Shown here: piece after piece, positions 1 through 64,000 of the stretch
Layout of the letters: the number at the start of each line of letters is the position of its first letter
How positions within the stretch are numbered: position 1 is the first letter of the stretch
Source: an uncultured delta proteobacterium
Lineage (GTDB): Bacteria; Myxococcota_A; Polyangia; Polyangiales; B10-G4
DNA length: 64,000 nucleotides
NCBI GenBank assembly: GCA_963727445.1
Contig: CAVSGI010000013.1
Location: 273,316-337,315 of the forward strand
Reading direction: 5' to 3'
Notes under the pieces: generated by a model
Told to the model about the DNA's origin: nothing
Seen by the model: the letters and a program-made list of their open reading frames with translations, nothing else
Database searches by the model: none
Program-made: the position numbers and the translations under genes

Positions 1-1040
<1,040 letters not shown>

Positions 1041-1053
1041 GGCGCAGGGCCCT

Positions 1054-1830
1054 TCAGGGGAAGAGCGCGTCGTCCGACGCGCAGTAGCTGGGTGTGCCGT
1101 AGAGGGCGCACAGTCCCGCCTCGTCGTCGGCGCTGAGCGTCTCGGGACGCGAGCCGGCACTACCCGGAAACAGGACGCTGCCGGCGGGTGGGGCCTCCAT
1201 GCTGAACCCACTGCAGAGCAGCAGCGAAGCGAGCACGTCACCCGCGTTGAGCTGATCGAGGGAGGCGAGGTCGACGGCGACGTCACAACCGAGGATGCGG
1301 CCAGTGTCCTGCTCGTACCACGTCGTCGGCAGGACATAGGTCGCCGCCGCGAGCTCCCCGCTCTCGGCAGCGCGGAAGTGGATGCGGCGCTCGGCGAGGG
1401 CCGGGACGGGAGAGGCGTCCGCGATTCCGGGCGCCGTGAAGCAGAGCTGCGCGCACATCACCGAGCCCACGCTCGCGATCGCTGCGTCCAAGCGCCCCGA
1501 AAGGGAAGCGAGGTCGGAGGACAGGGTCACGGGCACACAGGTGCCCAGGTCGATCTGGTGCACCGTGACGTCGCCCGAAGCGACGATGGTGGTCAGCGGA
1601 GAGCTCGGAGGAGTACCACGACATTCGGGAATACCGAGGCTGGTGCTCGAGCAGTGGTAGCTCCCGTCCATCGAAGGGTTCTCGCAGAGGAACGCGCTCG
1701 GACAGCCGAGCGTGCGGCAATCGTCACCGCCGCCGTCCCCCGCCGCGGAACCGTCATCACTGCATCCGCATACTGCGAGCGCCGCGACACCCACGACCCA
1801 GGTCAGATGCCTCGAACCATCCCCCATCAT
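1054..1830 (-). CDS. Secreted protein or lipoprotein, hypothetical. The C-terminus '[14 protein letters not shown]' resembles the matrixin C-terminal motif, but there is no HExxH.
   Basis: ATG at 1830 ([23 protein letters not shown], signal peptide with Cys). This is the 3' part of the 324-aa six-frame ORF. Confidence 0.45.
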
Positions 1831-1933
1831 CGCCTCCAGACCGAGGACATATACACGACGGCCCGAGAGCCAAGGCTTTCGCTGACGTTGCTCCGCGGGG
1901 GAGAAGCAGGCCCGGGTGTCGTATACCGGGGGG

Positions 1934-2380
1934 ATGCAGGTCCTCTTCGCCGCTTCGATCGTGGTGCAGCTCGCCCTGGCGACGCACGCGTATCGGCACG
2001 GCCGCATCTCGCCCTGGCTGTGGATCATCCTGTTCTTCCCGCTCGTCGGCTCGCTGCTCTACGTGGTGCTCTTCATCCTGCCGGACGCCGCGCCCCGCGC
2101 GAGCCGCCGGCCCCAGCGCGAAGAGCTTCAGCTGAAGCGCGTCGCGCCCGGGCCCTTCGCGGCGCGGGGTGACCGGCCCGACAACGCCATCACCGTCGTC
2201 TCCGCGGCCGAGATCGAGCCGCGTGTCCGCCGCGAGGAGTGCCCCGAGTGCGGCGCCGACCTGACCATCGAAGATCACCGCGCCGACACCATCCGGGGCA
2301 AGCGCCTGCGCGTCGTCGTCACCAGCTGCCGCCGCTGCGAGGCGACGCCGGTGCGCTACTTCGAGATCGCGCCCGGCTGA
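1934..2380 (+). CDS. Small membrane protein with a PLD-N/cardiolipin-synthase-N-like transmembrane segment (LWIILFFPLVGSLLYVVLF) and a C-terminal CxxC...CxxC zinc ribbon.
   Basis: ORF 1916..2380. Two hydrophobic helices, then CPEC...CRRC. Confidence 0.45.
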   Translation: MQVLFAASIVVQLALATHAYRHGRISPWLWIILFFPLVGSLLYVVLFILPDAAPRASRRPQREELQLKRVAPGPFAARGDRPDNAITVVSAAEIEPRVRREECPECGADLTIEDHRADTIRGKRLRVVVTSCRRCEATPVRYFEIAPG

Positions 2381-2389
2381 GCCGCGCGC

Positions 2390-2800
2390 TCAGTACGCGC
2401 GCTTCATCAGGCCGTTCACTTCGCTCACCTGCTCGTTCATCGTCCAGTAGTCGTAGAGGACGCCGAGCATGAGGAAGCCGCCCGTGAAGAAGTAGAGGAT
2501 CGCGCTCAGGGCCTTGCCCATGTAGAGGCGATGCGCGCCGAAGGGGCCGAGGAAGGTCAGCAGGATCCAGGCGAAGTCGTAGCTGACCTCACCGTCGCGA
2601 TACTTCGAACGCGCGTTCCGGGCGAGGAAGGGCATCAGGAAGAGGTCGAGGAACCAGCCGATGCCGAGCAGGCCCAGGGTGAAGAACCAGATCGTTCCGG
2701 AGATGGGCCGGCCGTAATAGAAGCGATGGGCCCCCGTGAAGCCGAAGATCCACAGGAGATAGCCCATCAGGAGGCTGTGAGAGTCGCTTCGTTCCGCCAT
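2390..2800 (-). CDS. TM2 domain-containing membrane protein.
   Basis: Duplicated 'GAHRFYYG' / 'GAHRLYMGK' motifs typical of the TM2 domain. ATG at 2800 (MAERSD...). Confidence 0.65.
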   Translation of the reverse strand: MAERSDSHSLLMGYLLWIFGFTGAHRFYYGRPISGTIWFFTLGLLGIGWFLDLFLMPFLARNARSKYRDGEVSYDFAWILLTFLGPFGAHRLYMGKALSAILYFFTGGFLMLGVLYDYWTMNEQVSEVNGLMKRAY

Positions 2801-2907
2801 GTATTTCCTTCTACGTGGACGCCTGACCGGGTATTTCGATCTCGGCCGTGCCATGGCCCCGATTTGTGGTAGCGTCCGCGTCGCTGTCACAAGGAGACGT
2901 GCTCCCC

Positions 2908-3189
2908 ATGAAGGCCTATCACATCGTTATCGCTTCGTTTTTCGCCCTCGTCCTCTCTGCCTGCGGTGGAGGTAGCGAAGGGGACAGCTGCCACACGGAC
3001 GACAACTGCGGCAGCGGTCTGATCTGCGCCCACATCGCGGTCTGCGGCCCCGACAACCTCGACTCGTGCCCCGGCATGTGCGGCCAGCCCTGCGAGACGG
3101 ACGAGGAGTGCCCGACCAACCTCTGTGGCGCCACCATCGGCGGCATGCGCATCTGCCAGGAGTCGATGGCACCGATGCCCACGCCCTGA
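2908..3189 (+). CDS. Small cysteine-rich lipoprotein: 94 aa, with 10 Cys after the lipobox.
   Basis: AAGGAG Shine-Dalgarno at 2891-2896, ATG at 2908. MKAYHIVIASFFALVLSAC|GGG lipobox, then CHTDDNCGSGLICAHIAVCGPDNLDSCPGMCGQPCETDEECPTNLCG. Confidence 0.55.
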   Translation: MKAYHIVIASFFALVLSACGGGSEGDSCHTDDNCGSGLICAHIAVCGPDNLDSCPGMCGQPCETDEECPTNLCGATIGGMRICQESMAPMPTP

Positions 3190-3201
3190 TCTTCGGATCC
3201 G

Positions 3202-5385
3202 GTGGCCCCTGCCGACGTCTACGAAGGGCAGCACCGCGGCGACCGAGGCGCGTATCGACGCTACCTCGCGTCGATGGACGCGTCGATGCGGCAGAAGGTC
3301 GCGCTGACCGCAGCGCACCTCCTCTGTGAAGGCAAGATCGCCGACATGGGGATGGGCTCCGGCACCGGGAGCCAAGCCCTCGCGGCCCTCTACCCCGCGC
3401 TCGAAGTCGTCGGCGTCGACATCAGCGACACCATGGTGGAGCTCGCGCGCGAGCGCTTCGACCTCCGCAACCTGAGCTTCGTGGTCGGCGACATCGCCGA
3501 GCCGGTCTTCGAGGAGCGCAGCCTCGACGGCATCTTCGACTCCTCTGTCCTGCACCACGTCACGAGCTTCAACGGCTACGACCACGACGCCGCCGCGCGC
3601 TGCCTCGCGGTCCAGGCCGCGCAGCTGACCGAAGGCGGAGTCCTCGTGGTGCGCGACTTCCTCGATCCCGGCGAAGGCGAAGTGCTCCTCGAGGTGCGCG
3701 CGGACGACGGCGAGGACGTGGAGGATCCGCGGCGCGCGTCGACCGCACGGCTCTTCGAGCGTTTCGCCGAGGAGTTCCGCATCCTCTCGAAGGACAGCGG
3801 CTTCCGCTACGAAGAGGTGCCTGGAGCGCCCCGCGGCTTTCGGCGCTTCCGTCTTCCGCTGCGGCTGGCGGTGGAGTTCGTCCTGCGCAAGGACTACCGC
3901 GAGGACTGGGAGAGCGAGGTGAAGGAGGAGTACACCTACTTCACCCAGGCTCGCTTCGAAGAGGTCTTCGCCGAGCTCGGCCTGCGCGTGCTCGCATCGA
4001 CGCCGATCCGCAACCCCTGGATCGTCGAAAATCGCTTCGTCGATCAGATCGTGCTCCGCACGCCCGAGGGCGAGCCCCTCCCCCATCCCGCCACGAACTA
4101 CGTGATCGTGGGCGAACGCGTCGGCGCGAACGAAGGCGTGCGCTTTCGCCCCGGCCCTAGCCGCCCGGACGCCTCGTTCCTTCGCCTCAGCTGCTACGAG
4201 CACACCGGCGACGGCACGATGCGCGATCTCGTGCATCGCCCCCACCGAACGCTCGACGTGCTGCCCCACTTCGAGATCGATGGCGATCCCTTCGTCCTCG
4301 CCCGGATGAGCTACCCGCGACCCATCCTCGGGGTGCTCCCCCACGCCCTCGACGACAGTCATCCCCCCGGCTACGTGACCGAGCCGCTGAACGTGCTGCA
4401 GACCGACAAGCCGGAAGGGCGGACCGTGGAGGAGGCGCTCGTCGATCTGGCGTCGATCGACTCCGAGCACATCGTGAGCTTCGCCGCTGGGACCACCTAC
4501 TACCCGTCGCCGGGCGGCCTCGAGGAAGAGGTGCGCTCGGTGTTCGTCGAGGTGAAGCCGGTCTTCGTCGAGGAACGCATCGCCGACCTCAGCGGCTTTT
4601 CGACCTCCGGTCGGGTGCGCGCCATCGAAGCGCGGCAGCTCTTGCGCGCGGCGCAGGTGGGTGGGCTCCCCGACGCACGCCTCGAGCTCAACGTCTACGA
4701 CCTCTTGACGGATCGCGACCTCGACTACGGCCCCTGGATCGGCGCCGAGATCGACGTCCCGAGCGGCCCGCCTCCCGACGAGACGTCCAATCTCGCGTCG
4801 CTCCTCTCGCGCCCGCCGCGGCGCGTCTTTCGCACCGCCTCCGTAGAGCGATCACCCGGCTTCCTCGAGATCCGCGCGCAGACCTTCGATGAGCTCGACG
4901 CGAACGGTCGCGTGATCCACTCGCGCGTCCTCGAGCACGTGCGCCCCGGACCGCTCTCGCTCCGCACCGTGGTCACGGCCCCGCTCCGGCGCGCCGGGGA
5001 CGAGATCTTCCTCGGCATCGACGACGACGACCTCCCCGCTGCGCAGTGCTTCAGCGGCAACAGTCAGCTCCTGGTCGCCCCCGCTTGGCGCCTGCCGGAG
5101 CGCATCACGAACCTCCCGAAGGCCCTGGCCTGGGTCGAGGAGCGACTGCGTGAAGAGTACGGCCTGATGATCGGCCGCGCCTACGAGCTCGGCGGCCGCT
5201 ATCACCCGTCCGCCGGGGCGACAGCCGAGATCGTGCACCCCTACGCCTTCACGGTGCTGGACGAGCACCCCGGCCCGCGCACGCTTCACTGGGTACCGCT
5301 GCGCGACGTCACCAGACACGGCTTCGATCTCCGCGACGGACACCTCCGCGTGGTCGCCTTCCGCGCACTGCACGCGCTCGCGTGA
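3202..5385 (+). CDS. Class I SAM-dependent methyltransferase (N-terminal ~170 aa) fused to a ~550-aa C-terminal region of unknown function.
   Basis: GTG start 12 nt after the upstream stop. The 'VVGVDISDTMVELARERF...FVVGDI' methyltransferase motifs I-III follow 'GMGSGTGSQALAALYP'. The uninterrupted 727-aa ORF has coding-like composition throughout. Confidence 0.7.
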   Translation: MAPADVYEGQHRGDRGAYRRYLASMDASMRQKVALTAAHLLCEGKIADMGMGSGTGSQALAALYPALEVVGVDISDTMVELARERFDLRNLSFVVGDIAEPVFEERSLDGIFDSSVLHHVTSFNGYDHDAAARCLAVQAAQLTEGGVLVVRDFLDPGEGEVLLEVRADDGEDVEDPRRASTARLFERFAEEFRILSKDSGFRYEEVPGAPRGFRRFRLPLRLAVEFVLRKDYREDWESEVKEEYTYFTQARFEEVFAELGLRVLASTPIRNPWIVENRFVDQIVLRTPEGEPLPHPATNYVIVGERVGANEGVRFRPGPSRPDASFLRLSCYEHTGDGTMRDLVHRPHRTLDVLPHFEIDGDPFVLARMSYPRPILGVLPHALDDSHPPGYVTEPLNVLQTDKPEGRTVEEALVDLASIDSEHIVSFAAGTTYYPSPGGLEEEVRSVFVEVKPVFVEERIADLSGFSTSGRVRAIEARQLLRAAQVGGLPDARLELNVYDLLTDRDLDYGPWIGAEIDVPSGPPPDETSNLASLLSRPPRRVFRTASVERSPGFLEIRAQTFDELDANGRVIHSRVLEHVRPGPLSLRTVVTAPLRRAGDEIFLGIDDDDLPAAQCFSGNSQLLVAPAWRLPERITNLPKALAWVEERLREEYGLMIGRAYELGGRYHPSAGATAEIVHPYAFTVLDEHPGPRTLHWVPLRDVTRHGFDLRDGHLRVVAFRALHALA

Positions 5386-5475
5386 CGTTGAGCTTCCCTT
5401 CGACGGATGCGCGCATCTCGCCGGGGCGATTCGCCCCAGGCTTGTCGCGGCACGCCGGGTAGATACCGGAAGGGT

Positions 5476-5763
5476 ATGGACGCAACACAAGACGATCTGC
5501 TGCCGGCGGAGGGCCCTGCTCCCGCCGAGCTCTCGGTACCTCGTTGGGTGAAGGTCGTGGCCGTGACCGCGTGCGTGCTCATGCTCGCGCCGGTGGGGAT
5601 CGCCTTCGCCGTCGTCGCCATGCTCGTGCTCGCACCCATTGCGCTTCCTCTGCTCCCGCTCTTCATCGGGGACGTGGGAGGCGCTGCGAGCATCGAGTTC
5701 GAAGAGTACGAAGAGGCGAAGAAGGTGCATCACCCGCACACCCCTCATCACAGCTCTGCTTGA
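5476..5763 (+). CDS. Small membrane protein, hypothetical.
   Basis: ATG at 5476 (MDATQDD...), two hydrophobic helices (VKVVAVTACVLMLAPVGIAFAVVAMLVLAPIALPLLPLFIG), acidic/His-rich tail. Confidence 0.4.
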   Translation: MDATQDDLLPAEGPAPAELSVPRWVKVVAVTACVLMLAPVGIAFAVVAMLVLAPIALPLLPLFIGDVGGAASIEFEEYEEAKKVHHPHTPHHSSA

Positions 5764-5766
5764 AGC

Positions 5767-7299
<1,533 letters not shown>

Positions 7300-7354
7300 G
7301 TGGCGCCAGATGCTACATGGGGGGAGAGGGCTTCGCGACTCTTTCCTAAGACTC

Positions 7355-8245
7355 ATGGCACTCGACGAATGGCTCGCGATCGACGGCGTTCCGAGGGACG
7401 AAGCGCCCGAAGAGCACCGCGATGCGGAGGGGATCGCCGTCCGCAGCGACGCCCTCGTGTCCGTGGAGAGAGGGCGGATCACGGTGGTCCCCTGGACCTC
7501 GGTGCTGTCCGTGGTCCGGGTCGAAGATCGGGTCTACGCGCTCTGCCCGAGGCGTCCGCCCGCGCCCCCGTGGATCGAGATGAAAGCCTCCCACGCCGAG
7601 GCCATCGGCGAGACGCTCGACTCCTTGCGCGACAACCTCGCCGCGCGCGCCAGCCGCCGCGGATACCGGGAGGCGGGCCCGACCCGATCGCTGCTCTCGC
7701 CAAAGGAGCTCTTCGATCGCCTGATCGCGAAGGACCCGGTTCCCGGGACGGTGGAGGTGCCCGTCGGCTACGGGCCGGGCGGACGCACCAGGCTGACAAC
7801 GCGCATCGGACAGACCATCGCCGGGATGGGGATGGGCGCGCTGGGTGGCGTGTATGCGGGCGCCATCCTTCAGGCGATCTTCGTCGCACAGCCGGCGGTT
7901 GCGTTCATCGTCGGCATGGCCTCCACCACCACGGCGGGCGGCGCCGGTATGCTCTACCTGGCGCGTGACAAGAAGGGGCAGGGTCGGGTCCTGGCCCTCG
8001 CGCCCGACGGCATGGTCATCGGGCTGCCCCAAGGCGTCCGGGCGTATGGGTGGCAGGCGATCGGAGGGTTCCGCGGCGAAGAGCGCGTGCTGCCCGATGG
8101 GTCGGGCCGCTCCTTTCCGCACCTCGTGGTGCAGGGCAGCGACGAGCGCGAGATCGGTGCGATCCACGAGGCCTGGTTCGACCGCCCCCTCGACCTCATC
8201 GTCGCCGTCGCCGAGGCCTATCGCGCGCGATTCTCGAAAGCGTGA
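7355..8245 (+). CDS. Hypothetical protein with a central Gly-rich hydrophobic segment.
   Basis: ORF 7310..8245 with good codon bias. ATG at 7355 chosen (MALDEW...). The start is uncertain. Confidence 0.4.
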   Translation: MALDEWLAIDGVPRDEAPEEHRDAEGIAVRSDALVSVERGRITVVPWTSVLSVVRVEDRVYALCPRRPPAPPWIEMKASHAEAIGETLDSLRDNLAARASRRGYREAGPTRSLLSPKELFDRLIAKDPVPGTVEVPVGYGPGGRTRLTTRIGQTIAGMGMGALGGVYAGAILQAIFVAQPAVAFIVGMASTTTAGGAGMLYLARDKKGQGRVLALAPDGMVIGLPQGVRAYGWQAIGGFRGEERVLPDGSGRSFPHLVVQGSDEREIGAIHEAWFDRPLDLIVAVAEAYRARFSKA

Positions 8246-8273
8246 CGCCCGCCGCAGTCGCCGCGGTCAACCG

Positions 8274-8368
8274 ACGGGGACGGTCTACACTTTTCAACTT
8301 TCGGCGGTGTCAACTGACGGGGATGTCAACTGACGGGGACGGTCTACACTTTTCAACTTTCGGCGGTG
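8274..8368. repeat. REP-like element locus A. Two direct copies of ACGGGGACGGTCTACACTTTTCAACTTTCGGCGGTG (8274-8309 and 8333-8368) separated by a partly duplicated 23-nt linker.
   Basis: Exact 36-nt duplication read in the sequence. The same core recurs at ~27.7 kb and ~55.8 kb. Confidence 0.85.
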
Positions 8369-8562
8369 ACGCCGGTCTCAGCCGCCGAGAGATCGCCGCG
8401 TGCCTGGGCACGTGATGCTCGCCGTAGTCGCCGTGAGGGACGAGGTGTCCAGGTGCGTCAGCCGCCGAGCGCCCCCGCAGGCGCCGACTGAGGCGCACTG
8501 AAGATGCGTCGCAAGGAGGCGTCGAGGAGGAAAGCCGGCGGATGACGTGCCTGGGCGCCTCG

Positions 8563-9378
8563 TCAGGGCTCGGACCAGTAGTCCATGCCCTTCCGCGCCT
8601 CCGCCATGATCTCGACAGCGACGTCGCGGAGGGCGGCGTTGGTCGCGAGGACGCGGCCGCGCTTCATGTCGAGCGGGCGGCCCGTGTAGTCGATGGCGTG
8701 ACCCCCGGCTTCGCGCACGAAGAGCGCACCCGCGGCCATGTCCCAGATCTTGAGCTTCTGCTCCCAGAAGACCTCGTAGGTGCCATCGGCGACCATCGAG
8801 AGATCGAGCGCCGCAGCGCCGCAGCGCCGGATGCCGACGGTGCGCTGGATGAAGGCCGACCACTCGCGGAGGTTGTCGTCCTTGGTGGTGTGACGGTCGT
8901 AGGGGAAGCCGGTGGCGCAGAGCGCCTTGCGCATGTCGTTCGCCTCGCTGACCTTGCAGGGCGTCTCGTTACGGAGCACGCCGCTGCCCTTGCGCGCCTT
9001 CCAGCACACGTTCAGAGAGGGCGCGAAGACAACGCCCGTAACCGGCTCGAGGTCCTTGCAGAGCGCCAGGGAGATCCCCCAGTACGGATGTCCGTGAGCG
9101 AAGTTCGTCGTCCCGTCGATCGGGTCGACGTACCAGACGTATTCGGCCGAGTCGTCCTGCTCGCCCTCCTCGCCAACGACCGAGGTCCCGGGGAAGGAAG
9201 CCGCGAGCTGGCCACGGATGTAGTCCTCCGACTTCACGTCGTACTCGGTGACGAGATCGATCTCGCCCTTGAGCCGGATGTTCACCGGCTTCCGGTAACC
9301 CTCGAGGACCAGCTTCCCGGCCTCGCGGGCGATGCGCTCCGCCTCGGTGACGGCCTCGTCCAGCTCGCGTTCGTTCAT
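8563..9378 (-). CDS. suhB: Inositol monophosphatase family protein.
   Basis: 'WYVDPIDGTTNFAHGHPYWGISLAL' and 'WDMAAGALFVREAGG' IMPase motifs. ATG at 9378 (MNERELDEA). Confidence 0.8.
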   Translation of the reverse strand: MNERELDEAVTEAERIAREAGKLVLEGYRKPVNIRLKGEIDLVTEYDVKSEDYIRGQLAASFPGTSVVGEEGEQDDSAEYVWYVDPIDGTTNFAHGHPYWGISLALCKDLEPVTGVVFAPSLNVCWKARKGSGVLRNETPCKVSEANDMRKALCATGFPYDRHTTKDDNLREWSAFIQRTVGIRRCGAAALDLSMVADGTYEVFWEQKLKIWDMAAGALFVREAGGHAIDYTGRPLDMKRGRVLATNAALRDVAVEIMAEARKGMDYWSEP

Positions 9379-9391
9379 CGTCCCATCCTCG

Positions 9392-10810
9392 CTAACCCCG
9401 GAGGGCGAGCGATACCAGGACTCGGTCGTAGATGCCACCGAAGGCGCCGTTGCTCATCAGCACCACGGTGTCGCCGGGCCGCGCTTCGGCGCGGAGCTGC
9501 TCGACGATGGCGTCGATCGATGGGGCCGCGGTCGCGCTCCGCCCCGTACTGGCGATGCTCTCGACGATCGACGCGACGTCCAGACGCTCGGCGTCCTCGA
9601 TCTCCGGCCGCCCCACCGGCGCGAGGATCGTCACGTCCGCCGGCCGGAAGGCACGCGGATACTCGGCCTGATGTAGATTGCGCGACGCCGTCGCGCTCCG
9701 CGGCTCGAAGACGCCGAAGAGTCGGCCCTCGGGGTGCCGGGCGCGCAAGCCGCCCAGGGTCTCGCGCACCGCCGTCGGATGATGAGCGAAGTCCTCGTAC
9801 ACACGGACGCCGCCGGCGATCCCGATCAGCTCCTGTCGTCGCCGCACGCCGCGGAAGCTCCGCAGAAAGCCGCCGAGATCGCGCACGGCGATCCCCTGCG
9901 ACTCGGCCGCGAGCGCCATCGCCGCCACCGCGTTCTTCAGGTTGTGCCTCCCGCTCAGCGGCGAGTACATGCGTCCCGCGGAGGTGCCGCCGATGAAGAG
10001 GTCGAAGGGATGCGCGCCGCCTTGGGGCGCGACCTCCGCCGCGAGCCAGGTCGGCGTCACGTCGCCGGTGTCCTCGCCGTCGAGGGCGTAGTACACGACG
10101 CGGCATTGGGCGCGCTTCGCCACCGCGCGCACCTCCGGATCACCGGCCCAGGCCACGAGCACGCCCTCGGGATCGATGCGCTCCACGAAGCCGTCGAAGG
10201 CGGCGCGATAACTGGCCATGTCCGGATAGATGTCGATGTGATCGTGCTCGAGCGAGGTGAGGATCGCGGCGTGGGGCTCGTATCGCCAGAACTTCGGCTT
10301 TTTCTCGAAGAAGGCGCAGTCGTACTCGTCGCCTTCGATGACGAAGGGCGCGCGCTCGCCGCCCAGACGATAAGCCGCCTCGAAGTCGCGCGGGACGCCG
10401 CCCACCAAGAAGCCGGGGTCCTTGCCCGCCGCATGCAGCAGATAGGCGAGGAGGGCGGTGGTCGTCGTCTTGCCGTGAGTGCCCGCGACCACGAAGCCGG
10501 GGCGCTCCGCGAGGAAGATCTCTTCCATCGTCTGGGGAAAGCTCGCGTAGCGCATGCCGCCGTCGATGGCGGCGCGCGCCTCGGGATTGTCGCGACGGCA
10601 GACGTTGCCGACGACGACGAGGTCAGGTGCAGGCTCGAGGTTCTCCGGGCGGAAGCCCTCCATCGTCTCGACGCCCCAGCGCACCAGCGCTTCGCCCATC
10701 GGAGGATAGAAGGCGGTGTCGGATCCCGTGACCCGATGCCCGGCTGCGCGCAGGAGCCCCGCGAGCGCACCCATCCCCGTGCCTGCCACGCCGATCAGGT
10801 GTACGTGCAT
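9392..10810 (-). CDS. mpl: UDP-N-acetylmuramate:L-alanyl-gamma-D-glutamyl-meso-DAP ligase (Mur ligase family, Mpl-like).
   Basis: MHVHLIGVAGTGMGALAGLLRAAGHRVTGSD N-terminus. Mur ligase P-loop 'AGTHGKTTTTALLA'. ATG at 10810. Confidence 0.75.
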   Translation of the reverse strand: MHVHLIGVAGTGMGALAGLLRAAGHRVTGSDTAFYPPMGEALVRWGVETMEGFRPENLEPAPDLVVVGNVCRRDNPEARAAIDGGMRYASFPQTMEEIFLAERPGFVVAGTHGKTTTTALLAYLLHAAGKDPGFLVGGVPRDFEAAYRLGGERAPFVIEGDEYDCAFFEKKPKFWRYEPHAAILTSLEHDHIDIYPDMASYRAAFDGFVERIDPEGVLVAWAGDPEVRAVAKRAQCRVVYYALDGEDTGDVTPTWLAAEVAPQGGAHPFDLFIGGTSAGRMYSPLSGRHNLKNAVAAMALAAESQGIAVRDLGGFLRSFRGVRRRQELIGIAGGVRVYEDFAHHPTAVRETLGGLRARHPEGRLFGVFEPRSATASRNLHQAEYPRAFRPADVTILAPVGRPEIEDAERLDVASIVESIASTGRSATAAPSIDAIVEQLRAEARPGDTVVLMSNGAFGGIYDRVLVSLALRG

Positions 10811-10814
10811 GCCG

Positions 10815-11336
10815 TCAGCCGATGATCTTCTCGACCGTGTCGCGGGCGCGGCCTTCGACGATCGACTCGAGAAGCGTGCGCACCTTCGGATAGTCGGCGA
10901 GGACGCGCTCGATCCGATGCGCCTCGAAGGCGACGAGATCCAGCTCGGTCTGCGCGGTGACGGTCGCTGTGCGCTCACCTCCGGTAAGCACCGACACCTC
11001 GCCGAAACAACCACCCCGCGTCAGCTCGGCGAGGTGAACCTTCCCCGTGGACACGCGCGCCGTGCCCTTGAGGATCAGGTACATCGTGTCGCCGGGCTCA
11101 CCCTCTTCGATGACCTTGTCCCCTTCGTTGTAAGAACAGACGAAACCAGAGGTCAAAACCCGTCTTCGCCCTTCTTCGTCGAGGGATTTGAAGAGGTGAC
11201 TCGTGGCCACGATCTCGGCCATCTCCGCCATCAGAGCGCGGCGCTCCTCGTCCGAGAGGAGCCGCCCGCCCGGTGGGATGATCGAGGGGCTGTCGGTCAC
11301 GCATTCAAGATATCCGACGCTGCGCTTCGCCGCCAA
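10815..11336 (-). CDS. Cyclic nucleotide-binding domain protein.
   Basis: 'GDTMYLILKGTARV...GGCFGEVSVLTGGERTATV' cNMP-binding motif. 4-nt gap to mpl. An alternative ATG start lies at 11231. Confidence 0.55.
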   Translation of the reverse strand: MAAKRSVGYLECVTDSPSIIPPGGRLLSDEERRALMAEMAEIVATSHLFKSLDEEGRRRVLTSGFVCSYNEGDKVIEEGEPGDTMYLILKGTARVSTGKVHLAELTRGGCFGEVSVLTGGERTATVTAQTELDLVAFEAHRIERVLADYPKVRTLLESIVEGRARDTVEKIIG

Positions 11337-11616
11337 AGAAAGCGCCGGATCACCGCGCCCACAGCCCCCGACCCTTGACCGCTCACCCAGCCGTCCTCAT
11401 CATGGAGATGCGTTGACAGAGCAGAAGAAGCCTTCGAAGAAGAAGAGCCTCGCGGACCGCGCCAAGGAGTTCGTGAAGGACATCCTGGAAGCACTCGAAG
11501 ACATGGTCACGCCGCAGCCCGAGCTGATCCCGGTGCCCATCGACCGGCACCGCCGCCGCCGCTGAATCTCGCCCGCACCTTGCGAAGCCGAGCGCCGTGA
11601 CGAATGCTCCGGCGCC

Positions 11617-12930
11617 GTGACACGTTGCGCATCCCTTCTCCTGTCTCTCTTCCTCCTGGTCGTCATGGGCTGTGGTGACGACCGTCGCCCGCTCGCCGAC
11701 AGCGGAGCCGATGCGAGCCTGGATGCTTCCGACTCGGGCTCGTCCGACGGCAGCACCGACGCCAGCGCCGACGTCGACTCCAGCGTCCCACCCACGTGCC
11801 CCACCGACGTCGTCACCGGCGTCCCCTTCGCGATCGATCCCGATGGAGACGACGGACAGATCCACGCCTCGGTCGCATGGGACGGAGAGCGCGCGGTCAT
11901 CGCCTACAACCGCCCGGACCCCACGGACGGCTTCGACGTCTATGTAACGACGCTCTCCTGTGACGGAACCCCGGGCACGCCCGTGCGGATCAACACCACC
12001 GATGAGAACGACGTCGACCCCGCGCTCGCCCGCGGGACGGACGGCTACTTCGTCGCCTGGACCTCCGACGACGGAACGGGTGGAACGGACAACCTCCACA
12101 TCTTCGGCCGCGGCCTCGACGCCGAGCTGGCGCCTCTCGGCGACACCGACGTCGAGATCCGCACCGCGCGGATGGGCGCCGCCGTGCCCGGGAACCACCT
12201 CATCACGACCCTCGTCCCCGATGGCGACGGCTACGCGATCGGCGGCGAGCGCGGCCTCGACTCCATCATGCGCTTCCACGCCTTCGCGCAGCGCATCGAC
12301 GCGATGGGCGCGCTCACGGAAGAGGCCTTCGAGCCCGCCTACGAGCCGATGGTCTCGCACATGAACGTGGCCGTCGCGTCCACCGCGAGCGGCCTGGTCG
12401 TCGCCTACGACCGCGCGCCCGACATGGAGGACCCGCAGGTCTACTTCCAGCGCGAAGGCGCGACCGATCCGCCGGAGCTCGTGGTCGACGGTCTGGCTTC
12501 GACCAGCGGTGCCTGGCTTCTCTCCACGAGTGATGCGCTCTTCGCGGCGCTCAGCGGCGACGTGATCCCCGGCGCGACCGACGTGCGATTGACCGAGCTG
12601 AGCACGGCGCTCGCGGAGAGGCCGGTGGAGACGCTGGGGGCCGCGAGCCGACTCGACGTGGCGCCGCACGTGGTCTGGGGCGAGGGTGACAGCGGCGCCA
12701 TCGCCTATCAGCGACTGAGCGGTGGCTCCTTCGGACCGCTCCTCGTCCAGCGCTTCACCTGGGACGGCTCGGCCTTCACCATCGGTCCGGAGGTCGAGGT
12801 CGCCGGCAGCGCCGCGGCCTATGGTCCCGCGATCGCCCACGTGACCGGCGACATCTACTTTCTCGCCTGGGCCGAGGGGATGAGCCCGGCCCTGCGGCTC
12901 TTCGGCAGTTTCGTCGATCTGAGCCCCTGA
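11617..12930 (+). CDS. Lipoprotein, hypothetical (Asp/Ser-rich N-terminal linker, then an all-beta-like domain).
   Basis: MTRCASLLLSLFLLVVMGC|GDD lipobox at the ORF start. Uninterrupted 437 aa. Confidence 0.55.
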   Translation: MTRCASLLLSLFLLVVMGCGDDRRPLADSGADASLDASDSGSSDGSTDASADVDSSVPPTCPTDVVTGVPFAIDPDGDDGQIHASVAWDGERAVIAYNRPDPTDGFDVYVTTLSCDGTPGTPVRINTTDENDVDPALARGTDGYFVAWTSDDGTGGTDNLHIFGRGLDAELAPLGDTDVEIRTARMGAAVPGNHLITTLVPDGDGYAIGGERGLDSIMRFHAFAQRIDAMGALTEEAFEPAYEPMVSHMNVAVASTASGLVVAYDRAPDMEDPQVYFQREGATDPPELVVDGLASTSGAWLLSTSDALFAALSGDVIPGATDVRLTELSTALAERPVETLGAASRLDVAPHVVWGEGDSGAIAYQRLSGGSFGPLLVQRFTWDGSAFTIGPEVEVAGSAAAYGPAIAHVTGDIYFLAWAEGMSPALRLFGSFVDLSP

Positions 12931-12988
12931 CGAGATTTCCGGTCACGAAACGGCCCCTCGTCCCCACCCAGGACGAGGAGGAAGGTCG

Positions 12989-13885
12989 ATGTCCGTCCGC
13001 ACCGCTGCTTTTTCGTGTCTTTTCGTGCTCGCCTTCGCGCCCTTCGGCGCGGCCGCCCAGCCAGCGCAGGTCGAAGCCCGCGCCGCCAGCGTCGGCGGGC
13101 GGACGGCGAGGGTCGTGACGCGCTGGAACGCCGACGGCTCGGGCTCGGGCCAACTGCTCGTCGGTGAGCACGCCACGCGCCTCTATCAGGGAGGCGGCGG
13201 CGCGGCGACCGTCACCGCCGGGCACGGCCTGCTCCTCGTCGCTTACGAGATCGACGCCGAGCGGCAGCCGTTTCGGGTTCGGGTCCTGACGCGCGAGGGC
13301 GAGAGGCTTCACGTCGGCGAAGAGCGCACCCTCGACCGACCTGGCGGTCGGCGCGACTACCCGTTCGCCGTGGCCGCCACCGCGACCCCCGACGGCTTCA
13401 GCGTCTTCTACCAGGAGGTGCAAGGGGACGACCCGAGCGCGGCGCACACCTATCTGGCGCGCTTCGACCGAGAGGGCGCGCGCGTCGGCCGGCCCACCGA
13501 GGTGCCCATCCCCTGGTCACTCGCCGACGCGATCTGGAACGGCGCGGGCTACCACCTCGCGCTGATCTATCCCGGCGCGATGAACGGCATGCGCCTCAGC
13601 ATGGTCTCCACCACCGCCGAAGGGCAGCCGCAGCAGCACCCCGACTGGGCGAGCGCCGCCGGCATGGTCACCGACGTCCATCTCGTGAAGGCCGGCGAGC
13701 GCATCCTCGCCTTCTATCGGGGAGGCGGCGGCGGCGGCATCTTCGAGAGCGACGTCACCCGCATCGGCAACTGGGGTCAGGAGCCGCCTCAGGCGCGAAG
13801 GCACGGCGCGATCGGCGAGGGCGAGGTGATCCTCGTCGCGAACGGTGACGGTCGCCCTCGGCCGCAGACCGTCCGCATTCGCTGA
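12989..13885 (+). CDS. Secreted hypothetical protein.
   Basis: GGAGGAAGG Shine-Dalgarno then ATG at 12989. Signal peptide MSVRTAAFSCLFVLAFAPFGAAAQPAQV. Confidence 0.5.
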   Translation: MSVRTAAFSCLFVLAFAPFGAAAQPAQVEARAASVGGRTARVVTRWNADGSGSGQLLVGEHATRLYQGGGGAATVTAGHGLLLVAYEIDAERQPFRVRVLTREGERLHVGEERTLDRPGGRRDYPFAVAATATPDGFSVFYQEVQGDDPSAAHTYLARFDREGARVGRPTEVPIPWSLADAIWNGAGYHLALIYPGAMNGMRLSMVSTTAEGQPQQHPDWASAAGMVTDVHLVKAGERILAFYRGGGGGGIFESDVTRIGNWGQEPPQARRHGAIGEGEVILVANGDGRPRPQTVRIR

Positions 13886-13944
13886 CGCGGCATACTACAC
13901 GACTCGACGGGCGCGCGAAGATCACGCCATCATGTCACCTACGA

Positions 13945-15354
13945 GTGGTGCCTTCGCCTGCGATCCGATTCTGTCAGAACCCGCTGGGTCAGCGCATCGC
14001 CTACGCCACCCACGGACGAGGTCCCCATCTCGTCTGCGCCGCGTGGTGGGTGAGTCACTTGCAGGACTGGGACAATCCGCGGTTCCGTACGTTCTTCGAG
14101 GCGCTCGGTCAGCGCTTCTCGGTAACCCGGTACGATCGGACCGGCGTCGGTCTCAGCGATCGGGAGCGCGCCAGCTTCACTCTCGAAGAAGAGGTGTCGG
14201 AGCTCTCGGCGGTCATCGACGCCGTGGAGTCCGGTCCCGTCTGCATCCTCGCCATGAGTTGCGGGAGCCCCACTGCCATTGGATACGCCGCGGCTCATCC
14301 GGCGCGTGTGCGCGCGATGGTGTTCTTCGGCGGCTACGTCGAAGGGCGAGACCTCGGCGCGGACGCGATGCGAGACGCGATGCAGGGGCTCGTGCGGGCG
14401 AGCTGGGGTCTCGGCTCTCGAACCATCGCCGACCTGATGGCCCCGGAGCTCGACAAGGACCAGCTCGACGAGCTGTCGCGCAACCACCAACGAGCTGCGT
14501 CCCCGGAGACCGCGGCCCGCTTGCTCGGGTTGTCGTACTCCATGTCCTCGCGATCGATAGTCTCCAAAGTGTCCGCTCCAGCCCTCGTCCTGCACCGAGA
14601 GAAGGACCGCACCGTTCCTTTCCAACGAGGTGTAAATCTCGCCGCGGCGCTGGACGATGCGAAGCTACTGTCGCTTCCCGGCTCGGCCCACGTGATGTGG
14701 GAAGGAGAGCAGCGAGGGGCTCTGAGCGCCATGGTCGAGTTTCTGGGCAGCACGCTCGGGCGTGAGGCCTGGGCCACTGGCGAAGAGCTGGCGGACGCAG
14801 CGCTCGCGAGCGGTCCGAGCATGCGCCGGCGCGGCGATCTCTGGGAGATCCGATACGCCGATCGCTTGGTACACGTCGCGCAGTCGAAGGGGTTGGAGGA
14901 TCTCGCCGTTCTGCTGGCCAACCCGAACAGCGACGTGCGCGCTCTCGACCTGATGATGCAGTTCGCTGTCGACGAGGTCGACGACCCGGGAAGCGATCCC
15001 GTCCTCGACGAACGCGCGCGGGCGGAATTCGCGGAGCGGGTCGCGTTGCTCGAAACCGAGCTGGACAAGGCGCAAACCGACAGAGACCTGGGTCGCGTGG
15101 CCATCTTGCGCCGGGAGCGGGAGTTCATTCTCGCCGAGCTCGAGCGCAACGTGGCCAACCTCGAGCGCGCGCGCAAATTCACCGGTCCCGCCGAGCGAGC
15201 ACGCAAGGCGGTGACCGCTAGGGTGCGCGCCGCCGCCGACAAGATCCGTGAAGTGCATGCGCCCCTGGCCGCGCACCTCGACGCGAGCCTACGAACCGGG
15301 CTGATGTGCTCCTACCGCCCTGATCCTCCCGAGATCTGGAGCGTTTCGAGCTGA
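13945..15354 (+). CDS. Alpha/beta-hydrolase fold protein (~280 aa) fused to a ~190-aa C-terminal Arg/Glu-rich helical domain.
   Basis: 'GQRIAYATHGRGPHLVCAAWW', nucleophile elbow 'AMSCGS', 'HVMW' His. C-terminus 'LETELDKAQTDRDLGRVAILRREREFILAELERNVANLERARK' has coiled-coil character. GTG start. Confidence 0.6.
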   Translation: MVPSPAIRFCQNPLGQRIAYATHGRGPHLVCAAWWVSHLQDWDNPRFRTFFEALGQRFSVTRYDRTGVGLSDRERASFTLEEEVSELSAVIDAVESGPVCILAMSCGSPTAIGYAAAHPARVRAMVFFGGYVEGRDLGADAMRDAMQGLVRASWGLGSRTIADLMAPELDKDQLDELSRNHQRAASPETAARLLGLSYSMSSRSIVSKVSAPALVLHREKDRTVPFQRGVNLAAALDDAKLLSLPGSAHVMWEGEQRGALSAMVEFLGSTLGREAWATGEELADAALASGPSMRRRGDLWEIRYADRLVHVAQSKGLEDLAVLLANPNSDVRALDLMMQFAVDEVDDPGSDPVLDERARAEFAERVALLETELDKAQTDRDLGRVAILRREREFILAELERNVANLERARKFTGPAERARKAVTARVRAAADKIREVHAPLAAHLDASLRTGLMCSYRPDPPEIWSVSS

Positions 15355-15448
15355 GAGAGACGCCGCCAGATCCGACATGGCGGAGCGCCAGGTGGGATCT
15401 GGCGCCTTCCTCGTGAGTGCCGTGCAGGCGCAAGCCGAGGAGGACAGC

Positions 15449-16060
15449 ATGAACGTAAACGCACAGGACATCGCGAACGCCCCGCGGATCGAGGGCGCGA
15501 CGGAAGAGGTCCGCAAGGGGACCGCCAAGCGCCAGAACGAGCTCATGGCTCGCTACCAGAGCGATCCCGACGCGGCGTGGGTCGTCGACACCGCCCAGAC
15601 GCATTCGACCGGGGATTCGGCGCGCGAGGTTCGGTACGGGCAAGTCGCGATCGGCTACGGCGCCGCCGCGCTCGACTTCGGCGCTCACGCGGGTGTCGGA
15701 GGGCCGGGGGATGCACCCGTCTCCGGGGACATTCTCGCGGCGGCGCTCGCGAGCTGCGTGGACACGACCCTCCGGCTCATCTCCAATCGCCTCCGTGTGG
15801 AGCTCACGGAGCTCTCGGTTCGGGTCGAGGCGCACTGTGATCTACGCGGGACCATGTGCGTTGACAGCGCCGTGCCGGTCGGATTTCAGCGGATGGAGGT
15901 CGACCTACGGCTCCGGGCCGCACCTGGAACGGACCCCGCGAAGATCGAGATGCTTCTGGCGGCGACCGAGCACTGTTGCGTCGTGCTTCGGACCCTACGG
16001 GACGGCGTCGCCGTCGAAGTCGAAGCGAATACGACCGACGCCTCCGATGAGCCCTCCTGA
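15449..16060 (+). CDS. OsmC/Ohr family peroxiredoxin-like protein.
   Basis: 'GDILAAALASCVDTTLRL' and 'EHCCVV' OsmC signature cysteines. GAGGAGGA Shine-Dalgarno before the ATG at 15449. Confidence 0.7.
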   Translation: MNVNAQDIANAPRIEGATEEVRKGTAKRQNELMARYQSDPDAAWVVDTAQTHSTGDSAREVRYGQVAIGYGAAALDFGAHAGVGGPGDAPVSGDILAAALASCVDTTLRLISNRLRVELTELSVRVEAHCDLRGTMCVDSAVPVGFQRMEVDLRLRAAPGTDPAKIEMLLAATEHCCVVLRTLRDGVAVEVEANTTDASDEPS

Positions 16061-16311
16061 GGAGGGAGAAGATCACCAAAAAGGAGGGGTCACCCCTGGC
16101 CCGCCGATGGAAGGGACCTACCTGTGAATCGGCGCGGCGTTCCGTCGTCCGATGAACGATCCCGACCGAGGGGGACACACAGGGAAAGAAGGGGAAGGTG
16201 CTGGAGCCCGGAGGCGGGAAGCCGGGGAGGGAACGTGGGCTATGCGCAACCCAAGCGGCCTCCTCGTCTTCCCGCCTGCGCGCTCGAGCTCGATCCGAAC
16301 GCTCGTCGGAG

Positions 16312-17115
16312 CTAGAGCGACGTCGGCAGGATGTCGTAGCCGCATTGCGCGGGGCAGGCGTCGGGGGTGGACGCGCAATCGGGAAGCGTCCGTTCCTCGC
16401 GCGCGGGCACGGGCTCGGGCGGGTCGTCGAAGCCGCCCCCTTCCTCTTCTTCGTACTCCGAGGGCCCGACCGCGACATGGTCGGCATCGACCCACACGAC
16501 CGGCAGCCGCCAGCTCGAGCCCGAGGGCGGATCGCCCTCCGCGACCTCCGTGCTGAGCGCTACGGCCGCGAAGCGAAGTCGCGGCGCGCCATGTGCGAAG
16601 CTCACGAGCCAGAAGGTCTGGTTCTCGCTCGCGCCCTCCGAGTCCTCGGAGTTGGTTTCCGCGGCGAGAGCGACGCCGCCGGCTTCGGCGTGCGCCTGCA
16701 TGAACAAACCGCCGTCGTGAGCACCTGGCGACACGTACGCGTCCCGTGACTCGAGAACGTACCACCGGCTCCCCGCCTCGAGCGCGAGGAGCGACCACCA
16801 CGACGACTCCTCACCCGGGAGCGTCAGCTGAACGACGCGGGTGATTCCGCCGGCGTCGCCGGTGAAGAGCGCGTTCTCCTGACAGGATGAGACGTCGGCG
16901 TCCTGGCCGCCTTCCCGCAAGTCCGCGACCCACGCTGCGCACACCTCGTCGAGATCGGCGTACGCAGCACAAGGGCCGGGAGGATCGCCGGTCGATTCGG
17001 GCGTCGCGCTTCGTTCGTTCGCCGCGGCAGGCGGCGCCTCGACGACGGGACGCGAGGGACCGCCGCATCCCCAGATCGACGACAGAACGACGAAGGCGAG
17101 TCCCCGATGGTCCAT
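16312..17115 (-). CDS. Lipoprotein, hypothetical.
   Basis: ATG at 17115, MDHRGLAFVVLSSIWGC|GG. Only this 3' third of the 671-aa six-frame ORF 16312..18327 has protein-like composition; the rest is an off-frame of clpB. Confidence 0.5.
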   Translation of the reverse strand: MDHRGLAFVVLSSIWGCGGPSRPVVEAPPAAANERSATPESTGDPPGPCAAYADLDEVCAAWVADLREGGQDADVSSCQENALFTGDAGGITRVVQLTLPGEESSWWSLLALEAGSRWYVLESRDAYVSPGAHDGGLFMQAHAEAGGVALAAETNSEDSEGASENQTFWLVSFAHGAPRLRFAAVALSTEVAEGDPPSGSSWRLPVVWVDADHVAVGPSEYEEEEGGGFDDPPEPVPAREERTLPDCASTPDACPAQCGYDILPTSL

Positions 17116-17135
17116 GGCGACAGACGCTGGGCCCC

Positions 17136-19732
17136 TCAGGCCTTGTCGAAGGTGAACTCTTTTCCGTCGTAGTCGATCTCGACGACGTCGCCGGCGCCGT
17201 AGCCGCCCTTGAGCATCGCTTCGGCCAGCGGGTCCTGCAGGTTCTTGAGGATCACTCGCTTGAGCGGGCGCGCGCCGAAGGCGGGCTCGTAGCCGAGCTC
17301 GACCAGCTGGGTCTTGGCGGCGTCGCTCACGTCGATCTTCACCCGCCGATGCGAGAGCAGGCGTCCGAGGGCGCGCAGCTGGATCTCGACGATCCCGCGG
17401 AGGTGTTCCTTCGAGAGCTGGTTGAAGATCACCGTGTCGTCGATGCGGTTCAAGAACTCCGGGCGGAACGAGCTCTTGAGCGCGCCCTCGACCTTCTCCT
17501 CGAGCTCCTCGGCCGTGCCCTGGTGATCGAGGATGTCGTGACCGCCGACGTTGCTCGTCATGATGATCACCGTATCGGCGAAGTGCGCCAGGCGCCCCCG
17601 CGAGTCCGTGAGGCGACCGTCGTCCAGGACCTGAAGCAGGATGTTGAAGACGTCCGGATGGGCCTTCTCCATCTCGTCGAAGAGGACGACCGAGTAGGGC
17701 CTGCGCCGAACCGCTTCCGTGAGGTAGCCGCCCTGATCGCTGTCGACGTAGCCCGGTGGTGAGCCGAGGAGGCGCGCCACCATGTGCTTCTCCATGAACT
17801 CGCTCATGTCGAGGCGGGTCAGGGAGGCCTCGTCGTCGAAGAGGAACTCGGCGAGCGCCTTGGCGAGCTCGGTCTTGCCGACGCCGGTGGGGCCGAGGAA
17901 GAGGAAGGAGCCGATGGGCCGGCGGGGATCGCGAAGGCCCACCCGACCGCGGCGCACCGCCTTGGAGACGGCGACCACCGCCCTGTCCTGGCCGATGACC
18001 CGCTCGCGCAGGCGATCCTCCATCTCGAGGAGCTTCGCGGTCTCCTCCTGGAGCATCTTCGCGACCGGCACCCCGGTCCAGACCGCGACCACGTCCGCGA
18101 GGTCTTCGGGCTGCACGGTGTCGTGCACCATCGAGCCGCTCGAGGACTCGAGCTTGGCCTCGGCCTCGGCGAGCTGCTTCTCGAGGAGCGGCAACGTGCC
18201 GAAGCGGAGCTCGCCCGCGCGATCGTGATCGTCGGCGGCGCGGGCGCCCTCGTGCTCGCGGCGGGCTGCGGCGAGCTCCTCCTTGAGGCGGCGCACTTCG
18301 CTCAAGGTCTCGAGCTCCTTCTCCCATTCGGCGCGCATCGCCTTGGCGCGCGGCTCGAGGTCCGCCGCCTCCTTGGCGAGCTGCTCGCTGGTGTGAAGCG
18401 ACTCGTCGTCCTGGTCGTCCTCGAGGCTCTTGCGCTGGATGGCGATGTCCTCGAGGCGCCGCTCGAGGCGGTCGAGCTCGGCCGGCACGCTGTCGGTCTC
18501 GACGCGCACCCGCGCCGCCGCTTCGTCGATGAGATCGATGGCGCTCTTCGGGAGCTGCACGCCCTGAACGTAGCGCCGGGCGAAGCGCACCGCGCTCACC
18601 AGCGCCGGGTCGGAGATGCGCACCCCGTGAGCGATCTCGAAGCTGTTCACCACGCCGCGAAGGACGGCGATCGCCTCTTCGATGGTGGGCGGCTCGATGT
18701 CGATGGCGACGAAACGGCGCGCGATCTCCGCGTCCTCGTCGGACAACTTGCGGACCTCATCGGGTGTCGCTTTCGCGATCACCCGGAGCTCCCCGCGCTC
18801 GAGGGCCGCCGCCAGCATGCCACCCGCGCCCCCCGAGGCCTTGTCGCCGCTGAGCGCCGAGAGGTTCGGCAGATAGAGGATGACCTCGCCTCCCGAGTCT
18901 CGGATCGCGTCGAGGATGCTGCGCATGCGCTCCTCGAGCTGGCCGCGGAGCTTCGCGCCGGCGACAAGCGACGCCATCTCGAGAGCGACGATGCGCTTGT
19001 CCTCGAGGAACTTGGGCACGTCGCCTGCGGCGATGCGCTGCGCGAGGGCCTGCACGATGGTGCCGCGACCGATGCCCGCCTCGCCGACGAGGAGCGGGTT
19101 GTTCTCGCGGCGGCGCGCGAGGATCTGAAGGATGCGACGCAGCTCGGCGTCGCGGCCGACGGTGGGATCGAACTTGCCGGCGGCCGCCATGCGGGTGAGG
19201 TCGCGCCCGAACTGCTCGAGGGGATCGCCGCCGTCGCTCGCCGCCGCGGACTTGGTCGGCCGCTTCTGCGCCGGTGCCTCTTCTTTGGTCACGTCCGCGC
19301 CGCCGATGGTGGCGCGGAGCAGCGGAGCGCTCAGCCCGCACGCGGAGAGCACGGTCTTCACCGGACCGTCGGTCTCCTGCGAGCACGCGAGGAGCAGTGA
19401 ATCCACCGAGACCGGATGACCGCCGTTGCGCGCGGCCTCGCCCTCGGCGCGAGAAGAAGGTCGAGGAGGCGCGGCGACAGATAGGCCACCGCGTCGGGCA
19501 GCCGCGCGAGCCGGCGCACCTGCGCCTCGCACTCCACCAGGACGTCCGCCGGATCGACACCCGCGCGACGGACCGCCTCCTGCGGACCGGTCTCGCGCTC
19601 CATCAGTCGGTACAACACGTGGAGCGGCTCGACCTCGGTGTTCTCCCGGTCGTCAGCGAGGGTCTGCGCGCCGGCGATCACCTGCCGCGCGTCCTTGGCG
19701 TAGGCCTCCAGCCTCAGGGTCAGGGTGCTCAT
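17136..19732 (-). CDS. clpB: ClpB-family AAA+ disaggregase paralog. It has the Clp N-domain, a first ATPase domain (NBD1) with degenerate Walker A, Walker B and pore loop, the M-domain coiled coil, and a canonical second ATPase domain (NBD2). There is an apparent -1 frameshift in the N-domain near 19450-19470.
   Basis: Two ORFs (19358..19732 and 17136..19532) overlap in different frames. NBD2 reads 'LFLGPTGVGKTELAKALA...VVLFDEMEKAHPDVFNILLQVLDDGRLTD'. NBD1 reads 'GEAGIGRGTIVQALAQ' and 'VILYLPNLSALSG'. Confidence 0.8.
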
Positions 19733-19810
19733 AGGGGGCGGAGTGTACGCGATCTCCGGGGGCGGAGGGCGGAGGCCGGAGCGGAGGCTGTGGTGTTGCG
19801 CGAAGCGCGT

Positions 19811-20326
19811 TCAGGTCGGTTCCGAGGCGTAGGCCATCCAGCGGGCGGCGAAGCGGATGGTGGTGGGCTCGCGGCTCTCGGGAAAGCGCCACGTGCTCAC
19901 CTCCTTGATCACGCACTCGGCGAGCGCCGGCGCTTCGGGGCCTTCGAAGACGACCTCGTCGGGGGCGCCATCGGGCGTGAGCACCACGACCACCGATGCG
20001 TCCCAGGTGGCTTTGGGGTCGGGAATGTGGGGGCGGCACGCGTCGATCTCGTGGCGATGACGGCGGATGGCGGCGCGCACCAGCCGGCGATCCGGATGCC
20101 GCGGCAGCGTGTCGTGGACGTAGACGGTGGGAACGGCCTCGGTGGGGGGCGGTGGGGCCGGCTGCTGCTCGGCGGCGGCGCTCAAGATCGCCACCTCGGT
20201 CAGAGCGACCGCCGCCGTCGCGTTCGGGTCTCTCGTCAGCGCAGCGGTGAGCATCGTCGCGCAGCCGGAGTTGCCGACGATCGTGAACATCGACAATGCG
20301 TAGAGGATGAGGTGTTTCGCGGTCAC
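19811..20326 (-). CDS. Lipoprotein with a TonB/AgmX-C-terminal-like domain, hypothetical.
   Basis: GTG at 20326, VTAKHLILYALSMFTIVGNSGC. C-terminus '...VVVVLTPDGAPDEVVFEGPEAPALAECVIKEVSTWRFP'. Confidence 0.4.
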   Translation of the reverse strand: MTAKHLILYALSMFTIVGNSGCATMLTAALTRDPNATAAVALTEVAILSAAAEQQPAPPPPTEAVPTVYVHDTLPRHPDRRLVRAAIRRHRHEIDACRPHIPDPKATWDASVVVVLTPDGAPDEVVFEGPEAPALAECVIKEVSTWRFPESREPTTIRFAARWMAYASEPT

Positions 20327-20460
20327 GCGGCGAGCTACAGCAAGCGTCGCGCCAGGGCAGATCTCGTCGAATTCATCGCCATTCCACGGCCTCTCCGTGA
20401 ACCAGCGGCGTCGACCGTGATGAATCGGCACAGGCCCTCGCCGCGGCGACGACGGAGACG

Positions 20461-21534
20461 TCAGTGGTTCCAGCGGCTGTGCCGGCTGTGCCGCTTCGCC
20501 TCGCGCACCATTCTCAGCATCATCGCGTCGACCCGGGCGCGCATCTCAGCGGCGACCATCGCGTCGAGGGCGCCGGTCTCGACCAGCGTCGTGTTGATGG
20601 CGGCTTCTCCCACGTACTCACCGTGCGCGGCGAAGTGCGCGTCAGCGGCTGCGTTTTCGGCCGCGCGCGCGGCGCGCAGGAAGGGCTCGTGCTCACCACC
20701 GTCGAGGAAGAGCCCACCACAGCAGTTGGCGCGGTCGACTTCGATGGGGCCGGCGATGAAGTCCACGTCGAAGACCTCCATCACCTCCCCACAGCGAGGA
20801 CAGCGAAGCGACGAGACGCCCCGCGAGCGAGCGGCGCCCGGTCCCACGCCGAAGAGCACGGCGGTCGGCACACCTTTGGCGTCGACCTCCGGGGCGTCGA
20901 GGAACATCGAGCCACACTGGGGGCAGACGTCGATCTCCATCCCGTCCTGCCGGTCGGCGCGATAGTTCGCGTGGCAACGGGGACAGCGGCGCTCGCTGGG
21001 CGCGGCGGCGTTCAGGCGATATGGGGTCGAGGGCCGGCCTCGCGGAGGCGGCGACTGCGCGAGACGGCGGAGCGACGCGCCGAAGGCCTCGCCGCCGGGC
21101 GGCGGAGGCGCGGCGAAGGTAGCGCCCGATGCGGTGGTGACGACGCGCTTCGCGGGCGCGGCCTCTTCGGCCGCCATCGCGGCGAGACGCCCGGCGCGCT
21201 GGGCGGCCGCGAGCAGCGGCGTGCTCTCTCCGGGGTCGAGGTAGATGCCACCGCAGCACTCGGCGCGCTCGACGGTCAGGGCGCCGCTGGGCGCGATCAC
21301 GCGGTACGAGGTCATCGCCCCACCGTGAACCGGGCACTTCCGCATGGAGGGCCCGAGCGCCGAGCCGCTCCCCGGGCCTCCGCCGAAGAGAAGACCTACG
21401 TCCGCGTCTGCCTCCGCGGCGTCCTCGGAGCTCAGGAACACTCCGCCGCAGGCAGCGCAGGTGTCGTAGACCACCCCGGAAAGCGGAGCGCGAGTGGTCT
21501 CGGAACCACAGCCAGCGCAAATCCCCACGCCCAA
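20461..21534 (-). CDS. Protein with three zinc-ribbon repeats (TFIIB-type zf, 'C..C...CCGG[IL][FY]LD').
   Basis: Three repeats of CxxC-(n)-CCGGxxLD separated by Ala/Pro-rich linkers. 357 aa. Confidence 0.6.
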   Translation of the reverse strand: MGVGICAGCGSETTRAPLSGVVYDTCAACGGVFLSSEDAAEADADVGLLFGGGPGSGSALGPSMRKCPVHGGAMTSYRVIAPSGALTVERAECCGGIYLDPGESTPLLAAAQRAGRLAAMAAEEAAPAKRVVTTASGATFAAPPPPGGEAFGASLRRLAQSPPPRGRPSTPYRLNAAAPSERRCPRCHANYRADRQDGMEIDVCPQCGSMFLDAPEVDAKGVPTAVLFGVGPGAARSRGVSSLRCPRCGEVMEVFDVDFIAGPIEVDRANCCGGLFLDGGEHEPFLRAARAAENAAADAHFAAHGEYVGEAAINTTLVETGALDAMVAAEMRARVDAMMLRMVREAKRHSRHSRWNH

Positions 21535-21582
21535 GAGCCTGCCAGCATCAGCCTTCGGATGCGAGCCATGTATGCTTGTGAC

Positions 21583-22998
21583 ATGGGGGCGTCGACCGGC
21601 GCGAAATGCATCGTCCTTGCCGCGGCGGTCTCGCTGCTCGCGGGCTGCGATGGCGATCCGTCGGTGCTGGCGGTCGACGTGCGGACGGATCTCGTGCCGG
21701 GCGTGGAGTTCACGCGGGTGCGTTCGGCGCTGGATAGCGGCGGGCCGGGGATGATCACGATGGATGCCGCCTCGGCCATCGACCAGGACTTCGTGGCTGG
21801 ACAGAGAGTGGCGGAATACGAGGCGCTATCCGCTGGCACCTATCGGCTGGTGGTGGAGCTCCTCGAAGCCGATGGACGCGTGGCGCTCTCCCGGCCGGTG
21901 TCGGTGACCTTCGACGGCACGTCCCTCGGGGTCACGGTGGTGCTCACGCGCGACTGCCGCGGCGTCGTCTGCCCGGAGGGCGGCGATCCGTCGGCCACCG
22001 CCTGCCTCGGCGGACGGTGCGTGTCGCCCGAGTGCTCCGCTGAGCAGCTCGAGCGCTGCGGAACGCCCGAGTGCACTGCGATCGCCGAGTGTCCGTTGGG
22101 CGCCGCGTGCGCGAGCGTGTCCTGTGAGAGCGGTGCGTGTCTCCTCGCGCCGCGAAACGACCAATGCGCCGCGAGCGAGTACTGCGATCCCGAAGTCGGC
22201 TGTCGGCCACGCCCCGGCGCCGGGGACTCGGGACCCTCCGACGGGGGCACCGACGCCGACGCCGCGCCCGACGGCAGCATCGATGCGGGCCCGACCGACG
22301 CGGCCGTCGACTCCGCCCTTCCGGACGGCGATGCGGGGAGCTCGCTCTTCATGGTCGACATGTCCGGCGGCGATGTCGTGATCACTTCGCCAGGCCGCTT
22401 CACCCTCGCCTTCGAGGGCGGACATCGCTACCAAACGGGCGCCTGGTACGACCTCGCTTCGAGCGCAGGCGACGACCTCGGTGGGATCTCCGGCGACTCC
22501 ATGCTGCGTCGACGGACCTTCCAGACGCCGATTGGCTTTCACGCCAGTGGCGCCTGGTACCGCATCGACACCGCTGGCGGCGAGCTCGTCAGCGTCGACA
22601 CGCCGATGCCGGACGTGATCGTCCTGACGAGCCGCCTGACCTGGACCATCCCCGGCGGCGAAGCCGAGGCGCTGGTCACGAATCGGATCTCCATCGACGG
22701 GCACTGGCAGGTCACGGTGGAGCTGAGCGCCACGGCATCCATCAGCGTCGACGCGGTCGAATACGCCTTCACCAGCGTGGACCGCGCCCCCACCTGGGAC
22801 GAGGTCGATACCGCCGACTCTTTCACCTTCACCCGCACGGACGTCACCCCTCCGCCGAGCATCAGCGTGACCAAGATGGCCAGCCAGCCCGGGGCCTGGG
22901 CCACCAACTTCCCCGGCTACAACGCGTACTTCGAAGCGAGCTCCGCGGGAGACCCCTCGACCACCCCCCTCGTCCTCGACTGGGAAAATCAGATCTAG
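21583..22998 (+). CDS. Lipoprotein, hypothetical, with a Cys-rich EGF-like segment.
   Basis: ATG at 21583, MGASTGAKCIVLAAAVSLLAGC|DGD. The 5' 370 codons of the 844-aa six-frame ORF are antisense to the zinc-ribbon gene. Confidence 0.55.
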   Translation: MGASTGAKCIVLAAAVSLLAGCDGDPSVLAVDVRTDLVPGVEFTRVRSALDSGGPGMITMDAASAIDQDFVAGQRVAEYEALSAGTYRLVVELLEADGRVALSRPVSVTFDGTSLGVTVVLTRDCRGVVCPEGGDPSATACLGGRCVSPECSAEQLERCGTPECTAIAECPLGAACASVSCESGACLLAPRNDQCAASEYCDPEVGCRPRPGAGDSGPSDGGTDADAAPDGSIDAGPTDAAVDSALPDGDAGSSLFMVDMSGGDVVITSPGRFTLAFEGGHRYQTGAWYDLASSAGDDLGGISGDSMLRRRTFQTPIGFHASGAWYRIDTAGGELVSVDTPMPDVIVLTSRLTWTIPGGEAEALVTNRISIDGHWQVTVELSATASISVDAVEYAFTSVDRAPTWDEVDTADSFTFTRTDVTPPPSISVTKMASQPGAWATNFPGYNAYFEASSAGDPSTTPLVLDWENQI

Positions 22999-23106
22999 GA
23001 AACGACATCGAGAGGCCCTCACTCGTTTGGCGCCCAAGTGGCGAACGTGTTGCCGTCTGGGAGAACGCCCCGAGCCGGGGCGCGCGGTCGTGCTAGACGA
23101 GCCTCG

Positions 23107-24669
23107 ATGCGTCCCCGCCTCGCTTTCCTTCTCCTCCTCCTCTTCCTCCCCACGCTCCTCTCCGCCTGCGGTAGCAAGACCGCGCTCGTCACCGGCTCGG
23201 CGCCGGCGGACTCGGGCGTCGACTCCGCCGTGGACACCTCGGTCGCCGACACCGCCGTCGTCGACACCGCCCCCGACAGTCGCCCTTCCTGCGTCTCCGA
23301 CGACGAGTGCGACGACGGCGTCTTCTGCAACGGTGTCGAGGTCTGCACCATGGGCGTCTGCGCGACGGGCCCGGTGCTCGACTGCATCCCGCCGCCCGAC
23401 GGATGCACCGATGGCTTCTGCGACGAGGCGACGCGCGCCTGCGTCTTCGTCCCGGTCGACCGCGACATGGACGGCCAGTTCCCGCTCGGTTGCCCGATGG
23501 GGACCGACTGCAACGACGAAGACCCGACCGTCTTCGAAGGCGCGATGGAGCTCTGCGACTATCAGGACAACGACTGCAACTCGCAGGTGGACGAGGGGCT
23601 GCCCTACGCCGGCCTCGGTGATGCGCGTGACGTCTCGGCCGGCGTGACCGGTGCGAGCCGCCCCGACGTCGGATGGAGCGGCTCGGAGTATCAGGTGGTC
23701 TACGACAGCGAGGACGGCCACGGTCAGGTGTTCCTGACGAACGTCCGGCGCAACGGACAACCGGCGAGCGATCCCACCGAGGTGACCTTCTCGATGGTGC
23801 TCGCGAGCTCCGCCGATCTCCAGTGGACGGGCAGCGAGTACGGCCTGTGGCACCACTTCCACCTCGACTCACTCGCGCAGGGAACGGTCTCCCTCACGCG
23901 CATCGACGCTTCCGGATCGATCGTCCGTCGCGCGGTCGCCACGACCCCGGACGTCCCCGACGCCGACGTCCCAGCCGCGGCCTGGAGCGGGACCGACTGG
24001 GGTGTGGCCTTCGTCGCGAGCCCTCGTCGAGGCGCGCGGGAGGTTCGCTTCGTGCGCGCCGCGCGGGACGGCAGCGCCACCGTGATGCCCTTCACCCTCT
24101 CCGGGCCCCTGGCCATCCCTTTCGTGAAGCCTTCGGTGGCTTGGACCGGGCGCCGCTTCGTCGCAGCCTGGGGCGAAGGGAGCACCGTCCGGCTGGCGGC
24201 CCTCGATCCAGGCGGGAGTCGTGTGGATTGGCAGCGGCGACTCCCCGCCCTCGACGAGCCTCAGGTCTCGCTCCAGTGGACGGGGAGCGAGCTGATGGTG
24301 ACCTTCACCTCGACCACCACCGTCGACCAGGTCCACCTCGTCCGTTACGGCGACGACGGATTGCCGCACGGCGCGACCGTCACGCTGAGCGCCAGCCCCG
24401 CGCAGCAATCCGGCGTCGACAGCGTCTGGACGGGAAGCGAGCTGGCGGTGACGTATCAGAACGGACGGTCCCCGGCCGTCGGCACCTGGGTGGTTCGCGT
24501 GGGCGAAGGGGCGAGGTGGATCAGCCCACCGGGCATGGTCGACGATCGCGCCGCGACCGTTCTGCCCGGTGCCGCCATCGCGTATTCGGGCCGCGAGTAC
24601 GGCGTGGCGTTCCCGGCGGCGTCCGCGCGCGGCGGCGCCGTCTTCTTCAGGCGCGTCGGCTGCGACTGA
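23107..24669 (+). CDS. Lipoprotein with myxobacterial MopE-like 'putative metal-binding' Cys/Asp motifs plus a C-terminal repeat domain.
   Basis: ATG at 23107, MRPRLAFLLLLLFLPTLLSAC|GSK. 'VDRDMDGQFPLGCPMGTDCNDEDPTVFEGAMELCDYQDNDCNSQVDEG'. Confidence 0.6.
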   Translation: MRPRLAFLLLLLFLPTLLSACGSKTALVTGSAPADSGVDSAVDTSVADTAVVDTAPDSRPSCVSDDECDDGVFCNGVEVCTMGVCATGPVLDCIPPPDGCTDGFCDEATRACVFVPVDRDMDGQFPLGCPMGTDCNDEDPTVFEGAMELCDYQDNDCNSQVDEGLPYAGLGDARDVSAGVTGASRPDVGWSGSEYQVVYDSEDGHGQVFLTNVRRNGQPASDPTEVTFSMVLASSADLQWTGSEYGLWHHFHLDSLAQGTVSLTRIDASGSIVRRAVATTPDVPDADVPAAAWSGTDWGVAFVASPRRGAREVRFVRAARDGSATVMPFTLSGPLAIPFVKPSVAWTGRRFVAAWGEGSTVRLAALDPGGSRVDWQRRLPALDEPQVSLQWTGSELMVTFTSTTTVDQVHLVRYGDDGLPHGATVTLSASPAQQSGVDSVWTGSELAVTYQNGRSPAVGTWVVRVGEGARWISPPGMVDDRAATVLPGAAIAYSGREYGVAFPAASARGGAVFFRRVGCD

Positions 24670-24675
24670 GCGGCG

Positions 24676-24972
24676 TCAGCCCTTCGCCTTGGCGACGTAG
24701 CGAAGCTTGAGGTCGGCGAGGACCTGCGTGAGCAGGCGCTCTTCCTCGCCGTCGAGATTGCCCTGCGTCTTCTCTTCGATGAGCTGCAAGAGATCGATGC
24801 TCTGACGCGCGAGGCCGAGGTTGACCTGACCACCCTCGGGGTGCGCCGCCTCGCCGAGGTGCGCGAGCGCGCTCGTGCTCAGCGAGAGGATGAAGGTGGT
24901 GAAGTCGATCGGCGGAACGTCTTCGCCGTCGGGAGAGGGGAGCGGGGCCTCGTCCTTCGCGTCCTCCGACAC
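24676..24972 (-). CDS. DUF1844-like small protein.
   Basis: 'IDFTTFILSLSTSALAHLGE' matches the DUF1844 core. Confidence 0.55.
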   Translation of the reverse strand: MSEDAKDEAPLPSPDGEDVPPIDFTTFILSLSTSALAHLGEAAHPEGGQVNLGLARQSIDLLQLIEEKTQGNLDGEEERLLTQVLADLKLRYVAKAKG

Positions 24973-24973
24973 G

Positions 24974-25192
24974 TCAGGCCTCGCTCGGCTCGGCGGGCGC
25001 GGCGGCGGCGGCGGCGGGGGTCGAAGCGGCCTCCTCCTCCTCGGGGGGTGCGAAGTCGATCACCTCGGCGTTGTCCTCCACGTCCTTCAGGCCGCCGAGG
25101 TGCTTGTCGTACTCCTCACGCGAGATCAGCCCTTTTTTGATGTTCCGGTCGACGGTCCGCTTGTCGAATAGGGAGTCTCGGTTGTCCACCAT
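24974..25192 (-). CDS. Small acidic protein, hypothetical. 1-nt gap to the DUF1844 gene.
   Basis: 72-aa ORF, MVDNRDSLFDKRTVDRNIKKGLISREEYDKHLGGLKDVEDN..., then a low-complexity Ala/Glu tail. Confidence 0.4.
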   Translation of the reverse strand: MVDNRDSLFDKRTVDRNIKKGLISREEYDKHLGGLKDVEDNAEVIDFAPPEEEEAASTPAAAAAAPAEPSEA

Positions 25193-25293
25193 GTGCGCCT
25201 CTCTCGGGTCGGGGTAAGGTTCTGCGGGTGTCGGGCGCGGAGTGTAGAGTTCGCCCGCCCCGTGTCAAACACGTCCCGCCGGATTATCCGTCA

Positions 25294-25881
25294 ATGAAGA
25301 CCCCTTCCCCCGTCGCCTCGGCCGCCCTCCTCGCTCTGCTCTTCACCGCCGGCTGCACCCGGGCCGAATCCCCTTCGGAGCGCCGGAACGAGGCCCTGAG
25401 CGAGAGCCAGCCGACGCCCGAAGCCTCGGGCCTGACCCGGGTCGATCCCACCGACCTCCCCTCAGCGGCGGAGCCCCCCCAGGCCAACACCCCCGCCAGC
25501 CCCGAACAGGCCCGCCTCAATCAGCTCCTTCGCGCCATGAACGAGGCGTCCGAGGAAGCCGCCGAGGCCGAAGGCGCGACCGAGTGCGAGCGCGCCTACG
25601 ACAGCAGCCGGCGCTTCGCCGAAGCCCTGCGACAGCGCATGGGCGGCGACCCGCTGCCGCCGGACACGCCGGCGCGCCGCGACGCGTTCGTCAACGCATG
25701 CGGCCACCTCCCGGCGGACGTGCAGAGGTGCATGGTGATGTCCTACTCGGTGTCGCATACCGAGGAGTGCACCAGCGTACGGCGCGACATGAACGACGAG
25801 ACCCGCGAAGGCGTGCGCCGGTTGATGGCCGACCTCGGGCCGCTGGCCGCGGCGGCCGTACCCGAAGAAGAAGCGGAGTAG
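25294..25881 (+). CDS. Lipoprotein, hypothetical.
   Basis: ATG at 25294, MKTPSPVASAALLALLFTAGC|TRA. Ends 8 nt before the AAA ATPase gene. Confidence 0.5.
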   Translation: MKTPSPVASAALLALLFTAGCTRAESPSERRNEALSESQPTPEASGLTRVDPTDLPSAAEPPQANTPASPEQARLNQLLRAMNEASEEAAEAEGATECERAYDSSRRFAEALRQRMGGDPLPPDTPARRDAFVNACGHLPADVQRCMVMSYSVSHTEECTSVRRDMNDETREGVRRLMADLGPLAAAAVPEEEAE

Positions 25882-25888
25882 CGCACCG

Positions 25889-27394
25889 ATGCCCGACAGC
25901 GTGCTCCCCAGCCTCGATCAGATCCGAGATCTGGAGATCCTGATCAAGGCGCACCACCCGTTGATCCTCATCGAGACCATCGAAGAGGATCGGGTCGGCA
26001 CGCTCATCGAGTACCTCGCCGACCGGCTGAAGCTGCCCCTCTACACCTGGACGGCGCACCGCGGCCTCTCCACCGCCGAGGGTCCGCCCCTGGCGGGAAC
26101 CGACGCCGCCGACCGCATGCTCGACTTCGTGGCCCAGAGCAACGCCGAAGCGCTCTATCACCTCCGCGGTTTCACGCCGGCCTTCACGGACCCGCCGCTG
26201 GTGGCGCGCCTCAAGGATCTCTACAAGCAGCTCTTCGCCCACCGGGGCGCGCTGATCATGACTGGGGTGGACGCGAGCCCGTCGCCGGACCTCGAAGCGC
26301 TCTTCACGGTGGTGGACCTCGAGCCGCCGACGCCCCACGCGTATTACCAGTTCGTCTCCAACGTCCTTCGCGACCTTCGAAAGCGCATGGAGATCCAGGT
26401 CGACCTCTCGGGCGAGGACGTGGCGGTGCTGCTGAGCCACCTGCGCGGGCTGACGTTCTTCGAGGTGAAGAAGATCGTGACCCAGGCGGTGATCGAGGAT
26501 GGGCGCCTCGACCGCAGCGACATCGAGAAGGTGCTCGAAGCCAAGAAGCGCGCGATCCAGCGCTCGGGCGTCCTCGACTACTACCCGGCCGACCAGAGCC
26601 TCGGCGACCTGGCCGGCCTCGACAACCTCAAGACCTGGCTCCGCAAGCGGAAGAACGCCTTCGCCAACCCCGACGAGGCCAAACGCTTCGGCCTGAGCGC
26701 GCCCAAAGGGCTGTTGCTGCTGGGGGTGCAGGGCTGCGGCAAGAGCATGTGCGCCAAGGCGGTCGCCGCGGAATGGCAACTGCCGCTGATCCGCCTCGAC
26801 CCGAGCTCGCTCTACAACAAGTTCGTGGGCGAGTCGGAGAAGAACCTGATGCGGGCGATCAAGACCGCCGAGCAGATGGCGCCCATCGTCTTGTGGATCG
26901 ACGAGATTGAGAAGGCCTTCGGCGGTCAGGAGGGCTCCGGGAGCGACTCGGGCACCACCAGCCGCATCTTCGGCACGTTCCTGACGTGGCTCAACGACAA
27001 GAAGGAGAGCGTCTTCGTCATCGCCACGGCGAACGACATCTCGCGCCTGCCGCCCGAGCTCCTTCGCAAGGGCCGCTTCGACGAAATCTTCTTCGTGGAC
27101 CTGCCCGACGCCGAGACCCGCGCCCGCATCTTCGCCGTGCATCTGAGCCGCCGCGATCGGGCGCCGGAGGGCTTCGATCTCGAGGCGCTGGCGGCCGCGA
27201 CCGAAGGCTTCAGCGGTGCGGAGATCGAGCAGGTGGTGATCAGCGCGCTCTACACCGCCTTCAGCGATGGCCGTGCGCTCGACGACGTGCTGCTCCTCGA
27301 AGAGGCGCGCGGCACCCGGCCACTGTCGGTGACCATGGGCGAAAAGATCGCCGAGCTCCGCGCCTGGGCGGAGGACCGCGCCGTCCCCGCCTGA
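25889..27394 (+). CDS. AAA family ATPase (Ycf46-like: N-terminal domain plus a C-terminal classic-clade AAA module).
   Basis: Walker A '[15 protein letters not shown]', Walker B '[12 protein letters not shown]', second region of homology '[25 protein letters not shown]'. Confidence 0.8.
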
Positions 27395-27572
27395 CCTTTC
27401 ACTCCTGCATTTTCATCATTGCAGATGCGAAGGATTTGCGGCTGTCGCGGCGCGAGTTCGGCAATGATTCTCCGACTGACACCCTTGGCACTCCGTTTGC
27501 TTTGTCTCCCTCGCGAAGCGACAGTGGGTGAAAGCAACCCCCCCCCACGCCGACGCCCACGCGCTTCAATCT

Positions 27573-27618
27573 GGCCCGCGATCGTACCCCCCACGGTCGC
27601 GGGCCTTCATTTTTGTCG
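27573..27618 (+). terminator. Rho-independent terminator-like hairpin (GGCCCGCGATCG-loop-CGGTCGCGGGCC) followed by TTCATTTTTGTCG.
   Basis: 12-bp GC stem with one mismatch, 9-nt loop, T-run. It lies ~180 nt downstream of the AAA gene stop. Confidence 0.5.
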
Positions 27619-27697
27619 TGTCGGATCGGCGGCGCCGTGACTCGACAACGGGCGGGTGCGTGAAGGCCGGCCGGGAGGCGGGATGCGCGTTTCGCTT

Positions 27698-27858
27698 CAC
27701 GGGGACGGTCTACACTTTTCAACTTTCGCCTTGGCCGCGGGTATGCGGGTGGAACCCCGACGTGCGTGGCGAAAGTTGAAAAGTGTAGACCGTCCCCACT
27801 AGCCTGCGGGTGGAACCCCGACGTGCGTGGCGAAAGTTGAAAAGTGTAGACCGTCCCC
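27698..27858. repeat. REP-like element locus B. One forward copy (27698-27730) and two reverse copies (27770-27797, 27831-27858). A 53-nt unit (GCGGGTGGAACCCCGACGTGCGTGG plus the reverse copy) is tandemly duplicated.
   Basis: GGGGACGGTCTACACTTTTCAACTTTCG and its exact reverse complement were read directly. They can form a ~28-bp stem. Confidence 0.85.
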
Positions 27859-27859
27859 A

Positions 27860-29086
27860 TTAGCCTTCGGATCGGTATTCGAGGTAGCCGCTGACCAGGG
27901 CGTCGTAGAGCCAGCCGGCGACGATGCGGCGGCCGTGCGGGCTGAGGTGCTTGAGGTCCGAGGCGGCGAGGCCCTCGTGCAACCACCGGCGAAAGGAGCC
28001 GGCGCCACCCATCGCGGCGTAGGTGTCGAAGAAGGCGCAGCCGGCCTCGTGCGCCGCCGCCCGCTGGGCGTCGACCGCGGCCTGCACCTCCTCGGGACGA
28101 ATGTGGCTCCGGCCGCTCATCTCGTGCTCGATGATCCCGGTGAGGAGGCAGCCCGACTCGGGCAGAGCGCTCCGCACCCGCGCCAGCACCCGCCGGGTCT
28201 CCTCCTGAAACTCCGCGGAGGAACCCGCGCGCCCCACGTGGCGGCGCAGGTCGTTTCCGCCGTAGGTGAGGATCACCAGGTCCGAGGCCCGGGCGCGGAG
28301 CTGGCCGGCGAAATGTGGCTCGTCGTACTCGAGGAGCCGCGTGGTGAAGGCGCCGATCATCGACAGCGTGTCCCAGACCACCCCTGGCCCGTCGGTCTCG
28401 AGCACCACGCCATACGCGCGCGTGCGCCCGCCGCCCGCATGGCGGAGCCGCACCTTGTGGTGACCGGCGGGCATGCGCATGCGATGGAAGCGGTCTTCGA
28501 GCGCCTCCGCCGCCGTGTCGAAGATCAGCTCGGGCTCGCCGTCGACCTTCAGTCCCAGCCGCCCGCCGCGCCGCTGCGTCGCGTACCACAGCTCGAGTCG
28601 ACTCGCGGTCGTGCCGTATCCGCCCTCGCGGCGGGTCTCGATGATCGTACGCGCCCCCCGCGAGCCGAGGGTGGCGACGCCCCCGAGACCGTAGTGGCCG
28701 TCGTCGAGGCAGCGGAAGATCAGGTAGCAGAACTCCCATGGCGGACGGTTCGCCAGGTGAACGGTGTTGTTGCGGTACGAGGTGGAGTGCGGTTGTGCGA
28801 GGACGAAACCGGTGCCGCCGTCCCCGAAGCGATCCTGAAAACGGCGGCGGAGGTAGTGAGGGAGCTGATCCATCCCGATAGAGGAGTCGCCCATATGGGT
28901 CACGCGGGTGATGGCACCCCTCGCGCCGTCGTCGGTGCGCGCGAGCGCGCGGTAGAACCCGTCGAGGGAGTGGGCGGGGTCGGTGATGGGATGCTCCGCG
29001 GCCCGCGGATCACCGTCGCGCGGCTGCCAGCTCGGGGTCGCTGGCCGCACCGGCGAGGGGGCCGGTGCGTCGACCGCTGGCGGCAC
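27860..29086 (-). CDS. SGNH/GDSL-family hydrolase, probably a lipoprotein. The N-terminus is unresolved.
   Basis: 'VTHMGDSSIGMD' (block I Ser) and 'ILTYGGNDL' (block III). An in-frame upstream lipoprotein signal RLFAALACSLALASC lacks a canonical start codon (see finding). Confidence 0.65.
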   Translation of the reverse strand: MPPAVDAPAPSPVRPATPSWQPRDGDPRAAEHPITDPAHSLDGFYRALARTDDGARGAITRVTHMGDSSIGMDQLPHYLRRRFQDRFGDGGTGFVLAQPHSTSYRNNTVHLANRPPWEFCYLIFRCLDDGHYGLGGVATLGSRGARTIIETRREGGYGTTASRLELWYATQRRGGRLGLKVDGEPELIFDTAAEALEDRFHRMRMPAGHHKVRLRHAGGGRTRAYGVVLETDGPGVVWDTLSMIGAFTTRLLEYDEPHFAGQLRARASDLVILTYGGNDLRRHVGRAGSSAEFQEETRRVLARVRSALPESGCLLTGIIEHEMSGRSHIRPEEVQAAVDAQRAAAHEAGCAFFDTYAAMGGAGSFRRWLHEGLAASDLKHLSPHGRRIVAGWLYDALVSGYLEYRSEG

Positions 29087-29227
29087 CGGCGTGGGTCGAT
29101 CCGTGTGGGCGTCGGTGTCGCTCGCCCCCTGCGTCCCGCAGGACGCGAGCGCGAGCGAACACGCCAGCGCCGCGAAGAGCCGCGAGGGTCGTCTATCGAA
29201 GGAGGGGTAGCCGCGCGAGTCGATGGA

Positions 29228-30256
29228 CTAGCGTAGCGCGCCGGAGGCGAGGATGGCGCCGATCGTTTCAGCGGCCGTGTCGAGCGCCCGCCGGCCCGGA
29301 CGGGCGGCCATGGCGACGACCCAGCGCTCGCCGGTATCGGTCCGCTCGACGAAGAGGACGTCGCTCACCCATTCGTTCGCGAAGCCGGGCTTGTGATAGA
29401 CGCGGACCGGAACGTCACCGAAGGCCCGCTCCACGATCTCTGCGATCTCCCGGTTCTGTGCGTGGGCCAGGGCGTCGCGCATCACGGCGAGGTCTTCGGG
29501 CGCCAGGTCGTAGCGCATGCCCTCGGGGAGCTCGTCGTGGAGCATGATGCGCGACATCACCTCCGCCAGCTCGAGGAGCGTCGTGCAGTTGCCCTGGTCG
29601 GGGCAGAGGTAGTGCCCAGCGCCCACCCGCGGAGGCAGCACGTAATGACGGTCGCCGCGTTGGATGAAGATGCGCGGCGAGATGCGGTTGAGCCCGTTCT
29701 GCGTCTCGGGGTCGATGTGACGCCCCGAATAAGCGCGCAGGAAGACGGTGTCGGCGAAACCGTTTTCCGGGACGAAGAACTCGGTGTTGATGCTGTCGAA
29801 GCCGACCAGCTCGACCAGGCGATCGAAGGAAGCGTTGTCGCTGAACTCGAGGGCGTGGCGAACGATCTGATCGAAGCGAAGGGTGACCAGGCCCTCGTCG
29901 TATTCGTAGGTCAGCCAGGCGTCGCCGCGGAAGCCCAGCGCGTGGATGCGCTCGTAGGCGGCCACGGCAGCGTAGATCTTCACCGAAGAGGCCGGCCACC
30001 AATCGTCACGATCGTCCGCCGTCCCCTCGTAGTCGAAGTAGGTCTCGGAGAGCGCGCCATCGTCGCCCGCATCGATGCGGACCACCAACGCCTTGAAATC
30101 GGTCGGGGGCGTGAAGCCACGCTCCGTCAGCAGAGCGGCGAGCCGAGCCTGGTCGACGTTGCGAGCCTGAGCACCGGCGCTCCGGGGCAGAGCGATCGAG
30201 GCGAGGGCGAGGGCCGCCGCGAAGTAATGGGGACGCACTGAGGACATTCGATACAC
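29228..30256 (-). CDS. Secreted serine hydrolase of the class A beta-lactamase fold.
   Basis: Signal peptide, then S-x-x-K 'ASSVK', 'FSDNA' (SDN loop) and 'HKPGF' (KTG-like). Confidence 0.65.
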   Translation of the reverse strand: MYRMSSVRPHYFAAALALASIALPRSAGAQARNVDQARLAALLTERGFTPPTDFKALVVRIDAGDDGALSETYFDYEGTADDRDDWWPASSVKIYAAVAAYERIHALGFRGDAWLTYEYDEGLVTLRFDQIVRHALEFSDNASFDRLVELVGFDSINTEFFVPENGFADTVFLRAYSGRHIDPETQNGLNRISPRIFIQRGDRHYVLPPRVGAGHYLCPDQGNCTTLLELAEVMSRIMLHDELPEGMRYDLAPEDLAVMRDALAHAQNREIAEIVERAFGDVPVRVYHKPGFANEWVSDVLFVERTDTGERWVVAMAARPGRRALDTAAETIGAILASGALR

Positions 30257-30264
30257 GCAATTGA

Positions 30265-31466
30265 TCAGAGAGTGAAGATGCCCCCGCTCGTCGTGTACTC
30301 CCCCTCACCGACAATTCCGCCCCACACCACCATCGACCGATCCGTCGCGCAGGCTCGGTGGTCCCTCCGCGGGCTCGGCGCCCCCTCGGTGGACAGCGGA
30401 GCCCAGGTATCGGTCACCGGCTCGAAGGCGCCGCCGCCGGCCGACAGGCCCTCCGCGGACTCGCCTCCGAAGATCACGACGCGGTCCGAGACGAGCACCC
30501 CGGAGGCGCCGGTCCGCGCGCTCGGCGCCCCCTCCATCGGCAGCGTCCGCCACACGTCCTCCGGCGCGACGTAAGCGGCGCCGTCGCCCAGCGGCTGGCT
30601 GGCGCTCCGTTCTCCGCCCCACACCACCATCTGCTCGCCGGCCCAGACTGCGACGTGCCTCAGGCGGGGCGAGGGCGCGCCCTCCGCGGCGAGCGGACGC
30701 CAGGAGTCCGTGGCCGGGTCGTAGCGCGCGCCGTCGCCGAGCGGACCGTTCGGGCCCACGCCTCCCCAGACGAGCATCTCCTGCCCCGTCCAGACGGCGG
30801 TGTGTCCAGCGCGAGGCGAGGGGGCGCCGACCGTGGACATCGGCCGGAAGGTGTTGGAGCGCGGATCGTAGATGGCCCCGGCGTCGTGATAGTCGCCGGG
30901 CGCGCCGAGCCCCCCGAAGAGGAGGATCGCTTCGCCGGTGTAGACGGCGGTGGCGTCGCTCGAGGGCGGCGGTGCACCCGCGCTGCTGGTGGGACGCCAG
31001 CTCCGCGTGTCGGGATCGTAGAGCCCTCCGTCGCCGAGCGCGTTCATCCCGTCGCGGCCGCCCCAGACGAAGAGCAGCGCATCGGCGAAGACCCCGACAT
31101 GTCGCACCCGCGCGCTCGGCGCACCCGAGCTCCCGAGCTCGGTCCAGAGGCCGTCGGCGACGTCGAGAATGGCGCCGCTGTTGAGATAGGTCTGAAACTG
31201 TCCTTCGACGGTGTGGCCTCCCCAGACGAAGAGGCGTCGCCCGAAGGCGCCCGCCGCGAAGCCGTCCCGACCGACCGGCGCACCCTCCTCGGAAAGCGCT
31301 CGCCAACGCCCCACCGGCTGCGCGGCCTCGGAGGTCGGCGTCTCCGCACGCGCGGCGACCGCCTCGACCGGGGCGACCTGCGCGCGGGGGGGCGCTGTGT
31401 CGTCATCGCAAGCCGCGAGGAGGACGAACGCGAAGCCGATGGAGAGCTGGCGGGTCCAGAGGGTCA
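30265..31466 (-). CDS. Kelch-repeat lipoprotein.
   Basis: Repeated 'GAPSxRxxHxAVWTGxxMxVWGG' blades, LLAAC|DDD lipobox. TTG start at 31466 overlaps the upstream stop by 3 nt. Confidence 0.65.
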
Positions 31467-31979
31467 ACGGTACTTCTTCTTGGGCCCCACCAGGGTGCGC
31501 AGCCACGCGCGCGTCACGACCTCGGAGGCGTCGTTCAAAAGCTCGACCTCGATGCGGTACTCGTGCTCCTCGGAGCTGTCGATCACCGGGCAGGTGCAGA
31601 CGCCGGTGATCGTCCCCCGCGCCTTCTTCACGTACTCGAGCTCCATGCCTGCAACGATGAAGCGCGCATCGTCCGGGAGGGTGTAGGCGACGGCGATGTT
31701 GCCGGTTACCTCGGCGAGGTTGGCCAACGCGATCGCGTGAACGCAGCGGAGGTGATTCCGAACCGCCCGCCTGTCGCGCATGGTGACGCGGGAGCGACCC
31801 CGCGCGAGCTCCTCGACGCGCGCACCGATGGTGGCGGTGTAGGGGGCGCCCTGACCGATGGCGCGGCTGAAGAGACGCTTGCCACCGGGCACCTTGGAGA
31901 GGCGGTCCCAGAGCTCTCGGATCACGTTCTTGTCGGCTTCGGCGAGGTCGGGAAGGAGGCGGGCGGCCATGGCGGTCAT
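31464..31979 (-). CDS. Hotdog-fold thioesterase-like protein (DUF4442/PaaI-like).
   Basis: 171-aa ORF. 'GNIAVAYTLPDDARFIVAGMELEYVKKARGTITGVCTC' resembles thioesterase hotdog cores. Confidence 0.5.
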   Translation of the reverse strand: MTAMAARLLPDLAEADKNVIRELWDRLSKVPGGKRLFSRAIGQGAPYTATIGARVEELARGRSRVTMRDRRAVRNHLRCVHAIALANLAEVTGNIAVAYTLPDDARFIVAGMELEYVKKARGTITGVCTCPVIDSSEEHEYRIEVELLNDASEVVTRAWLRTLVGPKKKYR

Positions 31980-32006
31980 GCGAGGCTCAATAGTGCTGAG
32001 AGCGGC

Positions 32007-35000
32007 TCAGAACAAGCCGATCGAGAAGTGGAAAGTGCCGACCGGCTCCTGGAGCTGCTGGCGGCGCAGGAGGATCAGGCCGTAGTCGAGGGCGAGGGGA
32101 CCGACCGGGGTCTTGACCCGGAGCCCGACGCCCGCGGTGGGGCGCAGGGCGAAGAGGTCGAAGAACTGGGGGTCGGACCAGAGGTTGCCGAGGTCGGTGA
32201 AGATGCCGCCGTAGATCGGGCCGAAGATGGGGAAGCGCAGCTCGCCCCGAAAGAGGATGAAGGTGTCGCCGGCGCGGACGACGTCGGTGCTCCTGAGGTT
32301 GTCGGGGTCGGCGGCGATGGCGTCGGCCTTGTCCTGCGGGATCATCGCGTCCTGGTAGTAGCCGCGCATGGTCTCGACGCCGCCGAGGTAGTAGCTGCGG
32401 TTCGGGTAGGTGCGCGAGGTGTTCGTCAGGTGGAAGACGCGGCCGTACCGCGCCGAGATCGCGAAGACCACGTTGCCGAAGAGCGGGATGTAGCCGCGGG
32501 TGTTGAAGGTGAGCTTGATGAAGTTGCTCTCGAAGGGTTGCATCATCGGGCCCTGCGGCTGGGAGGCGAGGGTCACGGCGTACTCGCCGGTGACGGATCC
32601 GAAGAACCCGGCGCTCGGATCGAGGGGGTTGTCGCGGAGGTCGACCGCGAGAGTGAGGGGGAAGGCGAGGATGGTGGACTCGCCATCGGGCACGCGAAGG
32701 AGGCGGACCAGGCGCTGATTCACCATGCCCGACGCCATCATCATCATCAGATAGTCTTCGAGGTTCTGATTGTCGGTGAAGAGCTGGACGTTCGAGTTCT
32801 CGAGGTTCGCCGCGCCGGAGATCGACAGCTCCCGGAACGCGTGCCAGCTCGCGGTCAGGCTGACGCCGTTGTCGTCGATGCCGAAGTCGAACTCGTTGTT
32901 GCGGCGGTGATAGACGTTGAGCCCGAGGCGCACGTTCTCGAGGCCGGGGATGTGGGGCACCGAGAAGCCCACCGCGACGTTGCGCTCGATGCGGTCCTGC
33001 AGGCTGAGCCGCTCGTAGCGTTGCTGCAGGATGGGGTTCACGAAGATGAACTGGAAGCCAAGCTGCACGCCGACGGTGGTGGTGACGCCGTAGCCGAAGA
33101 GGTTGCGGTAGCCGTACTCGAAGCCGCCGCGCAGACCCTGGCCGGTGGAAAAGCCCAGGGTGAAGTCGAGGTACTGGGGCTTGCGCTCGGCGACGGTGAC
33201 CACCACGTCCTTGACCCGCGCCGGCAGGTCGGGCTCCGAAACGCCGATGTTCACCCCGGAAAAGACGCCGATCTCCAGGAGCCGCTCCTGGCTCTCGCGG
33301 GCGAGAGAGGGCCGGTAGAGCTCGTCGGGCACGAGGACCATGCGATCACGGATCAGCGTCTCGCTGGTGTTCGCCGCGCCCCGGATGATCACCCGCCCGA
33401 CGCGCACCTCGTAGGCCTCGACCACGGTGATGGAGACCTCGGCGCGGGTGCGATCCTCGGAGTAGAGGATGGTCGGCTCGACGCGGACGAAGAGGAAGCC
33501 GTGCTCCTGATAGAGGTCCACGATGCGCAGGCGCGCCTCCTCGAGCGCCAGCGGTGAGAAGGGCTGACCGCGGGTGAGCTCGGCCGCGACGAGGATCTCC
33601 CGCATGGTGAGCGCTTCGTTCCCTTCGACGCTCACCTCTTGCAGCATCGTCTGCGGGCCTTCGCTCACCGGGATCTCGACGCGGGCGGTGCCGTTGTCGC
33701 CGCGCGTCATCTCTATCGGTCCCAGGGAGACGGAGAGGTATCCGTCGAGGGAGTAGAGCTCGTTCAACGACTCGAGCCCGGCCTCGTAGGTGGGCTCGTA
33801 GAAGACGGTGTGGGGATTGGAGTCGAGCGGCGCCGACGTCTGGCGTCTTCGCGGCTGGCTGTAGCGAAAGGTCGAGTCGACGATGGATGTGTCGACGGGC
33901 TCGATGGGCTCGGCCCGGGGCAGATCGTCGTCCAGGTAGCCCTGGAGCTCCGAGCGCAGCCGCTCCTCGTCGAAGTGATGCGCCCCGGGAAAGGAGAGCT
34001 CGACGACGCGCAGGGGCTCGCCCGGCTCCGCCACGATGTCGAGGTAAGCGGAGCCCGGTTCGGGGCCGGCGACACGCCTCACGGTGGCGCTGGCATCGTA
34101 GAAGCCGTGTCGCTGGTAGACGTCCACCACACGCTCCCGGATGCCCTCGACCAAGGCGTCGGTGAGCGGCTCCTCGCCCAGCTCGAGCACCGCCTCCAGC
34201 TCGCTGCGCTCGATCGGCGCGATGTGGCGGTAACGCACCTGGTAGCGGGGCCCGGGGCGCGAGGGGATGGAGACGATGACGCCGCCCCCGACCGCGCGCG
34301 CCACGATCGCGGGGCCCAGCTCCGCCTCGAGCCAGCCTCGCGCCCGCATCTCGAGCTCGGTCTCGCGGATCGACTCGGCGATGGCGTCGCGATCCAGGAT
34401 GTCGCCCACGTCGAAGTCCAGACCGCTGGCGGCGCCGCTCGCGGGCGGCGGCGACTCGCCCTGGAACTGCACGCGCGCGATGCGCGTGGGCGCGCCCTCG
34501 TGAACGACGATGCGCATCACCTTGCGGCTGGGGTCGTCGGTGTCGCGAACGATCACCTCGATCCGCGTGTCCTCGTAGCCGATCTTCGCGTAGGCCTCGG
34601 AAGCGGCGGTGACGGCTTCGTCGATGGTGTCCTCGAGGAGCTCGCTGCCCGAGCTGATCGCCACCGTACGGAGCAGGTCGGCGTCGGAGATCTCGTCGTT
34701 GCCTCGCACCTCGACCCGCGAAAGGATCACCACCGGTACCAGGTGCGCGACGACCTTCACGCCGCCCTGCACCCCGACCAGATCGAGCTGGACGTCGCGC
34801 CACCGGCCGCTGTTCGCGAGGCGACGGATCGTGCTGCGCAGGAGGCGCCGGCTCAGGGGCACACCGAGGGGGATGCCGACGTCGCGCGGCGAGGTGATCC
34901 CCGCGGTCTCACCCGCGATCTCCACGTCGACCACCCGCCTGTCTCGGAGCTCGACCGGTACCTGTGCGCGTGCGCCGCTCGTCGTCAGAAAGACGAAGGC

Positions 35001-35042
35001 GAGGACAATCGCGCGGCATATCACTCGAATTCCAGGCGCCAA
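32007..35042 (-). CDS. tamA: Omp85-family outer-membrane protein assembly/translocation factor (TamA/BamA-like, multiple POTRA domains plus beta-barrel).
   Basis: 1011 aa, signal peptide, POTRA-like repeats. C-terminal barrel ends '...FHFSIGLF'. 22-nt overlap with upstream tamB. Confidence 0.75.
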   Translation of the reverse strand: MAPGIRVICRAIVLAFVFLTTSGARAQVPVELRDRRVVDVEIAGETAGITSPRDVGIPLGVPLSRRLLRSTIRRLANSGRWRDVQLDLVGVQGGVKVVAHLVPVVILSRVEVRGNDEISDADLLRTVAISSGSELLEDTIDEAVTAASEAYAKIGYEDTRIEVIVRDTDDPSRKVMRIVVHEGAPTRIARVQFQGESPPPASGAASGLDFDVGDILDRDAIAESIRETELEMRARGWLEAELGPAIVARAVGGGVIVSIPSRPGPRYQVRYRHIAPIERSELEAVLELGEEPLTDALVEGIRERVVDVYQRHGFYDASATVRRVAGPEPGSAYLDIVAEPGEPLRVVELSFPGAHHFDEERLRSELQGYLDDDLPRAEPIEPVDTSIVDSTFRYSQPRRRQTSAPLDSNPHTVFYEPTYEAGLESLNELYSLDGYLSVSLGPIEMTRGDNGTARVEIPVSEGPQTMLQEVSVEGNEALTMREILVAAELTRGQPFSPLALEEARLRIVDLYQEHGFLFVRVEPTILYSEDRTRAEVSITVVEAYEVRVGRVIIRGAANTSETLIRDRMVLVPDELYRPSLARESQERLLEIGVFSGVNIGVSEPDLPARVKDVVVTVAERKPQYLDFTLGFSTGQGLRGGFEYGYRNLFGYGVTTTVGVQLGFQFIFVNPILQQRYERLSLQDRIERNVAVGFSVPHIPGLENVRLGLNVYHRRNNEFDFGIDDNGVSLTASWHAFRELSISGAANLENSNVQLFTDNQNLEDYLMMMMASGMVNQRLVRLLRVPDGESTILAFPLTLAVDLRDNPLDPSAGFFGSVTGEYAVTLASQPQGPMMQPFESNFIKLTFNTRGYIPLFGNVVFAISARYGRVFHLTNTSRTYPNRSYYLGGVETMRGYYQDAMIPQDKADAIAADPDNLRSTDVVRAGDTFILFRGELRFPIFGPIYGGIFTDLGNLWSDPQFFDLFALRPTAGVGLRVKTPVGPLALDYGLILLRRQQLQEPVGTFHFSIGLF

Positions 35043-38000
35043 TGGAGATCGACGCCCACGTTACCCAAACTCGAGGCCGTCGTGGTGTTGTAGTTGTCGT
35101 AGACGGCCTGAACGCTGGTCTGTTCGCCGAGGCGCCACTCCACGCTGGCGCGCACCTCGCTCGACGCGCTGATGCCGGTCGAGGCGGTGAGGCGCACTCG
35201 GTCGCTGATGCGCTTGCCCACCGTGACCTGGGGCTCGGTGCGGTTCGTGCGCCGGCTGTAGCGCGACGAGACCGAGAAGTCGTCGATCACCGGCAGCGCC
35301 CGCTGGACCTCCCGGTCGATGCCGGTGACGGCGGCCAGCGCCTCCACGGCCAGCGTGCTCCCGACGTCGCCCGCCTGGAGCTGCTCGAGCTCGGCGCTGG
35401 TCATGCCAATGGTGAGGAGCAGGACGATGTCCTCCTGGCTCAGCTCGGGATCGGAGTGGGTGTCGAGCTGGAAGTTGTCGCTGTTGCCGGTGGCGTCGAG
35501 GGTGATCCGCCAGTTGGGAGCCGACAGGTTGCTGGCGCGGCGCACGTCGGCCACGGCGGTCACCGCGAAGTTGGGATCGACCCGGTAGGGATCGTCGAAC
35601 TCGATGGTGCCCCGGCGGACGTCGAACTCCTTGTTGCGGAAGTAGATGACGCCGCGCGGAATGTCGAGGTTGCCGATGGCGCCGAAGCGCTGGTCGGTGC
35701 CGACGATGCGGAAGGGACGCTCCGAGTCCTCGATGCGCACCTCGGCGTCGATCAGGTTGTTCTGGACGCGCATCGGCGTCGCCTCGACCAGGCGCACGTC
35801 GAGCTCGAGATGATCCTCGTCGGGATCGTACTGCTCGATGTTGGTCCGCCCGGGTCGGCCACTCATGCCTTCGCGCGCCGCCGCACCGACCATGGCCGCG
35901 ATCTGGATCGGCTTCTCGTAGGAGACGCGCTCCAGGCGCACCGTGCCCGTGAGCCGGGGAAGCCGCTGCCCCGACGTCCACCCGAGGTGAGCGAGCCCGC
36001 CGAAGGTCACGTCGACGTCGCGGTCGGGGTGCAGGGTGACCTCGCGCGCCTCGACGTCGAAGTCGTAGCGATCGAGGCCGCGACCCTCGAGGGTGGCCGC
36101 GCCGCTGAGCGCGAGGTGGCCACCCGCCATCTCCGCGTTGAAGCCTTCGAAGAGGATCCGCCGGGCGCTGAAGGTGATCTCGCCATCGAGGTCCGTGAGG
36201 GGGTCGCTCATCCCGGCGTAGCGGAAGCTGCCGTCGCGGACGGTGGCGCGCCCGTAGATGCCCGGCGCCTCGAAGGGCCCCGTGACGTTGACCTGAGCGG
36301 CGATGGTCCCGCCCGCCTGGGTGAGGTTGGGGGAGAGGCTCGCGAGGAAGGACAGGTCGAGGTCACCCGCCACCTCGAGGGCGAGGCCGCGTTCGTTGCT
36401 GCCGCCGCCGGTGATGCGAACCGTGGAGGAGGGGCCCGCGAGGCGCGCGCGGTCCACCGTGAAATCGCCCCGATGGAGGCTGACCTCGAGCGGTCCCTCG
36501 TTGCGCAGGCGAACGTCGCCCTGGCCGACGTCGAGCTCACGCACCACGAGCGCCCCGGATAGGCTGTCGTGATCGATCATCGAGCCGCCGGTCAGGGCCA
36601 GCTTCGCGCTGAGGCGCCCGCTGAGTGGATCGTTGCGATCGACCTCTTCGAGGAACGGGTCGAGGGAGAAGCCCGCGAGCTCCACCTCGCCCCGGAGCGG
36701 GAAGGTCATCGTCTTGCCCATCGCCATGTCGACGTGGACCGCGCCGCCCAGACCGTCGCCACAGACGAGGAAAGCGGTGGGCCGCTGAACACGCTGCACC
36801 GGCCCCTCGGGTGTGTCGAAAGGTGGGTCTGCGCGCCAGCGCCCGCGGTAGAGGCCGTTGCGCGCCGCGGCGCAGGGCTCGTCGGGAAGCGCGTCCGGAT
36901 TCCAATCCGCGGCGGCCGTGACCCAGGGGTCCTGGTTGTCCGTGAGTCGCACGTAGAGCCGCGCGTCGCCGAGCATCGACGTCTGCCAGCTGAGCCCCGT
37001 CATCACGACGTCCATGTCCATGCGCGGCAGATCGGTCGTTCCACTGATCTCGCCGAAGACGCTGTAGAACCCTCCGAGGTCGGGGAAGCGGTCGCCGAGG
37101 CCCTCGGTGTCGCGGACCGAGATGCGATCCGCCGACGCCGTCATCGCGAGCGCGCCGTTCAGACCCATCCGGCCGTCGATGGTCACCACGCCTCCGCCCT
37201 TGCGCAGGTGGAAGTGCTCGATGTCCAGCTCGCCCCCTGCCATCCCGCGGCCCGGCTCGAGCCAGTTGAAGTCGGCGCGAAGCTGGCCGTCGGCGAACTG
37301 GTAGTCGCCGATCGACATCTCGATGACGTCGAGATCCATGTTCGCGGTCATCGTTCCGCGCTCGGAGTCGCCGGGATAGCCGAGGGTGTAGTGCAGGAGC
37401 ACGTCGCCGGTGACCAGCCCCTGGTAGTCGGTGAAGCGCTCGTCCTCGTCCCAGTGGAAGACGTCGAAGAAGTCGGCGAGGGTGAGGCGGGCGGCGTTCA
37501 TCCGCGCGTCGACCGCGAAGCCGCCGTTCCGAAAGTCGAGGAAGAGGTCCTCGACGCGGTACTGGCTGTCGTTCTTCTCGGCCTCGAGGACCGGGAAGCG
37601 CACCGCCATCGAGTCCTCTTCGAGATGGAACGTGGTGCTCACGTCGCCGAGGGGATAGGTGTTGAAGGCGAAGCCCTCGATGGACACCTCACCGCCGACA
37701 TCGGGCTCGGAGAACTCGCCGTCCACCTCTACGTTGATGTGCGCCGTGCCCGCCATGGGGATGTCGATCAGGGGCGACGCATCGGCGAGGTTCAGGTTCG
37801 AGCTCTGCACGCTCACCCGAAGCCGATTGTCGAAGCCGAGGAGGACGTCGCCGGTGAGCCGAGACGAAGGCGTGTCCGCGATGATGCGGTTGAAGTAGAG
37901 CCCCTCGGGCCGGATGCGGGTGGTGGTGCGGATGTTCGCGCGGGTCACGCCGATGATCCGTTGCTGTGGCTCGACGTGATAGGCGTCCTCCGTGACGAGG

Positions 38001-39253
38001 AAGTCGGTGGTCTCGAAGCTGGTGGGCCCGCTGATGTTGAGCGGGTCGAGGGTGCCGGCGAGCTGGGTGCGCCCGTCGAAGCTCCACTGGACGATGGTGT
38101 TCGGGGTGACGCCGAGCTGATCCATCAGATGCGAAAAGGACAGGTCCTCGATCGAGGCGTTGATCTCGATGGGGTAGCCCTCGCCGAAACCGACGGTCGC
38201 CGTGAGCCCCACCAGGCCGCCGTCGTCGATGATCTGCGCCGAGCCCTCGGTCACCCGGAGCTCGTCCGGGCTGAGCTCGAAGGCCAGGTCGAGATCGCCG
38301 GTGCCGAACTGTTTGATCACCGCCCGCTCGACCTGGATGGTGCCCTCGCCCGTCGGACCCTCGGCCGAGCCCTCGAACTCGCCCTCGACGGTCACCCGCC
38401 CTTCGAGGGGCGGCAGCTCCCAGCCGTGCGGCAGGTCGTCGATGTGCCCGAGGTTGAGCGACACGCGACCTTCGCCGCGCCACGACTCCTCGTCGAAGGG
38501 GATGGGGATCCAGCCGTCTTCTGCTTCGATGGAGAGGTCGGCGGTGCGGAAGACGATGCGGTCGACCTCGGCCCCGCGATCGGGATCGACGAAGCCGTGG
38601 ACCTCGAAGGCCTGCAGAACCTCGGAGCCGCGGAGGTGATCCCAACGCCCGCCATGCACCGTGAGATTGAGATTGAGCTTGCGCCCGTCGTCGACGTCGA
38701 GACCGATGTTCACGCCGTCGAGATACGCGCTGCCGAAGGTGTCGGCGTCGAGGGTGAGCGTCGCGCCGCGCACCTCGAGGCGGGAGAAGGGAAGCTCGTC
38801 GGCTCCGCTCGAGCCGCCGCGACGCACGCGCGGCAGGTTGCGGATTTCTCCTTCGCGCAAGACCAGGTTCAGGACCGGTCCGTCGACCTCGATGGTGTTG
38901 AGGTCGACCTTGCCCTGCATGAGCGCCCAGAGCGACGGGCGGATGGTGAGCGCATCCGCGGTGGCGAAGCGTCCGTAGACGGGATCATCGAGGACGATTC
39001 CCTGAGCCCGCACCCGGGGGGACGGGAACATCGCCACCTCGACGTAGGCGAGCTGCGCCGTGAGACCGAGCTCGTTGCGAATGGCGTCGATGGCGCCGTC
39101 CTTCATGCGCTCGCGCCCCCACTCGGTGTTCACCATCACGAAGACGGAGCACAGCGGTGCCCCCAGCACGAGAATCGTGAGGAATAACAGCCGCCTCGGC
39201 CACTTACGTCGAAACGTCTTGCGAAGCTTCGGCGGAAGTATGGATTCGTACAC
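35021..39253 (-). CDS. tamB: Translocation and assembly module subunit TamB (AsmA-like, DUF490 C-terminus).
   Basis: 1410 aa. N-terminal membrane anchor 'RRLLFLTILVLGAPLCSVFVMV'. Long beta-rich body. C-terminus '...QEDIVLLLTIG...VQAVYDNYNTTTASSLGNVGVDLHWRLEFE'. Confidence 0.75.
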   Translation of the reverse strand: MYESILPPKLRKTFRRKWPRRLLFLTILVLGAPLCSVFVMVNTEWGRERMKDGAIDAIRNELGLTAQLAYVEVAMFPSPRVRAQGIVLDDPVYGRFATADALTIRPSLWALMQGKVDLNTIEVDGPVLNLVLREGEIRNLPRVRRGGSSGADELPFSRLEVRGATLTLDADTFGSAYLDGVNIGLDVDDGRKLNLNLTVHGGRWDHLRGSEVLQAFEVHGFVDPDRGAEVDRIVFRTADLSIEAEDGWIPIPFDEESWRGEGRVSLNLGHIDDLPHGWELPPLEGRVTVEGEFEGSAEGPTGEGTIQVERAVIKQFGTGDLDLAFELSPDELRVTEGSAQIIDDGGLVGLTATVGFGEGYPIEINASIEDLSFSHLMDQLGVTPNTIVQWSFDGRTQLAGTLDPLNISGPTSFETTDFLVTEDAYHVEPQQRIIGVTRANIRTTTRIRPEGLYFNRIIADTPSSRLTGDVLLGFDNRLRVSVQSSNLNLADASPLIDIPMAGTAHINVEVDGEFSEPDVGGEVSIEGFAFNTYPLGDVSTTFHLEEDSMAVRFPVLEAEKNDSQYRVEDLFLDFRNGGFAVDARMNAARLTLADFFDVFHWDEDERFTDYQGLVTGDVLLHYTLGYPGDSERGTMTANMDLDVIEMSIGDYQFADGQLRADFNWLEPGRGMAGGELDIEHFHLRKGGGVVTIDGRMGLNGALAMTASADRISVRDTEGLGDRFPDLGGFYSVFGEISGTTDLPRMDMDVVMTGLSWQTSMLGDARLYVRLTDNQDPWVTAAADWNPDALPDEPCAAARNGLYRGRWRADPPFDTPEGPVQRVQRPTAFLVCGDGLGGAVHVDMAMGKTMTFPLRGEVELAGFSLDPFLEEVDRNDPLSGRLSAKLALTGGSMIDHDSLSGALVVRELDVGQGDVRLRNEGPLEVSLHRGDFTVDRARLAGPSSTVRITGGGSNERGLALEVAGDLDLSFLASLSPNLTQAGGTIAAQVNVTGPFEAPGIYGRATVRDGSFRYAGMSDPLTDLDGEITFSARRILFEGFNAEMAGGHLALSGAATLEGRGLDRYDFDVEAREVTLHPDRDVDVTFGGLAHLGWTSGQRLPRLTGTVRLERVSYEKPIQIAAMVGAAAREGMSGRPGRTNIEQYDPDEDHLELDVRLVEATPMRVQNNLIDAEVRIEDSERPFRIVGTDQRFGAIGNLDIPRGVIYFRNKEFDVRRGTIEFDDPYRVDPNFAVTAVADVRRASNLSAPNWRITLDATGNSDNFQLDTHSDPELSQEDIVLLLTIGMTSAELEQLQAGDVGSTLAVEALAAVTGIDREVQRALPVIDDFSVSSRYSRRTNRTEPQVTVGKRISDRVRLTASTGISASSEVRASVEWRLGEQTSVQAVYDNYNTTTASSLGNVGVDLHWRLEFE

Positions 39254-39379
39254 TGAGATGGCAGCTCAGGGGTGCTCGGGTAGTGATGCTAAAGGTAGCA
39301 CGCCCGACCCTTTCAGGCGTGATCCCTGCAGACGCTCAGGTACGCGACAAGATTCACTTTTCGGCGTCGCCCGGCAGCG

Positions 39380-41188
39380 CTAGAGCCCCATGGGGCCGAG
39401 ATGATGGGGGATCGGCGTGTGGCTCCCCGGTGGTGGCACCTCCGAGACCACCAGCGTCTCCCCATCCCACCGACCCAGACAGGCGTGCGCGAGCCCGGGT
39501 GCATAGCGCGCACGGATCCGGGTCCAGAGGCCATCTTCGACGGCGAGGATCTCCACGTGCATGTCGCCCGCATCGAAGCGCTCGCCCACCTCCATCGGCG
39601 CCGCGCGGTAGATGCGCTCGAAGGGGTTCGGGTAGCGCGGCGCGTCGTCGTCGATCGCGAGCTCGAAGGTGCGATCGTCCATCACCTCGAGGATCTGATC
39701 GTGCGCCGCCATCGAGAGGGTGCGCGGCGGCGGCGCGCCGGGCGGCGGCGGACGGTAAAAGAGGATGGCGTCGATCAGGAACATGCTGAGGGTCGGGTCG
39801 GCGCCGGTCGCGACCAGGAGCTGGCGATCACCACAGCGCGCGATGTCGACGTTCTTCGCGATGTCGGCCTGGGCGTCGGACAACAATGCGTTGCCGGCGG
39901 CGATCCCGACGCGGAGCAGGGAACCGAGGCCGAGATGCAGGACCGCGAGCAACACGACGATGGCGCGTGCACCGCGTCCGCCGCTATCCCAGGTGCGCAC
40001 GAAGGCCACCGCGAGGACGGCGCTCGATCCGACGAGGCTGACGAGGAGCATTCGGCCACCGATCGAGCCGCCGATGACGGGGATGACACAGGCGAGGGTG
40101 GATAGCGCGAGCCATCCGAGCTTCTTGCGCGCCGAGTGATCGAGCTCGGCGCGCACGCGATAGAGGAGCGTGGCGACGGTGGCCATGATCACGACGCCGG
40201 CCGCGGCGAAGGCGATGGACGTGGCGGTGGTGATCTGACTGAGCACCGAGGGCAGACCGCCGTAGAGCTCGGTCAGCAGATCGAGGAGGCGCACGAAGCC
40301 CTTCGACACGAAGGCGCCGGCATCGTCGAAGGGCGAGAGGTAGAGCCCGCTGTGGGAGACGCCGTATCCGCTCGCGACGTAGAAGATCGTGTAGGCGGCG
40401 CCCACCAGGATGGTGGGCAGAGCCGAGAGGGCGCGGGCGCGGAGGGCTCCCTCTTTGGCGAAGGCCTCGTAGAGGACGATGAAGAGGATCCCGCAGACGG
40501 CGATCTCGCTCGAGAGCAGGCCGAGGACGAGCACGAAAGGTGCGGCCACGGCGCGCCGGAGGTCGCCGGTCTCGCGGTAGCCGAGATGAAGGGCGAGGGC
40601 GCTGACCGCGAAGGCGGCACCGATGACGGCGTGGCGCGCGGCGATCCACGAAAGGGGTATGGCGTGCGCGCCGGCGAGACAGAAGAGGAACGACGCGACG
40701 CTCGCGGGTTTCGGAGGAAGCAGGCGGCGGAAGATGGCGATGGCTGCGCCGCTCAGGAGCGCGAACCAGAGCAGGGTCTGAAGGTGCGGAACGAACGTGC
40801 TGCGACCGGCGAGCGCGTAGTCGAGCCACAGCGAGAGGCTCGACAGGGGGCGGAAGAAGCGAAGCTCGAGATCGGGATCGGTCCACCAGGGAAAGGCGCC
40901 CATGTGGAGGAAGCGTGAAACGACGGAGTGGGTCGGCGTGAAGTCGTAGAGCGCCCAGGGCGGCTCCACCAGCTCCGGGGACGAGCCTTCGAGGATGACG
41001 CGATGAACGGTGTCGTCGTGGAGGAAGCCGACGGCGAAGGTGGGGAGCACCAGGAGCATCCCGAGCAGCCACGCGACACGCGGCGCTCGGTCCGAGGCGA
41101 GGAAGCGAGCCACGAGGCGAGGATGGGGCCACTCGGACGACAGGTACAGCGCGTGAGGAGAGCTTGGCGGATGTTGACCCTCGTCCAT
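39380..41188 (-). CDS. Polytopic inner-membrane protein (10 or more TM helices), possibly a glycosyltransferase-like or DUF2079-like family.
   Basis: 602-aa ORF with many hydrophobic helices. Confidence 0.45.
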   Translation of the reverse strand: MDEGQHPPSSPHALYLSSEWPHPRLVARFLASDRAPRVAWLLGMLLVLPTFAVGFLHDDTVHRVILEGSSPELVEPPWALYDFTPTHSVVSRFLHMGAFPWWTDPDLELRFFRPLSSLSLWLDYALAGRSTFVPHLQTLLWFALLSGAAIAIFRRLLPPKPASVASFLFCLAGAHAIPLSWIAARHAVIGAAFAVSALALHLGYRETGDLRRAVAAPFVLVLGLLSSEIAVCGILFIVLYEAFAKEGALRARALSALPTILVGAAYTIFYVASGYGVSHSGLYLSPFDDAGAFVSKGFVRLLDLLTELYGGLPSVLSQITTATSIAFAAAGVVIMATVATLLYRVRAELDHSARKKLGWLALSTLACVIPVIGGSIGGRMLLVSLVGSSAVLAVAFVRTWDSGGRGARAIVVLLAVLHLGLGSLLRVGIAAGNALLSDAQADIAKNVDIARCGDRQLLVATGADPTLSMFLIDAILFYRPPPPGAPPPRTLSMAAHDQILEVMDDRTFELAIDDDAPRYPNPFERIYRAAPMEVGERFDAGDMHVEILAVEDGLWTRIRARYAPGLAHACLGRWDGETLVVSEVPPPGSHTPIPHHLGPMGL

Positions 41189-41210
41189 GCTGGCTACAGG
41201 CTCCGTCCAG

Positions 41211-41693
41211 ATGGATCCCGCGCAGATGCTGAAGGGGCGGACCCGCGAGACCGCGATCCGGCGCGACGCCGCCGGGCGGTGGTGGAATGGCGAAGACCGG
41301 ATCGATCACCCGAACCTGGTGCGGGCCTTCGACGCCTGGATCGACGTGGCCGAGGACGGGCGCTACTGCCTGAAGAACGACATCAACTGGGCCTACGTCG
41401 CGATCGAGGGCGCGCCCCTCTTCGTCCGGAGCGTCGGGATCGGCGACGGCGTGGTCACGCTTCGGCTCTCGGACGGGAGCGAGGAGCCGCTGGACCCGGC
41501 GACCCTGCGTCAGGACCGAGATGGGGTCCTGTACTGCGACGCCCGCCGCGGCCGCCTCGCCGCCCGCTTCGATCGGGAAGCCATGCAAGGGCTCGAAGCG
41601 CTGCTCGACGAGGACGCGGTCGGGGTCTTCCTCCGGATCGGCGAGGGCACGGCGCGTCCCCCGACAGTCGACGATCCGCTCGATAGAGAATAG
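41211..41693 (+). CDS. Conserved hypothetical protein (DUF1285-like).
   Basis: ORF 41187..41693, ATG at 41211. 'WWNGEDRIDHPNLVRAFDAWIDVAEDGRYCL'. Confidence 0.35.
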   Translation: MDPAQMLKGRTRETAIRRDAAGRWWNGEDRIDHPNLVRAFDAWIDVAEDGRYCLKNDINWAYVAIEGAPLFVRSVGIGDGVVTLRLSDGSEEPLDPATLRQDRDGVLYCDARRGRLAARFDREAMQGLEALLDEDAVGVFLRIGEGTARPPTVDDPLDRE

Positions 41694-41705
41694 GCTTCGC
41701 CCCTC

Positions 41706-42527
41706 ATGGAGGACGCAGCTCTCTACATCGGCGCAGGCGCCATCGTGGTCGGTGGCCTGGTCGGGCTTCTTCTGAAGCTGCGGTCACAGCTCGGCGACGT
41801 CGGGCGCACCGGCGGCAACAGGCGGGAGTTTCTGGCGGGGGTGGTCGCAGTGCTGGTCGGCGCGCCGCTGGTCTACATGTTCGCCGCCGCCATCGCGAAC
41901 GGTCAGCTCCGCGTGAACGAGGCGCCCTTCCGGGCCATCATCGGGCCGGACTACGACGCGGTGCGAGAGGGCGACACGCCGACGAACTACGTGGGCAACG
42001 ACCGGCGCGCGCCCGACTTCACGGTGCGAGACCGCTCGGGGCGCGCGTGGAAGCTCTCCGATCATCGCGGCCAGGTCGTGGTGATGAACTTCTGGACGAA
42101 GACCTGCCGGCCCTGTCTCGAGGAGATGCCCAGCCTCCTCGAGCTGGCGACGCGGCTGCACGATCGCGAGGACGTCGCGCTGGTCGCGATCTCGACCGAC
42201 GACGATTGGGAATCGGTGCGCACGATCTTCCCGCCGCAGAACGACCTCGAGATCCTCTTCGATCCACAGAGCGCGGTGGTACGCGACAAGTTCGGCACGC
42301 GCCTCTTCCCCGAGACGTGGTTCATCGACCCGGACGGGATCATCCGGCTGCGCAAGGACGGGCCCTTCGACTGGAGCCAACCGGTGGTCGAAGAGCTCAT
42401 CAACGCGATTCTCGAGCTGACCGTCGTCGCGCGAGCGGCTCAACGAATTCCGCCGAGGCTCGTCCCCATCGACGCTTGCTGCTCGCCGCCGGTGGTCGCC
42501 GGCGTGGCGCCCTGTGACTCGGCGTAG
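41706..42527 (+). CDS. TlpA/ResA-like membrane-anchored thiol:disulfide oxidoreductase (thioredoxin fold).
   Basis: N-terminal TM helices, then 'VVVMNFWTKTCRPCLEEMP' with the CxxC active site. Confidence 0.7.
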   Translation: MEDAALYIGAGAIVVGGLVGLLLKLRSQLGDVGRTGGNRREFLAGVVAVLVGAPLVYMFAAAIANGQLRVNEAPFRAIIGPDYDAVREGDTPTNYVGNDRRAPDFTVRDRSGRAWKLSDHRGQVVVMNFWTKTCRPCLEEMPSLLELATRLHDREDVALVAISTDDDWESVRTIFPPQNDLEILFDPQSAVVRDKFGTRLFPETWFIDPDGIIRLRKDGPFDWSQPVVEELINAILELTVVARAAQRIPPRLVPIDACCSPPVVAGVAPCDSA

Positions 42528-43003
42528 TCGTGCAGGAGCTGCTCGTACATGACCTCGACCAGGTCCTCGAGCTGCCGCTGGCCACTGCTCGCGAGGCCGT
42601 TTCGGGGCACGGGTCGCCCGGCGAAGGTGCCCACCTGGGTCCCATCGGGCGCGAGCCAGCGGCCACGCACCCGCGCGGACAGGACGTTCACGTAGCCCAC
42701 GTGCTCGAGGAAGAAGGCGCACTCGTCGATGACGAGCACCGTCGCCTGGCCGCTGTCGTCGGAGACGGCTCCCTGGCCGAGGGCGTTGTAGAAGCCGCGC
42801 GCGAGGGTGGCGCGCACGTCCATCATCTTGATGTTCTCGAACTGCTGCTCGTCCTGAACGGCGGGCGCGATCTGCAGGGCGAAGGTGCCCGTCGGGACGA
42901 CCGCCGTCGGGTGGGGATTGCCGCCACGGACGATGTGAGGTCCACAGCCGACCGCGAACGAAGCGGCGAGCACGAACGAAGTGAGGGTGACGAGGTTCTT
43001 CAT
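42440..43003 (-). CDS. Lipoprotein, hypothetical.
   Basis: MKNLVTLTSFVLAASFAVGC|GPH lipobox. Its 3' end overlaps the TlpA-like ORF tail by ~88 nt. Confidence 0.5.
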   Translation of the reverse strand: MKNLVTLTSFVLAASFAVGCGPHIVRGGNPHPTAVVPTGTFALQIAPAVQDEQQFENIKMMDVRATLARGFYNALGQGAVSDDSGQATVLVIDECAFFLEHVGYVNVLSARVRGRWLAPDGTQVGTFAGRPVPRNGLASSGQRQLEDLVEVMYEQLLHDYAESQGATPATTGGEQQASMGTSLGGIR

Positions 43004-43022
43004 GACTCTTCCTTTTCTCGAC

Positions 43023-43559
43023 TCACGGAGTCAGGACCTGGAGGCGATAGATACCTCCACCCGAGCTCCCATAGGCATCCACGACGACCGTCACGCGCTC
43101 CGAGGCGCGGAGGTCGACGGTCACACGCGACGCGGTTCCGCCGCCGCTGTCGTCGTCACACGCGAGCTCGCTGCCGGTGCAAGGGCCGCTCAGCACGTAG
43201 AGGACGGTGTCGAAGTCGGCCCCGAGCGTCTCGAAGGTGTAGAGCCCCGAGCGACGCGCCGTGTAGACGAAGGAGCTCTCGGGACCGTCGCCCCCGCACG
43301 AGCCGCGGAGCCGACTCGCGCCGCTCGGCAGGTAGCTGTCGACGTCCCCGTCGAGGGCTGGTCCGCAGGAAGACGGCGGCGCAATCGTCCCCGCGTCGTC
43401 TTCGGCGCTCGGTGGATAGTACCGGGCAGGAGCGCGGCAGGCGTGCTCCTTGGGGTTCGACCCTTCGGGGCAATCGCCGGTCTCCCGAAGGAGGCAGCCC
43501 GAGGTGAGCAGGATTGCGAGGACCGCGAGCGCGGCCGGCGTTCGAGTGAAGCGCGTCAT
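43023..43559 (-). CDS. Lipoprotein with a pre-peptidase C-terminal (PPC)-like beta-sandwich domain.
   Basis: ATG at 43559 shares one nucleotide with the upstream protease stop (TGATG). MTRFTRTPAALAVLAILLTSGC. 'FDTVLYVLSGPCTGSELACDDD...VVVDAYGSSGGGIYRLQV'. Confidence 0.5.
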   Translation of the reverse strand: MTRFTRTPAALAVLAILLTSGCLLRETGDCPEGSNPKEHACRAPARYYPPSAEDDAGTIAPPSSCGPALDGDVDSYLPSGASRLRGSCGGDGPESSFVYTARRSGLYTFETLGADFDTVLYVLSGPCTGSELACDDDSGGGTASRVTVDLRASERVTVVVDAYGSSGGGIYRLQVLTP

Positions 43560-45274
43560 CAGAAGTACCACCCCAGCGTCGTGTCGAAGGATCGGAAGAC
43601 CGAGAAGTTGCCCCGCTGCGCCTCGGACCAGGAGACGCCGAAGGTGAAGTTGCGGATGCGTGCGCCGAGGCCGATCGAGTAGCCGTAGGGCGAGAACGAG
43701 AGCTCCTGCTCGATGGTGCCGAGGCCGACCGCGTAGTAGATGGGGAGCTCGATCATGAACGTCGGCGATCCGAGCGCGAGGCGGATGCCCGCGGTCGCGT
43801 AGCCGGCGAAGACGAACGAGTCGCGCCACATGCCGGTGACGACCTTCAACCCGTAGTCGAGGCTCATCATGAAGGGCCAGTGGGAGTCGAGGGCGAACGC
43901 GGAGGAGGTGAGGCTCAGCGACGCCACACCGCCGCCCACGAAGTCCTGACCCTCGAGGGGATCGATCACCACGCCCCCGCTGAGGCGAAAGACGCTCTGG
44001 CCGAGAGCGACGTGCTCTTCGAGCTCTGCAGGCCGCTCGGCGTAAGCGCTCGGCGTCGCGTTCGCGTCCGCGTTCGTGTTGGCGTTCGCGGCGCCCATCG
44101 GCGTCATCACCGGCGGGGCCCCGACGGCGTGGGACAGACGGGCGGTGATACGAGAGACGCCGGGCTGCGTTCCGTCGGCGCGGCGCCTGCGCACCGCCAT
44201 GACGACGATCAGCCGCCGTCCGTCGCCCGCCTGGACGTCGAGGACGTTGTTCGCCGCCACGCGGATCGTCGCGCGGGGGCGATCGAGCGACAGGAGGATC
44301 GCGTTGGCAGCGACCGGGCTCTCCATGGTGCGGTCGACGCCGAGCTGGATCCGGCCGACGTAGCCGTCGGGGACGCGAAGGAAGAAGAGCTCCTCACCCT
44401 GCACCACGAAGCCCGAGCCGGCGGAGCGGACTCCGATCTCGTCGGTCGAGAGCTCTTGCGCAGGCGTGACGCGCACGTCGTCGATGGGACCGGTCGCGAG
44501 CTCGCTCAGCCATTCCGGGGGCACGCGCTCGACCGGACGCGCCATGCGGATCGGCGCGATGGTCGTTCGCGAGCGCGCGACGAGGGTCGGCACACCGACC
44601 AGGCGACCGGCGCCGTCGAGGAGCATTCCGCCGCTGTTGCCGGGGTTGAACTCGGCGTCGACGCGCAGGTACGCCAGCGCTCCGTCGGCATCCATGTCGA
44701 GGCCGGTGATGCGCCCGCTGGTCAGCGTGACGCTCCGCATGCCCAGGGGATAGCCGAGGGCGAAGACCGGATCGGAGAGCTCGACCGGCTGCGTGGCGAG
44801 AGGGAGCGAGGGGAAGGTCGTCCCGTCGGGGATCGGCGATCCGTCGACACGCTTCTCGATACGAATGAGGGCCAGGTCCGCTTCGGGATCGGTGCGAACG
44901 ACCCGACCCTGCCAGGTGGGGCGCGCCTCTTCTCGGGACGAGGTCGTGTGAGAGAGGGTGACGAGCCCGTCCTCGCGAAAGAGCTGGCCGGGAGTGCCGC
45001 CGTCGAAGGGGTGCAGATTGCCGACGACGTGGAGATTCGTCAGGACGTAACCGTGGCGATCGATGATGGAGCCAGAGCCCTCCGATACCCCGTTCTCGGT
45101 CTCCACGCGCAGCAACACCGAGGCCTGGATCGCGCGATCGCGGAGGGCCGGGCTCAGGGCCTGGGCCTCGGCTCGACCGGCGAAAGGCAGGGTCGCCAGC
45201 AGGGCCAGAGCGAGGAGGAGATGGATGGTTCGTCCGAGCACGCCAGCCCTTACAGAGGCGGCTCGGGGGCTCAT
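43559..45274 (-). CDS. Trypsin-like (S1 family, HtrA/DegP-type catalytic domain) serine protease with a ~200-aa C-terminal outer-membrane beta-barrel-like domain.
   Basis: ATG at 45274, signal peptide LLLALALLATLPFAGRAEAQA. 'TNLHVV' (His), 'DLALIRI' (Asp), 'GNSGGML' (Ser). C-terminus '...RSFDTTLGWYF*'. Confidence 0.65.
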   Translation of the reverse strand: MSPRAASVRAGVLGRTIHLLLALALLATLPFAGRAEAQALSPALRDRAIQASVLLRVETENGVSEGSGSIIDRHGYVLTNLHVVGNLHPFDGGTPGQLFREDGLVTLSHTTSSREEARPTWQGRVVRTDPEADLALIRIEKRVDGSPIPDGTTFPSLPLATQPVELSDPVFALGYPLGMRSVTLTSGRITGLDMDADGALAYLRVDAEFNPGNSGGMLLDGAGRLVGVPTLVARSRTTIAPIRMARPVERVPPEWLSELATGPIDDVRVTPAQELSTDEIGVRSAGSGFVVQGEELFFLRVPDGYVGRIQLGVDRTMESPVAANAILLSLDRPRATIRVAANNVLDVQAGDGRRLIVVMAVRRRRADGTQPGVSRITARLSHAVGAPPVMTPMGAANANTNADANATPSAYAERPAELEEHVALGQSVFRLSGGVVIDPLEGQDFVGGGVASLSLTSSAFALDSHWPFMMSLDYGLKVVTGMWRDSFVFAGYATAGIRLALGSPTFMIELPIYYAVGLGTIEQELSFSPYGYSIGLGARIRNFTFGVSWSEAQRGNFSVFRSFDTTLGWYF

Positions 45275-45355
45275 TAACCCATCGGCGACAAAATCGAGGG
45301 ACGGCCTCGGGGCCGTGCGCGGCTCCTGTGCCTGCGCTACATAGGGGCCAACGCC

Positions 45356-47350
45356 ATGCGTCGGTGGCCATACCTGGTGATGCTCGCAGCGGCGGGTGCC
45401 GCATGCGGCGATGACGCCGGCGTCACGGATGCGTCGACCGACAGCGCGATGCCGATGGAGGTGATGGTGACGCCGCCGGCGGATCCCGAGGCGCCGCGCC
45501 TCGGCGATTGCCCCGACGGATGGGCGACGCTCGATCGTGACGGCCTCGCTTCCTGCGCGCCCTGGGCCGACAGCGTCACCGCCGAGAGCTGCGGGCCGGG
45601 GGAAGCGCTCTTCGTGGGCGAGGGATGCGCGCGCATCGGACCGCCCTGCGGCGCCGGCCGCTTCGCCGAGGACCTCCCCTCGGGCGCGAGCGTCGTCTAC
45701 GTCGACAGCGACGCGACGGCCCCCGGGGACGGCAGCGAGGCCAGCCCCTTCGCCTCCCTCGAAGACGCGCTCGGGGCGGCGAGCGCCGGGGACGTGATCG
45801 CCCTGTCGCGCGGGACGCACGAAGCGCCGCTCGTGAGGCCGGGAGCCAACGTGACCCTCGTCGGCGCCTGCGTCGAAGAGACGACCATCGAAGCGCCGAC
45901 CGCAGACACGAGCGGCGGCACGGTGATCGTGGCTGAAGACGGTGTGGTGCTTCGAAACCTCCGCATCACCGGGCCGCGGATCGGCGTGGCGATATCCGCC
46001 GAGGCACGCCTCGAGTCGATCCTCGTCGACCGGCCGCGAGGCGGTGGCGTGATCGTGAACGCGTCCGTCACTGGAGAGCGAGTCGTCGTGCGCGACGTGA
46101 TGCCGGAGGCGGGCTCGTCGGGCGGCGAGGGCATCGTCGCCATCTCGGGCGGCCAGGTGGACCTCGAAGCGGTGGTGCTCGAGCGCACCCAGGCGCTCGG
46201 CGTGCTCGGGCTGTCGAGCACCACCCGGATCGATCTGCGGCGCGTCCGCATCGCCGACGTGGGCGGGATCGGCCGGGGCATCGAGCTGCAGATGGGGGCG
46301 ACCGCCAGCTTGACGGAGGTCGCGATGGAGACCGGCGGCCTCTATGGCTTCGCGACAGACGCTTCGAGCCTCACGCTCTCGCGGGCACACCTGCGCGAGG
46401 GGAGCACGATCGAGCTGCACGCGGGCTCGACGCTGACGATGAGCCAGGCCGATCTCGATCAGAGCTTCAGCGCGTCCGTCGCCGTCTTCGACGCGAACGC
46501 GACGATCGAGGACACGCTCATCACCGCCACCACGCCGGACCTGGCGGGCGAGAGCGGCTTCGGCATCTACGCTGAGAACGCCGACCTGACGGTCGACCGC
46601 ACGATCGTGGCGGACTCACGAACCGTCGGCGTCTTCGTGGTGGGCGGCACGGTGTCGCTCTCGGACCTCTCCGTGCTCCGCACGCGCCACCACGAAGCGT
46701 GGGGGGTGCTCGGGCAGGGGATGCAGGTGGTGGAGGGCGCGTCCGCGACGATGCGGCGTGTCCTGCTTCGCGAGAACGAAGAGGCGGCGATCACCATCGC
46801 TCAGGAAGGTACGCACGTCGACGCGGAGGACCTGCGGGCCGAGGCTTCGACCGGGCGCGAGAGCGACGGGCTCCACGGCGTGGGCGTCTCTGTGTTCGGG
46901 GGCGCGACGTTGATGGGCGCGCGGGTGGCCGTCACCGGCAACCGACAGACGGGGATGGCGGCGATGCAAGGTGGGCGCGTCGTCCTCGAGGACGTCGAGA
47001 TTGCCGAGACACGGGAGCGCGCGTGCGCGGGCGAGGGTTGTGGCGAGGTCGCGTTCGGCTCGGGGCTGGTCACCGACCAGGACGGCAGCGCGACCCTCGG
47101 CACCTTCGTCGTGCGGGACAACGCCCTGTGCGGCGTGCGGGTCCTGGGCACGGGGGCGGCGGACCTCTCGGAGGGGCGGGTGGCGAACAACCCGATCGGC
47201 GCGAATGTCCAGGCCGCCGACTTCGACACGGACCGTCTGGTGGACCGGGTCGTGTACGAGGGGAACGAGCGAAACCTCGCGCGCGACAACCTCCCGCCGC
47301 CCGGCCTGCCCGAAGACATCGCCCCCAGCAGCAGCGGCGGCGGCGGCTAG
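45356..47350 (+). CDS. Right-handed parallel beta-helix (pectate-lyase-like) lipoprotein.
   Basis: MRRWPYLVMLAAAGAAC|GDD, then repeated short beta-helix rungs (xGxVxVxxNxxxG-like). Confidence 0.55.
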   Translation: MRRWPYLVMLAAAGAACGDDAGVTDASTDSAMPMEVMVTPPADPEAPRLGDCPDGWATLDRDGLASCAPWADSVTAESCGPGEALFVGEGCARIGPPCGAGRFAEDLPSGASVVYVDSDATAPGDGSEASPFASLEDALGAASAGDVIALSRGTHEAPLVRPGANVTLVGACVEETTIEAPTADTSGGTVIVAEDGVVLRNLRITGPRIGVAISAEARLESILVDRPRGGGVIVNASVTGERVVVRDVMPEAGSSGGEGIVAISGGQVDLEAVVLERTQALGVLGLSSTTRIDLRRVRIADVGGIGRGIELQMGATASLTEVAMETGGLYGFATDASSLTLSRAHLREGSTIELHAGSTLTMSQADLDQSFSASVAVFDANATIEDTLITATTPDLAGESGFGIYAENADLTVDRTIVADSRTVGVFVVGGTVSLSDLSVLRTRHHEAWGVLGQGMQVVEGASATMRRVLLRENEEAAITIAQEGTHVDAEDLRAEASTGRESDGLHGVGVSVFGGATLMGARVAVTGNRQTGMAAMQGGRVVLEDVEIAETRERACAGEGCGEVAFGSGLVTDQDGSATLGTFVVRDNALCGVRVLGTGAADLSEGRVANNPIGANVQAADFDTDRLVDRVVYEGNERNLARDNLPPPGLPEDIAPSSSGGGG

Positions 47351-47426
47351 AAAAGCGCGCGTCTCTTTAATGAGCGGCCGGGCCGCTTCTGTAGTGAAGG
47401 GCACGGGCCAACGTGCCCGCGCGATC

Positions 47427-48272
47427 ATGATATGCGACCTGTGGCCGAACGACCTCTGGGAGTACGAGCGATGGCTCGGCTACGAGCCCTCTGCTACCGT
47501 CTCGCCGGTGGCAAGGATCGACGACGACACCGCGATGGGCGAAGGGGGTCGATCGTTTCCCGCCACGAATCGGTCGGCGGTGCTCGGCTCGGGGAGCGAC
47601 GATCCGGTCCACAAGGCGCGAGCCTTCAATCGACTGGTGAAGGCCTACTGGCGCCCGGTCTACAAGCACATCCGCGTGCGATGGCAGAAGTCCAACGAGG
47701 ACGCCAAGGACCTGACCCAGGGCTTCTTCGCGCGCGCCTTCGAAAAAGACGTCTTCGCCGCCTTCGATCCCGAAAAGGGGCGCTTTCGGACCTACGTCCG
47801 CAGCTGTCTGGACAACTTCCTCACGAACACCGCGGTCGCCCAGAAGGCGCAGAAGCGCGGCGGGGGCCTCGCGCCTCTGAGCCTCGACTTCGCAGACGCG
47901 GAGGAAGAGCTGGCCGCTTCGGCGATCGTCGTGGAGTCGAGCGCCGAGGACGTCTTCGACCGGGAGTGGGCGCGCTCCCTGGTCCACGCGGCGACGAAGA
48001 CGCTCGCCGAGGAGCTCGAAGAGCGAGGGCGCGCCGTGCCCTACCAGGTCTTCGTGCGCTACGACCTCGCCGGCGACACCGACGAGCGCCCGACCTACGC
48101 AGCGCTCGCGGAAGAGCTCGGCATCAAGAGCTCGGACGTGAGCAACTATCTCAACGCCTCGCGCAAACGCTTCCGCGAGATCGTATTGGACACGCTCCGC
48201 GAGCTCACGGCGAGCGAAGAGGAGTTTCGCCTCGAAGCGACCGAGCTGCTCGGAACGGAGGGGGGCGAGTAG
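47427..48272 (+). CDS. ECF-type RNA polymerase sigma-70 family factor.
   Basis: Region 2 'DAKDLTQGFFARAFEK...FDPEKGRFRTYVRSCLDNFLTN', region 4 'TYAALAEELGIKSSDVSNYLNASRKRFR'. An alternative ATG start lies at 47535. Confidence 0.65.
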   Translation: MICDLWPNDLWEYERWLGYEPSATVSPVARIDDDTAMGEGGRSFPATNRSAVLGSGSDDPVHKARAFNRLVKAYWRPVYKHIRVRWQKSNEDAKDLTQGFFARAFEKDVFAAFDPEKGRFRTYVRSCLDNFLTNTAVAQKAQKRGGGLAPLSLDFADAEEELAASAIVVESSAEDVFDREWARSLVHAATKTLAEELEERGRAVPYQVFVRYDLAGDTDERPTYAALAEELGIKSSDVSNYLNASRKRFREIVLDTLRELTASEEEFRLEATELLGTEGGE

Positions 48273-48286
48273 CCCTCCGACAAGAC

Positions 48287-49687
48287 GTGCGCACACCGCT
48301 CGCCACGACGATCGTATTGCTCGCCCTCTCGGCGGTCCTCGGAGGATGTGGGGGGGACGGGATCTGCGACGCCGACGGCCTCTCCGCCGCCCTCGCCGCC
48401 GCCGCGCCCGGCGACGTGGTCGCGCTCGGCGAGTGCGAGGTGACCGGCGCCTTCACGGTGCCTGCGGGCGTCACGCTGCGCGGCGCCTCGACGACGGCGA
48501 GCGTGCTGCACGTGAGCGGCGGGGAGCGTGGGCTGACCCTCGCGACGCGCAGCGGGGCGACCACTTCGGTCGAGTCGCTCGCGGTCGAGAGCGACGGCTG
48601 CGCGGCGATCGTCGCGGACGGGCCCGGCGCGGTGAGTCTCTCGGAGCTGGAGATCAGCGCGTCGCGCGGGGTGGGGGTCGCGGTTTCGGCGGTGAGCCTG
48701 TTGACGATGAGCCAGGTGAACGTCGCTGGGGCGATCGGCGACGACGCGCCTTTGACCATCCCCATGCCGCCCTACACCTGCGCCGGCGCCGACCCCGCGA
48801 CCCACGGCATCGTCGTAGCCGGCGCCACCGAGGCGCGCCTCGACGACGTGAGCGCTCGCGGCTTCGCGGCCTTCGGCGCGCTCTTCTTCGAGTCGACGGC
48901 GACCTGGACCGGAGGCACCGTGGAGAACAACGTCGGCACCGGCCTCGAGGTCTATGGCGGCGAAGTGATGCTCGACGGCCTGAGCCTCTGCCGGTCGCGG
49001 ATGGGGGTGCTCCTCGTCGAGTCGTACAACGGCATCTTCGCGGCGGGCGCCTCGGTTCAGTCGCGCGCACTGACGGTCTGCGACTCCGAGTCCTTCGGCT
49101 TGATGCACGACGGCGTGACGGCGATGCACGAGGATCTCAGCGCGACCGACAACGCCTTCGCCGCCGTCTGGGCCCAGGGCGGCGGCAGCCTCTCCCTCGG
49201 CGGGAGCGCGCCGGTGCTGACGGGAAACGGCTTCGGCGGGGTGGTGGCGTTCGAGGTGCCGGCGGTGAGCGTCGCGGGCGCGCGGATCGAGGGGACGAGC
49301 GCGCGGACGACGGCGGCCGGCCCCTTCACCATCCGCGCGGGCGACGGCGTGCACGTGGTCGGCGCCGACGACCTTCGGCTGGACGCGCTGACGCTGAACG
49401 ACAACGAGCGCGTGGGCCTTCTGCTCGATCTCGAAGGCGCGACCCCGACCACCTTCGACGTGGGCACGGTCACGGTGTCCGGCGCGGGCTCGAGCCTGGG
49501 CGCGGTCGCACAGAACGGCGACGTCCCGGCCGATTGGGACACGGAGGTGATGCGACTCGGGGCGACGGCGGCCAACGACGCGGCCTTGACCGAGGCCCTC
49601 GAGATCGTGGGGGCCATCGGACCCTCGTGCCTGCCCGATCCCTCCGACCTCGGCGCAGCGGGCATCGACGCGTTGGTCGGCCGCTGA
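48287..49687 (+). CDS. Right-handed parallel beta-helix lipoprotein (paralog of 45356..47350).
   Basis: GTG at 48287, 14 nt after the sigma factor stop. VRTPLATTIVLLALSAVLGGC|GGD. Confidence 0.55.
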   Translation: MRTPLATTIVLLALSAVLGGCGGDGICDADGLSAALAAAAPGDVVALGECEVTGAFTVPAGVTLRGASTTASVLHVSGGERGLTLATRSGATTSVESLAVESDGCAAIVADGPGAVSLSELEISASRGVGVAVSAVSLLTMSQVNVAGAIGDDAPLTIPMPPYTCAGADPATHGIVVAGATEARLDDVSARGFAAFGALFFESTATWTGGTVENNVGTGLEVYGGEVMLDGLSLCRSRMGVLLVESYNGIFAAGASVQSRALTVCDSESFGLMHDGVTAMHEDLSATDNAFAAVWAQGGGSLSLGGSAPVLTGNGFGGVVAFEVPAVSVAGARIEGTSARTTAAGPFTIRAGDGVHVVGADDLRLDALTLNDNERVGLLLDLEGATPTTFDVGTVTVSGAGSSLGAVAQNGDVPADWDTEVMRLGATAANDAALTEALEIVGAIGPSCLPDPSDLGAAGIDALVGR

Positions 49688-49688
49688 A

Positions 49689-52600
49689 TCAGTCTCCGGC
49701 GTGCTCCGCGATGAGCGCGCGGTGCGCGGGAACGTCTTCGAGGAGAGCTCTTCGGAGCTCGCCGTCGAGCAGACCGTCGGCCTGAGCGAGCAGCCGCCGG
49801 TGGCCCTCGGCGATGACCTCCGCGGCGTCCTCTTTTCGTCCCGCCGCGGACAGCGCGTGCGCGTAGGTGAGGTAGACGTCGGTCTCGTCTTCCTCCACCC
49901 CCCCGAGAGCGACGCAGCTTTCGTAGGCGCGTCTCGCGATCGCCTCCGCTGCTTCGACGCGACCGAGCGCGAGCGCTGCCCGCGCGGCCGAGACCTCGGC
50001 CATCACCGCCACCGTGTCGATCCCCGCCGCGCGCGCTGCCTCGGCGGTGCGCTGCCCGACCTCGAAGGCGTCCTCGTGGCGAGAGGCGAGCGCGAGCGTG
50101 CGTGCGCGGTAGGCATCGCAGAGGAGCGCGAGCCGCACCTCGCCGGTCGCCTGCGCCAGGTGCGCCGCGCCGTCCAGGCTCGCCTGTGACGCTTCGGTCT
50201 CGCCGAGCCCAGCCTGGGAGTAGCCGAGGTTCAGGAGCACGTATCCCTCCATCACCCGATGGCCCACCGCGCGGCACGCCTCGCGCGCCGCCGTGAGCGC
50301 GTTCACCGCGTCCGCGTAAGCGCCGAGGCGATTGTGGATGTCGGCGAGGTTCGCCCGCGCGCCCGCCGCCCGGCGCGCGTCACCGACCAGCTCGTGCAGC
50401 TCCGCCGCCGAAGCGTACGCCCGCATCCGCGTGCCCAGATCGCCAGACGCGCCCGCGACCTGGGCACGCCAATCGAGCACCATGGCCCGGAGCTCGGGGG
50501 CCTGCCCTTCGGAGACCAGGGCGCACTCGGCGAGGAGCTCGCGCGCCCGCTCGGGATCGCCGCTCTGCACCAGCGCCAGCGCGAGACGACCGAGCGCGAT
50601 CGCGATCAGGGCCGGGTCCCCTGCGGCGCGGGCCGCGGCGACGGCTTCCGTGCCGACCTTCTCCGCCTCCTCACCGGCGCCGGACCGTGAGAGCGCGATG
50701 CACCGGTCCGACAGGACGCGCGCCCGTTGCCGATCGTCGCTCACGTATCGAAGCGCGGCGTCGAGCTCCGCCATCTGCGCCTTGCGCGAACGGAAGCGCA
50801 GCGCGTCGACGCGGGCGATGTGCAGGCGATACCGCAGCGCATCCGGTGCGCCCAGGCGTAGCGCGGCGTCGCTCGCTCGGAGCACGCTGTCGGCGTCGCC
50901 GCGTCGCGTCGCGAGCTCCACCGCGCGCGCATAACACTCGGCAGCCCGGGCGCCCTCGCCGGCTTCCTCGTGATGATGCGCGACCTCCTCCGGGTCGACA
51001 TCCTCGCGCGTCTCGAGCCAGCGCGCCGCGTCGCGATGGAGCGCCACGCGCAGGTCGTCGGCGAGCATGCGGTATGCCACGTGGCCAGTGAGGGCGCTCC
51101 GGAAGTCGAAGAGACCGCGCTTGCGCGGCACGACGAGGTCGCGACGGCGCAGGGAGCGGAGGAGGAGCCCCGGCTCCACCGGACCGAGGGCCTGTACGTC
51201 CGGCGCGGAGAAGGGCCTTCGATAGATCGCGGCGCGCTTCACCAGATCTTTCTCCGCGGAGGGCAGGAGATCGAGTCGCGACTGAACCGCGGCCTCGACG
51301 GTGAGGGGGATGGGCAGCTCCTCGGGCGGCTGCTGCAGCTCCCCCCGCTCCGCGAGGGCCGCGACGATCTGCTGCACGAAGAAGGGATTGCCGGCGGTTC
51401 GCTCGTGGATCCGCGCGGTGAGCGCGTCGGGGAGGCGCCGCTTCGCCGCGTAGGTGGCGAGGCGGCCAACGTCGGCGCGGCTCAGACCACGGAGCTGGAT
51501 CGCATGGACCTCGGCAGCGCTGAAGAGATCGGGGTGGGATTCGATGAAGGTCCGGACGTGCACACGCGATGATCGCGAGGGGCGCATCCCAGCAGCGCTC
51601 CACGAGGCGATCGAGCACCTCCAGAGACTCGGCGTCGGCGAAGGAGAGATCTTCGAGGACCAGCACCGTGGGTCCCTGGCGGCACGCGGCTTCGAGCCAC
51701 TCGAGCAGAGACGACCGCAGCCGATCGTCGATCCGCCGCAGATCGGTCGCGGCGACGGAGTAGCCGGCTCGGTCTGCGGCCGAGTCGCGCACCAGGAGGG
51801 AGAGATCCGAGACGATGCGATCGGCGGTATTCGGGGTCGCGATGAAGCGCCGGACGAGGACGTCGAGGGTGTCGGCGCCGCCCGAGTCGGTCATCGCTTC
51901 GCGGATCAGCGACTGGAAGAGCGAGAGCGCCCGTCGCGATCGCTGCGCGGTGCCGCGCGCGCGGAGCACCCGAAGCGGGCGTGCATCGTCGGCGAGCCGC
52001 GCCATCACGGCCTCGCGCAGGCGCGACTTGCCGATGCCCTGCGGCCCGCTGATCAGCGCCACCGTCACGCGCTCGTCGGTGATCGTGTCGTCGACCGCAC
52101 GAAGGGCCATGGCGAGCTCGAGCTCGCGGCCGAAGAGGGGACCTTCGTCCCGAAACGCATCGAGCAGAGAGAGCACCTGGGTGTCGGGGGCGAGTTGGAA
52201 GAGCGAGCCCTCGAGCGCCTGCAAGGGAACCGACTCGGGGAGCCCGCGCGCCGCTTCGGCCGACACCCCCACACCTTCGAGAACGACCGAGCAGGCGCTC
52301 TCCGCCTCGTCGAGGGCCGAACCGCTGATGCCGGTCTTGCCCCCCGACGCACGCCCCGACCCGATCGCGATGCGCTCGGCATGCCCGCGACAGCGGAGCG
52401 CGACCGAGGCCGCCCGGAGCAGCTCGTCGCCCGCGGTGGTCTCGGCACCGAAGAGGCCGACCAGGCGATCGCCGATCAGCCGGAGCACCCGGCCCCCTTC
52501 GTCCCGGATCGCAGCGGACAGACGCGACTCCTCGCGGACGCCGCGAGCCAGGAGCACCGCGACCACGCGCTGTTCTCCCGCGGGGATGGTCGGAGGGCGC

Positions 52601-53436
52601 TTGGTGAGCGCGGCGTCCCCGCGCGCGGCGGCGAGCGCGTCGGCGAATTCGAGCGCATCGGCGAAGCGATCGCGCGGGCTCTTGGCCAGCGCGCGGAGGA
52701 TCGCCGTCTCGAGTCCGGCGGGCGTCTCCACCCGTTCGTGATGCGGCGGGATCGGGTCCGAGAGTAGGGTGGCGACGAGGGTGCTGAGGGGAGTGTCGTG
52801 ATGGAAGGGCGGCCGGCCGACCAGCGCTTCGTAGAGCACGGCGCCGAGGGAGAAGAGATCGGTCGACGCCTCGATGTCGGTGCGCCCTTCGGCCTGCTCT
52901 GGCGACAAATACGACAGGGTTCCGACGACCTGGCCGGCCTCCGTGAGGCGCGTCTCGTGCGTGGAGAGCCGGGCCACCCCGAAGTCGAGGAGCTTCACGC
53001 CGCCGTCGGTGGTCAAGAAGACGTTCGACGGCTTGAGATCGCGGTGCACGATCTTCTCCCGGTGCGCGGCGGCGAGCCCGCTGCAGATCGCGATGCCGAG
53101 GTCGATGATCCCGTCGAACTCCATCACGCCGCGCGCGAGGCGCTGGTCGAGAGTCTCGCCCTCGAGAAGCTCGAAGGCGATGAAGGGCATGCCCTCGGAG
53201 TCGGTCCCCGACTCGAGCACGCGCACGATGTTGTCGTGCTCGATCCGCACGGACGCTTCTCGCTCGAAGCGGCGGAGCGCCTGGGCGCTGGTGAAGGACG
53301 CGCGGACGACCTTGATGGCAGCGGCGCGGCCCGCGCTGTCGACGCCACGGTAGACGACGCCCATGCCACCGCCGCCGAGGACACCCTCGATCTGGTACGA
53401 GCCGATGACCTCGGGATACGCGCCTTCCGCCGTCAC
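49689..53436 (-). CDS. Large Ser/Thr protein kinase - (cyclase-homology-like) - AAA/NB-ARC ATPase - TPR regulator, ~1250 aa. Apparent single frameshift near 51545-51560.
   Basis: Kinase subdomains 'GGGGMGVVY', 'AIKVV', 'HRDLKPSN', 'DFG', 'SPEQ'. P-loop 'GPQGIGKSRL'. The C-terminal half continues in ORF 49689..51587 (TPR-like ALxxLG repeats). Confidence 0.7.
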
Positions 53437-53496
53437 GGGAGCGCTGAGTCTCGCACGGCGCTCATCGGCCGTCGAATCCGGGCGCCGCGCGCCGCA

Positions 53497-54381
53497 TCAC
53501 TCGACGGGCGGCAGGCCCCATTCGTCGGCGAGCGCCTGGTAAACGGTCGCCGGAAGCTGCACCAGCATGTTCTGTTCGGGGGCGAGGCGCTGGATGACGT
53601 CCTCGAGGGCTTCGCGGCGCATGGAGGTGCAGCCGGCGGTGGGCGTGTCGGGCGACGTCCAGACGTGGAAGAGGATGCAGCTGCCGCGTCCGGGGACCGG
53701 GGCGGGCTCGGTGTTCTGCGCGACGAAGACGAGGAACTCGTAGAGGCCGTCGTCGCGACGGAGGCGATCGGTGCTGTCCCAGTCGGGGGTGATGAGCGCG
53801 CGATCGACGATGCGGTTGTAGTACGCGGAGCTCTCGTCCTCGATGCATTGGAGCGTTGGCGTCATCGCCTGGTAGGCGATGCGCGTGCCGGCGGGAGCGG
53901 TGGATGCGTATCCGAGCGCGTGGTCTAGCCAGAAGGCGCCCGCGGGGGAGCGTCCGTCGCCCTCGTGCTTGACCGGTCCGTCGTAGCCGGCGGGGGCGGC
54001 CTCGCCGTGCAGACCCCGTCCCCAGCCGACACCGCTCCGGCCGAGGATGATCGGGATGTCGTCCGCGTCGCGTGTCCAGGCGCCGGCGGCGTCGCGGCGA
54101 TACCGTGCGAGGGTGCCGGCGGAGGTGTCCCAGTCCGGCGTGCGCACGGTGACGAGATAGCTGGCGGCGTCGGTGAGGCGCGGGGCGGGTGCGGCGGTGT
54201 CGGGATCGCTCGCGGCGTCGGTGGGGGCGTCCGCGTCGGGCGTGGTGGCAGCGTCGACCGCCGTGGAGGCGTCTTCTTCGGGGGCCGGCGGCGCGCCGCG
54301 GCTCGACATGCGATCGCCGCCGCAAGCTGCTGCTCCGACGAGCAGGGCCGTGATCAGAAGAGAGCGAGGACGGGGCGTCAC
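53497..54381 (-). CDS. L,D-transpeptidase (YkuD/ErfK)-like lipoprotein.
   Basis: GTG at 54381, VTPRPRSLLITALLVGAAAC|GG. Catalytic-like 'ILFHVW...PTAGCTSM'. Confidence 0.5.
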   Translation of the reverse strand: MTPRPRSLLITALLVGAAACGGDRMSSRGAPPAPEEDASTAVDAATTPDADAPTDAASDPDTAAPAPRLTDAASYLVTVRTPDWDTSAGTLARYRRDAAGAWTRDADDIPIILGRSGVGWGRGLHGEAAPAGYDGPVKHEGDGRSPAGAFWLDHALGYASTAPAGTRIAYQAMTPTLQCIEDESSAYYNRIVDRALITPDWDSTDRLRRDDGLYEFLVFVAQNTEPAPVPGRGSCILFHVWTSPDTPTAGCTSMRREALEDVIQRLAPEQNMLVQLPATVYQALADEWGLPPVE

Positions 54382-54446
54382 CGGCAGACTGTACGGGCTG
54401 CGGCGAGGGTTGTCGCGCGCGTGTAGCCAGGACTGTGGCGCCGCCC

Positions 54447-55124
54447 TCAGTCGCTGGTCAGCGGCTCGAAGAGCGTGATGGAGCCGGCGACGAAGACGAG
54501 GTCGAAAGCGCCGAGGATGCGGAGCCAGGCGAGGGTGTCGCCGAGGGGGGCGTCGGCGAGCAGATCGCGGGTCGCGACGACACCGGCGAGCAGCGCGGGG
54601 CTGACCAACGGGAAGAGGATGATGGAGAGCATGAGGTCGCGGGCGCTGGTGCGGACGCTCATGGCGGAGAAGAGCGTGCCGGCCGCGACGAAGCCGAGGG
54701 TGCCGAGGAAGAGGACCATGGTGAGGCGGCCGAGGATCGGGAGGAGATCGAGCTGGAAGAAGAAGGTGACGAGGGGCAGGAGCATGAGCTCGACGGCCGT
54801 CAGGAAGAGGAGCGCGCCGAGGGCCTTGCCGATGTAGATGGAGGCGCGGGGGATCGGGGTCAGGAGCAGGCCGCGCATGGCGTCGTGGTCGCGCTCGCGC
54901 ATCCAGCTGCGGCCCATGGCCAGGACGCCGGAGAAGGTGATGGTGATCCACAGGACGCCCGGGGCGATCTGCTTGGAGGCGTTTTGATCGATGTAGAAGG
55001 AGAGCGACGCCAGGACGGTGAGGAGGAACGCGAAGAGGCCGACCGTGACGAGGATCTCGCCGGTGCGGAGCTCGATGCGCAGGTCCTTACCGAGGACGAG
55101 GAGGGCGGCGCGGAGGGTGGTCAC
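54447..55124 (-). CDS. ccmB: Heme exporter permease CcmB.
   Basis: 225 aa, 6 TM helices, N-terminus MTTLRAALLVLGKDLRIELRTGE. 4-nt overlap with ccmA. Confidence 0.7.
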   Translation of the reverse strand: MTTLRAALLVLGKDLRIELRTGEILVTVGLFAFLLTVLASLSFYIDQNASKQIAPGVLWITITFSGVLAMGRSWMRERDHDAMRGLLLTPIPRASIYIGKALGALLFLTAVELMLLPLVTFFFQLDLLPILGRLTMVLFLGTLGFVAAGTLFSAMSVRTSARDLMLSIILFPLVSPALLAGVVATRDLLADAPLGDTLAWLRILGAFDLVFVAGSITLFEPLTSD

Positions 55125-55774
55125 CGGTCGTCCCCGCTGACGACGCGGCCGCGGTCGAGGCGAACGCGGACGTCGCCGACGCGATCGGCGAGGGCGGGGT
55201 CATGGGTGATGAGGACGCAGATCGCGCCGCGCTCGCGCTCGGCTTCGACGACGTCGACGAGCCTCCGGACGGCGCTCTCGTCGAGGCCGGTGGAGGGCTC
55301 GTCGAGGAGGAGGAGGCGCGGCGCGTGGAGGACCGCGCGGGCGAGGGCGACGCGCTGGAGCTGTCCGCGCGAGTAGGTGCGGGTCGGGCGGTCGAAGAAG
55401 CGGCCCAGCTCGAAGCGTTCTTCGAGGGCGGGGATGCGCTCTTCGGGATCGAGGGCGTAGAGGCGAGCGTAGAGGGCGAGGTTCTCGCGGCCGGAGAGGT
55501 CGGGGTAGAGCATGGAAGCGTGGCCGAGCACGCCGAGGTGGCGGCGGATCCCCTTTCGCGCCGCGCGCTCGGACAGCTCGCCGTAGCGGACCTTCCCGCG
55601 CGTGGGCCGCGCCAGCTGCGCCAGGATAGACAGGAGCGTGCTCTTCCCCGACCCGTTCGGCCCCTCGACCACCGTCACCTTCCCGGCGACCAGCTCGAGA
55701 TCCACCCCCGCGAGCGCGCGAGTCAACCCGAACATCTTCGTCAGCCCCTCAGTCCGAACCCGCTCGAAGTCCAC
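55121..55774 (-). CDS. ccmA: Heme exporter ATP-binding protein CcmA (ABC ATPase).
   Basis: Walker A 'GPNGSGKSTLL', signature 'YSRGQLQRVALA', Walker B 'LLLDEP'. Confidence 0.75.
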   Translation of the reverse strand: MDFERVRTEGLTKMFGLTRALAGVDLELVAGKVTVVEGPNGSGKSTLLSILAQLARPTRGKVRYGELSERAARKGIRRHLGVLGHASMLYPDLSGRENLALYARLYALDPEERIPALEERFELGRFFDRPTRTYSRGQLQRVALARAVLHAPRLLLLDEPSTGLDESAVRRLVDVVEAERERGAICVLITHDPALADRVGDVRVRLDRGRVVSGDDR

Positions 55775-55786
55775 CCCCGAATGCTA

Positions 55787-55975
55787 ACGGGGACGGTCTA
55801 CACTTTTGAACTTTCGCGCCGCCCAGCCAACGGGGACGGTCTACACTCTTGCACTTTCGGGCCGCCCGGCTTCGGAAAGTGCAAAAGTGTAGACCGTCCC
55901 CATCAGAGGCGGTCCCCATCAGAGGCGTCCCCGTCAGAGGCGGGGGACGGAAAGTGCAAAAGTGTAGACCGTCCC
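55787..55975. repeat. REP-like element locus C. Two forward copies (55787-55816, 55830-55860) and two reverse copies (55873-55901, ~55948-55975), plus three tandem 15-mers CCCC(A/G)TCAGAGGCG(G/T) at 55898-55943.
   Basis: Variants GGGGACGGTCTACAC-TTTTGAACTTTCG and -TCTTGCACTTTCG and their reverse complements. The inner pair forms a ~28-bp hairpin. Confidence 0.85.
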
Positions 55976-55977
55976 CG

Positions 55978-57135
55978 TTAGAAGAGGCGGGTGACGATGG
56001 TGTCTAGGTGGAGCCAGCGGTCTGGGGGGACACAGAGGTGGGTGGCGTCGCGCCGGAGGTCGCCGGATTCGAGGGCGCGGGCGATGGGGCGGGCGCGAAC
56101 GGTGCGGGGATCGAGGCCGGTTCGGCGCGTGACGTCTTCGAGATCGACGCCTTCGCGGGTCCTCAAGCCGAGCATCAGCGCCTCGTTGAGCAGCGTCTCC
56201 GCATCGAGATCCTCGCTCTCCATCTCGAAGCGCCCCTCGCCCACCGCGGCCACATAGTCCTCGCCCACCGCCACGTTCCGCCACCGCCGCGCCCGACCCG
56301 CACCCTCTTCCAAACACCCGACCGCCGCCGCCCCCAACCCCAGATAGGCGCCCCCCCGCCAGTAGTGCTGGTTGTGCAGCGACTCCTCACCGGGCGCCGC
56401 GTAATTGCTCACCTCGTAATGCGCGAGCCCATACGCCGCGAAACGCGCCTCCGCCGCAACGAACATCGCGGCGTAGTCGTCTTCCTTCGCCACCTCGAGC
56501 CGCCCCTTGCGATACAGCTCCCCGAACTGCGTCCCCGGCTCGATCGTCAACGCATACGCGGACACGTGCCTGAGCCCCATGTCCAATAGACGCGTCAGGT
56601 CGTCGTCCACCGACGCCTGCTCCGGCATGCCGAACATCACGTCCGCGCTCACCCGGGGCACTTCGGCCATCGCCGCCTCGAGCGCCGCCCTCCCCTGCGC
56701 CGCATCGTGAAAGCGCCCGAGATATCTCAGCCGCGCGTCGTCGAGGCTCTGCACCCCCACGGAGAGCCTCCCCACCCCGGCCGCGACCAGCGCCGCCGCG
56801 TGCCCGCGATCCAGCGACGAGGGGTTGCACTCCACCGTCACCTCGACGTCCTCCGCATGTACGTCGAACGCAGCGCGCACACCGGCGAGCACACGCCCCA
56901 GCGCCTCCGCCTTCCACAGCGAAGGCGTGCCGCCACCGAAGAAGACGCTGATCAACCGCCGGCCCGCGAGCGACGTGCGCCGCGCCTCGAGCTCCGCGAG
57001 AACCGCGTCCGCATACGCGTCGTGCGGCACGTCCCCGCGATCGATCTTACGCGTCGCGAAGTCGCAGTACGGGCACTTCTTCAGACACCAGGGGAAGTGG
57101 ACGTAGACGGATGTGTCAGTCGCTCGAGGCGCCAT
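55978..57135 (-). CDS. hemW: Radical SAM heme chaperone HemW (HemN-like, oxygen-independent coproporphyrinogen oxidase family).
   Basis: 'VYVHFPWCLKKCPYCDF' CxxxCxxC radical-SAM motif. HemN C-terminal domain. Confidence 0.8.
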   Translation of the reverse strand: MAPRATDTSVYVHFPWCLKKCPYCDFATRKIDRGDVPHDAYADAVLAELEARRTSLAGRRLISVFFGGGTPSLWKAEALGRVLAGVRAAFDVHAEDVEVTVECNPSSLDRGHAAALVAAGVGRLSVGVQSLDDARLRYLGRFHDAAQGRAALEAAMAEVPRVSADVMFGMPEQASVDDDLTRLLDMGLRHVSAYALTIEPGTQFGELYRKGRLEVAKEDDYAAMFVAAEARFAAYGLAHYEVSNYAAPGEESLHNQHYWRGGAYLGLGAAAVGCLEEGAGRARRWRNVAVGEDYVAAVGEGRFEMESEDLDAETLLNEALMLGLRTREGVDLEDVTRRTGLDPRTVRARPIARALESGDLRRDATHLCVPPDRWLHLDTIVTRLF

Positions 57136-57673
57136 GGAAGATCGTCGTCCGGTAATACGCGAGCTCTTGCAGGCTCTCCCGGATGTCGTCCATCGCGCGA
57201 TGGGTCTCCTGCTTCTTCGGCGCGTTCGCGAAGGCCTCGGGATACCACCTTCGCGCCAGCTCCTTCACCGAGCTCACGTCGACCTGCCGGTAGTGAAGGA
57301 ACGCGTCCAACTTCGGCATGTAGCGCCGGATGAACCGCCGATCCTGATGGATCGAGTTGCCGGCGAGAACCGCACGCTTCGGCACGCAGTGCTGCGAGAG
57401 GAACTCGATCACCGCCGTTTCCGCAGACGCCTCGTCGACGTCGCTCTTCCGCACCCGCTCCGTCAGGCCCGAATCGCCATGGTGCTGGGTGTTCCACTCG
57501 TCCATCGCTTCGAGGATCTCGTCGGGCTGATGGATCACCAGGTCGGGCCCCTCCGCCACCAGCGTCAGGTCCCCCTCGGTCACGAGGACGGCGATCTCGA
57601 TCAGCCGTTCCTTCTCCGGATCGAGACCCGTCATCTCCATGTCGATCCAGACCAGTCGCTCGTCCTTCCCCAT
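57116..57673 (-). CDS. orn: Oligoribonuclease.
   Basis: 'LVWIDMEMTGLDPEKERLIEIAV' DEDDh exonuclease I motif, '...HYRQVDVSSVKELARRW'. Confidence 0.85.
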   Translation of the reverse strand: MGKDERLVWIDMEMTGLDPEKERLIEIAVLVTEGDLTLVAEGPDLVIHQPDEILEAMDEWNTQHHGDSGLTERVRKSDVDEASAETAVIEFLSQHCVPKRAVLAGNSIHQDRRFIRRYMPKLDAFLHYRQVDVSSVKELARRWYPEAFANAPKKQETHRAMDDIRESLQELAYYRTTIFHGASSD

Positions 57674-57786
57674 TGGCCGGCTTTTTTAGCCTGAATCGGC
57701 CGCCGGGGCCACGCCGAGATTGGACCCGGGCAGCCTCGCCCCCGACCTGCTAGGGTTCGGCCCCCGCTCGGCGGGAGCTTTCTGAC

Positions 57787-58575
57787 ATGCAGCGCATCGT
57801 CTTCGCCACCGGACCCATCGCCCGCGCGCCCATGCGACGCCAGCCGCGGCGGCTATTCGCCCAGATGCTCTCGCGCTCACTCGACGTCGAAGTGGTGGTG
57901 GTGGTGGCGAGCACCTACAACGAGCTCGCCGGTCTCATGCACCGCGGAGACGCCCAGGTCGCGTGGCTCCCCCCGGCGGTCTACGTCCGCAGTGCCGAAC
58001 GCGACGGCGTCGAGCTCCTCCTCGAGACCATTCGCCGCGGAGGCTCGCGATTTCGCAGCGTGCTCTTCGTGCGCGCGGATTCCGCCTACACCTGCCTCGA
58101 GGACCTCCAAGGCCACGCGGTCGCCTGGGTCGATCAGAATTCCTGCTCGGGCTACCTCTTCCCCCGCATCTCGCTCCTCGATCAAGGCATCGACCCCCGC
58201 ACCTACTTCAAGCGCGAGCTCGTGCTCGGCAGCCACGAGGCCGTGATCCGTGCGGTCGAGGTGGGCACCGCGGCGGTGGGCGCGACCTTCATGGACCAGA
58301 ACGGAAAGGGCTCGATCCCCGGCTGGACCATCGAGGTCGAGGCCGACGACATGCGGCCTTTGCTGCTGAGCGAGCCCATTCCCGCCGACACCATCAGCGT
58401 CCGTGGCGACCTGGACCAAACGCTCCGCGACGATCTTCGCGAGGCTCTCCTCAGCCTACACGGCGTCGACGGGGGCGCCGACTGCATCTACGGGCTCTTC
58501 GGCGCCGAGCGCTTCGAGCCCGGGACCACCGACGATTACGAGTCGATCCGCCGCGCCATCGCCGCCTCCTGCTGA
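57787..58575 (+). CDS. PhnD/SsuA-type periplasmic substrate-binding protein (phosphonate/phosphite ABC transporter binding-protein fold).
   Basis: 262 aa. 'GDAQVAWLPPAVYVRSAE...GSRFRSVLFVRADS...GHAVAWVDQNSCSGYLFP'. Confidence 0.55.
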   Translation: MQRIVFATGPIARAPMRRQPRRLFAQMLSRSLDVEVVVVVASTYNELAGLMHRGDAQVAWLPPAVYVRSAERDGVELLLETIRRGGSRFRSVLFVRADSAYTCLEDLQGHAVAWVDQNSCSGYLFPRISLLDQGIDPRTYFKRELVLGSHEAVIRAVEVGTAAVGATFMDQNGKGSIPGWTIEVEADDMRPLLLSEPIPADTISVRGDLDQTLRDDLREALLSLHGVDGGADCIYGLFGAERFEPGTTDDYESIRRAIAASC

Positions 58576-58648
58576 GCCCAGACGCCCGAAGTGCGCCAAG
58601 CGCAACCCAAGCGCACGAGATTGCACGGATCTTCAGTTGTCACCGGGC

Positions 58649-58676
58649 TTGACCCAACCTGCGAACGTCTTATCTT
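58649..58676 (+). promoter_or_regulatory. Sigma-70-like promoter candidate upstream of dnaJ: TTGACC (58649-58654), 16-nt spacer, TATCTT (58671-58676).
   Basis: Hexamers read directly. The -10 ends ~15 nt before the dnaJ ATG, giving a very short leader. Confidence 0.3.
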
Positions 58677-58691
58677 GCGGCGGTTCGCGAT

Positions 58692-59759
58692 ATGGTCAAA
58701 CGCGACTACTACGAAGTTCTGGGCGTCGAGCGGAGCGCGAGCACCGTCGAGATCAAGAAAGCCTATCGAAGGCTCGCGCTCGACCTGCACCCGGACCGCA
58801 ACCCCGACAACCCCGAGGCTGAGGAGAGCTTCAAGGAAGCCTCCGAGGCGTACTCGGTCCTGAGCGACGGAGACAAGCGGGCCACCTACGACCGCTACGG
58901 TCACGAGGGACTGTCCGGGCGAGGCTTCGAAGGCTTCGGGGACGTGCAGGACATCTTCAGCCACTTCCAGGACATCTTCGATGGTGTCTTCGGTGGTGGC
59001 TTCGGCGGCCGGAGCGTTCGTCGCCGCCGCAACGCCCCCTCCCGCGGCGCCGACGTGCGCGCCGCCGTGCTCCTGTCTTTGCGCGAGGCCGCCTTCGGCG
59101 CGAAGAAAGAGCTCGAAGTGACCCACCCGATGCCCTGCGAGTCGTGCAGCGGCACCGGCGCGAAGGAAGCGAAGCTCTCCACGTGTACGGCCTGCGGAGG
59201 AAGTGGCCAAGTCGCCCACGCCCGCGGGCCGTTCGTGCTTTCGACGACCTGTGGGCAATGCGGCGGCGAGGGCGCGGTCGCCGAGACGCCGTGTGAAGAC
59301 TGCAGCGGTCGCGGCGAGGTCGAGTCGACGCGCACCGTCAAGCTGACCGTTCCCGCCGGCGTCGACACCGGACAGACGCTGCGCCTCTCCGGTCAGGGTC
59401 AGGCGGGGCGCCTCGGCGGTCCCCCGGGTCACCTCTACGTGACCGTCGAGGTCGCCAGCGACGACGACTTCCAGCGCGATGGATACGATCTCATCCACGA
59501 GCTCCATTTGAGCTACCCACAGGCCGCCCTCGGGGCGGCCGTCGAAATTCCGACCCTCGAAGAGACGCACTCGCTGAAGATCCCTGCCGGCATCCAGCCC
59601 GGAGAGACGGTCGTGGTGAACGGCGCCGGCGTTCCGCGCCTCGACGGCAGAGGCCGCGGCGACCTCATCGCCGTCGTGCAGGTCGACGTCCCGAAGGAGC
59701 TCAGCCCGCGCGCCCGCGAGCTCCTCGAAGAGCTCGCCACCACCTTCGACGAAGGTTGA
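58692..59759 (+). CDS. dnaJ: Molecular chaperone DnaJ (J domain, G/F region, CxxCxGxG zinc-finger repeats, C-terminal domain).
   Basis: 'DYYEVLGV...[11 protein letters not shown]' HPD motif. Four CxxCxG repeats. Confidence 0.85.
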
Positions 59760-59768
59760 GGCTCCGCC

Positions 59769-60776
59769 TCAAGCGAGGACCACGCCTTCGTGAATGGCGA
59801 GCTCGCCGCCGATCCGCACCGAGGAATCGGCCTGGCAGGCAGGAAAAGAGGTGCGTGCAGACCAGCCCGCGCCCGTCACCTTCGAGGCCGGATCACCGAT
59901 CACCAGGTGAAGCCCCGGCACGTTGAGGTCGGTGTGCGCCTCTCCCGTCGGCGCATCCATCCCCAGGTTCACGCCGATGCTGACGAGTCCGATGCGATTC
60001 GAGTTATCCCCGAAGCCGAGGATCGATTCGATGTCCTTCTGCAGCTGGCGTGAATGCGCTTCCACTGAGACCACACGGCACTCGCGGATCTCCATCCGCA
60101 CCGGGCTCTCCACGAGCGAGCCTTCACGCAGCCCGAAGAACTCGCCGAGAGAACCGTTGACGACGAAGACGCCATTCACCGCTTCCGGTGCAGAGTAGAG
60201 CGCGCCCGATGGCAGGGTGCACCACGCGCCGGGGTCGACCTCGCCCAGCTCGGGAAACCAGGGCGTGCCGGAGACGCGCAGCGAGAGCTCGGTGCCCCAT
60301 CGCGATTCACAGGTGACCTCCTCCGACTCGGCGAGCGCTTCCATCATCTTGCGCCCGACGCGCGAGATCTCCCGATAGTCCCCCTGCATGCCTCGAACGA
60401 ACGCGAGCTCGCTGATCCCCTCCATGTGTGCGTGCCGGAGCTCGTGCGTCGCGACGAGCGCGAGGAGGTGCTGGCGCATCCGCGCCTCCTGATGCGGAGC
60501 GCTGGCGAGGAAGGCGCTGCCGCGCGCGCGGGACAGCCGCCTCGCCAAGGAGTCGGGGATGGCGGGGAGCGGGCGGCGGCCGAGCTCCTCGAGCCACACC
60601 TTCCAGACCATGAGCTCGTGGGCTTCGCCCGCCGCGGCGATGCTCTCTACCATCGAACGCGACCTCTCGTCGCCGATGAGGACGAGCCCATCACCCGCAG
60701 AAAGCCGGAGCGCCGAGTGGACGACCTGCCGCCCGGCACGTGAAAGCTCGCTCGCGCTGACCCCCGAGAGGCTCAT
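59769..60776 (-). CDS. Aminopeptidase, M29 (AmpS/PepS thermophilic metalloprotease) family.
   Basis: 335 aa. 'HELRHAHMEG', 'VFVVNGSLGEF' and 'GVNLGMD...HTDLNVPGLHLVIGD' are characteristic of M29. Confidence 0.6.
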   Translation of the reverse strand: MSLSGVSASELSRAGRQVVHSALRLSAGDGLVLIGDERSRSMVESIAAAGEAHELMVWKVWLEELGRRPLPAIPDSLARRLSRARGSAFLASAPHQEARMRQHLLALVATHELRHAHMEGISELAFVRGMQGDYREISRVGRKMMEALAESEEVTCESRWGTELSLRVSGTPWFPELGEVDPGAWCTLPSGALYSAPEAVNGVFVVNGSLGEFFGLREGSLVESPVRMEIRECRVVSVEAHSRQLQKDIESILGFGDNSNRIGLVSIGVNLGMDAPTGEAHTDLNVPGLHLVIGDPASKVTGAGWSARTSFPACQADSSVRIGGELAIHEGVVLA

Positions 60777-60968
60777 GGGGCGCCGATGCTACTGCCACGC
60801 CTCCGCTGGGGGTAGACCCAGAGGAGGTCGCCCGGATGGCGTCCCAGGATGTGGGCGCGACCTCGGATCGAGGACCTCGAAAACCCCGACTTCCTTCCAC
60901 CCATCGCTGGCGGTACATTAGGGGGACATGAAGGAGTAGGCCGCGACTCGGGCGCGGCGAGGACGGGA

Positions 60969-61640
60969 ATGGGAAATCGGATTTACGTGGGGAACCTGTC
61001 GTACGGCACGGCGGAAGACGGGCTCAGGGCAGTGTTCGAAGAGAGCGGCTACAAGGTCTCGGACGTTCACATAGTCACGGATAGAGAGACGGGTCGCTCC
61101 CGCGGCTTTGCTTTCGTCGAAGTCGAGGATAGCGGGGCGCTCAGCGCCGCCATCTCGTCCCTCGACGGAAAGGAAGTCGATGGGCGTCGGCTCGCACTGA
61201 GCGAAGCACGACCACGTCGCCCTCGCGAAGGCGGTGGTGGTGGTGGCGGTGGCGGCCACGGCGGTCACGGCGGCGGCGGCGGCGGCGGACGCTACAACAA
61301 CGATCGCCGGCCACCGGTGCAGGAACGGCGGCGCCCCTACGGCGGCGGCGGTGGTGGCGGTGGTGGCGGTGGCCACAGCAGCAGCGGCGGCGGCCCTCCC
61401 GGCGGCGGCGGTGGTGGCGGTGGTGGCGGTGATCGCCCGCGCCGCAGCTTCGACAACTTCAGCGCGGGCCCGCCGCCCGATCCGCTGGAGCAACCCTCTG
61501 GCCGCGCCAGCAAGCGTCGCAAGAAGTGGGACAACAAGGATCGCGACGGTGGCGCGGGTCGCAGCGATGACCGCCGCGGCAACAACCGCCGCTCGGGCAA
61601 CCGCAAGCGCCGCGGCTGGGACGACGAAGGCGACTGGTAG
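60969..61640 (+). CDS. RRM-type RNA-binding protein with a long Gly-rich and Arg-rich C-terminal tail.
   Basis: RNP1/RNP2 'IYVGNLSY' and 'RGFAFVEV'. ATG at 60969. GGN-repeat DNA at 61230-61430. Confidence 0.75.
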   Translation: MGNRIYVGNLSYGTAEDGLRAVFEESGYKVSDVHIVTDRETGRSRGFAFVEVEDSGALSAAISSLDGKEVDGRRLALSEARPRRPREGGGGGGGGGHGGHGGGGGGGRYNNDRRPPVQERRRPYGGGGGGGGGGGHSSSGGGPPGGGGGGGGGGDRPRRSFDNFSAGPPPDPLEQPSGRASKRRKKWDNKDRDGGAGRSDDRRGNNRRSGNRKRRGWDDEGDW

Positions 61641-61652
61641 GTCTCGACCGGT

Positions 61653-63992
61653 TCAGCGGGTGGGAAGCCGCTCGCTGAGCTCCGGCAAGCGGCCCTCGTC
61701 GAGCCAGGCGTAGGTGCCCCAGGTCTGAAGGACGCGCCGGGTGTAGCGGCGGGTTTCGTCGTAGGGGATGTCCTCGATCCAAGCGTCGAGGGTGGTATCG
61801 CTGCGCTGGCGGAGCCATCGGTCGGAAGCGCCCTCACCGGCGTTGTAGGCCGATGGGATGATCGCGGGGTTGTCCTCGTAGCGCCGATACAGAAAGCCGA
61901 TGAAGCGGGTGCCGATGCGGACGTTGATCTCGGGCGTCCGGAGGGCGTCGGGAGTGCTCGGCAGACCGAGCTCGTCACCGAAGCGCCGCGCCGTGGGTCG
62001 GATGAGCTGGATCAGCCCGTAGGCGTGCGCGACCGAAACGGCGCGCGGGTCGAAGGCGCTCTCCTCGCGGGCGATGGCGCGAACCAGCGCGCTGGGCACG
62101 CCCTCGGCGGCGGCGGCGTCTTCGATCAGCGGTGCGAAGGCGCGCGGATACGCGATGCGCCATCGGTGTCGTGACTCGCCCACGGGCGCGTGATCCAGGA
62201 AGTCGCGCAGGTGGCGGCGTGCGAGGAGGCTGGCTTCGGGATGCGCGCCTGCCCGATCGAGCACGGCGGCCGCGAGCCACATGGCCTCCTCGTCCGCCTC
62301 GTCGCCGAGGAGCCCGGCGGCGCCCAGCTCGCGCATCGCCACGTCCGGCTCGTCCACGCGGAGGAGCTCCACCGCGCGAACGAAGGCGGGGGCGGTGAGC
62401 TCGGGCCGGAGCGGAAAGGTCAGCGGCTCGGATGGCTCGGCCGACATCTCGGCGCGCACGGCAGCGGCGCGCTCCGCATCGAGGAGCTCGAGGCGATGGA
62501 GCGACTGCTGCGCGTAGTAGCTGAGCGGATAGCGGCGGGCAATCTCGTCGAAAGCCGCTACGGCCTCGCCGTCGCGACCGAGGTCGGCCAGGGTGCGCGC
62601 GCGCCAGTAGGCCGCACGGCCGCGCAGATCCACCGTGTGCTCCATCGGGCCATCGGCGAGGGAGGCCTCGAGGACGGTGAGCGCCTCTTCGAGCGCGGCG
62701 CGTCGCGCTTCGGGGTCATCGGCGGCCGCCGCGCGTCCGCGCGCGTCCCACGCCAGATGGAAGCGGGCCTCCCCGCGCATGTCCCCTTCGGGGAAGTCGT
62801 TCGCGGCGCGCGCCATACGGAGGTGCGCCGCCTCCTCGTCCCCGAGCGCCGCGGCCGAGAAGGCCGAACGGAAGACGGCATCGTCCGCCAGCCGATCCTC
62901 GGGGTCGGCCAGGACCAGGGCGTCGTAATGGTCGAGGGCCTCCTGATGCCGCCCCCGGCGACCGTGCGCTTGCGCTGCCAGGTAATGCGCGGGCGTGCGC
63001 ACCGACTCGTCCTCGCATCGGCGGATCACCTCTTCGAGCACCGCCGATCCGTCGTCGCGCCGGCGCATGCGCAAGAGCGCCTTGCCCTGCATCAGCTTCG
63101 CACGACAGGACTCGAGCCCCGAGGACTCGCGCGCGAGGGCGGCGAAAGCGTCCTCCGCTTCGTCGTGGCGCATCGCATTGAAGAACGCCTCGGCGCGAAC
63201 GAAGCGATCCTCGAAGGGGATGGTGGCCAGCGCGCGGCGACGCTCCGCCGGCAGCGTGGCGAGCACGGCCTCGGCCCGCTCCATCGCGATCTCTCCGATG
63301 CGCGCACCCGGCGCGCGTGTCGCCACGCGCCGATAGAGGAGCAGCGCCTCCTCGCGCTCCGCGGCATCCTCGCTGTCGGCGAGGATTTCGGCGAGAGGCA
63401 TGCCGGCGCTCGCCGCGCCGACGTGCGATGGCGTGCGGTCGACGATCGCGCGAAGCGCGCTCACGGCCTCGTTTAGATGACCCGCCTTCGCGAGCGCCAC
63501 CGCCGTGAGCGACTCCGCGCGCTCGCGATCGGGGAAGTCGTCGGGCAGGTCCGACAGGAGCGCGATCACCTCGTCTCCTCCGTCGGCGCCGATCAGCTCC
63601 GCCAGCTCGAGACGCGCCCAGGGCGCGAGCGGGTGGTCCATCTCCGACAGCGCCGCGAAGTGGCGTCGGGCGTCGTCATCCAGATCCTGGCGCAGCGCAG
63701 CCCTGGCCGCGATGAAGTGCAGCCGCCCGAGGACGGAGGGCTCCGGCGCACCGGCGATGGCTTCTTCCGCGAGGCGCTGCCGCTCGGCGGGATCGGTCGC
63801 GGCGAGCACGGCGCGCACGGCCTCGTCGCCGACGACGCTCGCGGGATCGAAGCGTGGAGGCCCGGCAGGCGCACGGGCCGGTGCCTGGGCTGACGCCGCG
63901 CCCGGGCGGTTGGCCGGCGCGTCGCAAGTGCAGAGCGCGACGGCAAAAAACGCCGCGATCGTCGCCCTGGTGATTCGTGCGTCGCCCCGCAT
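61653..63992 (-). CDS. slt: Soluble lytic murein transglycosylase (Slt70-like: superhelical TPR-like N-terminal domain plus a C-terminal SLT domain).
   Basis: SLT catalytic motif 'IAREESAFDPRAVSVAHAYGLIQLI...AYNAG'. Signal peptide at the N-terminus. The start lies 8 nt inside the window end. Confidence 0.75.
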   Translation of the reverse strand: MRGDARITRATIAAFFAVALCTCDAPANRPGAASAQAPARAPAGPPRFDPASVVGDEAVRAVLAATDPAERQRLAEEAIAGAPEPSVLGRLHFIAARAALRQDLDDDARRHFAALSEMDHPLAPWARLELAELIGADGGDEVIALLSDLPDDFPDRERAESLTAVALAKAGHLNEAVSALRAIVDRTPSHVGAASAGMPLAEILADSEDAAEREEALLLYRRVATRAPGARIGEIAMERAEAVLATLPAERRRALATIPFEDRFVRAEAFFNAMRHDEAEDAFAALARESSGLESCRAKLMQGKALLRMRRRDDGSAVLEEVIRRCEDESVRTPAHYLAAQAHGRRGRHQEALDHYDALVLADPEDRLADDAVFRSAFSAAALGDEEAAHLRMARAANDFPEGDMRGEARFHLAWDARGRAAAADDPEARRAALEEALTVLEASLADGPMEHTVDLRGRAAYWRARTLADLGRDGEAVAAFDEIARRYPLSYYAQQSLHRLELLDAERAAAVRAEMSAEPSEPLTFPLRPELTAPAFVRAVELLRVDEPDVAMRELGAAGLLGDEADEEAMWLAAAVLDRAGAHPEASLLARRHLRDFLDHAPVGESRHRWRIAYPRAFAPLIEDAAAAEGVPSALVRAIAREESAFDPRAVSVAHAYGLIQLIRPTARRFGDELGLPSTPDALRTPEINVRIGTRFIGFLYRRYEDNPAIIPSAYNAGEGASDRWLRQRSDTTLDAWIEDIPYDETRRYTRRVLQTWGTYAWLDEGRLPELSERLPTR

Positions 63993-64000
63993 TCCTCGCC

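Follow-up and report, generated by a model that had tools for sequence, protein, structure and literature searches.

Background

MITEs are defined by terminal inverted repeats of at least 10-15 bp (PMC11602168). RUP (the repeat unit of pneumococcus) and other IS630-type bacterial MITEs resemble the repeat family described here: they are about 100 bp long, non-coding and intergenic, and their long terminal inverted repeats fold into one hairpin. RUP is likewise highly conserved, and it clusters and nests with other copies. Clustering and nesting are known for pneumococcal MITEs (PMC10969869), and RUP uses TA targets (PMC2229807). Unlike for RUP, no cognate IS with matching ends was found for the present family, its flanking dinucleotide is also CA, AT or GA (Kofleriaceae element included), and two variable nucleotides lie between its core and the putative duplication. 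Correia/NEMIS of Neisseria and ERIC are orphan MITEs with inverted repeats of ~26 bp; the genes next to them are transcribed together with them, and the hairpins either undergo RNase III cleavage or alter the stability of mRNA 3' ends (PMC10969869). The present family is comparable in having perfect 30-bp stems in 3' UTRs and between hemW and ccmA, whereas no promoter-like or IHF-like motif was detected in it, and its host phylum and sequence are different. REPIN and REP/BIME repeats are comparable in being extragenic, in forming hairpins from inverted doublets, in occurring as solo units and in building ordered tandem clusters that copy their flanks (PMC3116915). Such ordered REPIN clusters consist of "tandem repeats ... 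including the flanking sequences" (PMC3116915). In contrast to REPIN/RAYT systems, the present unit is not palindromic, and no RAYT was found in the 64 kb analysed.

MITE- or REP-type repeats are hardly described in Myxococcota, and nothing on the topic was found in the literature searched. The sole paper found with both "miniature inverted-repeat transposable" and "myxobacteria" is about Acidobacteria, and Myxococcota are absent from the main text of a large MITE survey (PMC11602168).

This work describes a repeat family in a 64-kb stretch of myxobacterial DNA, hereafter called the window. Most likely it is a MITE-like hairpin repeat, a small non-coding mobile element that is restricted to a single uncultured lineage of myxobacteria and has inserted directly behind the stop codons of ordinary genes. 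It is a fresh example of a familiar type of genomic parasite and no new kind of system. Knowledge of the family helps to avoid calling false genes across the repeats and accounts for the contig breaks and widened spacers of these metagenome-assembled genomes; it also provides a marker of recent genome dynamics in an uncultured lineage.

Repeat units in the window

The window is ordinary chromosome with 67-73% GC, encoding the end of gyrB, a Mur-ligase family enzyme, ClpB, BamA, TamB, CcmAB, HemW, DnaJ and similar functions. The best named relatives of its HemW and SGNH hydrolase are found in genome bins of Polyangiales, Sandaracinaceae and Nannocystaceae (48-62% identity), which places the source among uncultured Polyangia-type myxobacteria. 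Among ~40 ORFs of the window, Pfam detected housekeeping families only and no transposase, integrase, RAYT or phage family; the repeats therefore do not lie in an IS or prophage, a possibility that a first-pass annotation of this DNA had raised.

Of the 36-mer ACGGGGACGGTCTACACTTTTCAACTTTCGGCGGTG there are exactly two copies, 8274-8309 and 8333-8368, separated by 23 nt. In the linker TCAACTGACGGGGATGTCAACTG, the unit's 5' end and its flank are in part duplicated once more. The earlier description of this pair is confirmed. The 15-mer GGGGACGGTCTACAC has nine mismatch-free copies across three intergenic loci of the 64-kb window:

Locus A: 8276 (+), 8335 (+)
Locus B: 27701 (+), 27783 (-), 27844 (-)
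Locus C: 55789 (+), 55832 (+), 55887 (-), 55962 (-)

The chance expectation from shuffled sequence is 0.14 copies, and nine copies were reached in 0 of 100 shuffles. This confirms the count of nine copies in both orientations, at gene ends of three loci, given in the first-pass annotation. The repeat unit measures 27-33 nt and has the consensus ctRAY-GGGGACGGTCTACACTyTTsmACTTTC-g. In the nine-copy alignment, 24 columns of the 27-nt core are invariant, and the ctRAY 5' of the core is looser. The core is AT-rich relative to the 69% GC genome. An nhmmer profile found no diverged extra copies in the 64-kb window, and the 357 nt past its right edge (L129) hold no repeat copy. All nine copies are located outside coding sequence, save for an overlap with stop codons.

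Organization of the three loci

The units and partial units are arranged as follows.

Locus A, between the convergent genes for a hypothetical protein (7310-8245, +) and an inositol monophosphatase (8563-9438, -)
8271-8303, +, unit A1: direct solo arm with core 8276-8302, 30 nt past the TGA (8243-8245) of the hypothetical gene 7310-8245
8310-8324, +, partial unit TCAACTGACGGGGAT: re-duplicated 5' flank and first bases of the unit
8330-8362, +, unit A2: tandem copy of A1 with a period of 59
Locus B, between the convergent genes for an AAA ATPase (25889-27394, +) and an SGNH hydrolase (27860-29086, -)
27696-27728, +, unit B1: left arm of the complete element B1/B2 (about 27699-27799), the arms being complementary at 30 of 30 positions
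27770-27802, -, unit B2: right arm of element B1/B2
27831-27863, -, unit B3: 61-nt tandem duplicate of B2 and its flank (27805-27865 against 27744-27804, 98%)
Locus C, between the co-directional genes hemW (55978-57135, -) and ccmA (start 55735, -)
55784-55816, +, unit C1: outer arm of a nested cluster, ~50 nt upstream of the ccmA start
55827-55859, +, unit C2: inner arm, pairs with C3
55874-55906, -, unit C3: inner arm, pairs with C2
55896-55946, -, three tandem mini-repeats of 15-16 nt (CCTCTGAyGGGGACsG): flank and 5' end of the unit, between C4 and C3
55949-55981, -, unit C4: outer arm, its TAA (55978-55980) being the hemW stop codon

At every locus a unit has been duplicated in tandem along with its flank. 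At locus A the copied block 8325-8368 matches 8266-8309 at 98% and includes the flank GTCAACyGA, and C1 and C2 repeat with a tandem period of 43 nt. The SGNH hydrolase gene (27860-29086, -) ends on the TAA of unit B3 (27860-27862). An independent Logan assembly of this organism (L117) is 99.9% identical to the window over 8.3 kb and agrees with cluster C at every base; its nine differences from the window all fall outside the cluster. Cluster C is therefore not an assembly artefact.

The spacer of locus A also contains a second small repeat, a 23-mer (CGTGAyGC..GCCG) at 8241-8263, 8365-8387 and 8411-8433 (78-87% identity), which begins at the stop codon of 7310-8245, recurs directly after A2 and is found again 46 nt on. 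There is also an imperfect inverted repeat of 29 nt (8439-8467 and 8536-8564), which reaches into the inositol monophosphatase gene at its 3' end.

Hairpin formation and RNA signals

A single 41-nt unit neither folds nor is palindromic (minimum free energy -7.1 kcal/mol against -8.1 +/- 2.2 for shuffles, z = +0.47), and the direct pair of locus A does not fold either (z = +0.22). Inverted pairs form perfect or near-perfect stems of 26-32 bp in hairpins that are 70-100 bp long. Folding them had been proposed as a check in the first-pass annotation, and z-scores of -9 to -14 were obtained in the window. The values below include an element on a metagenome contig (L118).

B1/B2 hairpin: -73.7 kcal/mol, z = -10, stem of 30/30 bp
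C2/C3 hairpin: -55 to -61 kcal/mol, z = -9 to -11
L118 hairpin: -73.3 kcal/mol, z = -7
Whole cluster C, nested hairpin (55780-55985): -143.9 kcal/mol, z = -14

Inverted doublets are B1/B2, C2/C3, C1/C4 and the L118 element, while locus A and B3 are direct copies, a tally that covers four loci only. No T/U-tract follows the hairpins, and no terminator-like or promoter-like call was made at any repeat. Since they have no U-tract, the hairpins are not canonical intrinsic terminators, and the terminator role suggested earlier is not borne out. The sole terminator-like call is a separate conserved hairpin at 27573-27605, adjoining locus B. No IHF-like motif was detected at the repeats, and no Rfam family reached its gathering score there. 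At a relaxed threshold Rfam gave only sub-threshold matches of a generic long-hairpin kind to eukaryotic miRNA precursors, and these were rejected.

Next to locus B, a sigma-54-type promoter motif (TGGCAC-N5-TTGC) is present at 27486-27500 (+), ~75 nt before the canonical terminator 27573-27605, which is followed by TTCATTTTT. Promoter motif, C9 run and terminator of the segment 27486-27615 are kept in three related lineages (L124, L125, L126), and the terminator stem shows one compensatory change among the relatives. Judged from these sequence features, the segment, which follows the AAA ATPase gene downstream, is a candidate for a sigma-54-dependent small RNA of ~100 nt. Rfam gave no match to it, and it may resemble Pxr of Myxococcus. 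In one related lineage (L126, about 2470-3160; also L127 and L128) an extra segment of ~700 bp is located between this candidate and the AAA ATPase gene. It carries a Thr/Pro-rich tandem-repeat ORF (DTSTTP x5) and is absent from the window and L125.

Empty sites in related lineages

The spacer between hemW and ccmA measures 242 nt in the window and 31, 59 and 18 nt in three relatives (L121, L122 and L123, respectively), whose HemW is 74-76% identical and which have the same gene order (RNase T, hemW, ccmA, ccmB). The codon position of the hemW stop is unchanged between these relatives and the window, and L121 and L122 also have the TAGCAT motif that adjoins C1 on its right. At locus B, the distance from the SGNH hydrolase stop to the conserved terminator hairpin is 254 nt in the window against about 4-39 nt in relatives with homologues of 76-82% identity (L124, L125, L126-L128). 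About 165 nt of these 254 nt are made up by the three units, and ~85 nt are other sequence. No family member was found in ~62 kb of the relatives' DNA. The orthologous hemW-ccmA and SGNH-terminator spacers are thus without repeats in five related metagenomic lineages (74-82% protein identity), and from this sequence comparison it follows that the repeats are lineage-specific insertions. The ~85 nt between terminator and B1 (27615-27698) have no counterpart in the relatives and do not belong to the repeat family; they contain a 7-bp inverted repeat (CGTGAAG..CTTCACG).

Dispersal beyond the window

A scan of JGI metagenomes with the 27-nt degenerate motif returned one contig only (L118), which is a fourth, independent locus. 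Its flanks are unrelated to the window, and the element is located at the 3' end of a 193-aa gene that we take, from its sequence, to be AMMECR1-like. Positions 10-109 of this contig comprise a whole arm-loop-arm element with 82% identity to B1/B2 over 112 nt, loop included, and both elements turn the same arm toward the 3' end of the adjacent gene. Within an element the two arms carry the same variant (CAAC in B and L118, GCAC in C2/C3); arm, loop and arm were therefore copied as a unit. Four loci are documented in all. The first-pass annotation had treated restriction to the three window loci as a sign of locus-specific duplication; within the window no more than these three were found, but the metagenome contig adds a locus outside it.

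None of the 116 loci among the listed genome-contig matches to the 15-mer has the full 27-nt motif, and these matches are mostly chance hits across phyla. Two 16-mer matches on viral contigs were both due to chance, and blastn of the elements against plasmid and phage collections gave nothing or GC-rich chance matches only. The repeat-encoded peptides are found in no predicted protein among 5.8 billion clusters. The ORFs that run through the copies (GTVYTFQLS and other peptides) are artefacts, as first annotated, no database protein sharing their peptides. No mention of the repeat sequence string was found in the literature. With one further JGI contig only and no protein containing repeat peptides, the family may be small. 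Neither the window, nor 120+ other loci, nor the plasmid and phage collections yielded an autonomous element or a transposase bounded by these ends. A full-length IS would show an inverted partner of the end some kilobases away; the search of all loci examined for such partners returned the Kofleriaceae MITEs only.

A related element in a Kofleriaceae bacterium

Kofleriaceae bacterium SMAG_U5129 carries at least three copies of a MITE-like element of ~225 bp:

L109, 5057-5263
L035, 3553-3779
L008, 5032-5258

Its outer inverted repeat GGGGACGGTCTACACTAACGAAACTT begins with GGGGACGGTCTACAC and is followed by a variable segment of ~35 nt, an inner repeat, a variable centre of 40-60 nt and then the mirror image. 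The inner repeat (AGGGACGsACTAAAGCGA), present at each end, resembles the terminus (GGGACGGnCTAmA). Two tiers of conserved end repeats are the look of multiple transposase-binding sites in transposons, and by this analogy the two tiers of the Kofleriaceae element are putative sites of that kind. The element ends adjoin genes: in L035 a TAG directly precedes GGGG, in L008 a TAG and 4 nt do so, and in L109 one end abuts a start codon.

With the window family this element has in common the identical terminal 15-16 nt GGGGACGGTCTACAC(T), an intergenic position and the abutment on stop codons. Two of its three copies have 2-bp flanking repeats, as does part of the window family. It differs by its greater length, by the inner part of the inverted repeat (TAACGAAACTT), by the extra inner repeat and by its variable centre, and its host belongs to another order.

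Target sites and stop codons

Target duplications, which in MITEs span 2-10 bp, were scanned for at offsets of 0-8 and lengths of 2-5 in seven complete elements (window, L118 and Kofleriaceae). Identical dinucleotides flank four of the seven at 2 nt outside the GGGG core, namely TA (C1/C4), CA (C2/C3), AT (L035) and GA (L008), while all other settings gave two matches at most. The match is absent in the remaining three elements, and the two nucleotides between core and putative duplication vary, which is, to our knowledge, unusual for transposon termini. No target duplication of 3-5 bp was found at offsets of 0-8. The dinucleotide statistic is about 5e-4 uncorrected and about 0.004-0.02 after accounting for the offsets tried and GC bias. 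As a target-site duplication, the 2-bp match is therefore suggestive and no proof. A TA is present at a fixed offset on five of the seven outer ends of the window family. The element boundaries are uncertain, since the ctRAY stretch 5' of the core has inverted symmetry of its own and runs into host stop codons.

At loci B and C the host stop is a TAA inside the 5' extension of the unit (GGC TAA T|GGGG and TTC TAA C|GGGG). In the four cases with verified stops, from the window and Kofleriaceae, the distance from stop to core is 1, 1, 0 and 4 nt. In L118 the core starts 7 nt past the TAG annotated as the stop, and an in-frame TAA lies 1 nt ahead of this core. This closeness could stem from a preference for TA/AT-rich targets, the genome having 69% GC, together with selection against gene disruption, or it could be a real specificity instead. 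That the window and Kofleriaceae families form a Polyangia-wide element group whose transposase inserts essentially at the stop codon is a distinctly unlikely, more far-reaching form of the latter. Were it true, the 3' UTR behind every copy's gene would open with a perfect hairpin. Insertion directed to stop codons, or selection for such insertion, would be a target specificity out of the ordinary, with built-in effects on mRNA 3' ends, and if the closeness reflects target choice, the transposase would itself be one of unusual specificity.

Origin of the repeat family

We favour, with modest confidence, a lineage-specific MITE-like family of miniature non-coding mobile elements in a Polyangia-type myxobacterium, amplified locally. 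The elements have terminal inverted repeats, complementary at 30 of 30 positions in B1/B2 and over about 26-32 bp in C and L118. The complete elements measure ~74-101 bp, within the MITE range of 50-800 bp, and have no coding capacity, and presence and absence alternate at orthologous sites when the window is compared with the five related lineages. The 33-nt unit would then be the terminal inverted repeat, and the mobile entity the arm-loop-arm hairpin of ~70-100 bp (B1/B2, ~27699-27799; C2/C3, ~55830-55903; L118, 10-109). A DDE-type transposase that binds GGGGACGGTCTACAC would mobilise the elements in trans, and copies would have entered short, AT-richer spacers directly past stop codons. 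The loci may subsequently have expanded by tandem duplication of arm and flank (periods of 59, 61, 43 and 15 nt), and the four-arm cluster C may have arisen by nesting or duplication. Locus A would represent two tandemly duplicated solo arms and a partial third; as it does not fold and has no partner in inverse orientation, this locus is probably a remnant that no longer moves. In transcripts, whether within 3' UTRs or between cistrons, the elements would give perfect 30-bp RNA hairpins that act as RNase III substrates or 3'-exonuclease barriers and not as classical terminators. If such hairpins are processed, the expression of hemW-ccmAB and other genes would be altered.

The first-pass annotation had assigned the repeats to the REP/BIME type. 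A dispersed, extragenic family of mixed orientation was indeed found, but its unit is not palindromic (z = +0.47), although an imperfectly palindromic unit is what defines a REP, and a MITE-like anatomy fits better because of the 30-33 bp terminal inverted repeats around a variable loop, the whole copy in L118, the Kofleriaceae element and the 2-bp repeats at four of seven elements. REP/REPIN families comprise tens to hundreds of extragenic copies per genome, with inverted doublets predominating and the cognate RAYT gene flanked by repeats. A REP/REPIN family mobilised by a single-copy RAYT (an IS200-like tyrosine/HUH transposase) acting on single-stranded hairpins would account for highly conserved extragenic sequences, for inverted doublets that form hairpins, for solo units resembling decayed remnants, for tandem clusters that copy flanks as REPIN clusters do (PMC3116915) and for the three of seven elements that have no convincing target duplication. 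The GTAG on the complementary strand (GTGTAGACC) also agrees with it, although this GTAG is located away from any unit-internal stem. Given that the unit is no imperfect palindrome, that four of seven elements have 2-bp flanking repeats, that no Y1_Tnp or RAYT was found among ~40 window ORFs and that the related Kofleriaceae element of ~225 bp has two-tier end repeats typical of DDE-transposon ends, we judge this origin unlikely.

A cis-element selected by the host, either an RNA hairpin or a protein-binding site in mRNA decay, processing or termination, that was spread by recombination is quite improbable. The extreme conservation of the core across loci and a second sample, its AT-richness in a 69% GC genome and the position of the first unit, which always follows the upstream stop in sense orientation (0-4 nt in four verified cases, 7 nt in L118), are consistent with such a function, and stems of 30 perfect base pairs would make strong RNase III or exonuclease-blocking sites, with precedents in Correia and ERIC (PMC10969869). 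However, the repeat is absent from the same gene ends in the five related lineages, and it is because all relatives lack it that host selection becomes less likely; moreover, locus A consists of direct copies without structure, there is no U-tract, promoter-like signal or Rfam family at threshold, and a canonical terminator already adjoins locus B. Local duplication alone or an artefact of assembly, without any mechanism of dispersal, would explain the tandem duplication of unit and flank at every locus, but hardly a 27-nt core shared by three loci 19 and 28 kb apart and by an unrelated metagenome contig, and cluster C is reproduced exactly by an independent assembly; this reading is highly implausible. 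CRISPR arrays were rejected based on the mixed orientation, the irregular spacing (23, 28-54 nt) and 'spacers' that are partial repeats, and integron attC, uptake-sequence and sigma-54 enhancer-site identities based on misfits in orientation, spacing or length or on absent partner motifs.

Coding repeats elsewhere in the window

Two ORFs of the window contain repeats of their own. ORF 5767-7482, whose protein has thrombospondin type 3 (calcium-binding) repeats, includes four tandem 99-nt coding repeats at 5846-6241 (-) with 66-73% identity. The product of ORF 60849-61640 (+) is a bacterial protein with an RRM_1 RNA-binding domain and a long low-complexity tail rich in Gly, which is built from 9-nt repeats of the GGCGGTGGT type at 61205-61457.

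What the first reader, a model, noticed from the sequence alone, without database searches (positions are those of the whole stretch)
17136..19732. ClpB paralog with a catalytically dead first ATPase domain (NBD1) but canonical second (NBD2), plus a frameshift in the N-domain
Compared with canonical ClpB, NBD1 reads GEAGIGRGTIV in place of the GEPGVGKTAIV Walker A, so the Lys is lost. The Walker B region is VILYLPNLSALSG versus ILFIDELHTMVGAG, so DE becomes PN. The pore loop is AGAKLRGQLEER versus AGAKYRGEFEER, so Tyr becomes Leu. NBD2 is textbook (GPTGVGKTELAKALA, LFDEMEKAHPDVFN, pore loop GSPPGYVD). The N-domain and the M-domain coiled coil are retained. Three independent substitutions at exactly the three functional NBD1 elements look like a pseudo-ATPase domain rather than random decay. 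Separately, the N-domain is split across frames at ~19450-19470: ...YLSPRLLDLL | AEGEAARNGGHPVSVDSLLLAC. Either this is a regulatory or holdase-type ClpB variant worth characterising, or the gene is degenerating.
Basis: partly seen in the sequence, partly recalled or inferred. Interest (0 to 1): 0.6.

Follow-up and report, generated by a model that had tools for sequence, protein, structure and literature searches.

The report
ClpB-like chaperone with dead first motor
This gene encodes a ClpB-type protein-unfolding chaperone whose first ATP-burning domain has lost its catalytic residues. The same loss is found, under strong selection, in this gene's relatives across a whole group of myxobacteria, so it looks like a natural one-motor variant and not a decaying gene.

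Summary
Window 17136-19732 (minus strand) encodes a full ClpB architecture: N-domain, NBD1, long M coiled coil, NBD2 and C-terminal domain. NBD1 reads GEAGIGRGT (Walker A), LPN (Walker B) and KLR (pore loop). The catalytic motifs of NBD2 are intact.

This is not random decay.
- In 121 relatives (63-94% identical; Sandaracinaceae/Polyangiales, including Sandaracinus amylolyticus), pore-loop Tyr is Leu in 119 and Walker B Asp is Pro in 110. The catalytic Glu is kept in only 16 of 121 (Asp in 89).
- The Walker A Lys position is only ever K or R.
- All eight NBD2 catalytic residues are invariant.
- NBD1 is as constrained as NBD2: dN/dS 0.08-0.10 against 0.07-0.09.

The family fails NCBI's ClpB equivalog cutoff (about 970 bits against 1232). 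I found no paper describing it.

The frameshift is a single missing base at 19454/19455 in a CT tract. All relatives are intact there, and the repaired protein shows no sign of decay. It is most likely an assembly error or a very recent mutation.

Whether a canonical clpB coexists in these genomes ("paralog") could not be tested.

Best reading: NBD1 is a hydrolysis-dead ring that probably still binds nucleotide and serves a structural or regulatory role, and NBD2 is the sole motor. Moderately interesting: a new variant of a known kind.

The parts
17136..19732 (-). Complete ClpB-like gene. It encodes 865 aa once one base is restored. As assembled, it is interrupted by a 1-nt deletion.
   Evidence: The match to TIGR03346 ClpB runs end to end. 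It is collinear with E. coli ClpB with only small indels and no ClpP-binding loop.
19455..19732 (-). N-terminal coding segment (aa 1-93, first half of the Clp_N domain), read in the frame of the ATG at 19732.
   Evidence: It aligns to residues 1-88 of intact orthologues in frame -1.
19454..19455 (-). Frameshift site. One base is missing relative to all orthologues, probably the C of CTC in CTT-CTC-TCT.
   Evidence: DNA alignments and tblastn frame split.
17136..19454 (-). Remainder of the gene (aa 94-865) in the second frame: second half of the N-domain, NBD1, M-domain, NBD2 and D2-small domain.
19053..19085 (-). NBD1 Walker A, GEAGIGRGTIV (K212R, T213G in E. coli numbering).
18927..18962 (-). 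NBD1 pore loop, AGAKLRGQLEER (Y251L).
18846..18884 (-). NBD1 Walker B strand, VILYLPNLSALSG (D278P, E279N).
   Evidence: The AF2 model keeps a beta-strand here (E284-288).
18702..18782 (-). NBD1 sensor-1 (VIAKATPDEV; T315 kept, T314A) and Arg-finger pair (EIARRFVAI; R331 and R332 kept; Q334V is a family signature).
18519..18557 (-). NBD1 lid motif QLPKSAIDLIDEA. Canonical LPDKAIDL has become LPKSAIDL (D388K, K389S), a conserved family signature.
18114..18512 (-). M-domain coiled coil, full length (about 122 aa). K476 is kept; Y503F and E432D.
   Evidence: Long helices 418-530 in the AF2 model.
17850..17894 (-). NBD2 Walker A, GPTGVGKTELAKALA (canonical).
17739..17765 (-). NBD2 pore loop, GSPPGYVDS. 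Tyr is kept. The GYVDS flank is a family signature (G655D in 100%).
17643..17690 (-). NBD2 Walker B, VVLFDEMEKAHPDVFN (canonical DE).
17256..17276 (-). NBD2 sensor-2, GARPLKR (R815 kept).
19742..19747 (-). TACACT, a -10-like hexamer ending 9 nt before the ATG. This is a possible promoter for a leaderless or near-leaderless mRNA (inferred only).
   Evidence: A TANNNT box at this position occurs in 23/48 orthologue upstreams; shuffles give 1.9. The strict sigma-70 scan found nothing.

Best explanation
The gene belongs to a vertically inherited, previously undescribed subfamily of ClpB-type Hsp100 chaperones in Polyangia myxobacteria (Sandaracinaceae and relatives).

Shown:
- The protein keeps the whole ClpB body plan and a fully canonical second ATPase ring.
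- The first ring has lost the catalytic Glu, the Mg-binding Asp and the pore-loop Tyr. In this sub-lineage it has also lost the Walker A Lys and Thr.
- NBD1 is nevertheless under the same purifying selection as NBD2.

Inferred mechanism:
- The protein still forms a two-tier hexamer.
- NBD1 acts as a non-hydrolysing assembly and regulatory ring that carries the M-domain. In most members it probably still binds nucleotide; in this sub-lineage possibly without Mg, or not at all.
- Substrate threading is powered only by NBD2, whose pore-loop Tyr provides the grip.
- The conserved M-domain suggests that activity is still gated, probably by DnaK.

The single-base deletion in the N-domain is most likely an assembly or sequencing error, or a very recent lesion. 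It is not part of the biology of the family.
For: Architecture:
- Pfam finds AAA_lid_9, AAA_2 and ClpB_D2-small.
- TIGR03346 ClpB is the best match and runs end to end.
- The best solved relatives are ClpB 1qvr, 6dju and 6oax.
- The AF2 model has pLDDT 86 and superposes on E. coli ClpB 4ciu at TM 0.92, rmsd 3.1 A.
- There is no ClpP loop.

Conserved degeneration (121 sequences):
- Y251L in 119; D278P in 110; E279 kept as E in only 16 (D in 89).
- K212 is K in 81 and R in 40.
- NBD2 residues K611, T612, Y653, D677, E678, N719, R756 and R815 are invariant.

Divergence is specific to NBD1:
- 14 of 83 canonically invariant NBD1 positions are replaced in the family, against 2 of 70 in NBD2.
- NBD1 is 46% identical to E. 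coli; canonical ClpBs have a median of 63%. N, M and NBD2 are typical.

Selection:
- Within-clade identity is 0.72 for NBD1 and 0.78 for NBD2.
- dN/dS is 0.08-0.10 for NBD1 and 0.07-0.09 for NBD2.

Residual nucleotide or phosphate handling:
- Position 212 is only K or R in 183 sequences, with at least 13 switches on a tree.
- Position 213 is free, with 8 residue types.
- Arg fingers are kept in 111 and 117 of 121, and sensor-1 Thr in 114 of 121.
- Arg fingers couple nucleotide binding to oligomerisation in ClpB (PMC4239642 abstract).

NBD2 as the motor: in E. coli ClpB, AAA2 is the main motor, Y653 is essential, and Y251A and AAA1 defects are partly tolerated, especially when the protein is derepressed (PMC6593972).

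Core-gene status: synteny TamB-BamA-DUF4442-...-AAA-DUF1844-...-clpB-like-...-cNMP-Mur ligase-IMPase is shared with several relatives.

Frameshift:
- It is unique to the window.
- The repaired protein has 0 unique changes at columns that are at least 97% conserved.
- Only 1 of about 14 syntenic genes is split.
Against: - No biochemical data exist. Hexamer formation, nucleotide binding by NBD1 and disaggregase activity are all inferred.
- In E. coli, Walker B and Arg-finger mutations in AAA1 strongly reduce disaggregation, so a one-motor ClpB is not obviously competent without compensating changes.
- In this sub-lineage (window, P0001-P0003) K212R, T213G and E279N/S together remove every usual Mg and gamma-phosphate ligand. 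Nucleotide binding may therefore be gone here.
- The frameshift could be real. No reads were available, and the short-read contigs of the same strain stop before the site.
Confidence: 0.6

Rival explanations
1. This particular copy is a real, recently inactivated pseudogene, or an N-terminally truncated allele. The 1-nt deletion exists in the organism, and the cell makes no product, or only a product lacking the first half of the N-domain.
For: - The deletion is in the assembled sequence.
- The site is a short CT tract and not a long homopolymer, so it is not a classic homopolymer error.
- The rest of the compared region (about 14 genes) has no other split gene, so the assembly is not generally error-ridden.
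Against: - No second lesion is present. There are 0 unique substitutions at conserved columns, and dN/dS against the nearest relatives is about 0.1.
- The 124-aa N-terminal fragment ORF is not on record, although near-identical contigs of the same population are.
- Indel disagreements between assemblies of this population exist: BamA reads CCCC in one and CCC in the other.
- Two long-read MAG loci of the family (L049, L068) also carry frameshifts.
- None of 63 metagenome loci does.
Confidence: 0.25
2. The protein is a pseudoenzyme subunit that does not work alone. It co-assembles with a canonical ClpB encoded elsewhere into mixed hexamers and tunes their activity. It is a regulatory paralog.
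For: - The NBD1 interface elements are conserved, including the Arg fingers.
- ClpB scaffold geometry is retained.
- Known precedent from my own knowledge: AAA+ hetero-hexamers with inactive rings, such as Pex1/Pex6.
Against: - The presence of a canonical ClpB in these genomes was not established.
- NBD2 is fully catalytic and invariant, which fits an autonomous motor.
- The N-domain and M-domain have diverged as a family-specific set: N is 38-50% identical within the wider family and 16-27% to canonical ClpBs. That argues against tight co-assembly.
Confidence: 0.15
3. NBD1 is still a working ATPase that uses non-canonical residues. For example, the Asp at position 279 could bind Mg and another residue could act as the base, with Arg substituting for Lys.
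For: - An acidic residue sits at position 279 in 105 of 121 sequences. Position 212 is always K or R. Sensor-1 and the Arg fingers are kept.
- New residues have become conserved: P278, K388, S389 and V334.
Against: - No candidate catalytic Glu is conserved.
- T213, the Mg ligand, varies freely.
- The window sub-lineage has N or S at 279 and G at 213, yet shows the same constraint.
- From general knowledge of P-loop ATPases, Walker A K->R and loss of the Walker B Glu abolish hydrolysis.
Confidence: 0.12
4. The whole gene family is decaying: relaxed selection after duplication.
For: Several canonically invariant NBD1 positions have become variable (217, 281, 300, 301, 313, 319).
Against: - dN/dS in NBD1 is about 0.1.
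- Mean NBD1 identity is 72% across at least 121 clusters.
- Full-length ORFs occur in over 140 independent loci.
- Synteny is conserved.
Confidence: 0.03

Closest known systems
Canonical bacterial ClpB (TIGR03346; E. coli ClpB, T. thermophilus ClpB 1qvr)
   Same: - Same domain order and lengths: two-lobed N-domain, NBD1, about 120-aa M coiled coil, NBD2 and D2-small domain. No ClpP-binding loop.
- NBD2 catalytic set is identical.
- M-domain K476 is kept, and Y503 is conservatively replaced by F.
- The AF2 model matches 4ciu at TM 0.92.
   Different: - NBD1 lacks Walker B D/E and the pore-loop Tyr. In a third of members, including this one, it also lacks the Walker A Lys.
- 14 of 83 invariant NBD1 positions are replaced.
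- Lid motif LPDKAIDL has become LPKSAIDL, and NBD2 pore flank GYVGY has become GYVDS.
- The score is about 970 bits, below the 1232-bit equivalog cutoff.
E. coli ClpB AAA1 mutants (E279A, R331A, Y251A) studied in PMC6593972
   Same: These are engineered equivalents of the natural substitutions. They show that AAA2 is the main motor and that AAA1 and pore-loop-1 defects are partly tolerated.
   Different: The mutants are impaired unless derepressed. The natural family has had long co-evolution, with many additional NBD1 changes, and has not been tested.
Human CLPB/Skd3
   Same: A disaggregase that works with a single ClpB-NBD2-type ATPase ring (PMC7343390 abstract). NBD2 of the window protein matches it (8zr0/7ttr, residues 565-741).
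   Different: Skd3 has ankyrin repeats in place of NBD1 and has no M-domain. The present family keeps a folded, constrained NBD1 and the M-domain.
Apicoplast ClpM (Plasmodium)
   Same: [quoted passage not shown]
   Different: ClpM is ClpC-like, organelle-encoded and eukaryote-associated, with no long ClpB M-domain. It is an unrelated, independent degeneration.
ClpV/TssH, ClpA/ClpC, ClpG/ClpK
   Same: Double-ring Hsp100 relatives that are hit by the same search.
   Different: - All score lower than ClpB and far below their own cutoffs: ClpV 664-681 against 885, ClpA 589-616 against 993, ClpG/ClpK about 580-600 against 1900.
- No T6SS genes are nearby.
- There is no IGF/LGF loop.

Membership tests
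ClpB/Hsp104 disaggregase family (architecture) | Domain order: Clp_N, then NBD1 with an inserted long M coiled coil, then NBD2, then D2-small. No ClpP-binding IGF loop. | tested here: met
   alignment 13-863 to model positions 3-852 of 853; M-domain 122 aa.
ClpB equivalog (NCBIfam TIGR03346 / NF008118) | Whole-protein score above the curated cutoff (1232.1 and 1417 bits). | tested here: not met
   P0001 scores 961.8, P0088 985.8 and P0016 974.0 bits. The canonical control P0128 scores 1389.
ClpB/Hsp104 disaggregase family (catalysis) | Walker A GxxGxGK[TS] and Walker B hhhhDE in both NBDs. | tested here: not met
   NBD2 meets the criterion and is invariant in 121/121. NBD1 does not: the window has R-G and P-N, and the clade has D278P in 110/121 and keeps E279 in only 16/121.
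ClpB/Hsp104 disaggregase family (substrate grip) | Aromatic pore-loop residue in both rings (Y251, Y653). | tested here: not met
   Y653 is kept in 121/121. Y251 is Leu in 119/121 and Met in 2.
ClpB/Hsp104 disaggregase family (function) | Hexamer formation and DnaK-dependent disaggregation. | not testable with these tools
   Indirect evidence only: Arg fingers, the M-domain and K476 are conserved.
ClpV/TssH (T6SS ATPase) | Score above the TIGR03345 cutoff, and a T6SS gene neighbourhood. | tested here: not met
   664-681 bits against 885. The neighbours are BamA/TamB, DUF1844, an AAA protein, OsmC, a hydrolase and Mur ligase.
ClpA/ClpC/ClpE (ClpP partners) | IGF/LGF ClpP-docking loop in NBD2; short or absent M-domain. 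| tested here: not met
   No insertion in NBD2 relative to ClpB. The only [ILMV]G[FL] match is VGL at residue 598, upstream of the NBD2 P-loop. The M-domain is full length.
Pseudogene | Relaxed selection (dN/dS near 1), multiple disabling lesions, and loss in relatives. | tested here: not met
   dN/dS is about 0.1. There is a single 1-nt deletion and 0 unique changes at conserved sites. Relatives are intact.
Paralog of a co-resident canonical ClpB | A second, canonical clpB in the same genome. | not testable with these tools
   There is none in the 64-kb window or in any fetched locus. Whole genomes could not be searched, and the one attempt to seed a canonical relative hit Hyphomicrobium.

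The most novel reading that the evidence does not exclude
This family could be the only ClpB of Sandaracinaceae and related Polyangia. That would make it a natural two-ring disaggregase that runs on one motor. NBD1 would be converted into a nucleotide-sensing, non-hydrolysing assembly and regulatory ring, and M-domain/DnaK control would be rewired to act on NBD2 alone.
Probability: 0.3. Interest if true: 0.65.

Novelty: new variant of a known kind. Interest (0 to 1): 0.45.

Why it matters
ClpB and Hsp104 are the textbook two-motor disaggregases, and how the two ATPase rings divide labour is still debated. This lineage spans a whole bacterial class-level group. In it, evolution has switched off hydrolysis and the aromatic grip in ring 1, yet kept that ring, its Arg fingers, a basic P-loop residue and the regulatory M-domain under strong constraint.

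The lineage is therefore a ready-made natural experiment. It can test whether ring 2 alone suffices for disaggregation, what ring 1 contributes apart from hydrolysis, and how M-domain/DnaK control is transmitted.

There is also an annotation consequence. These proteins are variously named ClpB, ClpC-like subunit or 'AAA family ATPase' in public records.

Tried and rejected
1. Canonical clpB in the same genomes. I queried the closest canonical representative (P0128), hoping for Polyangia ClpBs or hits on contigs of 10,327,335 or 9,074,070 bp. It turned out to be Hyphomicrobium. Cluster look-ups of 30 representatives gave almost no taxonomy. The single genome scan returned only family members, because the discriminating peptide was EFMEKHMV.

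2. Source of the window.
- The AAA neighbour, the 124-aa fragment, the lipoprotein and the 206-aa upstream ORF are not on record.
- The DUF4442 and cNMP proteins led to Logan contigs of ERR11594398, which are 99.87% and 99.987% identical to the window.
- Those contigs end at window 17664 and at about 28,000, so the frameshift site was not covered.
- An exact-pattern scan of JGI metagenomes for the site found nothing.

3. Programmed frameshift. Rejected. There is no X XXY YYZ slippery heptamer and no homopolymer at CTTCTTCTC, and every relative encodes the protein in one frame.

4. Heat-shock control elements. No CIRCE or sigma-32 consensus lies upstream in 49 orthologues. The strict sigma-70 and terminator scan found nothing.

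5. ClpV, ClpA/C and ClpG/K membership. Rejected.

6. Literature. Seven searches found no description of a bacterial ClpB with a naturally degenerate NBD1. The ClpI paper and the perchlorate paper were irrelevant.
Full report
**What is in the sequence**

The window is about 69% G+C. On the minus strand, a 798-aa ORF (17136..19532) and a 124-aa ORF (19358..19732) overlap in different frames. A codon-position G+C profile shows uninterrupted coding signal that changes phase at about 19470. Pfam finds AAA_lid_9, AAA_2 and ClpB_D2-small in the long ORF.

Joining the two frames gives an 865-aa protein that starts MSTLTLRLEAY. This protein is collinear with E. coli ClpB. The only indels are small, there is no insertion in NBD2, and there is no IGF/LGF ClpP-docking motif.

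**The frameshift**

Intact relatives read ...YLSPRLLDLLSRAEGEAARNGG.... DNA alignments show exactly one base missing in the window, between 19455 and 19454. The window reads GAC CTT CT- TCT CGC. The three nearest relatives read GAC CTC CTC TCT CGC, GAC TTG CTC TCC CGG and GAT CTC CTC TCC CGC.

Several lines of evidence argue that the gene itself is not decaying:
- The repaired protein has no unique substitution at any column that is at least 97% conserved in 120 relatives. The median for other members is 1 and the maximum is 13.
- Proteins from three syntenic loci were compared with the window by tblastn. Of about 14 genes, only clpB is split.
- None of 63 JGI metagenome loci of the family is split.
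- Two long-read MAG loci (L049, L068) are split.

Attempts to see the site in another assembly of the same strain did not succeed. Short-read (Logan) contigs from run ERR11594398 are 99.87% and 99.987% identical to the window, so they come from the same population. They stop at window 17664 and at about 28,000 and do not reach the site. One of them disagrees with the window by one C in a C-run inside BamA, so indel disagreements between assemblies of this population do occur. The 124-aa fragment ORF is not on record anywhere.

There is no slippery heptamer or homopolymer that would suggest programmed frameshifting.

I conclude that the deletion is an assembly error or a very recent lesion. Reads are needed to decide between these.

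**Is the NBD1 degeneration real and selected?**

A search of 5.8 billion proteins returned 120 cluster representatives that are 63-94% identical to the query. All come from Sandaracinaceae, Polyangiales or Myxococcota MAGs, plus Sandaracinus amylolyticus. Aligned with E. coli ClpB, the 121 sequences show the following.

| Position (E. coli numbering) | State in 121 sequences |
|---|---|
| Y251 (pore loop 1) | Leu in 119, Met in 2 |
| D278 (Walker B) | Pro in 110 |
| E279 (Walker B) | Asp 89, Glu 16, Gly 7, Asn 4, Ser 4 |
| K212 (Walker A) | Lys 81, Arg 40 |
| T315 (sensor-1) | kept in 114 |
| R331 / R332 (Arg fingers) | kept in 111 / 117 |
| K611, T612, Y653, D677, E678, N719, R756, R815 (NBD2) | invariant in all 121 |

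The window and its three closest relatives (P0001-P0003) form the most degenerate sub-lineage, reading GIGRG plus LPN or LPS.

The divergence is specific to NBD1:
- Mean within-clade identity is 0.72 for NBD1 and 0.78 for NBD2.
- Nei-Gojobori dN/dS against the two nearest relatives with DNA available is 0.084 and 0.098 for NBD1, and 0.092 and 0.067 for NBD2. dS is 0.5-0.9, which is high but not saturated.
- Relative to 83 canonical representatives, 14 of 83 invariant NBD1 positions are replaced in at least 90% of the clade. In NBD2 the figure is 2 of 70.
- Several replacements are newly fixed: P278, V334, K388, S389, L255 and E199.
- NBD1 is 46% identical to E. coli. Canonical ClpBs have a median of 63%. 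N, M and NBD2 are as similar to E. coli as those of any canonical ClpB.

This is a selected pseudo-catalytic domain and not decay.

**Wider family**

A full HMMER scan of 1.84 billion representatives and a neighbour-joining tree place the window in a group of about 19 clusters (at 50% identity). All of them share the NBD2 pore flank GY(V/A/Q)DS or a close variant, and all have some form of NBD1 degeneration.

A scan of one genome per GTDB species found 80 loci, all in Polyangia-type MAGs. They fall into three groups:
- The full-length 'P-D/E/N' type.
- An 'ED' type, with GVGKRT, IEDLH and SRLF.
- An M-domain-less type of about 737 aa, with GTGRT and LPNL.

Across 183 family sequences, the Walker A Lys position is only ever K (133) or R (50), with at least 13 switches on a tree. 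The adjacent Mg-ligand position takes eight different residues. A strictly basic residue, the conserved P-loop glycines, sensor-1 and the Arg fingers together argue that the site still binds an anion, most plausibly nucleotide, while Mg-dependent hydrolysis has been abandoned.

**Classification**

NCBIfam's best hit is ClpB (TIGR03346), aligned end to end. The scores of 962-986 bits are well below the 1232-bit equivalog cutoff; a canonical control scores 1389. ClpV, ClpA, ClpG and ClpK score lower still and are far below their own cutoffs.

The best solved relatives are ClpB from T. thermophilus, M. tuberculosis and E. coli. An AlphaFold2 model of P0001 (94% identical to the repaired window protein) has mean pLDDT 86. 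NBD1 scores 81-91 and has the expected strand order. The model superposes on E. coli ClpB 4ciu at TM 0.92 and 3.1 A. The M-domain is full length, with K476 kept and Y503F.

**Genomic context**

The gene sits in a conserved core-chromosome neighbourhood shared with relatives: TamB, BamA, DUF4442, beta-lactamase-like, GDSL lipase, an AAA protein, DUF1844..., clpB-like..., cNMP-binding protein, Mur ligase, inositol monophosphatase. There are no T6SS, ClpP or mobile-element genes nearby.

No CIRCE or sigma-32 consensus is found upstream in 49 orthologues. About half of the orthologues carry a -10-like TANNNT box ending 4-14 nt before the ATG: 23 of 48, against 1.9 in shuffles. This hints at a housekeeping-type promoter and a leaderless mRNA.

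**Mechanism (inference)**

In E. coli ClpB, AAA2 is the main threading motor and Y653 is essential. Y251A and AAA1 hydrolysis defects are partly tolerated, especially when the M-domain is derepressed (PMC6593972). The NBD1 Arg fingers couple nucleotide binding to oligomerisation (PMC4239642). Human Skd3 disaggregates with a single NBD2-type ring (PMC7343390).

The most economical model is therefore a ClpB-like hexamer in which NBD1 is a non-hydrolysing assembly and regulatory ring that carries the M-domain, and NBD2 alone drives threading.

The rivals are a real null allele for this copy, a regulatory subunit of mixed hexamers with a canonical ClpB, and a non-canonical but active NBD1. They are weighed in the rival-explanations section of this report.

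**What could not be settled**

I could not determine whether a canonical clpB coexists in these genomes. There is none in the window or in any fetched locus. My one seeded search landed in Hyphomicrobium. The word 'paralog' is therefore unproven.

**Novelty**

Seven literature searches found no description of a bacterial ClpB with a naturally degenerate NBD1. The nearest precedent within Hsp100 is the apicoplast ClpM D1. Public records name these proteins inconsistently.

Verdict: a real and conserved feature, a new variant of a known kind, of moderate interest. Interest would be higher if it proves to be the only ClpB of the lineage.

Noticed in passing
window 19742-19747 (-), and upstream of the gene in loci L001-L059: A -10-like TANNNT box (mostly TATCCT or TATGCT; TACACT in the window) ends 4-14 nt before the start codon in 23 of 48 orthologues; shuffles give a mean of 1.9 and a maximum of 6. 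Some orthologues also have TTGAC(G) about 35 nt upstream. This suggests a sigma-70-type promoter and a leaderless mRNA. No CIRCE or sigma-32 motif was found.
   Followed up: partly
L060-L083 and L115-L146 (e.g. CP070650.1, CP070713.1): A sister subfamily of about 737 aa lacks the whole M-domain but has the same kind of degenerate NBD1 (GTGRT, LPNL, KLR) and the GYVDS pore flank. It includes MAGs with small complete chromosomes (2.8-3.5 Mb).
   Followed up: partly
L048, L050, L054, L057, L059, L085, L104-L107: A second sister group, 51-54% identical to the window protein, has a different degeneration pattern: Walker A GVGKRT, Walker B IEDLH (some IDEIH or VDDLH), and Arg-finger pair RR changed to RL. 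NBD1 inactivation therefore took several independent routes in the family.
   Followed up: partly
window 33917-33920 vs L086 (Logan ERR11594398): A short-read contig of the same population (99.87% identical) has CCC where the window has CCCC. That splits BamA into 419 + 586 aa in the contig, while the window's BamA (32007-35060) is intact. This is a one-base disagreement between assemblies in an essential gene.
   Followed up: partly
L049 (CAWHLB010000027.1) and L068 (CAVQUI010000004.1): Two long-read MAG loci of the same gene family also show frame breaks within the ClpB-like gene. This is consistent with assembly indels in this type of data.
   Followed up: no
window 25889-27394 (+) and 24676-24975 (-): A 501-aa AAA protein (PF00004 + AAA_lid_3, with an uncharacterised N-terminal segment of about 270 aa) and a DUF1844 protein are conserved neighbours of the ClpB-like gene in every relative inspected.
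   Followed up: no
window 19811-22998: Three genes lie between the DUF1844/MopE-like genes and clpB that are absent at this position in L002 and L004: a 206-aa protein with a lipoprotein-like signal, a 357-aa protein with three TFIIB-type zinc ribbons, and a 479-aa Cys-rich lipoprotein with no Pfam hit.
   Followed up: no
representatives P0132, P0126, P0170, P0134, P0160: Pore-loop-1 Tyr to Leu also occurs in other Hsp100 lineages whose Walker motifs are intact. One of these (P0132) is annotated as T6SS TssH in a deltaproteobacterial MAG. Y251L alone is therefore not diagnostic of a dead NBD1.
   Followed up: no

Follow-up and report, generated by a model that had tools for sequence, protein, structure and literature searches.

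Locus B lies in a 64-kb window (the whole stretch of DNA that was analysed) of ordinary chromosome with 69.4% GC, whose genes include the 3' end of gyrB and those for a Mur ligase, ClpB, Omp85/TamB, CcmA/CcmB, HemW, Orn, DnaJ and a Ser/Thr kinase. The locus is situated between two convergent genes, which encode an AAA+ ATPase and a GDSL/SGNH hydrolase, and it is one of three clusters of the same repeat in the window (Table 1). Cluster A is likewise located between convergent genes, and cluster C between the co-directional hemW and ccmA genes, in what is probably a hemW–ccmAB operon; all units lie between genes. The first-pass annotation had placed the repeat exactly between the ATPase and hydrolase genes, and the convergent flanks are as it described (ends at 27394 on the plus strand and 27860 on the minus strand), but the repeat occupies only part of that spacer. 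The ORFs of the window showed no domain of a transposase, an integrase or a Cas protein.

Table 1. Genes, repeat units and associated features of clusters A, B and C in the window.
Feature	Positions	Strand	Remarks
Unit A1	8271–8305	+	30 nt past the TGA stop (8243–8245) of the upstream plus-strand gene
Partial outer end TCAACTGACGGGGAT	8310–8324	+	belongs to a 16-nt tandem repeat
Unit A2	8330–8364	+	direct copy of A1, 59-nt period including flanks
AAA+ ATPase gene	25889–27394	+	
GC-rich stretch, 85 nt	27616–27700		from the conserved terminator to B1
Unit B1	27696–27730	+	outer pentamer TTCAC and 30-nt core GGGGACGGTCTACACTTTTCAACTTTCGCC
GC-rich loop/spacer, 37 nt	27731–27767		between B1 and B2
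Tandem duplication, 61 nt × 2	27744–27865		one mismatch
Unit B2	27768–27802	−	perfect reverse complement of the B1 core; outer pentamer CTAGT
Unit B3	27829–27863	−	perfect reverse copy; outer pentamer CTAAT
GDSL/SGNH hydrolase gene	27860–29086	−	
Unit C1	55784–55818	+	GGGG end 14 nt from the ccmA GTG start (55774, placed by homology)
Unit C2	55827–55861	+	43-nt-period duplicate of C1; inner hairpin with C3
Unit C3	55872–55906	−	reverse copy
Three mini-repeats, ~15–16 nt, GTCCCCRTCAGAGGCG	55895–55943	−	
Unit C4	55947–55981	−	reverse copy; its CTAAC gives the hemW TAA stop (55978–55980)

The core of B1 (GGGGACGGTCTACACTTTTCAACTTTCGCC, 27701–27730) is complementary at 30 of 30 positions to 27768–27797, with 37 nt between the arms, and at 100% of positions to 27829–27858 in B3, with 98 nt between the arms. 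The first-pass annotation had described the nearer reverse copy as an exact 28-nt match across a 39-nt loop; its exactness held, but the real length is 30 nt and the loop 37 nt, and the second reverse copy, which it reported within a repeat of the unit at 27806–27858, is real and lies at 27829–27858. The tandem duplication given there as 53 nt is also present, but it consists of two copies of 61 nt, 27744–27804 and 27805–27865, which differ by one C/T substitution (TRF: period 61, 2.1 copies, 96% matches), and this single mismatch per 61 nt agrees with the recent local duplication that had been suggested. Each 61-nt copy contains part of the loop, the reverse unit, and the stop and last codon of the hydrolase gene, the stop being TAA in one copy and TAG in the other. 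Folding of 27685–27875 as RNA predicted strong structure on both strands, with z = −6.9 for the plus strand and z = −8.3 for the minus strand.

The repeated unit is about 33 nt long, is non-palindromic and reads CTAAY followed by GGGGACGGTCTACACTTTTSMACTTTCS. An alignment of 11 copies with their flanks gave an outer pentamer YYRAY, an invariant GGGGACGGTCTACACT and then YTTSMACTTTC(S), with no conservation beyond the inner end of the unit. The pentamer CTAAY stands at four of the seven junctions, whose independence is our own judgement, while other outer pentamers, for example TTCAC, TCGAT and CCGAC, differ from it. In a host of 69% GC the unit forms an AT-rich island and, by reading, has two half-motifs in direct orientation, ACTTTTC and ACTTTC, at a distance of 8 nt. 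It is found solo, as direct repeats and as inverted repeats, the loop between inverted arms ranging from 11 to ~40 nt. Folded as single-stranded DNA, five single units showed no structure of their own (MFE −0.5 to −1.3 kcal/mol, z +0.1 to +0.9); the stem arises only between two inverted units, and a lone unit forms no hairpin.

The census of the 64-kb window gave nine full units and four partial ends in three clusters (3 per 64 kb as a local density), where chance alone would give 0, and the 30-mer by itself had six matches with up to three mismatches, compared with none in 100 shuffles. With a pair of units on an unrelated 1.3-kb metagenome contig, L001, the family is represented by four independent loci in total, from which its genome-wide abundance is extrapolated.

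In cluster A the core copies at 8276 and 8335 are both forward and are without an inverted partner, hence no hairpin; besides the 59-nt period there is a 16-nt repeat of GTCAACTGACGGGGA, and a 23-nt segment with the stop codon of the upstream gene reappears twice downstream. Cluster C has forward cores at 55789 and 55832 and reverse cores at 55874–55901 and 55949–55976, and it is nested, with C2 and C3 pairing inside the pair formed by C1 and C4. Its periods are 43 nt (C1/C2) and 75 nt (C3/C4), to which the three ~15–16-nt repeats are added; the latter appear to copy the 3' coding end of hemW (CGCCTCT, minus the TTC codon) together with the start of a unit. Local tandem duplication that takes in non-element flank is thus common to all three clusters of the window (periods 61, 59, 43 and 75 nt). 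The pair on L001 is inverted, with 32-nt arms at 91% and a spacer of ~40 nt. Its loop can be aligned with that of locus B, and the arm–loop–arm element may for this reason travel as one piece.

The further copies at 8276/8335, at 55789–55976 and on L001 uphold the description of locus B in the first-pass annotation as a REP-like dispersed intergenic repeat. It should be noted that cluster C recurs base for base in a second, independently made assembly of this organism (L093, an 8.3-kb Logan contig found by a HemW look-up and lying inside the span of the window, 99.89% identical over 8.3 kb), and a repeat architecture of this type is therefore not an assembly artefact.

The exact pattern GGGGACGGTCTACACTNTTNNACTTTC had no match among the GTDB species representatives (185,579 genomes) and none in IMG/VR, and it matched a single contig, L001, in the JGI metagenomes. 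The B1–loop–B2 element gave no blastn match to plasmids, and Rfam at gathering thresholds returned nothing for the repeat; permissive Rfam matches to miRNA precursor models, at ~38 bits against a 74-bit cut-off, reflect generic hairpins and were dismissed as spurious. A literature search for the core sequence found none, and a full-text search for myxobacteria with repetitive extragenic palindromic sequences gave nothing relevant. Judged by these searches, the sequence family appears to be new, the element type being well known.

The relatives used for comparison have orthologues graded at 74–91% protein identity on contigs that retain synteny; in the nearest species-representative genomes, which are Polyangiales/Myxococcales MAGs, ATPase identity is only 55–59%. 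All three clusters are missing at the orthologous sites of these relatives, with gene order kept. The ATPase–hydrolase spacer at locus B is 465 nt in the window, compared with 218 nt in L087 (85%) and 213 nt in the P0002 contig (91%, known from gene coordinates only); in L082 (87%) it is longer by virtue of an extra small gene and is without the repeat. At cluster C the hemW–ccmA spacer is ~203 nt in the window and 31, 59 and 18 nt in L090, L088 and L089, respectively, and at cluster A the spacer beside the inositol monophosphatase (IMPase) gene is 317 nt in the window, 151 nt in L091 (82%) and 0 nt in L092 (91%). The first-pass annotation had proposed a comparison of orthologous regions for presence or absence of the insert. 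The same sequence is not found in the relatives: the insert of locus B is missing from L087, L082 and the P0002 contig, and the sister loci show the same polymorphism, with L088–L090 (C) and L091 and L092 (A) free of the repeat.

In the relatives of locus B the hydrolase stop codon lies 0–35 nt past a conserved terminator, which indicates that the ~250 nt at 27616–27863 are specific to the lineage of the window. The GC-rich stretch 27616–27700 was encountered neither in the relatives nor a second time in the window, and it may have arrived with the insertion. HemW ends in ...LF* in all sequences compared, with TTC TGA C in L090 and TTC TAA C followed by GGGG in the window, and this retained end places the element of cluster C exactly at the ancestral hemW stop codon. 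From their absence at orthologous sites, all three clusters are insertions or expansions younger than the splits from these relatives; given a protein divergence of 9–26%, the empty sites demonstrate that the repeat is missing, not its exact insertion boundaries.

Several of the relatives' spacers have features of their own. In L092 there is no IMPase spacer and two convergent stop codons abut. The extra small gene of L082 (4635–5330, minus strand), which is missing from the window and L087, lies between the ATPase gene and the conserved block described below and carries eight tandem 18-nt repeats (GTGTCGGGCGTCGTGCTC). L088 (6702–6762) and L089 (1370–1389) encode an identical HemW protein and differ by a 41-nt indel in the hemW–ccmA spacer, which appears, on this comparison, to be unstable in other lineages too.

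A scan of the related loci (~1.4 Mb) for like hairpins found one only in L087, at 16430–16522, between convergent genes, with 31-nt arms that are 97% complementary (43 nt at 86%). Its termini are GGGGACGG, as in the family of the window, and its AT-rich core differs (ACCTTACAAACTTCCATTCTCCG). Homology of this hairpin (GGGGACGGACCTTACAAACTTCC...) with the window family was considered and rejected, the likeness beyond the terminal 8-mer not being significant (1630 of 5000 shuffles). It may represent a sister repeat family, and the combination of common termini with another core is suggestive only of a fast lineage-specific turnover of such hairpins.

Between the ATPase gene and the repeat lies a block (27395–27616, plus strand) that is conserved in L087 (11504–11725), L082 (5380–5601) and L085 (2330–2541). 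Two elements in it are invariant, the box CTTTCACTCCTGCA and a sigma54-type TGGCAC-N5-TTGC (27486–27500), and they are followed by a region of ~105 nt with two stem-loops, a C9 apical loop (27538–27546) and a terminator at 27573–27605 with a T-run. The fold of this region has z = −5.2, and two pairs change on both sides among three sequences. The block matched no Rfam family and has the appearance of a sigma54-dependent gene for a small RNA whose loops are C-rich. The terminator (27573–27615 with its T-run), which lies ~100 nt upstream of the repeat on the ATPase side, apparently belongs to this sRNA-like block.

Near cluster A, a block of ~110 nt past the IMPase gene (window 8440–8545 in the IMPase direction, minus strand; L091 2040–2160) is conserved with the 82% relative; it carries CGCCGGCTTTCCTCCTCG...CTGACGCA..TGGACACC and has no match in Rfam. 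Elsewhere in the window, the gene at 5767–7533 (minus strand) contains at 5846–6303 four copies of a 99-nt repeat, which encode thrombospondin type-3-like Asp-rich repeats of a 588-aa protein, and long GGC/GGT triplet tracts occupy 61205–61457, either within the 5' end of an SLT/TPR gene (61653–63998, minus strand) or directly before it.

The position of locus B between gene ends had led to the suggestion that it is a bidirectional terminator or an RNA-stability element, that is, a hairpin selected by the host for termination in both directions or for 3'-end protection of the flanking mRNAs. REP/BIME and Correia elements affect mRNA stability, and a role of this kind would suit both the occurrence at gene 3' ends at four of four loci and the very stable predicted stem of locus B (−96 kcal/mol, with the z-scores of −6.9 and −8.3 given above). 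The terminator part of the suggestion is not supported, on several counts. No T-run follows the stem past 27797 or 27858 on the plus strand or past 27701 on the minus strand, either in the terminator scan or by reading; the scan finds only 27573–27615, a canonical terminator that already serves the plus strand and is conserved in relatives. A strong terminator at cluster C would cut off ccmAB, hemW and ccmA being co-directional, and cluster A, with direct copies only, is unable to form a hairpin at all. Rho-independent terminators share with locus B a stable stem at a gene 3' end, but they differ in having a U-tract, and their usual geometry is far from that of a 30-bp stem which contains AT pairs and closes a 37-nt loop.

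Nor does the wider form of this explanation agree well with the data. The element is missing from all orthologous sites, so that the same genes do without it in relatives, and cluster C is inserted in a hemW–ccmAB spacer that measures 18–59 nt there. Covariation across four hairpins gave no independent sign of selection on the stem: 24 of 35 pairs are invariant, and a score at least as high was obtained with 57 of 500 shuffles. We consider a host-selected RNA element distinctly unlikely, and the long hairpin has probably not been designed to regulate the ATPase or hydrolase genes; an effect of the predicted 30-bp stem on RNA stability is possible.

Each of the four loci has, at one of its outer edges, a forward-oriented unit that begins 1–30 nt past the stop codon of the upstream gene; the distance is 7 nt on L001 and 30 nt at cluster A, and at the hydrolase gene (27860–27862, minus strand) and at hemW (55978–55980) the TAA of CTAAY is itself the stop codon. 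Closeness to stop codons is largely expected, since the empty spacers are only 0–60 nt long and insertions into coding sequence or promoters would be purged by selection. The exact overlap with the stop codon at two genes, together with the CTAAY end, leaves room for true targeting of CTRAY. The non-palindromic arm ending in CTAAY would then be the recognition and cleavage module of a new insertion system that makes no target-site duplication and targets CTRAY-like motifs, a proposal that we rate as rather unlikely. On this proposal, with stop codons (C-TAA-C, C-TGA-C) naturally forming such a target, hairpins would come to lie exactly where genes end and would in some cases supply the stop codon. 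Hints in this direction are the hemW codon TTC TGA C of the relative, which corresponds to TTC TAA C before GGGG at the same codon here, the CTAAY at four of the seven junctions, and the junction between gene end and element, duplicated again and again.

Overlap with stop codons is also a property of integron attC sites, which are imperfect-palindrome recombination sites that overlap the preceding gene's stop codon or follow it directly and have the core consensus RYYYAAC/GTTRRRY. A CALIN-like scatter of attC-like sites would account for the GCTAAC...GTTAGC ends and for the stop-codon overlap, hemW and the hydrolase gene both being terminated by the TAA of the inverse core; the length of ~100 nt is within the attC range, and the CTAAC/GTTAG-type outer ends, in the form GGCTAAC/GTTAGCC, fit the consensus at six of seven positions in some copies by reading, while copies with TTCAC, TCGAT or CCGAC do not match it. 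Against this, pairing along the stems is perfect and uninterrupted, without bulges, extrahelical bases or an unpaired central spacer, the orientations are mixed, the window contains no integrase, and the neighbours are conserved, syntenic housekeeping genes, not a cassette array. An attC origin therefore seems extremely improbable to us.

The absence of target-site duplications bears on how the element moves. By reading of the sequence, none abuts B1–B3, C1–C4 or the L001 pair. This bears on the assumption of a classical MITE, in which the 30–35-nt arms would be the terminal inverted repeats of a deleted IS, moved by the DDE transposase of full-length copies elsewhere. Such an element would be expected to have perfect terminal inverted arms around a short non-coding core (~100 nt in total), as found here, and the nested structure of cluster C and the presence of the element here but not in relatives are consistent with it. 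With arms of 100% identity, the insertions should be young and still show a target-site duplication; its absence beside perfect-armed pairs argues against cut-and-paste DDE transposition. The solo and direct-only copies (cluster A), the variable loop length of 11 to ~40 nt and the lack of any IS in the window also speak against a MITE, which we consider unlikely; a full-length IS bounded by GGGGACGGTCTACAC..., if found, would confirm it.

Correia elements (NEMIS) of Neisseria are ~100–150 nt long, intergenic and often co-transcribed, with inverted repeats of ~26–30 nt that form long RNA stems; they duplicate a TA target, have an IHF site in their interior and vary between strains. The present repeat resembles these elements and bacterial MITEs in being an intergenic element of ~100 nt with inverted arms, and it differs from Correia elements in having no duplication, a short and variable loop, and prominent solo and direct-repeat arms.

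What is conserved is the non-palindromic unit as such, whether solo, direct or inverted, and with its AT-rich island in a 69% GC genome and the two half-motifs at 8-nt spacing it could be regarded as the binding site of a host protein, nucleoid-associated or a regulator, with the clusters as site arrays and the hairpin potential incidental. The unit can be assigned to no protein and no known motif, relatives have none of the sites at the orthologous positions, and the duplications drag in irrelevant gene ends, which looks like sloppy amplification rather than site design. We take this explanation to be very unlikely.

Some simpler identities were tried and set aside. A sigma70 promoter scan of the unit found none; a TTGAAA in reverse orientation was rejected by reading, a usable −10 being missing in most copies, and a sigma54-like GG/GC motif has its spacing one off and is missing in A/B-type copies. 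A CRISPR-like mini-array, considered in view of the 30-nt repeats and the 59–61-nt periods, was dismissed on account of the inverted copies and the lack of cas domains in the window, and the would-be spacers 27744–27769 and 27805–27830 are identical.

Overall, the comparison of sequences makes it probable that locus B is one cluster of a lineage-specific, non-autonomous, hairpin-forming family of interspersed repeats of the REPIN/BIME type, most likely a small selfish mobile DNA of the REP/REPIN kind. The evidence in favour consists of membership in a family, restriction to intergenic space, empty orthologous sites and local duplications that drag flanks along. REPIN and REP/BIME sequences of Pseudomonas fluorescens SBW25 and E. 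coli (Bertels & Rainey 2011, PMC3116915) are similar in that a short unit keeps to extragenic space, doublets of inverted units with a spacer between them fold to give a long hairpin and singlets also occur, tandem clusters include flanks, insertion takes place into or next to existing copies, families are lineage-specific and no target-site duplication is evident. In the higher-order clusters of REPINs, the element and its flanks are tandemly repeated and insertion occurs into or beside existing copies (PMC3116915).

The unit studied here is extragenic, forms inverted doublets (cluster A excepted) and shows this cluster architecture, but it has no palindromic core of its own; the other differences are the conserved outer pentamer, which is CTAAY and not GTAG-like, and the host, a myxobacterium. 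A palindromic core is the defining feature of REPs, and a RAYT-like enzyme is expected to recognise it. The lack of such a core in the single unit, the absence of any transposase from the window and the direct-only copies of cluster A count against a REPIN, and we describe the repeat as working like a REPIN, not as a proven RAYT-dependent one.

On this basis, the following course of events may be proposed for the host, an uncultured Polyangiales-like myxobacterium. The building block is the ~33-nt unit CTAAY-GGGGACGGTCTACACTTTTSMACTTTCS, and the spreading unit most likely the inverted doublet, composed of an arm, a loop of 11–40 nt and a second arm, ~80–110 nt altogether. We infer that an enzyme whose gene lies elsewhere in the genome copies the doublet in trans, in the form of a DNA hairpin; a RAYT/HUH-type transposase would be the leading candidate, favoured because no target-site duplication is seen. 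At locus B the element would have landed in the short spacer just past the hydrolase stop codon after the split from relatives with 85–91% ATPase identity, and one arm with its flank (61 nt) would then have been tandemly duplicated by slippage or unequal recombination. As a by-product, the transcribed 30-bp stem in the 3' UTR of the hydrolase gene might hold up exonucleases or offer a cleavage site for RNase III.

Taken together, these results add an undescribed family of interspersed repeats in a poorly sampled, uncultured Polyangiales-like lineage, for which the repeat could serve as a strain-typing marker. Intergenic hairpins of this kind are to be expected as a likely source of assembly breaks in MAGs and of spurious small-ORF calls. 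If the placement at stop codons reflects true targeting, the family would be a natural example of a mobile element that inserts harmlessly at gene ends.

Follow-up and report, generated by a model that had tools for sequence, protein, structure and literature searches.

A probable compound cluster of inverted-repeat elements between hemW and ccmA in an uncultured Polyangiales-like Myxococcota lineage

The genes hemW (55978-57135, with Radical_SAM and HemN_C domains), ccmA (55121-55774) and ccmB (54447-55124) all lie on the minus strand of the 64-kb stretch of DNA analyzed here (the window). hemW is upstream and ccmA and ccmB are downstream, and Pfam searches agree with the gene assignments made in a preliminary description of this DNA. 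The hemW reading frame closes with a TAA stop codon at 55978..55980 (minus strand). The ccmA frame opens with a GTG start codon at 55772..55774 (minus strand), which has an in-frame TAG upstream and leads into an N-terminus, DFERVxTEGLTKM, that is conserved in relatives. A TAGCAT box stands 6 nt upstream of this GTG (55781..55786, minus strand).

The spacer between hemW and ccmA is occupied by four 29-nt arms, two in forward and two in reverse orientation, together with a tandem array of 15/16-nt units, which agrees with the copies and the placement described earlier. Each arm consists of GGGGACGGTCTACAC followed by a T-rich tail, and the two variant tails, TTTTGAACTTTCG and TCTTGCACTTTCG, had been read correctly. 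Arm C1 (GGGGACGGTCTACACTTTTGAACTTTCGC; 55789..55817, plus strand; nhmmer E 1.2e-13) is the outermost copy on the ccmA side and lies 2 nt from the TAGCAT box. Arm C2 (GGGGACGGTCTACACTCTTGCACTTTCGG; 55832..55860, plus strand) provides the 5′ arm of an inner hairpin, and a short, G+C-rich loop or spacer (55861..55872) separates it from the 3′ arm, C3 (55873..55901, minus strand; CGGAAAGTGCAAAAGTGTAGACCGTCCCC as read on the plus strand). The tandem array (55896..55943) holds 3.1 copies of its 15/16-nt unit (GTCCCCATCAGAGGCG) with ~90% matches. Arm C4 (55948..55976, minus strand) is identical to C3, and a single base stands between it and the hemW stop codon.

Inspection of the inner pair bears out the near-perfect hairpin that had been proposed, with 55832-55858 and 55875-55901 complementary over 27 nt (26/27, 96%) around a 16-nt loop; folded as DNA, the pair gives -31.7 kcal/mol (z -8.6). 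The accompanying claim that each forward variant has a matching reverse partner holds approximately. Each reverse arm differs from its forward partner by one internal mismatch and at the inner end, and the two reverse arms are identical to each other. An independent Logan assembly from the same organism (L002, run ERR11594398) is identical across the whole block, so the block cannot be put down to an artefact in one assembly.

HemW homologues assign the window to Myxococcota, with a likeness to Polyangiales/Sandaracinaceae. Comparison with relatives identifies the block as an insertion. Six relatives whose HemW proteins are 66-76% identical to that of the window (76% for the nearest homologue) keep the order RNase T-hemW-ccmA-ccmB, and their hemW-ccmA spacers measure 2, 18, 31, 35, 43 and 59 nt, the shortest being that of L048. 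None of these spacers carries an arm. Because all six are short and free of the repeat, the 203-nt spacer found here represents an insertion, and its position can be placed exactly. HemW (C-terminus ...LF*) has the same end point in the window as in the relatives, and a TAGCAT box is found 6-9 nt upstream of the ccmA start, without a Shine-Dalgarno sequence, in the window, L003 (7180-7185), L004 and L046. The box is ancestral, given its presence in L003, L004 and L046, and together with the common HemW end it places the block exactly between the hemW stop codon and the ancestral box. The box is a candidate -10 element for leaderless transcription of ccmA. Presence and absence are also seen at the convergent AMMECR1-rplS spacer, which carries the element in a metagenome contig (L006) and is 23 nt long and empty in a metagenome-assembled genome (MAG GCA_012974725.1, L045). 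As a separate observation, L004 (6703-6761) and L005 (1371-1388) encode an identical HemW (P0002) and differ by a 41-nt indel in the hemW-ccmA spacer, with the TAGCAT box in the longer form; this spacer is thus variable even between very close strains.

The block is one member of a dispersed inverted-repeat family, as had been suggested, which is represented at three window loci, in L006 and, as a diverged variant, in L045. The 15-nt core GGGGACGGTCTACAC occurs exactly nine times in the window versus 0.14 expected, a count reached in 0/100 shuffles, and these cores are confined to three intergenic loci adjoining gene 3′ ends, of which the hemW-ccmA block is locus C. A profile search recovered 11 copies, nine in the window and two in L006 (all E <= 6e-12), and no more diverged copies beyond those 11. 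With the two variant arms of L045, 13 arms were available for study. Locus A (8266..8370, plus strand) contains two direct arms, at 8276 and 8335, with no inverted partner; between them lies a truncated 16-nt unit of the form 'flank + GGGGAT' (GTCAACTGAC + GGGGAT, 2.0 perfect copies). Just downstream of this locus (8371-8470), a 12-mer, TCAGCCGCCGAG, occurs at 8378 and 8459, and GACGCCGGTCTCAG, right after the second arm, partly resembles a flank plus arm head (GAC-GGGGACGGTCTACA). Locus B (27701..27858) carries a forward arm at 27701 and reverse arms at 27783 and 27844. It comprises a canonical unit with a 61-nt tandem duplication of the right arm, and its last arm lies 1 nt from the stop codon of a GDSL-lipase gene.

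The canonical unit, as found at locus B and in L006, is ~97 nt long and consists of an arm, a 37-41-nt G+C-rich spacer and an inverted arm; at locus C the short loop stands in place of this spacer. Inverted doublets with a short spacer are complementary at 30/30 positions at locus B and 27/30 in L006, alongside the 26/27 of the inner pair at locus C. Arms are 27-30/30 identical between loci. The spacers of locus B and L006 are ~62% identical and homologous (0/1000 shuffles). Conserved ends around a drifting core are the pattern expected of a MITE.

Within the arm, the invariant head GGGGACGGTCTACAC is followed by a G-free, T-rich tail that carries two RAAAGY half-sites on the other strand; the G-free tract spans 19 nt in a genome of 69% G+C. 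Complementarity between paired arms begins at the GGGG of the head. The 5-6 nt outside the GGGG are loosely conserved as C-T-R-A-Y, often GCTAAY, and are not complementary in the two simple elements (left flanks CTTCAC and CTCGAT). GTAG and CGTC tetranucleotides occur within the arm (GTGTAGACCGTCCCC), with no unit-level palindrome adjoining them. The variant arms of L045 (GGGGACGGACTACGCTTTYTCGCTTTC, twice, of the form GGGGACGGACTACGCTTT(T/C)TCGCTTTC) run in the same direction and take up exactly the interval between a larE-like gene's stop codon and the start codon of AMMECR1, whose product is 80% identical to the AMMECR1 of L006. Common to the window arms and this variant is a skeleton, GGGGACGG-W-CTAC-R-C, after which come two CTTTY/RAAAGY half-sites spaced by 8 nt; the two half-sites differ in concert (GT->GC) when the window family is compared with L045. 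The genes at family loci are hemW/ccm, GDSL lipase/AAA ATPase, inositol monophosphatase and AMMECR1/rplS.

Several junctions between stop codons and arms were also observed. Two unrelated genes, those for the GDSL lipase (27860-27862) and hemW (55978-55980), end one base before an arm head in the arrangement TAA-Y-GGGG. Elsewhere, L006 reads TAG-GGC-TAA-C-GGGG, and in L045 a TAG abuts the GGGG. This adjacency could reflect a target preference for stop-codon-like TAR or just very short ancestral spacers.

Broad searches indicate that the family is rare and patchily distributed. An exact 19-nt arm pattern found one match among species-representative genomes (185,579 genomes; 596 Gb), in an Acidimicrobiales MAG (L001). 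This match is a single copy with no extension past the 19-mer, where ~4 such matches are expected by chance, and it was rejected as a family member. Thirty-seven viral-contig matches of the 15-mer core were likewise single copies, none extending beyond the core, and all were attributed to chance. A scan of 241 million metagenome records returned L006 as the single true relative, and ~76 kb from six other relatives held no family member, which points to a patchy distribution. Rfam searches of the window, L006 and L045 gave nothing at the gathering threshold; the sub-threshold matches were to miRNA hairpins only and correspond to a generic hairpin. Comparison by blastn with plasmids and phages gave no match to the repeat, and a composite peptide query of all open-frame arm translations shared no words with a set of 5.8 billion protein sequences. 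The 15-mer string had no literature match, and a limited literature search found no relevant description of REP-type repeats in myxobacteria. The repeat family is previously undescribed and comes from an uncultured Polyangiales-like Myxococcota lineage.

Each window locus carries its own tandem duplication as detected by TRF, with period 16 at locus A, 61 at locus B and 43 plus 15/16 at locus C, which shows that the cluster grew in place, as BIMEs do. At locus C, forward arms C1 and C2 with 6 nt of outer flank (GCYAAC) form a 43-nt tandem repeat (55783..55868; 1.9 copies, 88-92%), and the reverse arms and their flanks match at a 75-nt offset (40 nt, 90%; 55873..55996), pairing C3 and its flank with C4 and the hemW end. 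A second register was detected in which 55929-55949, covering the third 15-mer and the bases that follow, matches 55973-55996, covering the end of C4, the hemW stop codon and the last five codons (15/17 positions outside the arm, with one 3-nt gap; 0/2000 shuffles score as well). Since the hemW end is ancestral, the arm and the hemW-end segment must have been tandemly duplicated. The 15-mers are not a motif of their own; they are slippage-expanded copies of a junction in which the arm end (CCCC) meets the stop and last codons of hemW. Two derived bases, C->G in all four arms and A->C in three, are present at locus C and absent from the arms of A, B and L006. These shared bases indicate a single founder of all locus C copies, an element in which the two arms were already matched. 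Changes on both arms, of which there are two, are compatible with selection on the hairpin or with arm-to-arm correction, between which one locus does not distinguish. Arm variants are common to both orientations, in line with the earlier description; much of the complexity of the block is owed to local tandem duplication and not to copying as inverted-repeat units.

Taken together, locus C is probably a compound cluster of a lineage-specific, non-autonomous inverted-repeat element, with MITE-like architecture and BIME-like clustering (terms as defined in the review PMC3184786). The likeness to MITEs lies in terminal inverted repeats enclosing a short non-coding core, ~97 nt in all, and in presence and absence at orthologous sites. 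The preliminary description would have been refuted had the block been part of a larger mobile element with its own transposase and terminal repeats. The block does not belong to such an element; its neighbours are syntenic housekeeping genes. Searched against Pfam, ~45 window ORFs, including those of atypical composition, yielded no transposase, integrase or Y1 domain and hence no RAYT; they are ordinary chromosomal genes such as gyrB, ClpB, BamA/TamB, Mur ligase and DnaJ. Target-site duplications, which had been put forward as a mark of MITE-like copies, were sought at 2-9 bp with any boundary offset, and none was common to the five arm pairs; a 2-bp flanking repeat (TA or CA) appears in the two locus C pairs only. 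With neither a consistent target-site duplication nor a window-encoded transposase, membership among MITEs is incomplete. The likeness to BIMEs lies in the forward, forward, reverse, reverse layout and its growth by tandem duplication, with units that are not REP palindromes.

In terms of mechanism, comparison with relatives shows that one ~97-nt element entered an ancestral hemW-ccmA spacer that was very short, landing between the stop codon of hemW and the TAGCAT box. The locus then grew in place. A 43-nt tandem duplication doubled the forward arm, and the reverse arm was doubled by another, which took in that arm together with the last five codons of hemW; slippage then triplicated the 15-nt junction of arm end and flank. 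The original spread between loci presumably occurred via an enzyme encoded elsewhere in the genome.

Other readings of the arms, and one of the block as a terminator, were weighed against this account. It is unlikely, if the least so of these alternatives, that the arms are host-selected cis-acting sites, such as sites for a lineage-specific DNA- or RNA-binding protein or 3′-UTR elements, kept for their function. Selection of this kind would fit the contrast between arms identical at 27-30/30 positions and an intervening spacer identical at only ~62%, the concerted change of the RAAAGY half-sites between the window family and L045, and the 19-nt G-free tail in so G+C-rich a genome. It would also fit the arms found directly after stop codons, which at four loci all share the same mRNA-sense orientation and lie within 0-7 nt of that stop. 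Transposase recognition, however, also produces conserved ends around a variable core. Moreover, the flanking genes have no common functional theme, the element is absent at the same sites in close relatives, and the messy local duplications and truncated copies look like by-products rather than design. The idea that the arms encode a read-through peptide was rejected because the frame of the arm with respect to the stop codon varies from locus to locus.

Also unlikely is a REP/REPIN family mobilized by a RAYT (a Y1 HUH transposase), in which the inverted arm pair would be a REPIN acting as a single-stranded DNA hairpin. Extragenic copies near gene 3′ ends, nine in 64 kb at three intergenic loci, are what is expected of REPs, and an inverted doublet with a short spacer that forms a hairpin is what is expected of a REPIN. 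The strictly extragenic distribution downstream of genes and the long hairpins of the inverted pairs accordingly favor this view. So does the lack of target-site duplication, as expected for HUH-type transposition, and the C-T-R-A-Y flank before the GGGG could be a cleavage or target tetranucleotide. In REPs one end of the palindrome bears an unpaired tag, GTAG or CGTC (PMC3733652), and both tetranucleotides occur in the arm, though beside no unit-level palindrome. Compensatory evolution has been reported for REPINs (Bertels & Rainey 2011, PMC3116915), and the changes on both arms at locus C resemble it. Yet a REP is by definition palindromic in each unit, and the arm by itself is not: three arms folded singly gave z 0.35, 0.06 and 0.80, no better than shuffles, versus z -8.4 to -10.1 for arm pairs. 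The arm is therefore not a REP, and the earlier label REP-like has to be given up. Intact direct-only pairs at locus A and in L045 also speak against a REPIN, as do the lack of a RAYT in the window and a flank consensus too loose for a defined target.

We consider it quite improbable that the mobile or functional unit is the single non-palindromic 29-nt arm, with a lineage-specific enzyme that reads the two co-varying RAAAGY half-sites and acts at Y|GGGG. Under such a scheme, the stutter units of 'flank + GGGGAY' (the 15/16-mers of locus C and the 16-mer of locus A) would be footprints of the enzyme's activity, as perhaps would a 13-nt array, CCGTTCCCCGTTC, in L049; if true, the repeats would form a class apart from both REPs and MITEs. 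The array in question (L049:10565-10623, from the same JGI sample as L003) consists of 4.5 tandem copies that immediately follow the stop codon of AMMECR1. Its complementary strand, AAC-GGGGAACGG, resembles the 'flank + GGGGAC' stutter units seen at loci A and C; the array comes with no full arm.

A separate set of observations concerns AMMECR1 itself. At L044:1555-1567, L045:5235-5247 and L049:10528-10540, ~20-120 nt from where L006 and L045 carry arms, its last codons (S-G-T-V-Y) are GGGGACCGTCTAC or GGGGACGGTTTAC and agree with the arm head GGGGACGGTCTAC at 12/13 positions. The background for a match of this type is ~1 per 161 kb of high-G+C DNA, and as the matches stem from one conserved coding sequence they count as a single event. 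The match could be a codon-usage coincidence or a hint to arm origin, and under the improbable single-arm reading the arm head might be derived from the conserved AMMECR1 3′ end (GGGGACGGTYTAC). Homology of the arm to the L044 terminator hairpin or to the larE-AMMECR1 spacer was considered and rejected, the similarities being short and gapped.

The preliminary description had placed the block so as to terminate hemW or insulate the ccmAB promoter. A transcription terminator or insulator for hemW now appears very improbable, although the block forms a very stable hairpin immediately past the end of hemW, and further copies of the family occupy spacers between convergent genes, a setting that calls for bidirectional terminators. 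The block and its borders showed neither a canonical terminator nor a sigma-70 promoter; a terminator scan of 55400-56400 returned no site, and the hairpins are followed by GUUGGC and GUUAGCAUUCGG, neither of which is a U-tract. The 2-59 nt spacers of the relatives imply co-transcription, perhaps with translational coupling (given the 2 nt in L048), and termination here would cut off ccmAB unless a new promoter had arisen. Locus A and L045, which are direct-only, allow no hairpin, so termination or insulation cannot be the general role of the family; hairpin-dependent roles are local consequences rather than the reason the family exists. An outward-facing promoter, with TTGAAA/TTCAAA in the arm as a -35 element ~18 nt from a TAGCMT flank, was also rejected: the best score is 8/12, the scan did not find it, and the L045 variant does not keep the -35-like hexamer. 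At locus C itself, arm C1 puts TTCAAA 18 nt upstream of the TAGCAT box (score 8/12), and there is a weak possibility that C1 supplies a -35 element to ccmA, which would not be a general property of the family.

Integron attC sites have the core sites RYYYAAC and GTTRRRY, and it is almost certainly wrong to read the arms as attC-like recombination sites from the GYYAAC...GTTRRC-like sequences just outside them: some copies are indeed flanked by GCTAAC/GTTAGC, and the ~97 nt size and imperfect-palindrome layout fit, but the stems are continuously paired without extrahelical bases or an unpaired central spacer, the left flanks of the two complete elements (CTTCAC and CTCGAT) do not fit, the copies separate housekeeping genes rather than cassettes in mixed orientations, and the window contains no integrase. 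A CRISPR-like mini-array was ruled out by the inverted copies and the duplicated 'spacers'.

For an inserted compound element, the consequence for the two genes is most likely an uncoupling of the hemW and ccmA cistrons by the hairpin, as judged by analogy with REP/BIME and Correia elements (review PMC3184786). If hemW and ccmAB are co-transcribed, their RNA would contain a nested hairpin of ~200 nt that starts 1 nt past the stop codon of hemW and extends as far as the start codon of ccmA. The minus-strand RNA from the hemW end to the ccmA start (226 nt) is predicted to form a nested double hairpin of -155.6 kcal/mol (z -16.6), and at the base of the predicted fold the last hemW codons are paired with the ccmA GTG region. 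Such a hairpin would either block 3′-exonucleases or be a site at which the hemW transcript is processed, and translation would no longer be coupled into ccmA. Expression of ccmA would then rely on its own initiation, possibly from a leaderless transcript via the TAGCAT box.

The locus offers a clean natural experiment, in which a tightly linked and probably co-translated pair of genes that both handle haem has been split by a hairpin-forming insert of ~190 nt. It could serve for studying how inserts of this sort rewire the expression of operons and how palindromic repeat clusters grow by local duplication, and the family is a good marker of its lineage in metagenomes; no new biological mechanism is indicated.

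Other repeats were seen in the course of the analysis. Another long inverted repeat with close arms occurs only once in the window, a 28-nt overlapping palindrome at 2109-2154 (86% complementary; GGCCCCAGCGCGAAGAGCTTCAGCTGAA...). The 99-nt and 48-nt periodic tandem repeats at 5900-6303 lie inside an ORF (5767-7533, minus strand) with thrombospondin type 3 repeats; they are coding, belong to a secreted protein of calcium-binding type and are unrelated to the block. Trinucleotide tracts of GGC/CGG (~20 and ~30 copies at 75% match) occupy 61230-61429, a stretch in which no ORF of clearly coding-like composition was found. In L003, an unrelated intergenic inverted repeat (1271-1409) has 29-nt arms (ATTGACGAGAAGGCTCCGTCCGACGTAGC and its complement) that are 90% complementary and 81 nt apart; it may be that lineage's own small repeat family.

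Comparison with known systems places the family nearest to several classes without full identity to any. REPINs (PMC3116915) resemble it in having two inverted short repeats as a hairpin, no target-site duplication, homogeneity within a genome and changes on both arms. They differ in that REPIN arms are REP palindromes tied to a RAYT gene, whereas the arms described here do not fold alone. The BIMEs of E. coli share with it alternately oriented copies joined by short linkers, a location between co-directional or convergent genes, local tandem expansion, and a place just after stop codons from which the stability of the upstream mRNA could be affected. In contrast to BIMEs, the repeated unit here is not a palindrome and has no sequence relation to enterobacterial REPs. 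Set against MITEs such as the Correia elements of Neisseria and the enterobacterial ERIC/IRU elements, the family differs in its lack of a consistent target-site duplication and of an autonomous IS with matching ends among the window, plasmids and phages, in its intact solo or direct-only arms (direct-only loci being unusual among MITEs), and in the loosely conserved 5-6 nt outside a perfectly conserved GGGG terminus. The features shared with these MITEs are a small (~97 nt), non-coding element with terminal inverted repeats of ~29 nt and a less conserved core, multiple intergenic copies, a long and very stable RNA stem-loop, empty sites in relatives, and the capacity to separate the cistrons of an operon.
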